Below, in pieces: positions 1 to 64,000 of a DNA stretch of 64,000 nucleotides. The position numbers were made by a program, and so were the translations under genes. A model generated the notes under the pieces. It had not been told where the DNA came from. It did no database searches and saw nothing but the letters and a program-made list of their open reading frames with translations. Origin of the DNA: Octopus vulgaris (Eukaryota); contig OX597830.1 of the NCBI GenBank assembly GCA_951406725.2, positions 1,364,001 through 1,428,000 of the forward strand, in the 5' to 3' direction. Numbering within the stretch: the first letter of the stretch is position 1; each line of letters starts with the position of its first letter.

Positions 1-16890: not shown

Positions 16891-17612
16891 TTTCAGATAC
16901 TCCATCTTCTAATTAGCCTTAAGATTAAATAACGTTTAATACTGTTTATTGTTAATAATTTTTCAGATACTCCATCTTCTAATTAGCCTTAAGATTAAAT
17001 AACGTTTAATACTGTTTATTGTTAATAATTTTTCAGATACTCCATCTTCTAATTAGCCTTAAGATTAAATAACGTTTAATACTGTTTATTGTTGATAATT
17101 TTTCAGATACTCCATCTTCTAATTAGCCTTAAGATTAAATAACGTTTAATACTGTTTATTGTTAATAATTTTTCAGATACTCTATCTTCTAATTAGCCTT
17201 AAGAATAAACAACGTTTATTACCCACACTTTAACATCTAATTTTTTAATTTTTTACCCACACTCTAATATCTCTCTAATTAGCCTTTTTACCCACATTTT
17301 AAATATTTGTTAATATATTTTCAGATACTCTATCCTCTAATTAGCCTTAAGATTAAATAACGTTTTACCCACACTTTAACTTTAACTTTTTCACCCACAC
17401 TTTAATATATTTTTGGATGCTCTACCTTCTAATTAGCCTCAAGATTAAATAACGATTATTACCCACACTTTAATATAATTGTAATATTGTTAACATATTT
17501 TCAGATACTCTATCCTCTAATTAGCCTTAAGATTAAATAACGTTTTTACCCACAAACTTTAATATTGTTAATATTAATAATACTCTATCCCATAATTAGC
17601 CTTAAGATTAAA
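16891..17612 (+). repeat. 70-bp tandem monomers decaying into sub-repeats; probable 5' UTR of the family A LINE
   Basis: tttcagatactc(c/t)atcttctaattagccttaaga starts at 16891, 16961, 17031, 17101 and 17171, followed by degenerate copies up to ORF1. Confidence 0.85.
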
Positions 17613-17673
17613 TATCTTCTTGTCTTCTCTCGAACATAGTTAAATAGATAAACAAATAGACAGATCATCCAGC

Positions 17674-18582
17674 ACGTCCAGAGCATGGAGACCTGACGAG
17701 CTGGATTTATTCGTACAAGCATGGGAGTGCACCGGCGGAGATAGCCCTAGCGAGGTGATTGCGGCTGCGCTGAAGAGCAGAGGCTACAAGAGGACAGCGG
17801 CTCAGATGGAGCGAAAGAGACGGGAATTCGTGCGCTCATATGCGCTTGTACGGTCGCACATTGGCGCACTTGATGCCATCTTTGAGAACGAGCGGGGCAA
17901 AGATGGCAAGAATGGAGACGATGAAAGAAGTCACCCCCACCTGGTGGATGCCCGGGAGGAGGTTTTGAATGAGAAACCTGCCCGGGAAGTGAACCCAGAT
18001 GCAAGTTCTCCAACCGGCAGCAAAGGCCATGGAGACGGAGAACCCGGTGAAGAGGTAGAGGGAGGAGGAAGAACTAAAAGAAGGGCTGGTAGAGCTAAAG
18101 GAAAAGCTCAAGCAGGACCAAAGGGTGAAAAAACCAGGAATAGAGGTGGAACCGCAAAAGATGGAAACGGACAGCGCACACAGGTGTGTAGGTTCTACCT
18201 GAGAGGTTCCTGCTGTTATGGAAAGGAAGGTGCAGGCTGCCGCTTTGCACATCGGGGACCCTGCCACAGAGACACGAGGCAGATGGACAAACCATCAACA
18301 CAAGGAAAAGGGATGGACCACGCACCACTTGCCCCAAAGCGGAGGTACGCAGATGTTGTGCGTGCCACAAACCACCAACATGATGTTGTCGAAAGGGCAG
18401 CTTCTGAGCAACAATCTGTTTTGTGCATGGCACAAAAGATTGTACAGCAGCTGACCTGGCTTCATCAAACCCAAGCCCGAAGGTGGGACTACCCACTATA
18501 TACCAGACCATCACCACAGCAAACAGACCCAGGATGGACACCACCGGCAACAACGTACACCTCACCTCGATGCTCCTACTGA
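17674..18582 (+). CDS. LINE family A ORF1 (Myb/SANT-like + CCCH); ACG at the position of the family B ATG
   Basis: Frame open from 17644. ACG-TCC-AGA-GCA-TGG (TSRAWRPDELDLFVQAW) aligns with family [18 protein letters not shown]; CCCH finger CRFYLRGSCCYGKEGAGCRFAH. Confidence 0.75.
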   Translation, partial: TSRAWRPDELDLFVQAWECTGGDSPSEVIAAALKSRGYKRTAAQMERKRREFVRSYALVRSHIGALDAIFENERGKDGKNGDDERSHPHLVDAREEVLNEKPAREVNPDASSPTGSKGHGDGEPGEEVEGGGRTKRRAGRAKGKAQAGPKGEKTRNRGGTAKDGNGQRTQVCRFYLRGSCCYGKEGAGCRFAHRGPCHRDTRQMDKPSTQGKGMDHAPLAPKRRYADVVRATNHQHDVVERAASEQQSVLCMAQKIVQQLTWLHQTQARRWDYPLYTRPSPQQTDPGWTPPATTYTSPRCSY

Positions 18583-21530
18583 ACATCAGAGGACTGCAAA
18601 CACTCAGTAACAGGACAAAAATCCCGTTCCTGAGAGATTTTGTTGCATGCAATCAAGCCGTATGCATAGCACTAACGGGAACGCACCTGAAACCGGATAT
18701 AGCAGATGCGGAGTTACACATACCACAGTATGCTGTACTACGGACCGACAGGAAAAAAAGGAGTCATGGAGGTGTTGCTATGTACATCCGTGAGGACCTC
18801 ACACCCCAGGTCCTCTTGTCATACTCAAACTCGGTGTGTGACACACTAATTGTACATATTAGGCAACTTGATGTAGTTGTGTGTGCTACATATCGCCCTC
18901 CAGATGCCCCAAGCCATGTGGGCAAGTTTGAAGACTGCCTTATAAAAATAGAAGAAGTTCTAACCACATTAGAACAACACATAAGTGTACTTCTTATGGG
19001 AAACTTCAATCTGCCAAATGTCAGATGGCCCGAGGGCCTTTCTCTCCCAGGAATGACAAGATGTGAACGAGGACAGGCGAGGTCCCTCCTGAACCTCATC
19101 AACACCCTGTACATGGAGCAGGTAATACTCCAATCAACCAGGGCAGGTAACACACTGGATCTCTGCTTCACAAATGACATGGATCTCATCCATAATGTGA
19201 AAGTGACACCGACACTACTCTCGGATCACAACATGATAGAGCTGACCATGTACGGGCCAAAAGAGAGCACGGACATGCAGCCTACAAGAAACCCCCATAA
19301 TCTTTCCAGCTTGAACTACCATAAGGCAAACTGGAAACAAATTGAGAAAGAGATCCTCAAACAAAACTGGTCTAAATTTCTCTCCTCGCCGGACATCGAC
19401 GTGAAACTTCAACAATTCATGTCTGTAATGCAAGCCATATGCTACAAATATGTCCCAGAGAGAAAGGCCACTGTACACAAGAACAAAATCCCCAGAGAGA
19501 GGAAAATTCTAATGAGACGGCGTACAAAATTTTCAAATCGCCTAAACAAACAGATTGAAAGCAGTGAAAAGTCCCGCCTAAAAATAAAACTGTTGGAAAT
19601 CGAAAAATGTCTGAAACTCTCCCATGAAAAGGAAAGAGCAGACAAAGAAGCCTGGGCTATAGACAACATAAAATCTAACCCCAGAGCTTTCTACAGGTAT
19701 GCCAAAGAAACAGCTACGGTGCACTGTAGAATAGGGCCACTCCTCGAAAAGGATGGCACACTTACAGGAAAACCAATGAGGGTAAGTGAAATACTGAATG
19801 AGCAATTCAAGAGTGTTTTCACTCCACCCCTTGGGCATCTCCAAATCACCAATCCAACTGACTTTTTTACCACTGCAGATATAAAATCAGAGGCGGCGAC
19901 GATAGATTACATCGATATAAAGGAAGACGATGTAATCAAGGCTATAGATGAAATGAAAACAGACTCAGCTACTGGCCCCGATGGATTCCCGGCAATCCTC
20001 CTAAAAGCATGTAAGAGAGTCCTAGCAAGACCACTGCAGTTCCTCTGTCAGAGCTTCCTTGCAGCTGGCAAGCTTCCAAGAAAACTGAAGGAAGGTAAAA
20101 TATGCCCCATTCACAAAGGAGGTAGCAGAGCGGAGGCCAATAACTATAGACCTATCTCTCTGACCTCACACATCAGCAAGGTCATGGAACGAATAGTCAG
20201 AAGGAAACTGATCACCTTCCTTGAAGAAAATGACTTGCTGCCCGACACCCAACATGGTTTCCGACCAGGGAGAAACTGTTTAACTCAGCTCCTACAACAC
20301 TATGACTGGGTGCTGAAACGGCTGCTCAACCACTCAAATGTGGAAGTGATATATCTCGACTTTGCAAAGGCCTTTGATAAAGTCGATCATGGAATGATAT
20401 GTCACAAACTGCGTGATATCAACATAGTTGGAAAACTGGGAGAATGGCTTCATGACTTTCTGAAAGATAGAAGTCAGGTGGTAGTGGCCAATGGGGCCAC
20501 TTCCATTAACATGCAAATAGTGAGCGGTGTTCCGCAGGGCACTGTTCTGGGACCACTACTGTCCATAATGGCCCTCTCAGACATGCCCTCAGCCACGCAG
20601 AGAGCCACGATCACAAGTTATGCAGATGATACAAAAGTTTCACAGGCAATACAGAACCCTGAGGACACTAAACACCTGCAATGTGAGCTAGACAAAATAT
20701 ACAAGTGGGCCGAAAAGAATAGCATGCAGTTCAATGCTGAAAAGTTTCAAGCTCTATACTATCAGCATGCAAAACTGAATGCAATACCCAATGAATACGC
20801 TGGACCCGGAGGAATAGCAATCCCAGAGGCACAATCAGTGCGTGACCTAGGTATTTACATGAGTGATGACGCGACCTTTCGTGTACATGTTGCTAAATTG
20901 GCAATGAAATGTAGACGACTGGCCGGATGGATCCTCAGAACCCTTAGAACAAGAGAACAAGAAACCATGATGGTCCTCTGGAAGACACTTGTCCTAAGCC
21001 ACTTTGACTACTGCTCTCAGTTATGGTCACCATCCAGTGTCAAGTTGATCACAGAGCTTGAGGCGATCCAACGTAGCTACACGAAGAAGATAGCCTCTAT
21101 GCAGAATGTAAGCTACTGGGAAAGACTCAGAAAATTAAAATTATATTCCCTGGAGCGTAGGCGGGAAAGATATGCCATAATATACATATGGAAGATCCTG
21201 GACGGAAGTGTCCTGAACTTTGGCATCGAGAGTTACGCAAATGCCAGAACTGGGCGCCACTGTGTGGTGCCTAGGACTCCAAACTTGCCATCAAGATGTA
21301 GGACAAGATTCTGTGATAGCCTGGGCTTCCGAGGCCCACAGCTCTTCAATATCCTCCCGAAGAACCTGAGAGACCTGCATGGGGTGGATACAGATGTCTT
21401 TAAAATGAAGCTGGATCTCTTCCTGTCAGGTGTCCCAGATGAACCAACTTCACGGCAGGAGGGGCAGATGAGGGCAGCTGCATCGAACTCTCTCATGCAC
21501 CAAATAGCAGTTGCTAGAAAGCCTTCATGA
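18534..21530 (+). CDS. LINE family A ORF2 (APE endonuclease + reverse transcriptase), uninterrupted
   Basis: About 1000-aa ORF; ATG in AGGATGG context shared with family B. EN motifs LNIRGL, YRPP, SDH; RT YADD. Two EN catalytic positions altered (TGTHL, GNFN). Confidence 0.92.
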
Positions 21531-21620
21531 AGTGAAACCAAGTAGCAACACCAAATGGCGGTGCCCCAGCATGGCCACAGCTCATAAGCTGAAACTGGAA
21601 ATATCAAATCAAATCAAATC

Positions 21621-21883
21621 ATATATATACATATATATATATACATACATATATATATATACATATATATATATATACATATATATATATACATATATAT
21701 ATATATACATATATATATACACATATATATATACATATATATATATATACATATATATATATACATATATATATACATATATATATATACATATATATAT
21801 ACATATATACATATATATATATATCTATCTATATATATATATATGTATATACATATATATATGTATATATATATATATATGTA
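21621..21883. repeat. (TA)n with TACA variants
   Basis: Direct reading of the sequence. Confidence 0.93.
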
Positions 21884-21948
21884 TTTACTCTTTTACTCTT
21901 TTACTTGTTTTAGCCATCCGGCTGAGGCCATGCTGGGGCACCGCCCTT
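21884..21948 (-). mobile_element. Isolated LINE/SINE 3' tail fragment
   Basis: Minus strand reads ggcggtgccccagcatggcctcagccggatggctaaaac followed by (AGTAAAAG)n; abuts (TA)n. Confidence 0.75.
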
Positions 21949-22205
21949 GTGCTGGGGCATATTATAATAATTATAATGATATTATATATTCTGAAAATTA
22001 GTATAAACATCTAGACTGCTAGACGCAATATAGGGCCATGAATGGAAAACTTAATCGTCACTGAGTCGTGACTTTGCTCATGGGGCGGTTATCTCCCCTG
22101 TCAGCGTATACGCATTGTGCGCTTCATACAGCAGTAACAGTTTTTAAGTCCTATTTCTTGTAACTTAAGTGCTCTTCAGCACCATGAGTCCTAGTTAATG
22201 ACAAG

Positions 22206-22256
<51 letters not shown>

Positions 22257-22344
22257 TAATATGGGTGGCTTATTACCATTTTATTAACCTAAAGCTAAAA
22301 GCAATTTTATAGACCTCATTAACATTAGAGGGTACTAACTGGTA

Positions 22345-22597
22345 CTTGCATTTCTATAAATAAGTGCCAAAACAACTCAATCGCCACAGAAGCACTGTCT
22401 TAATGAATGACAAGGCCACATCTCCGGTGATTTCGGATTTCGATGCAGAATTTCGATGTGAATTAAGATACCCTGCATCAAAATTCAAAATTGCCGGTGA
22501 TCTATGTCCGATGGTGACATTTCCTTGCCTTTTCAGTCATTAAGATATTGCTTCTGTGGCGATTGAGTCTTTTGACTCTTATTTCTAGCAACGCTAG
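22345..22597. mobile_element. Foldback / MITE-like element
   Basis: Arms actcaatcgccacagaagca / tgcttctgtggcgattgagt, plus an inner pair ccggtgattt..gatgcag / ctgcatc..attgccgg. Confidence 0.6.
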
Positions 22598-24741
22598 AAC
22601 CACGCATTACTCTTTGTCAAGTTAGTGATGTCTGGAAAGAGAGAGGGTCGAGGAGGGAGAGTGAGCACGCCATTAATTGGAGGCATTGCTCTCACGTTCG
22701 CAACGTTCGTTTATTCCATTCTAAAACTGAGAATGGTGGAGTTATTCTAAAGCAAAACACTTCATCTGTCTTTACTCTGCGATTACTTGGAAAGGCGACG
22801 TGTGTCACACGCTGCGCCTGGAGAAGCAATGCCCTAACGTGCCACAGAAACGTTTGGATAATACAAACAAATCTTCTTTGAATATTATTCAGCAAGGAAC
22901 TGTTTCTTCTGTCAGCTACGACAGAATAGTCCGCGGTATATTCATACATATGCTCTTGTGCTTCGATTGATGCTCCCCTGTGAATATTTCGTATAAACGA
23001 TTACCTTACACAAGAATAAAGAAGCTTCCAGATGAGCAGTTACTCTGATGGGAGTAAGAGTGGGCTGCTACTTCTACCTGGTCGAGCGAACGCAATCTTC
23101 TTTGCTAATAAGCTTTCAGCGTTATCATTCTTACCATTTAGCCCTAACCTTAATTACATCTTTTGTCATTAGTGTAAATTATCTAATCACGAGTGATAAT
23201 TCACCAATGATCTAGTTTTTGCTCACATCTTACATGTTGAGTGGTGCTAATCGATGAGGTGCAGTTAAAATGATGTCATCCATTCCCACATTTCATAACA
23301 TTTCGCTGTTTTTCTAATCCGTTGTTCATTTCCCACTCACAAACTTCAGTTTTTCAGGGGATTGCCTCTGTCTGACTTCTTTATGACAGAATCAAATTTT
23401 CTTTTCTTTTTACTTCTAGATTGGTCATATTATCAGCGGATATAGAGCGAAATTTCTGTCTAATTGGACACCAATTTATTCAGGATTCTATTCAAAATGA
23501 AGACGAGGAGTGGCTGACAATGTCTGTGTGTTTTCTTAAGAACACTTTGAGTCGTTTGCGTCAAGTTTCAAAATAAATTCCTGTCTGCCGCAGGATTGAT
23601 AGTTACAATTCTATTTGTTTTTCTATTGTACAGAAGACGGAAGGAAAATAATTATTGTTTTGAAATGCATGCTGGTTCTATTTGCTTTAGATTATTCTTG
23701 TACAATGGTACCATTTAACACTCGTTAAAAGCTGATATAATATTGAATGGTTCAGTGAATAGTCAGCAGGTTGTACAATAACACAGATATCCTGTCGTGC
23801 CTGTGTAAAAATTGCGAATCAGCGAAACTAATGCACATTATCATTGTTATATTTTAACAAAAAACATTTTACTATAATAGTAAATCCGAAACATGAAGCA
23901 AGACAGAAAGGTCTCAGCTGTTCGTAAATCGAAATTGAATTCAATTATAAAGAAAAATGAAATAGACAACTCTCGTAACTTTTGAATTAGAAAACTTCGA
24001 TGTGGAATGGATAAACAAGGACCAGATTTAGGTTCTTACGCTGAGTATTGAAGAGAAAATCGTATAGTCTGGATATTTGGGTAAAACAATATACATTCCT
24101 AATATTGCCTTTCCTTGTATTCTCGGGAAGCAAATCTACTTTCTACTCTGTAATTTATAACAGAGCTTCAAGAATCCGATGGGAAAATGTATAAAAAAAT
24201 ATCTTAATAATGGCCCAAATGAACTTGAAACGTTTTAAGTAAACACTTTGGACAAAGACTTGCTACTCTTCTGGCACATTCGCTATTTACATTATCATTG
24301 TAAAACGTTTTTACAAAAAACGTTTTACTATAAGTTTTGGAGGTAGTATAACAACTTCCTCTAAGTTTTAATAGCTCTCCTTCACAGTTTTGCTAACGTT
24401 ACCGCCAGTCTATGGTTCACTCCATTCTCCTGTCTGTAACTCATCAGATTGCAGCATGGCCCAATTGACTTCCATGACAATAACATATTTATAATTTCCT
24501 TATATACCTATGATTTCGTTTAACTGTACGTACAAAAGACCTGAAATTAAGTCTTGTTTGTTTACTTGATGTGGGGTAATCAAGGTGAAATTTTCTTTCC
24601 CATAATTTTAGGTTAGGCACTCAAGAACGGAAAGCAAATGATCTTGAGGAAAAACTATTGAAAATATTTCACTGAATCTCATTCACATGAAGATATAGGG
24701 GATATGTAATACAAACGCCTTGTGTGTTTGTGTTTGTGGGT

Positions 24742-24790
<49 letters not shown>

Positions 24791-25009
24791 TACATACATG
24801 CATACACACATATATATATATATATACATACATAGGTAAAATCAACAGCAAAATACCTTTTACTGCTAAATTCTGTATTTAGTCGTATTTGAACCACGGT
24901 CTTCCCAGATCCATACTGAGAATATTCTATATATGCATATATCTGTGTCTGTGTATATATATAATACGTATGTATTTGAGCAGATGTGTGTTTGTGTGCA
25001 TGAACAAAT

Positions 25010-25044
<35 letters not shown>

Positions 25045-25288
25045 TGTATAGACACATATTTCTTTATGTATTTGTTTATCTGACTATATATGTGTGTGTA
25101 TGTATATTTCGTAATTTCAATAACAGTTTCCCTGTAGGCAACTTACTTTAACTTATTGTCAAGAAAAGTAATTAATTTCCAAGTAAAAATTCAATGCATT
25201 GACATTTAGACTCTAACTGTTTGTTATACATTATTACTTTATTACTTATCGCTCAGCATATACCTACCATTATTATTGCTGTTGTTGC

Positions 25289-25346
<58 letters not shown>

Positions 25347-27849
25347 GCTATTATCGGGTGCTGTTGTGCTTATATAGTTTTTGTATGTTCAGGGATATTT
25401 TATTTTATCATTTAATTTTGAATCACTTCACAGTGAAAAGGAGAAAACATTTTGCTATATTTTCGTTTCTGTGTTTCTATAATTGTTGGTGTAAGTTGGT
25501 CATGTGACATTTCTCTGATTGACTCTGTATGTATGTGTGTGGTTTTGTGTGTTCGTCTGTGTGTATTTGTGTTTGTAATTATGTATTTGCTTGCATGTAT
25601 GTGTTTGCATGTGTGCAAGTTTGCGTGTGTGTTGCTGCGCATGTGTTGATAAATGTAAGCTTGTGAATATTTGAGTATGTGTGTATATGTGTGAGGATAC
25701 GTGTATCTGCGTCTCTAAAAGGATCAGAGTAAATATATGTGTCCGCTTATGAACAAGTGTGTGCGTGTAACAGTGTATGTGCCTGTGTAACTATGTGTAT
25801 GCACCTGCATTACTGTCTGTATGCGCCTGTCTAACAGTGTGTATGCAAATATGTCTGTGTGTTTGTGCAGCTGATAGCCTACATCTATATATGTGTGAGT
25901 GAGAAAATGCGTTTGTATGAGTTTGTATGTGTGTACGCTTCCTTCTCTGTACCTGTACGTATAATAGTGTGTGTGTGTGTGTGTGTGTCTGTGCACATGT
26001 GTGCGTGTATGTTTGTGAATGAAGCTGGGGTTATTTTTTATTCATTTTATGTCAATTGTTTCGATAAAATATGAAACAAATTGGTTTTGTTTTTGTTTGT
26101 TTCTTGCGATTTTGTATTTGTGAGAGTTTTTTTTAATGTCACGCTTGTATAAGTCTAAATATCATTCAGTCATATTTTAGTTACCTTTATTTTAAACACA
26201 AACTTACATCTGTTTGTTTATCACTGAGCGTATGTGTGTGTACATGCATATATACACGTATGTGTATATAGATATATAAATGTATATATACATAAATATA
26301 TATACACATGTGTGCGTATATATATTTACGTACATACATTTATGTGTGCGTATATATATTTATGTATATACATTTATGCGTGCGTATATATATTTGTATA
26401 TATTGTTGATATATATATATACGTACAATGTATTGCAACACAACACCCAGAGTGCTTATAGTGTTACAGTATTACTCGTGTCGTACATCTTATATTATTT
26501 TATAGCGTATGGAGATTCTAGACTCAATCTGACAACCGTACTTTCAATATACGTATGCTTGGAGAGACAGATCTTTGTTGATCCCTCTTCTGAAGAAATC
26601 AGATATAACCGCTCAAGATTTTATTATCCTTAACTGCAGTAGCTTTATACACCACTCAATATTTTATTGGGGAATGTCATGTCCGAAACAACTATTTTTA
26701 TGCAGAAATACGTAAAGTTTATCGAGGCAACGTGAGTTAGAGGAGGTTCCAATTCTATATAAATTTTTTGTGGGATTGGGAGTAAATATTTGACATCATT
26801 ACTGGAAATACCATGAAATTTAATTTCATCTTCGCTGAAGACAGCCGCTGGGAGTTGTCAGGTTATAACATGTGGAATTTCTGTCTAACGCCTTAGAACA
26901 TATACGATCTAACCTTCAATTTATTTTCTACAAAATTCCACTCCCCCTGCATTAGTCGACAGGTATCTATGCTAGAATGAACTGATATTAAGATCAGTTT
27001 GAAAGCGAGGTAGATGCTGCAACAACTTGTTAACTGCACAGTCATGCGTGCACACAGTTACACCAAATACTTTGCTACATACTGCTACCTTCAGATGTGG
27101 TTTGGTGGACAGCTGGCGTATCATAAATATTTATACAAAAGTGAAAAAGCAACTGGTCCCAGAGGACGAAACAACGTGATTATAATGTAGGAATTACCTT
27201 ATTATGTATCTATTAACGGTAGCTTTAGGACAATAATTATTTATTGCTAATTAGTTCTAAATAGTACTTCATGCTTCCTTAGGTTTGGTTGGGTGTTATT
27301 ATCTCGATAAAACAGGCTGCAGCTTTTCTAAATGTGGACAGTTTGATTATTTCAAACTGTCATCATATTCCAACTCATTACTAACCGAACACATTTTCCA
27401 CTCAGCCATCAGCGAAAACCGTTCTTGTTTCGGAACTGATGTTTAGTCATTGTTTTAGTCATTAGCCTTGATTACTTGTCAATCGTTGACAAGAACAGTC
27501 GACCATATCTGTGATGGCACGAAATCTTTAAGAATCGGTTGGCAATTTTGTCCAGGCAAAATATAAAACCATTCTTTTAAATATATGCACTCACTTATAT
27601 ACATTCATCTGTTACTCTCTCTCTCTCTCTCTCTCTCCATCTCTCTACTTATGTTTTTGTCTGTCTGCCTGTCTGTTTATCTCTCTCTCTCTCACACACA
27701 TACATACATACATACATATATACACAGCAAGCGAAGGGTAAATTGTTGCTTTTCTATATTTTTGATATAGTGCATGCGCATAGTTTGTTTTGGGTTTTGA
27801 CGACCACACAAGTATAGTAGTGTTAATTGGAGGCACAGACTGTGAGAAT

Positions 27850-28572
27850 AACAGTACCATGACGCAATTCACTCTGCCAGAAATTTGGAAACACCATGTT
27901 GTACTTTCAACCGAACATACATTGATATTTCTCAGTCGAGCAAAAATTCTATCACCTTCACATGGTAAACATACAGAACAACTGTTGGCTTGTCGTGTCC
28001 CCAAAACATGTAAAACATTAAAGCATCCAGTCAACATCATGGTATTTGGAGCCATCACTATTGATGGCGATGTTGTACCTTAATTTCATCTTCCCACACA
28101 ATCTCAGACAACACAGAAGCCTACATCAAGTAAAGTACCTGGAGGAGATAGTACTGCCCTGGGTGAAGAGGGTGGTTGCTGGAAGAACCTATGTCTGGCA
28201 GGAGAACTCAGTGAAGGCTGTCAGATAATTTCTGCGACCACGTCACTCCTAACATCTGGCCCCCTAACTCTCCAGGCAGCAACACCCTTGCTTATTAAGT
28301 ATGGGGTACGGTTGAACGAGAACACCAAAGATGAACTGAAAATAGAGATTATGGCAGCATTCACCAACTTAAACAAGGAGACCGACCAGAAGAGTTGCAG
28401 GAGATTCCGAAGCCGTCTGGAGGTTGAAGCCAATGGCGATTATATTGAATAGAGTTACTGTTTAGTATTCCCAGATATTCTTATGTAATTTTGATAAATA
28501 TATCTGCTAAAATGAGATATCAGTCTTATTTTCATTTTTAGCGTAATGTAGACAATTTTTTGACTGAACGCT
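27850..28572 (+). pseudogene. Degenerate Tc1/mariner (maT-like) transposase fragment
   Basis: Fragments KHPVNIMVFGAITIDG, YLEEIVLPWVKRV..YVWQ, NIWPPNSP and SCRRFRSRLE..ANGDYIE* in shifting frames. Boundaries approximate. Confidence 0.75.
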
Positions 28573-28585
28573 ATATATATATATG

Positions 28586-29256
28586 TATGTGGTTGGTAGT
28601 GAATGGAATACGTTTTAAAAGTAAATCTTTGGAAACGCTTGAAAAACTGTAGCCAATAAATGGTCTTCGAATCTTCACCTGTACAGCGACTTTTTTTTTA
28701 CCTTGTTACTCTGCGGAATAAGAACATTAAAATAGTAATGTTATTATCAGTACGAACATGCTTGGTGTACATTCGAACCGGGGAACAAGCTACTCACTGG
28801 GAAAAGTATAAGAGAATCCGTCTCTTCAGTCACCTCGTAGCGCCGCTTGCCTGGTGTCCGTGTCCGAAGAGGAGATAACTACTCTGAAATACTTGCATCT
28901 AACGGTTTGGGTATGTATGCTGCAAGCTGATAAACGTGTAGACACACCGTTTGTCAAACGGGATATATTTCCCGTCAGAAACCGCACTCAGTAGCTTGTT
29001 CTCCGGTTCGAACGTGCCCCAAGCATATTCCGACCGTAATTACATTACTATCTTACTTTTCCCAGTGAGTAGCTTGTTCACCGGTTCGAATGTACACCAA
29101 GCATGTTCGTACTGATAATAACATTACTATTTTAATGTTCTTATTCCGCAGAGTAACAAGGTAAAAAACAAAGTCGCTGTATTTATTGGCTGTAGTTTAT
29201 CCAGCGTTTCCAAGGATTTATTTTTAAAACATATTCCATTCACTACCAATCACATA
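28586..29256. mobile_element. Long foldback element (~220-bp inverted arms) with a hammerhead-like motif in the spacer
   Basis: 28586-28812 is the reverse complement of 29051-29256 apart from a ~22-bp indel; a third partial arm copy lies at ~28987-29050; left end abuts (TA)n. Confidence 0.75.
28858..28905 (+). ncRNA. Degenerate hammerhead-like motif (CCGAAGA core variant)
   Basis: CCGU-GU-CCGAAGA-GGAG-auaacua-CUCU-GAAA-UACUUGCA-UC-UA-ACGG; stems I and III are imperfect. Confidence 0.4.
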
Positions 29257-30072
29257 AATTTAATCTCAGAGTAACATTTTTTGAAAGCAAAGTAGAGGCA
29301 TTCATTTCGAAATTACAGTAAATTTACTCTGCTTGGTACCAGTTCTCTTCTTATACTCTCGTAATTATCGAATCACGTATTTGCTTGGTTTTTCAACTTT
29401 CACTCCTCCCTATACCTGCTACATCATTTTCCATAGCGATTCGTCAACTTCATTTCATACAAGTATCAAATGCAATCACAAAGAAAGAACATCAACACAT
29501 GCTTGTGTCTGGCTGTCTAACCATCCATCGACGAATCAATCGGTTAATTCTACGTGCATACACTCACGCACACACAAATCTATGCATACATACCCGCATA
29601 GATACAGTCAGATATACATACATAAATGCATACATACGTACATATATATACACACATACATATATTTAAATATGTATGCATGTTTCTATATATGTATACA
29701 GAGAGTGAAAGAGATGTATAGATATATTTATATAGATAACTATGTATGCTTGTATATATATATATACATACGTATGTATGTATATACATGTGTATTTATG
29801 CATATAATGATTACATACAAACATACATACGTAATACATATATAAACTGGTATCTTTGGTTGTATATACTTTCTGTTTATTTCCCATGTAAGAGGTTTTT
29901 TGCGTGCCACATAATTATTGGATTTGTTGCCAATTTAAATAAAATATTGGGGAAAAAGTGATTCTGTCAATAGTCATTAATTTTATTTTCTGGAGTAAAA
30001 ACCCAAGCACCATTTGAATTACAGAAGGTAATAGATGAATGCAGACCTCTTTTTGCTCACAGAGAAACATAG

Positions 30073-30146
<74 letters not shown>

Positions 30147-30367
30147 CTCTGTGTGTGTGTTTACATAAAACCACGCATGCACACACTCATATATGCCTGT
30201 CTAATTTCACTGATATAAGCATTCACACCCGCACACGAGCAAAATATATTGCGCTGAAGTTGTTTAAGCTGGTAAAACTGAAATGAATAAATTCTTAGTT
30301 ACACATAAATTCCATATTTCAATCAATCTCTCAATATTTTTCAGTAGAAGAATACAAACATTAATAT

Positions 30368-30633
30368 GAGTGGCTGTGTGGTAAAACGTTTGCTTCCTAA
30401 CCACATGGTTCCGCCTTCGGTCTCAGTGTCTGACACATTGTGCAAGTGTTTTCTACTACAGCCTCGGGCCGATCAAAACCTTTTGAGTGGATTTGGTAGA
30501 GAATGATACTGAAAGAAGCCCGGTCGTATATATATACGTGGGTGTGTTTGTACCCCCACCATCGGTGTGTTTATGTCGTCGTAACTGAGTGAGTCGGTAA
30601 AAGAGACCGATAGAATAAGTACTAGGCATACAA
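30368..30633 (+). mobile_element. tRNA-derived SINE (degenerate)
   Basis: A-box tggctgtgtggt and decayed B-box; body gagtggatttggtaga..ctgaaagaagcc shared with the SINEs at 45.5 kb and 51.3 kb. Confidence 0.8.
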
Positions 30634-30801
30634 AGATAAATTCCATCCAAGTATTATTGTTATTGTTATATTTATCCGACATTATATTAGTGCAGCTCGA
30701 TGTAATGCCAAAAAAATGGTTCACTAGGGAGCATCATTAAACTGTGGCCGGTAGAAGAGAATAGATTTATTTGCACATTCAAAGCGTTTCCTGGAAACAA
30801 A

Positions 30802-30848
<47 letters not shown>

Positions 30849-30866
30849 ATATGTTACATTACTCGG

Positions 30867-30940
30867 TAGTCAAGATAAAACTCTGAGTTTCAGATGCCGA
30901 AGTGGAAATCCACAACACCATCTCTTCGGTTATCTGGCTA
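30867..30940 (-). ncRNA. Type I hammerhead ribozyme variant in the Penelope 3' region (pLTR)
   Basis: Minus strand: AGAUAA-CCGAAGA-GAUG..CAUC-U-GAAA-CUCAGAG-UU-UUAUCU. Perfect 6-bp stem I, near-palindromic stem III, GUU triplet; U4C core change and an extra U before GAAA. Confidence 0.7.
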
Positions 30941-31122
30941 TTTGAAAACGCTATGAAAAAATACCGTTATATAAAGGGAAATTACTCTGTTATAACTCTG
31001 CTTGCCTGCGTACTTATACATCGCTCGCATTTTTCGTCATAAAAATTATATAAAAATACATAAAAATATATAAAAATATATAAAAATATATAAAATCTTC
31101 TTGGGACATAACACAGCATGTT

Positions 31123-32994
31123 CTATCCGTTTTCTTTAGGGGACCAAAAACGTAACAGAAATTTAGTCATATGTGGGCATGATCCGAAAAGCTCTGTCCT
31201 TGTGTTTAGACATGTGGTAGGGTCTAAGCTGCTTTTCCAGATAAGCCATCTCTCCATGTCGCATAAACCGCACCTTCCGCTGCCGTTAGTATAGGGCTTA
31301 CATCTGGCCAAAATCTTCCATTGTATGTTATAATCGACACCTTTATCTCTTAAAGACCAAATATGATTGGATAATTGTGTCGCTTTTCTTTTGTTCCAGT
31401 GCCTAAAGCTCAAAGTGTGGTTATTGAACCTGGCCTTGAAATTACCCTCTGTCAGGCCCACGTATTTCTTCGTCGAAACGGTGTCTTTAGTGGTTATAGA
31501 GTTTACGGTAGCTTCATATATGATGGTCTTTAGCGGGCACAATTCTTTATTCCTGCATGAACAGCTGTTTTCTTCTTGTGTTTTTTGTATGTTATGATTG
31601 ATTATGTTTTTAAAATTGGTAGTTGAACTAAAACTAATTTTTAAATTGTGTCTATTGAAAAGTTTCCTATAAGCATGGTTAACTGGAAAATGTCTATCTA
31701 TCAGTGCTAGGAAATATTTACCTATATTGAAGGCCACCTCGGGTGAGTAAGGGGGCGTAAACCAGATGACCTTCCTATTTCTATTATTCCTTTTCCTTAT
31801 TGTTGGGCTGGTGATAGGTGTATATTTTATTTTTTCGCTAAAACCACTATCTTTTAAAGCTTTATTATAAACTGGGGCAACGCTATTGAAGATGTCCTCA
31901 TTAGATGAGAGGCTAGAAATCCTCTTACTAATATTTTTAACTAAATTTTTGAATACTATAGGGGGATGGCATGAACCTACATTAATATAACTTAGTCTAT
32001 CATTGGGCTTCCTATAAGGCTTATAAATATTATTATTAAGATCTAAGGAAACGTCTAAGAAATTGACAACCGTCAGGTTAGTGTCTATAGTTATACTAAG
32101 TCCGAAGTGTTTCATTAACTGGATAATATCCTTCCTAAAACGATCTTGTGCTGGTCCATTTGTATTAGCTGTTAAGGCGAGGGCATCATCTTTGTAGATG
32201 GCGAAATGTACGTTAGGGAATGTCTTACCGAAGGTATCTAGGAGAAAGAGTCCAATTAGATCACAGATGCCTGCCCCATCATATGAACCCATGCTCACAT
32301 CGAAAGCGCCCTCCGTGTCGGTGTTTTTTACCCACTTTGCATTCTCACTGAAAAGTAATGTCTTTCTAGCATGGAAGATTATATCCTTATCATTGGTACT
32401 AATTTCTATGAAGTCACTAGCGAAGATTAGGGCTTTATCTAGCAGTTCTTTAGAGATAGAGGCATAAAAATCAACAATATCGAATTGTGTAAACCTCGCT
32501 TTTTTCTTATTCTTAATAGCTTTAAACCAGTCTACGACTTCTATACTATTGGACCATTGCACTAGCCTAGTATCGGTCTTAATTTTCGTATTTATTTTAT
32601 CTAAAATTTCTTTGCTAATAATCCCTAGTTCTGACTTGGCTGGGTTGATAAGCCTACATTTAGGGTTGGAAAGGAAGTTTTCTTTGTGGTCTTTAATAGT
32701 AATAAAGGCCTCTTTTTGGGGGAGGGTTTCTATTTTTTTATCTAATTTAAGTTTAGCGGCGATGACGCTAGCTTCTTTATTAATTTCGTTATATGTCTGT
32801 GCCCTAGCCTTAGTATAATTATTAATGATGCTGTTGTGTAAGAGTTGTGTGTATTTGCTGTTATCTACCAGGTATAAGTTCTTGGTTTTATCCGAAAAAA
32901 GTGCTTTTTTCTTGGAGCTTTTTATATGATCAATATCTTTTTTCAATTTATGTTGGAAATTGTTAAAAGACTTACGAAACTTTATTTTGCTCAT
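31123..32994 (-). CDS. Penelope-like RT + GIY-YIG endonuclease (N-terminally truncated)
   Basis: KCRLINPAKSELG, FDIVDFYASI, MGSYDGA, YKDD (YRDD expected), CSCRNKELCPL, IIYEA..YVGLTEGNFKARFNNH, CGLC. Confidence 0.88.
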   Translation of the reverse strand: MSKIKFRKSFNNFQHKLKKDIDHIKSSKKKALFSDKTKNLYLVDNSKYTQLLHNSIINNYTKARAQTYNEINKEASVIAAKLKLDKKIETLPQKEAFITIKDHKENFLSNPKCRLINPAKSELGIISKEILDKINTKIKTDTRLVQWSNSIEVVDWFKAIKNKKKARFTQFDIVDFYASISKELLDKALIFASDFIEISTNDKDIIFHARKTLLFSENAKWVKNTDTEGAFDVSMGSYDGAGICDLIGLFLLDTFGKTFPNVHFAIYKDDALALTANTNGPAQDRFRKDIIQLMKHFGLSITIDTNLTVVNFLDVSLDLNNNIYKPYRKPNDRLSYINVGSCHPPIVFKNLVKNISKRISSLSSNEDIFNSVAPVYNKALKDSGFSEKIKYTPITSPTIRKRNNRNRKVIWFTPPYSPEVAFNIGKYFLALIDRHFPVNHAYRKLFNRHNLKISFSSTTNFKNIINHNIQKTQEENSCSCRNKELCPLKTIIYEATVNSITTKDTVSTKKYVGLTEGNFKARFNNHTLSFRHWNKRKATQLSNHIWSLRDKGVDYNIQWKILARCKPYTNGSGRCGLCDMERWLIWKSSLDPTTCLNTRTELFGSCPHMTKFLLRFWSPKENG

Positions 32995-33409
32995 GATCTT
33001 CAGCAGGTCCGCTTCACATAATATTGAGGTCTCTTTCTTTCTTTTGTTATCTTACCGTTTTATCAATATATATATATATATATATAAAGCTATTATAGCT
33101 GATGCACACTGGCGCACATACACATAAATAACGGTTGCTGGATTGCCATTTACTATTACCTGAATATTTTTAATTGAGAAATAATTTAAAATGCGTTTCG
33201 TGGACAGGATAGATATTTGTGATTCTTCACAAAATTCCTCCCCCCACATCATGTTCACATGCATAGAGTCATAAAATACAAATACACAAAGTTAGATCTT
33301 AGTGATAAACGTTTTGATAATTGAGTGATATACGTTTTGTGATATCTTGATATTATTTATCAAGTGTTATACAATATACCCTCTTGATATATATATATAT
33401 GTATATTAT

Positions 33410-33772
33410 CCGAAATATATAGTCTTACATATCCATCACAGCTGATCATACCAATCGGTTTCGCGCAAGGAATACAATGGAGTGTTAGGTAATAATCCGA
33501 TTATATAACCTTATGCTCATCAGAGTTAGCCCTTATGACAGGGAATATGGCGACTGCTCTCTATTCGAGGAGGTGGATTCTGACAATGTGCAAGTAAGTG
33601 GCGAGATGGATCCGACAATAGAGAGCGGCCGCCATATTCCATTCCATATCGACTAACTCTGATTAGAGTGAGTTGAAATAAATGGATTGTTGCATAACAC
33701 TCCATTGTACTCTTTGAGCGAAACTGACTGGCACGATCAGCCTTGATGGATATATAATACTATATATTTCGG
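33410..33772. other. 363-bp rod-like inverted repeat carrying hammerhead-like cores in opposite polarities
   Basis: About 155-bp imperfect arms. Minus strand: CUGAUGA (33517-33523)..GAAAC-CGAUUG-GUA. Plus-strand mirror: CUGAUUA (33659-33665)..GAAAC-UGACUG-GCA. Confidence 0.65.
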
Positions 33773-33790
33773 CATAGGAGCCAATGAAGA

Positions 33791-33926
33791 TATATTTCTT
33801 TACTATCCACAAGGGGTTAAACACAGAGGAGACAAACAAGGACAGACAAACGGATTAAGTCGATTACATCAACCCCAGTGCGTAACTGGTACTTAATTTA
33901 TCGACCCCGAAAGGATGAAAGGCAAA
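33791..33926 (-). mobile_element. SINE 3' half with a Meta-like core and a tail resembling the Tx1-like LINE 3' end
   Basis: Minus strand gcctttcatcctttcggggtcgataaattaagtaccag resembles the Meta/Sauria SINE core (from memory); 19-nt identity with 45724-45742. Confidence 0.65.
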
Positions 33927-34067
33927 ACGCACACACACGTTACCGTGGCGGCGCTTGCATTCTTTTTGTGTAAGGCTCTCACATCCACTTACCAAGTGGG
34001 TCACATTTCCCACACTTTTTCCACAGTCTGCATTTGTAAATGTCGGAAGTTTTATAGATGTTATACT

Positions 34068-34908
34068 TCACTGAATTGGTAGCGAGAGCCTGGGTTGTGC
34101 TGCAATGGTCAGGCTTTCGGTGGTACACCTCAAATCACCTCGCTCAAGCCATGCCCACGACACTGCATTATCCTTAACGTCTTGTCTATTCCTTTCAAAC
34201 AGTCCATGCATTCTCATTTTACGGTCTTCTTTTCTCTTCTCCTCAGCTCTTTGGCTAAACTCTTTCTTGCGCATCATTTCATCTGCATTTACACCCATAT
34301 TTTCGCAGCATATTGCCGAAGATTTTTCATCTCCATTTATCGCTATTTGCTTTGCATGCTAAAATTATTACCACATTTAATCCATTTTAGATGGAGAATG
34401 CTTTCCTTAGTGTATGGGCTGTACCCATCAAGGTTATCTTTTGTAGTGCACAGAGATTGGAATAACCAGGGAGTTGCTTAATATACTTCTCAGCTCCCAA
34501 CGTTATCATTCCCAACGCATCAATTACTACTGGTATTATCCTAGTACTAAGATTCAACATCACATTTTTGTGATTTCAATTTGCAGATCTTTATAGTGAG
34601 AAAGCTTTTCGTTTTCTTTTTTTGAAACATTTTGATCTTGTGGGTGTGACATATCTATTAACAGACAAGTTCCTCTGTTGTAATCCTTGATCACAATGCC
34701 TGGTCGATTTGGAGTCCATTTTTCTGTCTTTTTGTATTGGGAAGTTCCAAAGGATGGTAACGCCCTCTGGATGGTGCCTGTACCACTTATGGGATTTGAT
34801 TTTGTACTATTTACAAACATTCAAGTGAATGTACTGCCCTAGTCTGTCATTTCATATGAGGCACTCCGTTTCAGCGAGGACTGGGAAGCCAGAAACAACA
34901 TGATCAAT
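34068..34908 (-). pseudogene. R4/Dong-like RLE non-LTR retrotransposon fragments
   Basis: NRPGIVIKD..CLLIDMSHPQDQNVSKKENEKLSHYKDLQIEI (RLE), IDHVVSG (zinc-knuckle remnant) and HGLF..WLERGDL..TES..IAAQ; adjacent to (TTA)n at ~34908-34929. Confidence 0.75.
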
Positions 34909-35074
34909 TATTATTATTATTATTATTATCTATATATATTATTTGCTTATTCATATAACATTCCATCATTCCGTTACATCATTATTATTAGGTTCTAAAT
35001 GACACGTGAAAATCAAAGTTGGAAATTCTGTGAGTTATGATAAAAAATTGGCTTATTAGAAATTACAACCGAAT

Positions 35075-35460
35075 GGCAAAATTAATAGAGATCATAAAAT
35101 CCAAGAGTGTACTGCCTTGCACCGTTTATGTTAAAATAAGAGTTGAATTAACTCCAAAGCAACTGAAGTAGTATACTTAATGACTTTTGAAAATCAGCTC
35201 CTGTTTTGAGTGTGTTTTCTTATAAGATTGACAAATGAAGTTGAGTTTAACCCTTGGCATTAGGAGCCGCTGATGAGAATTAAGGTGGTCTACACCAAGA
35301 TTTGAAATCGCGATATGGCTACATACATTAAGGACTTACCTCCCTTCGCTAGTTATTAAGTGTAGTGCTTTAGTGGCTTTGGAGTAAATTTAACTCATAT
35401 TTTATTATAAGCGATGCTAGTCAACACCCTCCATTACTTTTGTGACTCCTATTAATTTTG

Positions 35461-35462
<2 letters not shown>
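35075..35462 (+). mobile_element. Non-coding foldback element enclosing a hammerhead ribozyme (retrozyme-like)
   Basis: Arms 35075-35185 and 35351-35462 are reverse complements with many plus-strand G-U-compatible differences; right end abuts (TA)n. Confidence 0.7.
35265..35320 (+). ncRNA. Type I hammerhead ribozyme with palindromic stem III
   Basis: AGCCG-CUGAUGA-GAAUU-aa-GGUG-gucua-CACC-aa-GAUUU-GAAA-UCGCGA-UA-UGGCU; complete core, AUA triplet ending at 35315. Confidence 0.85.
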
Positions 35463-35490
<28 letters not shown>

Positions 35491-35499
<9 letters not shown>

Positions 35500-35600
35500 T
35501 AAAACAGTTTGAAAACGGTACTATATAAATTTAGATTTTCTAAGAAAATCAAAATTTATCTTATATAGTGGCGTTTTCAAACTTCTTTTTTATAAATATA
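35491..35600. other. 110-bp imperfect palindrome between (TA)n tracts
   Basis: agtttgaaaacg / cgttttcaaact, actatataa / ttatatagt, gattttct / agaaaatc. Confidence 0.6.
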
Positions 35601-35628
35601 TACCCGCTCATATACCACCTACACTTAT

Positions 35629-35714
<86 letters not shown>

Positions 35715-36590
35715 GACAGAATCCTGGATATGTGTGAGAGTAAGGGCGACTGTGTCTGCGCCTGTCTTAGTCATTTAGCTCTCAGTGCATTCCGTAAAAT
35801 TTCAGTAATTATTCATTGACAAAAATACCTCACCATTTAGAAGGTAACATCCACTGAAAAAATTCCTGTCATATGGACCTGAAGTCTCCAACGAATCGCT
35901 CTCATTGTATAGCATACTAATAAATTTGTAACAGCCTAAAATAAATCTCCTATACAACAACTTAACCCACGCATCACAGTCACTTGACTATTTCTAGAAA
36001 CTGATTTGAATTAAAACTTATTAAACTTCACCTTGTTTTCATTAATAGCATGCTCAGTCTCCAGATTGCAGGCTTCCTAAAGTTGACTGGTTATACACAT
36101 TTACTCTTTTAATCTCTCTCTCTCTCATTTTCTTTTCATTTTCTCGTCTTACCCCTTTCTCTTTCAGTTCAACAAAGATCTTCTTGTGTGTATATCTCTA
36201 AGCGTTAATGCTTATTCACCAAATTGATGTGAATGTGTTATATATGATGATTTTCTGTATATTCCTATTTCTTTATTTAGATGGTTCTTATGCATAGTTG
36301 CAGGCAAACGTTTATGTGAGCTATACACACCTTTAACTGTCAAATATGTGCATGTGTACATAGTCGTGTGCATATATTTGTAAGAATTAACCTGTAGGTT
36401 TAAAAGTGTGGGCGGGAGAGCAAGTATTTGCCTATGCGGCTGTGTATGAGTATATAGTCATCACTTACCTTTGTATGCACTGATGCGAACTTCCGTTCGT
36501 GCATGAGACAATGTATGCTGTGTGCATTTGTAGATGCGACTTTATGAGATTCTGCGTGCTTATATCGGGAATATGTGTGTGTATAGAGAT

Positions 36591-36687
<97 letters not shown>

Positions 36688-39254
36688 TGTACGTACGTCC
36701 ACTCACAAGAATAAATATCTGTGTGTCTGACTATGTGTTTGCGGGAATATGTGTGAGAGTAAGTGCGACGGTGTCTGCGCCTGACTTAGTCATTTCGCTA
36801 TCACTTTCAATGTTACCAGACAAAATTGTTCCAACTTGTCATCTGTGGTTTGTATTCTTGACAATGCCATTTCCTCTTCTTTAGAATTTATGAAATTATA
36901 CAACATTCTCTTGAACTTTAACAATTTTTCACTATTCATATGGCTGGACAATAGAAAAAGCAACGAGAGAGAACATAACCCAAAGAAGAAAACAGATATT
37001 CGGGGAATAAGAGAAAGTTTGTGTCTCTGTTATTATTCAAATATTTGATCTTGAATAATTCTGCAACCCAAACTTTATCAAGCAGCGAAACGAAATAAAA
37101 AGCAATGCAAAGTGAAACCAAATCAAAGAAAAAGAAAGAAAGAGCAAATTTTTATGACTTATGAAACTGCTGAGATAGAGTTCTGTTTATGGTGCTCATT
37201 TATAATGTTGAAGCTATAAATATCTACAATTGTATGTTTTAATGGTACAAACCATATATCACTGCTGTTATTTAGTATGCAGCGCAGCATATTTCATTTC
37301 TCGGCCGTGTAACTTGTTACTGTTTGCTGTCTTGATGATGTAAATGGATATAATTTTGATGACATGATGGCATACATTTCTACATATATGTATTTATCTT
37401 GATAATGATACACAAAGCTACCACTTTCCCATTCCCAAAATGACATGTCTTCGTGCTACATGTCTCTACAACTGTCTTTGTCTACAATTTTCTTAGTCAT
37501 TTTCTTAGACTAAGGGATAAAACAGTAACAGAAAAAAAACAATTTATCTGTATTTACATAGATTTGTAGGGATTACGAAAGACATGATAATTTTCCTATT
37601 TTTAAGATGGTGGTGTTTGATTTAGGGAGATGGGTGTGTGTGATTTCTATCTGAATCATGGCTGCAAAGAGACTCCCTCGCCGACGATCTGTTTCATTTC
37701 ATCTAATAGTTTTACTTCTTTGATAATTGTCTTCTTGCTGTTTTATCTATTTAATATCATACAATTCTTCAGTATTGCTGTCTTACAATATATCACTTGT
37801 AAAATTCAGATTCTGTGCTTCCCTTCTTCCTGATTTATAACCCTTTCCGTGCCAGCAGGGCGTAGAATGTTTTCAAATTTACGCAATAACACATTGTTGT
37901 TACAGTATATATCCATCTCATACTCTTCCACTGAAAGACCCGGAAGGAAAAAGTAAGAATCTTCGGTTAACCAAATAAACTACGGAACTCATAATTACGG
38001 GCAGTCTCCATTAGTATAGAAGATTGCGAAGAAAAGTGAGAGAAACATTTCTATCAATATAATATATCGCCATTGTTCTTATATTTGGCGTCAGTGCAGG
38101 ATGATGAGAAATCTAAAATAAAATCACGATAGGAAGCAAGATTATTACTGTTAAATATTTTGTCCATGGGATAATACGCATCTGACACTTCAGATTAACA
38201 ATTCAAGCCGTTCTCTGCCGCTGTTCATGTGGACCAAGTGTCTGCATTTGTATGTGCAGGCCTGATAACGTGTATTTCGAAAACAAATATCAACCGTTGC
38301 CCCTCCACAGCTACCTGCCCGCTCCACGCCACTGATGCTGTCCAAATGACATTCAAGGGGGTTGGGCTGCTGTTATGGCTTGGAATCAATATCATCGCAG
38401 TCACTGAGCCTGCCGTAAGAACGCGAAGAACTTGACCAAATGCCACAAAACATTATGTTCAGGCTTCGATTTCCCTGCCATGGCAACGTGTTACATTGGT
38501 TAATATATCGTCGACAATGTGGCCATCAAGTCAACCTACCAACTCGCCGCTGCGATTAAGCAGTGCCTACTTGATCCTAGACGTGCGAGAAATAACAGTC
38601 AAATATCATTAAAATTACGGCTTACTACTTCAAAATAGAAATGGATAATTAGATACACAAATAAATGGTGTAATCAGTTATGGATAAAATTTTAATCATA
38701 GTTTCGTTGACTTGTGTCTAAACAGAAGCCTTTCAATCAACAAGAAAAACACTAAAATACCAAGGAAGAAACAAAGTGCATTCATATCGACATTGGTTAT
38801 GCTAGAAATAGCAGCACAATATGATCAAAATCTACTTCATTTTGTAATGGATCAGGGTACTACTTTCAAATTACACATACACACACACACACACACACAC
38901 AAGTAAGCACTGGTATCCATTCATTCAATTAAAGGTTTTCAAAGCGTGGCTTCAGCATGGCCTCAATCTAATGACTGGAGCAAGTAACAGAACACCGGAT
39001 GTTGTTATACACCGCTGGTCACAATGCTCTTCGCATTGCTCTAGCTTTGAATGATGCCTCCCTCCACGCCCGCTGGGTAGGCGAGTAGGCCAGCATTATC
39101 ACCGATCGTAAGGTTTATCCATTGTAAGTTTTCAGCAGATTGGTCTGCAGCAACGTGAAATTAAGGGTTTTGCTCAAGAATACAACACGCCGCCTGCTCT
39201 GGGAATTAAACCAACGATCTAACCACTAAGCTACATGAATTCCACTTACACACA

Positions 39255-39306
<52 letters not shown>

Positions 39307-39606
39307 GAATCAACACCATATGCAGGTCAAGTGAAGCACAACGTGTGGTTGTCATGGTAACAAGCTGGTTCATGCTGCGCTGTCTGTCGATTGGCTAAAA
39401 TTACCCCAATTTCGCAACTTCAATTCCAAATAACATCAGATTCTTTAATTTATGTGATAAAATAATTGGTTGATTGTAGTCAAAATTCAGAGTTGCATCG
39501 ATACACCAAAATTGAGTCTCATTTTACGAATGAAACAAAATGGATCCGAATTATATATGTTGTGGGCAATGCATTTGTATATTACGTTAAACATTCTGCA
39601 GTGGGA

Positions 39607-39640
<34 letters not shown>

Positions 39641-39972
39641 ACAATGTTTGTAAACAAACCAGGTAGTAATGTACTCATTTAATCCATTAATAAAATCCGT
39701 TGGAAACAGTTGTAATGAAGTGACACTTATCCATCGCTTGTTATTCATATGTTCATAATACACCTCACTAGAATCCCGACCCGTCGGACACGCTGGAGTG
39801 TATCAGTTGCCATATGACCAGTAGGGCTACTAGTCAACTGCTTAGAATATATCGCTTTAATCGGAGTATGCATGTTATGATATATAATTATTATATAGTT
39901 ACTGTTGTATATGTACACACAACAACACACATATATACAAATATGTATATATATATATATTATATATACACA

Positions 39973-41208
39973 CAGGGTGCATAGGATATTTGAGGACAGA
40001 TTTACGTTTATAAAAAAAACGGTTATATAATTACAGATGACTTTATCAAAACATACTTTCACCATAAAAATAAACATTCTTTTCTATAATGTTATTCAAT
40101 AAGCCACCTTCAGCTTCAACAATGATTTCCATGAGATCTAAATCATCTACATGCTCGAATCAAGTAGTCCTGCTTCCTTTTGGACATTACTCCGACTATG
40201 GCAGCTTTCAAAGAATCTTTGGTATTATGGGCGTGTTCATTGACCTTTCTCTCAACAACGCTCCACATGTAATAGTCCAATGGATTGAGAGCTGGGGAAT
40301 TAGGAGGCCAAATGTTAGGGGTTATGTGATAATGAAAATTTTCAACCATCCATTCCTGTGTTACTAGACCCATGTGTGATAGTGCAGAGTCTTACTGAAA
40401 CACATATGGCCTTCCATGACATACAGTGTCTATCCAGGGCTTAACAATTGTTTCCAGGACCTCAATGTAGGCGGCAGAGTTAACTCTAAGGCCTGTGGAA
40501 AGAAGTAAGAAGGATATCACGTGTCCTTCATTGCTGACAACCCCTAAAACCATGACGGTTGCAGAGAATGTTTTATACATAACACTTAAAACTTCAGAAC
40601 GATCTGCACATAACCATCTGTTATTTCTTTTGTTAACTTTTTGATTTTGGTCGAAGTTTTTCGCGTTTGAGAAAAATTAAATCAAATCTTCTGCTGGATC
40701 TTTGTGTTTAAGCGCCTTTTAGATCTGATGTAGTGATTTTCTTTTGGTTTTTCTGACAATTTGACCTTTCCTCATCATATAACACTTATATCAGATGTCT
40801 TTGTGGACAACATTTCTGACTGTTCCTTTTGATACATAGAAAGCTTTTGCAATTGACCTTCTGAGATTGTAATTGATGGCTGTTGTTTGCTGAATAAATT
40901 CAAGTATTCCGATGTTTTCAAAGCGTTTAGAATGCTTTCTATGCTTTGATACTGGTGATATGTTTCCATCTTTAGTCTCTAACTCCTTCAAACTTTGTAG
41001 ACGAAAGATCTAGCAACTTTTAAAAATAAAGATATTTCTAAATCGTTATACTCAGCCTTTATAACCACAATAATAGCATGCCTCTTCATTTCTTGAGTAA
41101 ACCGAGGGTCTGCCATTATTATTTTCTGAAACAAAGATTATACAGAGTTAGCAAAAATTGCAGCAATGACCCAAAAATGGTATATCCTCAAATACCTTAC
41201 GCACCGTG
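39973..41208 (-). mobile_element. Degenerate Tc1/mariner DD37D (maT-type) transposon with TIRs
   Basis: TIRs cagggtgcataggatatttgagga / tcctcaaataccttacgcaccgtg. VMVLGVVSNEG and YVFQ*DSA..WPPNSPALNPLDY, with 37 residues between the last two Asp; stops and frameshifts. Confidence 0.88.
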
Positions 41209-41476
41209 TGGGTGTGTCCACACACACACACACACATATATATATATAGAGAGAGATTTTCCATGTATAATATACTTCATGGGGCTAAAGAGATTTAAAC
41301 TTGTGCACGTAGAGGACTAAATGTAAGGACAAGCAATTTAGGCAAATCGATATACAAAAATATTAAATACACTTCATACAAAAAATGTACATACGTTTAA
41401 ATATAAAACAAAGGTCCGACTTACATAGGATATAAATGATATCAGGAATTAAAGGAGTTGAATAAGAGTTTTACGA

Positions 41477-41570
41477 GTTCAACAGCTGTTTCTGGGGGCT
41501 TGGTGGTCCAAAGTAATGATTGTAAATCGATTCCATCATCGGATTGTACCAGCCTCCTTCTTCAGGGAAG
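41477..41570 (-). ncRNA. Decayed hammerhead-like motif (possible old Penelope pLTR)
   Basis: Minus strand CUGAAGA, long stem II (GGCUGGU..ACCAAGCC), GAAA-CAGCUG-UU with palindromic stem III; stem I poorly paired. Confidence 0.5.
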
Positions 41571-42503
41571 AAGTTTACAGTAGGTGTTGACAGAAAGGAG
41601 CTTAAAAATGGAATGATATTTTGTATTGGAATGAGGATTCGGGGGGTAATTAGATAGTGGGAGGATAAAATAAACTTCAGGGTTAGGGGTTATTAATGAG
41701 GCTAGTAGCAGAAGTAGAAGAAAGAGCGAAGGGTGGTTTAGGTGCTATGTGAATGTTAACGATTGTATTATTTTGTATGAAGTCTATAAATTGACTGGTT
41801 TAGTGGTTGACGGAAATTAGTAAGTTATGTAGAGAGGAATGAGAGATGAAGGGGTGAGAAGTTGGTCAAAATAGTTGTTATAAGGACAAAGGTGCTGGGC
41901 CGGTATTGAAGGGGTATACACACACGCACATATATGCATACATATCAACTATTAAGGATTAGAATGAATCAGGTATTTAAATAAACAGCACCTCTAGTTG
42001 AATAAATCTCATTGGTATTGAAGTACATCCAGTGAAATAATCAGGTTATGTATACAGACCCTTATGTGTATTTTAATAGCTTATTGGCTAATCGAAAAGT
42101 ATACGTTGTATTGACCATACGGTATCTGATACACTCTAGCGTCTCTCACTGGTCGGAATTCTAGTGTGGTGCATTATGAACAAATAAATAACAAACGGTG
42201 GTTAAGTACCACTTTATTACAGCTTATACAGAACAATATAAGGATGAAAAGCTGAGAGTAAAGACGGAGGAAATGCCGCTAAGTATTTTCCCCGTCATAT
42301 TAACGATCCAGCCAGCTCGCCGACACAAGTGGTCTGTTAATATTAAAAGCAAGTCGAGTAACGAGCTGGCAGAATCGTGTACTACGATCTACGTGTGTGC
42401 TTTCATGTACGAAGCACCTACATAAAAGGATCCTTAAAGGCTAACAATGCAGTATTCGGTGTTCTAACAAGACATCCACGTTAAATAGGATATAAAGATT
42501 ATC

Positions 42504-43708
42504 TTGATTGATTGATTGATTGATTCCAGTTCCAGCCTATGAGCTGTGGCCATGCTGGGGCACCGCCATTTGGTGTTGCTACTTGGTTTTACTTCATGGG
42601 GGCTTTCTAGCAACTGCTATTTGGTGCATGAGAGAGTTCGATGCAGCTGCCCTCATCTGCCCCTCCTGCCGTGAAGTTGGTTCATCTGGGACACCAGACA
42701 GGAAGAGATCCAGCTTCATTTTAAAGACATCTGTATCCACCCCATGCAGGTCTCTCAGGTTCTTCGGGAGGATATTGAAGAGCTGTGGGCCTCGGAAGCC
42801 CAGGCTATCACAGAATCTTGTCCTACATCTTGATGGCAGGTTTGGAGTCCTAGGCACCACGCAGTGGCGCCCAGTTCTGGCATTTGTGTAACTCTCGATG
42901 CCAAAGTTCAGGACACTTCCCTCCAGGATCTTCCAGATGTATATTATGGCATATCTTTCCCGCCTACGCTCCAGGGAGTATAATTTTAATCTCTTGAGTC
43001 TTTCCCAGTAGCTTACATTCTGCATAGAGGCTATCTTCTTTGTGTAGCTTCGTTGGATCGCCTCAAGTTCTGTGATCAACTTGACACTGGATGGTGACCA
43101 TAGCTGAGAGCAATAGTCAAAGTGGCTTAGGACAAGTGTCTTCCAGAGGACCATCATGGTTTCTTGTTCTCTTGTTCTAAAGGTTCTAAGAATCCAGCCA
43201 GCCAGCCGTCTACATTTCACTGTCAGTTTAGCAACATGTACATGAAAGGTCGCGTCATCACTCATGTGAATACCCAGGTCACGCACTGATTGTGCCTCTG
43301 GGATTGCAATCCCTCCGGGTCCAGTGTATTCGTTGGGTATTGCATTCAGTTTTGCATGCTGATAGTATAAAGCTTGAAACTTTCCAGCATTGAACTGCAT
43401 GCTATTCTTTTCAGCCCACTTGTATATTTCGTCCAGCTCACATTGCAGGTTTTTAGTGTCCTCAGGGTTCTGTATTGCCTGTGAAACTTTTGTATCATCT
43501 GCATAACTTGTGATCGTGGATCTCTGCGTGGCTGAGGGCATGTCTGAGAGGGCCATTATGAACAGTAGTGGTCCCAAAACAGTGCCCTGTGGAACACCAC
43601 TCATTATTTGCGTGTTAATGGAAGTGGCCCCATTGGCTACTACCACCTGACTTCTATTCTTCAGAAAGTCGTGAAGCCATTCTCCTAGTTTTCCAACTAT
43701 GCCAAGAT

Positions 43709-43709
<1 letters not shown>
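42504..43709 (-). mobile_element. 5'-truncated CR1-group LINE, family A, solitary copy
   Basis: ORF 42594-43646 is nearly identical to the family A RT; (ATCA)n tail; 5' junction abuts (TA)n 43711-43741. Confidence 0.95.
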
Positions 43710-43744
<35 letters not shown>

Positions 43745-45313
43745 TGAATATTACATTTCTCATCCAGTAATATTAATCAATAACTTCAAAATGTAAAAGC
43801 TAATTCTGATCGATTCTGTAGATTTGTTGTTGGTCACACAATTGTGGTGAGGAGTTATAGCCGAGATACATTAACTCTCTGATAGTTGTTAGGTTTTCGA
43901 ATTTACTGAGCAGATATTAATAACTTCCACCCTCTACAATTCAAAAACTAACATTCTTCCTTACCCAGATCCCAATTTAGAAAAATGTATTAAACACAGT
44001 ATTTAGATATTAAATCTGATATGTTCAATTTATGCACACCTTTCATCGATTCTTATACATTTATTGACGGTCATTAGATATAAATGTGGCACTTTTTTTC
44101 AATATTTTTTCTCCTAATTTTCTCTTATTTGTTGTTGCTGTTGGTGTTTCAATGCTTTACAAATTTTGAGCAACTTCGTTTATTTTCTAGATAACATTAA
44201 ATAATATTTATTTTCTACTTCTTTATCTTTTTATTCTTTTTGTCTACTTCATCCTCTATTTCGTCTCGTTTTACCACCACTTCTTCCTCTTTATCACCTT
44301 GTTCTACAGCATCTTTTATTTCTTCTTCTTTCAATACATTATCATCTACTCCGTCTCCTTTTTCTTTTCTTTCAACTTTTTCTACTTTGTTACCTTTATG
44401 TATTCATATATTTAATTCTGTATTTTTGTACATTTCGCAGACATTTCATTGAAAATTTAACTTTTTTCAAATAACTGCTATTCAGATTGATTTCTCAGTT
44501 TATTTACTAAGAAGAAGTCTTATTGATTCAGCACTTTAGTCAAAGTAATACAATTTCTTCGTTTCATTATCTTTTTTTTCTGTTTTTGTTTTCAATATTC
44601 AGTTGAGAATCTTTAAGTTATTGCAATTCAATACAGATTCTTGTTCTTACATGTGTGTGATTAAATTGTGTTCTTGTTGCTTTTTTTATTTATTAACTGT
44701 TCAAAATATTTATCAATCTTATTTTACAATTTAATAATTTGAATTTTTACTTAATTACTTTCTCTAATTCATAGTCAGAACTAATTTCTAAATAATTGTA
44801 AATTCTTCAGTGTTTTAGTGTTAAATGAAACTTTTGCAAAATCATCATTTAAATTTCTTCATCAATTTTGTTGAGACGAAGTAGAAGACAGATCTATGTG
44901 ACATATTTTAGACTGCCACGAGTTCAAATGATCCTTATTATTACCACTATGGAATGCAGTTCCACGCTCCAATTTCTTCTGTCGGACCGACGAAACGGAC
45001 TCTCACCGAAATGATAGCCAAATCGGCCTCATTCTACGCTTTGACGTTTCGAAAAAAATAGACTTTTTGGCTGAGGTAAACCTATGTATATTGGCTGTAT
45101 AAAAGAAGGGATTGTCACCAACGGAATAACTTAGATCAAATTTCCGTTAAATAACTTCGGAACTGTTACTAAATGTATCTGACCGAGAACAGATTATTAT
45201 TTCGGTTAACTTTTATCGGATATGCAACAGAAAACAAAATATTCCCATCGGAAATTTATTTATATAATACGAGTAAACCACTTCAATACTCTTTGTTATT
45301 TTAAAGATATGCA

Positions 45314-45680
<367 letters not shown>

Positions 45681-45859
45681 TTTATTTCATATAATTTGCC
45701 ATTTAGGCATTTACAAAGAGGGAACAAACAAGGACAGACAAATATAAAGGGTGAAGTAGCTTAACACAGTTACAATTTTCGAATGAAATTACGGATAAGA
45801 TTATAAACAATGAATTTTACGAAGGCAATGTTTAAAGATATTAATGATCATGTCGAAGG

Positions 45860-48800
45860 ACGGACACCCAACCATCCGGGTAGAACCTTTACTTTCTGAT
45901 CCGGTCACACTTACCTGGTGCCAAACATACCCATCTTGTATGCCACAGGCTTCCATCTTTTCACAAACATATCTCGTGACAGACACCTCTTCTCCAGCCT
46001 GATTTTGCTACTGAGGTGGTAACTAAAAAAGTTAATCAACCCCTGGCCTGAGACAAAGGTGCCTGTCACTATACCTTTCGTACGCGTCTTCCATACTGTT
46101 TCTTTCAGTATGGCTACTACACAGAAAAACAAGCCTTTCTTTCCCTGTTAAGGAAAGGGGGCGGCACAATCTCGATGATAGACTCAGCTGATAGCTGTAC
46201 TCTTCCCATCACTGACAACAGTTGTTCAACAAAAGCTATCAGTCCCGATAACTCCGGACACTCCACGAATGCGTGCAAGACGGTCTCCCTATCCTGCTCA
46301 CATCGCGGGCATGTCGGCGAGACGGCACTACCGTGCCTTGACAGCTTGTCGCGAACAGGTAAAGCCGCACGGAAACACTGCCAGGCCAGGGATTTCTGGT
46401 AATTATCCAGACACCCCGGCCCGAACGTCCTCCGGAATAGGTTGACCAACTGATTTTCATCGTAGCCCAGGGTCTCCCCCAAGGCGTCTTCGGACTTAAT
46501 CTCCACTAACCCGCTATAGAAATCCGTGGTGGAACTCCTGTTGCCGGCGTTGCCCACCCGAGATAGTAGCTGGAGCGCCTGACGGCACTCCAAATGCCAT
46601 TCACTCAGTTTAGGTCTCCGCTTGATCCATGCACCGATGTCCGTTAGGGATGTTAACTGGGGAAGGTAGAACCGGACGTGCGGCGACCACACCTGCTCTC
46701 CATCCAGGTAAAGCCAGAGGTGCCTCAACCTTAACGCGAGTTTTCGCATCCTCAGCCAAGGCATCCCTAGCCCACCCTTTAGCGGTTTCTGGCAGCAGAC
46801 AGAGCGCTTTACAAGTGGCTTTCCTCCTTTCCACAAAAATCGGAAAAGGATTCTCTCCAACTTGTTCAGCCACAAATCGGGGCAAGGCACCACGGTCAGA
46901 CGGTAGGTGATTACTGATGCTATAAACATCTGCACCACCTCTGCCTTCCCTAGCAGGGATAACGCCCGCCCAGACCAGGTCTGGGTTAGAGCGGTCACCT
47001 TGTTGGCCACCTCACTCCAATTTTTCTCAATCTGGAGGTCTGGCCCGAACCAGACTCCGAGCAGCTTAACAGGACCTTCCGTCCAACGCCCTACGACGTT
47101 ATTGGACGGCATCGGCTTGCCCCTCCAGGTGCCGAGTTGCAAACCGACCGACTTGTCCTTGTTAACCTTTGCTCCTGCCACCGCCTCGTAGCTTTTGATG
47201 GCCTCTTCCACCACTGGAAGCTGGCCTTCGTCTGCCACGATGATGGAGGTGTCATCCGCATACGCCGTAGCTCCTCTTCCACACAATAGATCATGCGGCG
47301 CGCCCCCTAGTGCCTCCAACTTCCGCAGCAAAGGCTCAAGAGCCAATACGTATAGGAGCGAGGACAGGGGACACCCATGACGAACTGAACGCTCGATCCT
47401 GAACGGCTTCGAAAAGGAACCGTTCACCTTGACTACAGACTCGATGTCGCTATACAAAGCAGCGATCCAACCTCGAAAGGTCGGGCCTTGGCCAGCCTCT
47501 CCGAGGACCGCCGCCAGGTACCGATGGTCGACCCTATCAAATGCTTTGGACTGGTCTAAATGTGCCAGTGCTCCCCCTGCGCCAGAAAGCTTCCCCACCC
47601 TCTCTAAGGAGTAGCGTATAAGGTGGAGATTGTCATGGATCGTTCTGCCGGGGATAGCGCACGTTTGCGCTTCCCCGACAAGTTTGTCCACGACCCGCGC
47701 CAACCTTTTTGCTAGCACCTTGGCCAGAATCTTTAACTCTGTGTTTAACAGAGTTATGGGCCTGAAGTTCCCTATCTCGTCCCCCTTGTTCGGGTCCTTC
47801 CTGATCAAGGTCACCGCCCCCGGCTCGCAGACTTGGGAATTCTCCCATTCTGCTGCCAGTTGGCGTAGACGCTAGCCAGCAGGTGCCCGAACAAGTCTGG
47901 CATACTTCTATAAAATTCATAGGGCAGACCATAGAGACCCGGCGACTTCTCCCCGGGGCACTTGCCCAACACCTCGATTACTTCCTCGGCTGTGATTGGC
48001 CCTTCACAGCACTCAGCCTCTCGTGTCGAGAGGCGCGGGCCACCAGACAGGAAGTCCCTAAGGGCCTCACCATGATCCAGCGTCCCGCACCTCCCGAACA
48101 ACTCGGCGAAGTGCTTGTGAAGTGCCTCACACATCTCGTCCCGCTTCTTGATCGTGCATCCGTTTTCATCAACAAGAGACCCAATTGTGACATCGTTTCC
48201 ACGCTGTGTTTCTATCGTACGGGCCCATCCGGCAACATTAATTCCCTCACGGCCCAATGCTCGTACTTTAGCCCGGACTCTACATCCCTCATGTTTGGTT
48301 TTGAGGTGACGGTCTAATGCCGTTCTCGCCGCTAAAATGTGAGATGCAGAGCCCAACCTCAACGCCTCCTCTAAGTTCTTAACTAGTTGCCCTTCTATTC
48401 TAGCCCTATCTAGTCTTAGTTGTTTACTAAATCTAATGGACTTTAATCGAATGGCTCTTTTGAGGGTGAATCACCACCTGTTATTAACCACGGCTCCGGT
48501 TAACGCCCTCTGCACTAACACCTTAATCCGGCTACGGTATGCTTCGCGTGTCAAAATAGACTTGTTCAGCTTTCAGTAGCCGGTTCCTATCTTAAGTGTG
48601 CTATCTATGTCCAGTCTACACGTGACCATTCTATGGTCAGTATAGGGCACCTGGACGAGCTGTGGACAACTAAAACTAGACTTATCTCTAGTTCTTATCA
48701 CTATCCTGTCTAGATAAGACTTGAACCTTCCGTCGCCACTCATCCAGGTCCACTCTGGGACGTTCGGATGGTCAAGTCTGTAACGATCTGCTAGCTGAAA

Positions 48801-49245
48801 CCGCTTAAGCAGATCCACGAGACGTGAGTTCACTTTCCTATAGATCGAGCCAACGCTATCGATGTGTACGTCAACGATAGCATTAAAGTCCCCTAATATC
48901 ACTAAAATCTTCGACGTCACGAGAAAGCCCTCTAGGCACCGATAAAAATCAGTTTGGAAACCTCTAGCACAAGGTGCATAGAGTCCGATCAACCTGAAGG
49001 CCTTACTGCTGTATGTCACATCAAGGACGACTAGCCCACCTTCTGGGTCTACATAGACTGTACTTGTCTGTAGAGCCAAGTCTTTACGGATCAGTACCAC
49101 TACGCCCCCTCGCCCTCCGGTCTGGCCAGGAGACATGATTTTCTCGTAGCCATTCAGGAGAGGCGAGAAGGTTTGTAGGCTGTCCAGCTTGGTCTCTGTA
49201 GCAACCATCACATGTATATCATGTGATCTGAGGTCGTCGAGGTGT
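45860..49245 (-). pseudogene. Tx1-like ORF2 (APE + RT + zf-RVT), disrupted
   Basis: ATETKL, LYAP, GDFN, YLDR, TDH; KSPG, NFRPITLLN, DQSKAFDRV, GCPLS, YADD, CPRC..ETVLHAFVEC. Split over ORFs 48573-49643, 47811-48362, 46117-47814 and 45911-46132. Confidence 0.88.
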
Positions 49246-49249
49246 CTAT

Positions 49250-50484
49250 TTCGATCTTTGTATTTGTTGTACAGTCTTGCTGACTGATGCTGAACCACAA
49301 TATCGTTTATGTATTTGTCTTGTGTGTCGAATTCAATTAATATGAGTTCATTTTCTTTTTTGTCTTCTTTTTCTGGGCCAGTTGAGCGGGATTTTTTTTT
49401 CCGTGTCTGTGGTGTGTCTTTGTTTTTATTATTTTTTGTAGGGGATGTGGACGGGGATGCTGCACGAATTCTTTTACGAACTGGTGTAAATCCCCCCTCT
49501 GATACCTCCATGGTATCGTCTGGGGTAGCAATAGTTTGTTCGGTAGGCGCCGCAGTTTTTAGGGGGGTGGGAGGTTTTAATAGTGTAGGGGTTTGTGAGT
49601 GCGAGGGCTGGGTTTTTTCTTCAGTCTGTTTTGGGGTTGGCACCGTAACAGCAGGAGTGGGCTTTTTTGTTTTTGCAGGGGTAGGTGTGTTTGCAAGGGT
49701 AGGGACTTTTTTTATTATCTGAGGGGCCTGGTGTCTGCGGTTTCTTTTGCTTGTCTGGACAGTCTACACGAATGTGGCCCTTTTTGCCGCAGGCGTAACA
49801 GGTGGGTTTTCGGCCTTCGACCTGTACCCTGAGGGCTACGTTCTCGCCCACGAGCACCCTCTCAGGAAGGAGCTGCAGGTCCTCCGCTGTTCCTTGAATT
49901 AATATATTAATGTTACGCCCGAGCCAAAATCGAGGGGTAGAGCATGTTACTTCTAGTATTTTTATTTTGTCCGCCCTATTATATAACAGGGCGGCCACTA
50001 CCTCAACCGGATCTACTTCCGGCGGGGCTTCTACAATCCTGACCCGGGACGTCCTGCGTCCCCTATAGCTTGGGAAAAGTACCACCTCCTTGGTTTTTAG
50101 GGGGTTCACAGAATGCCCGCGGGCCATTTCTTCCCCCGAGAAGCGGACATCCACAGTGCCATATGCCCGTCCCCTGGCGACGTACACGATGTCCTTCCAA
50201 ATCGGGGACAGGCATTTCTCGATGGTGCTTTTTTCAAAGTGTTTGAACCTTCTGCTTTGTGGACAGAAAGTTTTAAACACTACGGTCCGCTTCTCGGTCT
50301 CCACGATACTGGCGGAGGGTGATATTTTAACATCACCACCCTCCTCTTGCATTCTTTTAAATAGCTCGACGAGCTGGTTGACATCGATGCCAATATTCTC
50401 GGTAGCCACTGCGGCTACCGCACAAAATTTTTTAACATTGCTCTCCTCAAGAGCACTACTTTCGTGAATAATTTCAACAGACAT
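49250..50484 (-). pseudogene. Tx1-like ORF1 (gag-like, CCHC knuckle), frameshifted near 49700
   Basis: ATG at 50484 (MSVEIIHESS); CYACGKKGHIRVDC; the Pro/Thr/Lys-rich tail continues in another frame. Confidence 0.8.
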
Positions 50485-50873
50485 TATTCTGTTGAAATTA
50501 GACAACAGAAAAATTACGAGTATTGGTTTCCCACAAAACTGGGAAACCTATAGAAAGTTTTTCTTCCAAAGTAGTTCAAAAAAGCAGTTCAAAAATTCCA
50601 ATTCCCACCCCCATTCGGGGGAGGGGCACGAAAATAGTCTGGCAGGACTATATATAGTCACGTAAGTAAAAAGCCACAATGGCTAACAGTTCAACGGTAA
50701 GAAATTATCCAATTATTCCCCGGCAAAACCGGAGAACAAGACAGTTCAGCAACGTTTAAAGGCAAATTTTCAGTAGTAGAAATTCAACAATTAACAACAC
50801 AGCAAAACTCTTACCGGGAAGAAAACGCGTCCAAACCGTAGTACGGTAGGCAAAGTCACTCTTCTGTCAGTGA

Positions 50874-50909
50874 GGTTAGCAAGCTACTTACCACACAGCC
50901 ACTCCTGCC
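50874..50909 (-). mobile_element. 5' end (A-box) of the SINE interrupted by the Tx1-like element
   Basis: Minus strand ggcaggagtggctgtgtggtaagtagcttgctaacc joins seamlessly to 45666 once the insert and one TSD are removed. Confidence 0.88.
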
Positions 50910-51183
50910 ACTAAAACATATATAAGTGTATATCAGAGGAGTTAAAACTATTCAAACATTTCAAAACTTGTACCATGATTAATAACTACCATTCACTCGC
51001 ATTCGCAACAACTTTATTAAATTAATTTTGTATTTATATTCACACAAGAGAGTTACAGCTTGAAAGTTAATGTATGTTTACCTTTTATTTTATATCTAAA
51101 GTGGTGCACAGGCACCATCTTTAAAATTTGTCGTCAAAATAATCGAACTTAAGTACTTATTTTAATAAAACTTTATAGTTAAT

Positions 51184-51399
51184 TTATTGGTCTCTCTGCC
51201 GAATCTCTAAGTTACTGTGGACGTAAACACGTCAACATCGGTTTTCATGCGGTAATAGGAGATCACAGACATACGATGGGATTATTAGTTTCCGTCTACC
51301 AAATCCACTCAGACTTTGATCGGCCCAGGACTGTAGCAAAAGACATCTGCTCAAGGTGCCGTGTAGTGGAACCATGGAAGCAAATCTCTTACCACACAG
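51184..51399 (-). mobile_element. Degenerate tRNA-derived SINE of the same superfamily
   Basis: gtttccgtctaccaaatccactca..cttaccacacag matches the SINEs at 30.4 and 45.5 kb. Confidence 0.75.
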
Positions 51400-54300
51400 T
51401 TATATATATGTACACACGCACACACACGCACACGCATATATATCTTTAAATACAATATATGACTCCTGACACTAATGTGATATTATTTCTATCTTAGAAA
51501 ATATCCCTAAAATAACATCTTAAGACAACGATATAAGGTGGAACTGTTTAGTATTTGTACCGAAATTTTCAACGTTTTGATTTGGAGCAAAATGCAGCTA
51601 AGATTATGAAAACACTACTCCATAAATAAATATTCTATGTTTGACAGTAACCTGTGTGTTGTAAAGAAAATAAGATGAAGTATAATAGAAAGGATTCCAA
51701 TGATAATCGGCGGAGGGAGAAAGTTGTTCTAATTGTAAATAATATGCCCGGAAAAATATTTAAATGCACGCGCATTTCTCACATGGCGGTAGTTTTAGGT
51801 TTCTAAAAGTCCCACTGTAACATGAAGGTACGTCGTATATAATATTAGTTCCACAGAGTTAATGACAATGTTTCGGATAAGGAAATTCCGCCTTGTGGAA
51901 CAGTGTACGATGTTTGTGTAACGCAAAGGATGCTTGCAAAATACTTTGTCCAAGACATACCTCAAGAAACGCAAGTCTTTAGCAAAGTATGTTTTAAAAG
52001 GCAAATCACTGGCCAGAATCCGCCTGCCCTACAGCCAGGACTAATTATTGATTTCTCCTGAAGAAACTCTTCCATCCCTTTATGCGTTTATTGTAATCAA
52101 GCCAAGTAAACAGATGCCGTTCTTTCAAAGTAAATTGATTGGGCGAATGGTGTACATTAGCCGCCGACCATATGTCTATATGAGAACTTCTACCGTGATA
52201 TACGGTACCACTATCAGAACGATCTAACCTGACTATATAGCAAATATATTTTTTATGCCGTTTATATCACCGTGGAATAATTTTCTTTCGATTGAGTGTT
52301 TCGTTGAAGCAATTGTGAAACTATTGAACATTCCTTATTCTTGATATCTTACGCAAAATTATCGACAATCACTCGAAGCGACAAACAATTATCTAAACAA
52401 ACAATTTATAAGTTCTACTTTTACATTCCAAGAATATAAACTACTGTAGCAATATTCTATATTTTCAAAATTTCAGTAAGTTTAGATGATTGATAAATAT
52501 GAAAAGGATTTATTTAACCAGTAAGTTTCTTAATATCCACGATTGTATACTGTGATAGTACTTGAATAGTTTTATACGCACCTTAAATGTATAAACTGTA
52601 TGCAAGCCCTCGTTGGATAATTGATCTGCTGGAAATTGCAGTTAAATGTCCATGATGAAAAGGTTTTGAAAACAGTCCCTATAGTTACGGACAGAGCAAT
52701 TTCGTTTTAGGTTCATTCACTCTGGGCTGTGCTAACATGTAATGCTCTAAATACAACATTGTATAAATATCAATGGAAAAATCACCATAGGAATATCTTT
52801 CAGTTTTTAAAGACTTTTGACTATGTACAATGCCAAATTTGGTTAAGATGGTGGGAGGTGATGAAGTTTACTGGTGGTATTTAGAATAAACATGGAGTCC
52901 TTACTATGGTAATTCATAAATTATTGCTCAATATAATTTGGAGTGTTTGTGTCTCAAATGGAATCATGTATATCTCTTTAATTCCAGAAGAGTGCTTCAC
53001 ATGGGGATTGTCACGACATCGGAGTTTAGGGCTTCTGTAGTTGTCCAAGAGTATTTATGTTGAGATCTCAATGTTCCAAACTAATGAATAAATTGCAACG
53101 GTGGAATTGTTACAGAAATGACTTGCAATTATCAGATTTACTATCAACATGCACCGCTTCACTCATAAATAACACACGCCCGCTGATAGATTGAGAGATA
53201 CATTTAAGAATATACCCACAAATGTTATACACTCATTGTCAGTATGCCACTCGCACATAGTATACACTCGTTGGTAAACTGATAGTCGTGCGACACCTAT
53301 GTCCCTTTTAGTGCTGCTGCAAATATTTTTAAAGCCCTTTTAATTATTATATAACTAAAATCACTAACAATACGAACATCATGTACACGGCTACCATTAC
53401 TACAGTCACCAGCATTCCCCACCACCGCTTTAAACTGCCGCCGCTGCCACCACCACTACCACCGAGAACAATAACAACGTCACAACTTCTACCACCTCAA
53501 ACACACGCACTATCACCACTACCATCACCGGCATGACTGAATTTCAATACAATTTTGGTGTTTGCCCGATAATTACAATTCATTCCAGCTCACTTGTCAT
53601 GGCACAGCATACCGAGGTTTTCGATCTGCTGTGTCATATTGCTCAAAAGAAAAAATAAAGGAAAAACAAGTAAATATAAAAGTATTTCATAAAGAAGATT
53701 CACCTCGAAAAGTATCGAATGTTTAACGTAACCCACGCACGCACACAGAAGCCTACACATATGTTTATGTATGTGTGTGTATGTATGTGCTTGCATTTGT
53801 GTGTACATAATAATTCCTTCAGGTACCAAAATAAGAATGTCAAATATTTCATTAAAAAAAATAATAAAGAGTATAAATTACAATAAAATCGAACAAAACT
53901 TCATTATCAAATGTTCAGCCATTATGAACTTGTATACTTTAGGTCAAAAGTGTGTAATCTACTGAGAAATAGCTTCGGCTTTATTCGAATGGTTGGAAAT
54001 TGAAATCAAATTGTGAAATATCAACCGATGATAAGCTTTCCTGGAAATTTAGATCAACATCTTTAAATCACCAAAACAAAGGAATAAAACTCATTAGAAG
54101 GTCAATTGTTTACATTAATGTTTCAAGCCTGCCATTTATGTTTTAGTTGGAAACTACAGACTGGAAAAGTGTTTAAAAAATAATCGCAATCAGTTTCACT
54201 TAAACATTACAATTAACTAAACAAGAAAAAAAACTCATTTCTTTTCAAATGTCTTTTGTTTCTTATATAAAAATAATGGATCAGGGAAATGTGGTGTATA

Positions 54301-57300
54301 ATCAGTTTTTTAATTTATTTTCTCTACTGGCGAGAAAATTTTAGATATATTACCGAGAATCTATATTAGTTGTATAATTTGTTGCACAACTTGTTTTATC
54401 ACTTGAAATACATCACTCTAGGCTTAAATTAGATGTTGCACTTTTCACTTCTCTAAACACAGTTACTTTCCGTGGAATATTGTTAATTAACAGTTGCAAA
54501 CTTGGAATCTGTGTAAATCTGAAATTACATTTCATAGTTCCTTCTCTATGTTTGTAGATAAGCTAATTTAGATGGAGCAAAATCACAAAGCGTCCATAAT
54601 TTTCACTCATTACAAGAATCTATGCTGAATAATATCAAGTACCTTATGCCAGGAAAGATATATCGTTTACAATATCACATATATAAATTGTAAATATATC
54701 ATGCCGTAACAGATGAAGCTGTTGAGAAATGAGTTTTGCCTATCGGTATTTGCCACAGAATTGTTGGAAATATTTATCTGAAACTCTGGCTAATGATATT
54801 TGAAATCGTATTTAAAGATAATGCAAATAGTCATTAATAAATATTGCTCTTATAATTAATAGCATATAAATGGTATAGATTTGGGAGAATTGCGAAAATA
54901 CTCAGAGTTCAAACCCCACCAAGGTCAATCTGAATTAAATCGATTAAACTGACTGTCACCCCCAAACCAAGCTTCTGAAACATTTTCCTTAAACAGAAAT
55001 CCTCATTTATAACATCACAAAGGTCTTTTGGTGCCACAGTTGCTGGCGCGTCCTACAGAAATTTGTGCCACATTTATTTAAGAAGCAGTCATTCTTATTG
55101 CAAATCACTCTACGATCCACAGTCTCGCTTTCTGTAGATGTATGGGAATGGAAACCTTAATCTTAGGCTTCATAGACTTTTCGGTTTCCGAAAGGGAGAA
55201 ATTGAATCCAGAGCTACACGGTAACAAAACCACACTTCTATACCAATGGCAATACGGGTCAAATCCGTGGAATACTTGAATGTTTTAATAAAGTGACCTG
55301 AACATAACGATCATTAACAGTGCATAATATAATCACACTTTACATGATGTTACGCTAATACCGAATCAGTATTCTTAATTTAGGAATTTTCTGTAATAAA
55401 ACTTTCTTTTCTTTGTATCAATCTGCAGTGATAGTAAGTTTTTCGAATGTGGCCAAGTATTAGCTTGCAAAAATACATTAGTAACTGCCATTTGAGGTGC
55501 CTTTCTATTGCATAGCACCTTGCATTTGGAGTTCCTATCAGAGCCGCTGATAGTGTTAATACTTCTGTGAGGAATTCGATAAACAGAATCACATCAAAAC
55601 GCTTTTTTATTGCCTTAATGTGCCGCTTTGTTCATCATCAATACCATCTGATAACTACAGCTGTGTATATATCGTTGTTCTAAATGGGAACCGGACGTTA
55701 ACTTCATTTCACCCGACCAACAACCCATGAAATACTGAGGTAGGAGTGGGACGCTGCTCTCTTCCAACTCGCTTTAAATCACGAGAAAAATTGATAAAGC
55801 TACACAATGTTTATTTGATTTGTTCATACAAAACCTTTAAAAAGTGAAATCATGAGAAAATTTTGCTAATAAAATTTGGGATTAAGTTATAACACAATTT
55901 TACATTTATCTCTTATCAGTTAACAAAAGCAATGTATATGCTTTGGTAGTTCTCAGGTCGGTAGCGATACGACGCGTTGGATGGGTACTCTCAAAGCGTC
56001 GGTTGTTAAAATACCCGAGCTTCATAGTCATAGACAGACGGCAAAAATATTCCCAACCCCATAATGTTACGATCATGCGTGCAGCACCTTAACCACTAAG
56101 CTACGGGCCTCCACCAATCAGTGCATATATTAAACGATATATCTAATTCATTTTTAACTATATAGTAGAATCTGTGAAATTTAGTGATGGCCAAAAATAA
56201 TACAAATAATTACTGAAATGAAGAGAATGCAGATGAGGATATGGACAATCGATACACTTTTCTTCTCCATCGAAGAATTCTGCTTGAAATTAATTTTAGA
56301 CGTCGCTTCATCCTGACGTCGCAAATTTTTGTTTCCTTTGAATGACTTTCTTTAAAGTTTAGTTTGCCTTGAGACAGATGTAGAATGTATGACTTATCGA
56401 AGCGAATTCTAGTAAATATTGGAAGATTCATAGGAGAAGCGATTTCTTTTCCAGTAATTTGCTGACTTTTGTAAATTGCGTTCAATTAACAGAAAGTGGC
56501 AGAACCGTCAATGAGATCGTGTGTTGTTCATCAGTAAAAATCTATTCAGTTACTCGTTTGGTAATTTATAAAATTTCTACATACAGCGCAGCACTGAGCC
56601 GGAGTTGTTCCATGTCACAACTGTAGCAAAATTGTAAGTTGCTGTCATTAAATTAGCAAACTTTCCTTGGACAAAATACTTGACATACAAAAAAAATACG
56701 ATTGATATAGATGGATAAACTTTGAACAGCTTTGTTGTTGAACAACAATAAACTAAATTTAAAAATTAAAGAAGCATTAAATGTTTCCTCAGATCTAGTT
56801 TCTGTTTTTCATGTGAAGCTTGGTGAGACATGTTTTTGTTATTTGGTTTTTCATTGACAAACGTTTCTCAATCCCTACAAACATGCGACTGAGCACCAAC
56901 AAAATCCAGGTTGATTTTTTTTTTGTATATGTCTATTTTATTCCGATTTCTGAAGACCCTTTAATTAGCAAATATTGTAATAATTTTTCAATGTGCTTGA
57001 TTGAAAATTATCTTCTCTTAGGAAATAAAAACAAATACAATTTCGATTTGTCTGTCTTATTACAGAAACTGTGTCAGCCCATAGACATTCCCATATATGT
57101 TACGGCCGCATTATACGATAATGCTTGATGTGTTAGAAGATCCGAGCAATGAAACATTTCGTTGTGCTAATATACATTGAGTAATCTAACACACACTAGC
57201 ATCGATATTAATTCTATTACTTGGTTTGTATAAATTTCTATTTCAAGCAAACTACAACAGTTTGAATAGCTTTTATATATTAATCAAGTACACTCTATGT

Positions 57301-58015
57301 TATTTTTACCGTATCATATCTATCAACATATCAGCTAATATTAAGCTTTCAACATCACTCCATTTATACATCCATTGCGCTTTTGGCACAGCACCAATCA
57401 ATTTCTCTTTTATGGCTCTGAAAAAGCTCTTTGGATTTATGTCGGTTCATAGAGGCACAAATAACTAACACATTAGTTATAATTATGCTCACCATCATGT
57501 TCTTTGAATATATTCATTTTAGAGACAAATGCCTACTGTGTAATCTAAATCAAACATTAAATAACGTTCTTTAAATCTAAAAATCATTTCACTTTTGTAG
57601 GTTTTATCTTCTCTAAATTGCTAATATAAAATCAATCCTTATGTAAAAAACAACAAAAAAAAAACTTCCATGATATCTTAGGTAACATGGTAACATTTCA
57701 ATATGGCGTGTGGTTTGAACATAAAATTTCCGTTTAAACCCAGAATCAACTCATTTTTACTTTTATTGAATTTTTACCCATTTCAGCTACATTCCTATTT
57801 CATTCAAAACTATCATCATTAAGTGCTATCTTCGGATTATGGATTGAAAATACGTTTTGATGTTAAATTGTAACCCAACAAGCTTGAAACATGGTAGGCA
57901 ATCTGGCCATAAATCATTAACTCTCATAAGTTTCTTATAAAAACGTGTTGATATTTATACAGTCTCGGTTGGCACCCACGAATCGTACAAGTAACAGCTC
58001 ATACTATTTGGCCAT

Positions 58016-58250
58016 GTGGCTCGATTTTCCGAGTTATACCCTGCTTACAGTGTTCTTTTCACTGAGGATCCAGCTGGGTTGACTGCTCATGTAGGTCCAT
58101 CACATGACATATGGTTATGGAAATTAAGGAGGCCCCTCGCAGAGATGGTGACTGACTGGAACACTGCTGGAAAGGTTGCCCAGGAGGGCCCTGGGATATA
58201 CCGACAAATGGTGAATGCAACAACGTTCTGCAGTGGTACATATCCCCACC
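58016..58250 (+). mobile_element. Possible ancient RTE-type LINE 3' fragment
   Basis: GC-richer island loosely resembling RTE C-terminal sequence; recognised from memory only, with no clean motif. Confidence 0.25.
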
Positions 58251-58637
58251 TACACACACACATGACCTGGCATTTTTACTTTCACCTTCATGTATCATCA
58301 TTTAAGAATATTTTTAATTTCCTCATCATTTCATTATAATATTGTTCGTTTGAAGCAGTATTTCTTAAAACATTCACAAGAATAAACATTATTTTCTCGA
58401 TTTTAATCTTCACATTTTATTGTAAATAAACATTAAAAGCGAGAAAACAAATATCAACAACACATCACCAGGATACAATACTAAGATGTGAAAAGATAAG
58501 TAGAATATTTAAGATGAAGCAGAATGCGGTAGAGTTGCCCGACATTTTTGAACATATATTTAAGACAAGGAATGCTACTCAAAGAGCTACCTTCGAAGTT
58601 GTATCATGTTATCAGCCTCATGTATGCAAACTGTATC

Positions 58638-58679
<42 letters not shown>

Positions 58680-58823
58680 AACATAATAAATAACAATGGG
58701 GTAATAAGAAATTATTATTACCAGTGGCCTAGCACAGAAACGAATTAGTCATTAGACTATATATTATCCACATAGAAATACAATAATACAATTATTGTAT
58801 TTATATATATGTGTGTGTGTATT

Positions 58824-59066
58824 CAGCGGTGGCAAAAGTAGGTATACAGTTATGGAAAAAGAAAATGCATACTATACTCATGTATTTTCGAAGAAAAAAG
58901 CAATAAGTCACGATAAAAGTATTATTATATAATTCATGATAAATGTATTATGATTAATGGCACAGAAAACATAAAAAATGCGGCTAACTGAATTGTTTGA
59001 TAAAACTAAATGAGTATTGTACGTGTTTCCTTTCTTCATAACTGTCTACCTACTTTTACAATCCTG
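58824..59066. mobile_element. Tc1/mariner-type MITE
   Basis: TIRs cagcggtggcaaaagtaggtatacagttatg / cataactgtctacctacttttacaatcctg; no ORF. Confidence 0.7.
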
Positions 59067-61041
59067 TGTATAGATCTAATTGGTTAATGGAACAAAAAAC
59101 ATAGGTGGGCTTTTGTCAAAGTGGCACCAGCTTCTTTAAGTGACATCATTATACAGAGGCGTTCGCATTTGATTGAAAGCGTAAATTGTAAATATGTTAA
59201 TTACATATAGTCAGTAGCAGGTTAATCTTGAAGATATTCAGACGTATTTTAAAATATCATCTGGTGAGTAATATTGAAAGGCTTCACAAAAACATTTCAA
59301 ATATTACACTAGACATAACAAATAAACAAGAGGGGGAATGTCTAAGAATTATATTTTAATCGCCAGACATACGATTAAAACACGAGTGTATAAACTGTGA
59401 ACTGTTTATAAAGACGGAAGTCTTGAAGACTAGATCATTTCATTTGATAGCTTATTTCATTTTCTTTGGAATTTGATATTTTCAATTTACTAAACAAAAC
59501 TGTTTTAAGAACTATCATCACGAATTTCAATTTAAAAATTAAGTACGAAGCAGAAGCAACGATTCTATTGGGCTTTCGGTGAGACTTACAAATTCGGTTT
59601 TAAAGAGATTTTAATTTCATTCCTCTCCAATTAGATTTGAAAACATCTAAAATTTCATTCATTTGAAATATGAAACCAAACCGGCCATTAATTTTGGAAC
59701 TTCAATATCTCTTCCAACGAGAATTCTTCCATCTTATGTTTATCATACTCTTTATATGCAGGGACATAATCCTTCTCTGTATAAGCAGTGATAAATAAAT
59801 GTGTATGTGGTGTGTGTGCTTTTATCTGTCTGTCGGTCTCTTGTCTGTGTGTATGTGTATGCATGTGATTCTGAAAATAACGTATTTGGTAAAGAATTTA
59901 TCAACGAAGAGTTAAACTTATGAAATTAGTATTTCCCCTTTGTTCCTCAGTCCATATTTTATATATTTAGAGTTTAATCTGGAAACACATATAGCACTGC
60001 AGTAATCATATAAAATCTTCAGTTAATGTTACGCTGCGATGTGATGTGCATCGCCAATTTGATATCCATTAAACACCGTGTCATAAACATGTAAACACAC
60101 TGTGTATCTAAAGCAAGTCGAATCTGTAATACAAGTTCAGTTTCAGGGTGTCATCTCCGTTAATCGTCATAAGTAGCATTTCCAACCATTGTCAATAACT
60201 TAAGTTTAACTATCTCCAGTAAACTCAGATGTTCTTGGTGTGTTACATGAGACCAAATTATCCAACAGCAATCCAACAGCTATTAAACATCCAGATGGAG
60301 TTTTTTTCTTTTCACATATTAATAAGGCCCCACATTAGATATCTTTAAATTACACTTTTCTTCTGAATGTGATAAAACTAAAGTCCATTTTACTATCGTT
60401 AATAAAATACGGTAATATTTATCAAACAAGACTACCTGCCGCCAGCTACACATTTTATATAAGGCATTGTGGTTTAAATCATAGAAAAATCCAATATACC
60501 CGCACACACATCTATCTATCTATCTATATACATATGTATGTGTGTGTGTGTGTGTGTGTATGTAATGTATATTTATTCGTTAAGTGAGATTTGGCTCTCA
60601 AACCTTTAAATTAGAGGGATTTGGCTATTATTTCTAGCAGGTCGACTAACAAAGTAGACGCTTCCCAAAGGCTATACTAAATTTATTAGAATACAGTATA
60701 TTTACATAAAATTTGTCCAACATTTCTCAATTTTTCTCCTAAAGTTTTTTATTTTAAGTCTTGTATATATTTTGCTTTCATTTTTGAAAAACATTGTTTT
60801 GTTAACTATCGAAATTACACTCGACGTACAGCTAGCTTTGTTAGAGACTTTAATGTTAACACAATCAATTAATCCAAAATGCTTTTATGTTAAAAAATCT
60901 AAGTAATTAAATTACAAGTGACTAAGCAAGATTAATGGAGAACTAACTTAATTTGGTTGTTTAGGACACTTGAAAGATTTCATAGAATATCAACTAAAAA
61001 GAAAATACAGTGAATGTAGCTTTCCAAGACTATTTTCTTGA

Positions 61042-61266
61042 GTTGATCATCCAGTCGGTTATGTGAGAGCAGACATACAAGTTGATCCAGTCGGTTATGT
61101 GAGAGCAGACATACAAGTTGATCCAGTCGGTTATGTGAGAGCAGACATACAAGTTGATCCAGTCGGTTATGTGAGAGCAGACATACAAGTTGATCCAGTC
61201 GGTTATGTGAGAGCAGACATACAAGTTGATCCAGTCGGTTATGTGAGAGCAGACATACAAGTTGAT
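61042..61266. repeat. 36-bp minisatellite, about 6 copies
   Basis: gttgatccagtcggttatgtgagagcagacatacaa repeated exactly at 61081, 61117, 61153, 61189 and 61225, plus a variant first copy; no spacers. Confidence 0.95.
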
Positions 61267-64000
61267 TCGTTAGCAACAGAACGAATATAAATTGCGGAAT
61301 TTGCTAATCAAGGTTCTTATTCAGTTATTTACCATTTAGTTGGGTTCCACTGATATTTTTAAACTTGGAATAAAACAAAAATTTAATGTGAAACCTAGCT
61401 TCACTGAATCATGTTCTTTCGCAGCAGATACATTTCATATCTATGAGAATGCAGTGCAATCTTCCTACATTCTAACATTTCCCCAAAATATTATGTGCAT
61501 ACGTGAGTTTAATCGACTTTAATAAGGAATTGAAACTGCCTGAAATTTGGTCTTCAAGAATTGTCCTACCATTATATATATGTTGTATTATGGATTAGTC
61601 CAAAGAGTAGGAATTTTCATGATAATTTTCAGGTTTACTCTAACTTGTGCAAGGAAAAGGAAGGACGGATTTCTTCAAAAGAGATATGTATGAAAGGCTT
61701 CCAACAGACTGAATGACAGTAAAGGCCCCCTTAAAGACCGCAGTGATGGGCTTAAACCGGCTGAGAGATGAATTCCACGCTCTAAGAACGAGAATACTCC
61801 GTTCTGTGGAGTTGCCCCCAATTTCCGTCCGCCGAAACTCTAACAGAAGAGCTTGGCATACCCTAAGCTATGGTAGAATATATATGCTCTAGAGGCAGTA
61901 ACATGTTATCTATACGGAAAGAAGGAATCTGACAAAGAAACTTGTTAACTACATCTCATGCTTGCGTGCGCAACAATAAAGTATGATATAGTACTGTTCT
62001 TAACCACACACCATTTCTGTGTACGTAATAAAATATTACATGGTATTTTATACTTGGTATATGCAGCAAACGAATCTATGTTTCTTAGAAGAGAATATTA
62101 TATTCTTACAAAATTTATTGTTAAGTGTTTGATAGCTTCAATAAACGAAAATCCTTTAAAAACATACAGTAGACTTTATTGATTGTTGCTTTCATTGACT
62201 TATTTGTTGTAAAGAAATCAACACATAATTATGATAAATCTTCTACAAAATTGCTGGCCTTTGTTGCTCTCAAAACTGAGTTTCTTTATAGAAAATATGC
62301 AGATTGGCAATGAATAGGTAAATGCATAAACCTACATTACATTATTCTTAGGCTGCATTAATCAAATGATGTATAGCAATATTCATCTAGATATACATAA
62401 ATTCATATGCACACTATAATATTCATATATATAAATTTATGAATATATGCAATGTGAGTATATTTGAGGATGTGTTAGCATAAATAAAATATATAAGAAT
62501 TATATGCAATGCATAAGTCAGAAAATATGTCTACATATGCATGTATGAATAAATATATGTATATATATAGGAAAGGTCACAGCAAAATAAACAATACTTT
62601 TTTCACAATGTGCAGAGATTTTTTATTACACTTTGAACTAAAATCTGGTGTGAAACCAAGCAAATTTTACAGTCTTCAGCAGAGAACGAAAAATCATATG
62701 GCCTTCGTGATTTCATACTTTTTAACTCTTGAAGTACAAAGGGTTTTCTCTGTCTTTAATGAGAAATCAGCCATTTTCTCATCCAATACTGCATAAGACG
62801 TTAATATGTTTCGTTTGTGATCATATTTTTGAACTAAAAGAGAGCCTCAGTTGGTTTGCTGTCCTTTAGAAATAGCGGCTAAATTTCTTTCAATTCAAAA
62901 GTCTCCATCTTTGAAAGGCAAAGGACAGTGGACAAAATATGTCCCAGAAATGGAATAAATTAGTTGTGAGTTTGGAAAATAAAATACTTGACGATTTTAT
63001 CATAGGTTTAGGTTGAACTTATGTTGAATTCTTTGAACATTTGACAGGCTCTCGGGAACAAGTAGAAGGAACAGAGACTGATCTGGAAATGCATCAAACA
63101 CTTGCAAATGGCTGCGAAAACGTACGGCACTTGGGTCACGCAGTGTAATTAACGCAAGTGACTGATTGAGACACCTTCCTAATGCTATGTGCATCTGGAT
63201 CGAACGCAAAACATGACGTTGTCCAGAAAGTGTCCAAATCACACAGTCGTTTGCGTAAGTATCACAATGTCTGTGTAAAAATTTCACGTATTTGTGCTTG
63301 TGAGTTCGTAAGGAAAGACAGGTGTAACATTTGTATGTGTGTGCTTGATTGTTTTGGAGGAGAGAGAGAGAGGGAGAGAGAGAGAGAGAAAGAGAGGGAG
63401 AGAGGGAAATAATTTTGCCATTACACAGGGATTTCAGAAATACATGACAGCTATATATGAGTGTGACAAACATACATAATCTCTATTATTTTTCTAGAGT
63501 AAACCGTTTTTCTTTGATAACAACAAGCACTAAGATTTAATTTTTAGTAACAGAGACTTCACTAATAAATCTAAACCCGAATTTGTTTGTCATTTTCTAA
63601 ATATCAAATGATAATTATAATTTGGTGCAAATATTTCAATGTTCGACCATGGATACAGTTATATTTGAGTGGAGACAGTTCGAAATGTTCTTGTGAAATA
63701 AAGCAGCACACGTGTGCCCCTGGTGAGGGATAGAAATCTCAAATTGGGATCAATGATAAGAGGTGGAATGACCAATCATATTGCAGTTGCCGTGAAAAAT
63801 CTGAGATTATCGTTAGAACAATAAAAAGAGCATTTACAGAGATCGATAATGACACACCTTGAAATCGCTTCAGTTGTACGATGGGACTCTATATCAAATA
63901 TAATGTTATTACTTGGAGACCATGCTTTATCGAGAATTAGAATCTGGTTGGGAACATGCAGCATTAGAGGAGCTCTGCTATAAGGCCAGTTATAGAACGT

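Follow-up and report, generated by a model that had tools for sequence, protein, structure and literature searches.

Metazoan non-LTR retrozymes, as described in the available parts of the published accounts (PMC7229834; 10.64898/2026.07.22.740005), are non-coding tandem repeats of low G+C with a unit of 150-450 bp, and each unit carries one type I hammerhead ribozyme (HHR) with a short palindromic helix III. Monomer derivatives are dispersed in the genome and Penelope-like elements co-occur with them; the case for a link between the two was built on their co-occurrence and on homology to pseudo-LTRs, for the most part in vertebrates (10.64898/2026.07.22.740005). Penelope-like elements also harbor HHRs with a palindromic stem III, and a palindromic, self-pairing stem III is the design of dimer-dependent metazoan HHRs (PMC4209133). 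Insertions of Penelope-like elements are 5' truncated, form partial tandems and carry an inverted 5'-truncated copy at the 5' end (PMC8557442, PMC3846280, PMC11167929), together with a one-sided tail of 30-40 bp and a bias toward microsatellites (PMC8557442, PMC3846280). In vitro, the Penelope protein of Anolis, a predicted dimer, cleaves the two target strands and extends both; it initiates at two internal sites lying on either side of the tail, and HHR cleavage is not required (PMC11167929), while self-priming on an antisense template has been proposed as an alternative route (PMC3846280). Small HHR-bearing RNAs are also described among the viroid-like and HDV-like rod circular RNAs (PMC7936874).

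The window analysed here is a stretch of 64,000 nucleotides from Octopus vulgaris (assembly GCA_951406725.2, contig OX597830.1, positions 1,364,001 to 1,428,000, forward strand). In it, an earlier note had singled out a foldback at 35075-35462 that encloses a hammerhead, and had read it as a rod-like non-coding ribozyme retroelement, selected for RNA structure. We find it very probable that this locus is instead an old, mutated copy of an HHR-bearing 334-nt repeat, preceded on its 5' side by an inverted piece of the same repeat and likely inserted by a Penelope-like enzyme acting in trans, and that the hairpin likely arose as a side effect of insertion, not through selection for a rod. Judged by its sequence, the locus is best classed as a decayed, non-autonomous Penelope-like repeat of the non-LTR retrozyme type. 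Its parts are as follows.

35041..35185, minus strand: inverted 5'-truncated piece of the unit (positions ~167-309), forming the left arm; BLAST match to a natural tandem copy, 75-76% over ~146 nt.
35041..35074, minus strand: one-sided tail with no partner at the right end; 24/34 letters match family sequence that lies, elsewhere, beyond the point where the right arm ends.
35185..35466, plus strand: forward piece of the 334-nt unit (positions 1-281), comprising loop, HHR and right arm.
35265..35320, plus strand: type I HHR motif, from sequence, energies and column counts, with predicted activity only.
35265-69/35316-20, plus strand: HHR stem I.
35270-76, plus strand: HHR core CUGAUGA.
35304-07, plus strand: HHR core GAAA.
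35307-35314, plus strand: palindrome of HHR stem III, AUCGCGAU.
After 35315, plus strand: predicted HHR cut.
35463..35494, no strand assigned: (TA)n microsatellite at the 3' end, likely the target site.
35491..35634, no strand assigned: palindromic stump derived from an autonomous Penelope-like family (its 3' end), a separate insertion (palindrome 35491-35600, one-sided tail ~35601-35634).

As seen from these parts, the (TA)n tract does follow 35462 as first described, but the left boundary had been misplaced, with element sequence running on to about 35041, which leaves no terminal inverted repeat. A MITE with 14-bp terminal inverted repeats that had captured a hammerhead could be read from 35075-35088 and 35449-35462, which form a perfect 14-bp inverted pair. 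We give this reading next to no credence, because the element extends 34 nt past the supposed left terminus, no fixed paired termini were found over 48 insertions of the family, tandem units occur frequently, and an inverted piece is lacking from many copies. What looks like a 14-bp terminal repeat just marks the point where the right-hand piece stops. The window copy itself amounts to less than one unit plus the inverted piece, and no ORF of at least 150 aa overlaps it. Its forward piece is 80% identical to a natural monomer (locus L016), with 35 of 280 columns departing from the column majority.

The family was sampled by DNA searches of the 2.8-Gb genome, which gave 485, 520 and 740 first-look candidates, the best 40 being scored each time. 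These counts imply a family of at least hundreds of copies, from which the sample analysed (48 distinct insertions, then 13 more, giving 61 loci) represents the top hits; since all analysed loci are top-scoring matches, long copies are over-represented. The unit repeats in tandem with a period of 334 in L016, and the monomer junction, unit end to unit start with no coding sequence between, is crossed in 33 of the 48 insertions; six span two predicted HHR cut sites. An inverted piece occurs in 30 of the 48, always 5' of the forward piece (30/30), and 18 have none. The inverted pieces are variable, from 30 to 285 nt long, with breakpoints that differ between loci. The family agrees with the metazoan non-LTR retrozymes, as far as the available accounts describe them (PMC7229834; 10.64898/2026.07.22.740005), in having a non-coding tandem unit within the range of about 150-450 nt, low G+C, one type I HHR per unit with a short palindromic helix III, dispersed monomer derivatives and co-occurring Penelope-like elements. 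It differs from them in that its copies, among the top matches, measure 0.6-2 units and often carry inverted 5' pieces instead of forming long arrays, in that every copy examined lies at least 3-4% from the majority, and in being known here from DNA alone. A literature search returned no paper on the 334-nt family, although supplementary HHR lists may include it.

Alternatively, the unit could be the pseudo-LTR of a rare or extinct autonomous Penelope-like element, with its copies being 5'-truncated stumps and with no free-standing retrozyme at all. The anatomy of the insertions is the same as in autonomous families, the palindrome at 35491-35600 is exactly such a stump, and one survey placed only a few of the HHR motifs of each genome within full elements (PMC4209133). 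Even so, we regard this alternative as improbable, given the tandem junctions without coding sequence (33/48), the six insertions that cross two HHR sites, and the lack of an adjacent ORF: a 781-aa Penelope-like protein, used as the one query over about 1.5 kb on each side, had no match at any of the 61 family loci. By this measure, an ORF with reverse transcriptase (RT) and GIY-YIG domains linked to the repeat, as expected of an autonomous Penelope-like element, was found at 0/61 loci.

Such ORFs, of 781 aa with RT and GIY-YIG, are present elsewhere in the genome. Neither 30 GIY-YIG loci nor three longer ones hold a genuine DNA match to the 334-nt unit, which has no sequence in common with the sampled autonomous Penelope-like family. 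The palindrome at 35491-35600, on the other hand, matches the 3' end of this autonomous family, with 79-95% identity to 20 of the 30 GIY-YIG loci and to L135, and its own search gave 1145 first-look candidates. It adjoins only one of the 48 family insertions, namely that in the window; since it follows none of the other 47, it arose separately, through an enzyme of the same type. The second palindrome noticed earlier is therefore real, but it is a separate insertion outside the element.

Next, the ends of the insertions were compared. Read along the HHR strand, forward pieces have their 3' ends concentrated at unit positions 256-281 and 311-326, and inverted pieces have their outer ends concentrated at 257-276 and 304-331, so that the outer ends occupy two sites separated by about 50 nt. 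Both outer ends lie within these two ranges in 20 of the 30 inverted insertions, and 18 of those 20 have one end at each site (Fisher p=0.0009), with the ranges drawn after the ends were known and the other 10 insertions unclassable; several of the 'B' ends lie at the edge of the reference (position 324). The second set held only two classable insertions (L111 and L127), both with one end at each site by reading of the ends. The 5' ends are scattered, and truncation at the HHR cut site was considered and rejected, as 2 of 79 truncation points lie within 5 nt of it and form no cluster. With fixed ends 3' and variable ends 5' on the HHR strand, this is likely the RNA strand. A microsatellite flanks the 3' end in 35 of the 48 insertions, against 390 of 2010 background bins (19%), and no target-site duplication was readable at the family insertions. 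The marks of Penelope-like insertion described in the available sources (PMC8557442, PMC3846280, PMC11167929) are thus present here, including 5' truncation, partial tandems, an inverted 5'-truncated copy at the 5' end, a tail at one end and microsatellite targets, and the HHR has the palindromic stem III of Penelope-like elements (PMC4209133). Unlike those insertions, the family has no ORF, and its tail spans a range of about 30-65 nt and not a sharp 30-40 nt.

A mechanism can be proposed in which source copies would be transcribed from the HHR strand as multimers or circles, and in which the HHR, probably acting as a dimer held together by its palindromic stem III, would cut the multimeric RNA of these copies. 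A Penelope-type RT/GIY-YIG protein might then nick both strands of an AT-rich target, and two cDNAs would be begun, one per start site (unit positions ~256-281 and 304-331). Both cDNAs would stop at random points and then be joined head to head, leaving arms that would be near-identical at first and would later diverge as DNA. Two head-to-head priming events of this kind would explain the arms, the variable junction and the one-sided tail. It is possible, though we hold it only tentatively and lean against it, that the template is a circular RNA and that each inverted insertion reflects two priming events by a dimer of the Penelope enzyme, one per strand and from different start sites. If true, the rule of one end at each site (18/20) would be a trace, left in the genome, of the in vitro reaction with its two strands and two starts, here acting in trans on a retrozyme, and two-start priming would be favoured over self-priming as the origin of the head-to-head repeats of Penelope elements. 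The remaining value of the locus is modest: it adds one more non-LTR retrozyme family, with a Penelope insertion signature on a non-coding HHR unit of an invertebrate genome, and gives anatomical support to the idea that Penelope-like enzymes move retrozymes.

The foldback itself was then evaluated. The arms of about 110 bp are real, since 35075-35185 and 35351-35462 give 111 paired columns with 85 Watson-Crick pairs. The remaining plus-strand columns hold 9 G-U pairs, 6 A-C pairs and 11 transversion mismatches (G-U versus A-C, p=0.61), and a count by reference projection gives 8 G-U and 7 A-C. The claim that transition differences mostly yield G-U pairs on the plus strand does not hold for the whole arms; the example offered for it came from the inner 61 bp, where 7 G-U stand against 0 A-C (p=0.016, for a subset chosen post hoc), whereas the outer part leans the opposite way, with 2 G-U against 6 A-C. 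Folding of both strands of the 388-nt stretch, the comparison proposed along with that claim, gave -141.3 kcal/mol for the plus strand (z -11.4, with 0/100 shuffles equally good) and -110.2 kcal/mol for the minus strand (z -6.5), and the long hairpin is predicted on both.

The difference of 31 kcal/mol in favor of the plus strand, the lean of the inner 61 bp and a lower variability of the HHR core columns are what can be said for a rod-like non-coding RNA retroelement whose arm pairing is under selection, with G-U tolerated on the RNA strand. However, the G-U excess is missing not only from the whole arms but also from the family, where 31 arm pairs hold 151 G-U and 159 A-C on the HHR strand (p=0.69; two of the 33 inverted pieces, L039 and L059, had no partner and were left out). 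By arm pair, 12 lean toward G-U, 11 toward A-C and 8 are tied. Likewise, six arm pairs of the second set gave 31 G-U and 39 A-C, nine foldbacks around HHRs of sister families gave 73 and 68, and the inner 61 bp of the 30 other arm pairs gave 77 and 67 (p=0.45). Of 28 other foldbacks, 16 are more stable on the HHR strand, and the mean gap over the 28 is -0.6 kcal/mol (sd 10.8). The gap of the window copy, -28.5 kcal/mol, is the largest among the 29 (z -2.6), and at least one such extreme gap among 29 would arise by chance with a probability of about 0.25. Further, the window arms share no changes and hold 11 transversion mismatches in 111 pairs, arms are variable or absent in other copies, HHR stem I has a pairing probability of 0.01 in the 388-nt fold, and the forward piece of the window copy is unstructured when folded by itself (z -0.09, with values between +0.3 and -3.0 for eight other units). 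We therefore consider a selected rod very unlikely. The strand asymmetry on which the inference of RNA-level selection in the earlier note depended is absent from the family, and of its rod-like non-coding ribozyme retroelement without DNA terminal inverted repeats, all but the rod was retained.

Because G-U pairs are no commoner than chance, the hairpin is an ordinary one. The family resembles viroid-like and HDV-like rod RNAs, as far as the available description goes (PMC7936874), in being small and HHR-bearing, and it is non-coding. Nevertheless, its unit is not a rod kept by compensatory and G-U changes, a long helix exists only with the inverted piece added at insertion, and it has one HHR on one strand only. 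Lone hairpins with a strand energy gap should be read with caution in such genomes, where they are common by-products.

The mutation pattern was also analysed. Forward pieces differ from the column majority by a median of 10.6%, and their changes are symmetric between strands, with A>G 3.6% versus T>C 3.6%, C>T 8.2% versus G>A 8.9%, and CpG loss of about 20% on either strand. In inverted pieces, written in element-sense letters, A>G reaches 5.5% versus 3.3% for T>C (p=0.015, one of six tests), an excess that runs opposite to a G-U bias on the HHR strand. These rates bear on whether the G-U pairs entered the DNA through A-to-I editing of the hairpin RNA and its later re-insertion. Three of the window's G-U pairs do arise from A>G changes, but five come from C>T, A>G equals T>C in forward pieces, and editing predicts sub-families that share a junction, whereas the observed junctions differ by locus; we see very little likelihood in it. 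The window arms carry 17 and 11 changes, none shared. Across the family, 15% of changes are common to the inverted and the forward piece within an insertion, against a baseline of 7.6%; for direct tandem pieces the figure is 18%, against 8%. The sharing being no higher in the former than in the latter, it points to a common template and not to compensation.

The HHR motif sits in the loop of the window foldback. It had been called canonical, which is right for the type I layout and the palindromic stem III but overlooks two atypical U residues and the silence of Rfam, which returned no hammerhead at the gathering score in the window and none at E<=10 in 35000-35700. The window copy has U at HHR position 11.1 (35303), although C is found there in 49 of 66 aligned pieces, and a second U at 35316, a site with C in 47 of 63; both C-to-T changes are at CpG sites, and one hits the conserved 10.1-11.1 pair. 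In the 388-nt fold, stem II forms with a probability of 0.98-0.99, and stems I and III with at most 0.01. By computed energies, the HHR monomer fold (-7.9 kcal/mol) compares with an alternative of -16.5 kcal/mol, and the stem III self-duplex has -10.1 kcal/mol. The HHR of the window copy is likely dead. The locus carries one HHR, which places it outside the 'active' retrozymes as the available text of Li et al. 2026 defines them (10.64898/2026.07.22.740005).

In the family, an exact search with the HHR pattern gave 14 matches (control 0), and the core is intact in 20 of 42 pieces not chosen by pattern. Core columns are less variable than others, with 33 changes versus 52-57 expected (p 0.0004-0.003); in the set retrieved with an HHR-free query there were 18 versus 26-28 expected (p 0.02-0.07). 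We read this low variation as function in source copies together with some search bias, and the conservation is a matter of the source-copy ribozyme, not of the arms. Of two runs taken by guess to be RNA, one yielded 10 short family-like contigs and the other 0, and the cut site was spanned by none; the contigs were mostly paralogues, with no orthologous copy among them for a pairing test.

A looser HHR pattern gave 86 matches (control 0), mostly from several sister families (L136-L165; L134:4532-4954), which have longer stem III loops and no sequence match to the 334-nt unit. An inverted pair surrounds the HHR in 9 of 25 sister-family loci examined. A fragment of a Penelope-like ORF lies near the HHR at 2 of 30 loci (L136 and L163), but was set aside as a neighbouring insertion with no shared repeat. 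At G000:C9:28582238-28667423, four near-identical sister-family HHRs lie 27-31 kb apart on one strand, a spacing that suggests a large tandem duplication. A hammerhead-like motif also occurs near the 3' end of the autonomous RT/GIY-YIG family (L133:4566, L134:4383, L135:4788), in which TTGATAA replaces CTGATGA (U3 with A8); after it come a short stem II, GAAA and a stem III that is palindromic.

Other features of the window include several LINE-type ORFs with RT, endonuclease and zinc-knuckle domains at 3029-21530 and 42594-50547, one of them of 1040 aa at 18408-21530, and a 642-aa frame at 31123-33051 on the minus strand with no Pfam match. The palindrome at 21554-21948 appeared biased (21 A-C versus 3 G-U on the plus strand), but this was rejected as an artefact of a TA/CA microsatellite between the true arms. 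A foldback at 33410-33772, with 156-nt arms, 8 G-U and 9 A-C, is possibly an inverted insertion of a different repeat family. Another, at 28580-29262, has arms of about 210 nt; its loop contains, at 28927, the motif CTGATAA...GAAA, for which a stem I is possible, and the foldback may be a hammerhead-bearing inverted insertion. Finally, 22456-22557 weakly resembles the HHR region of the family unit (70% over 103 nt) and is likely an older fragment.
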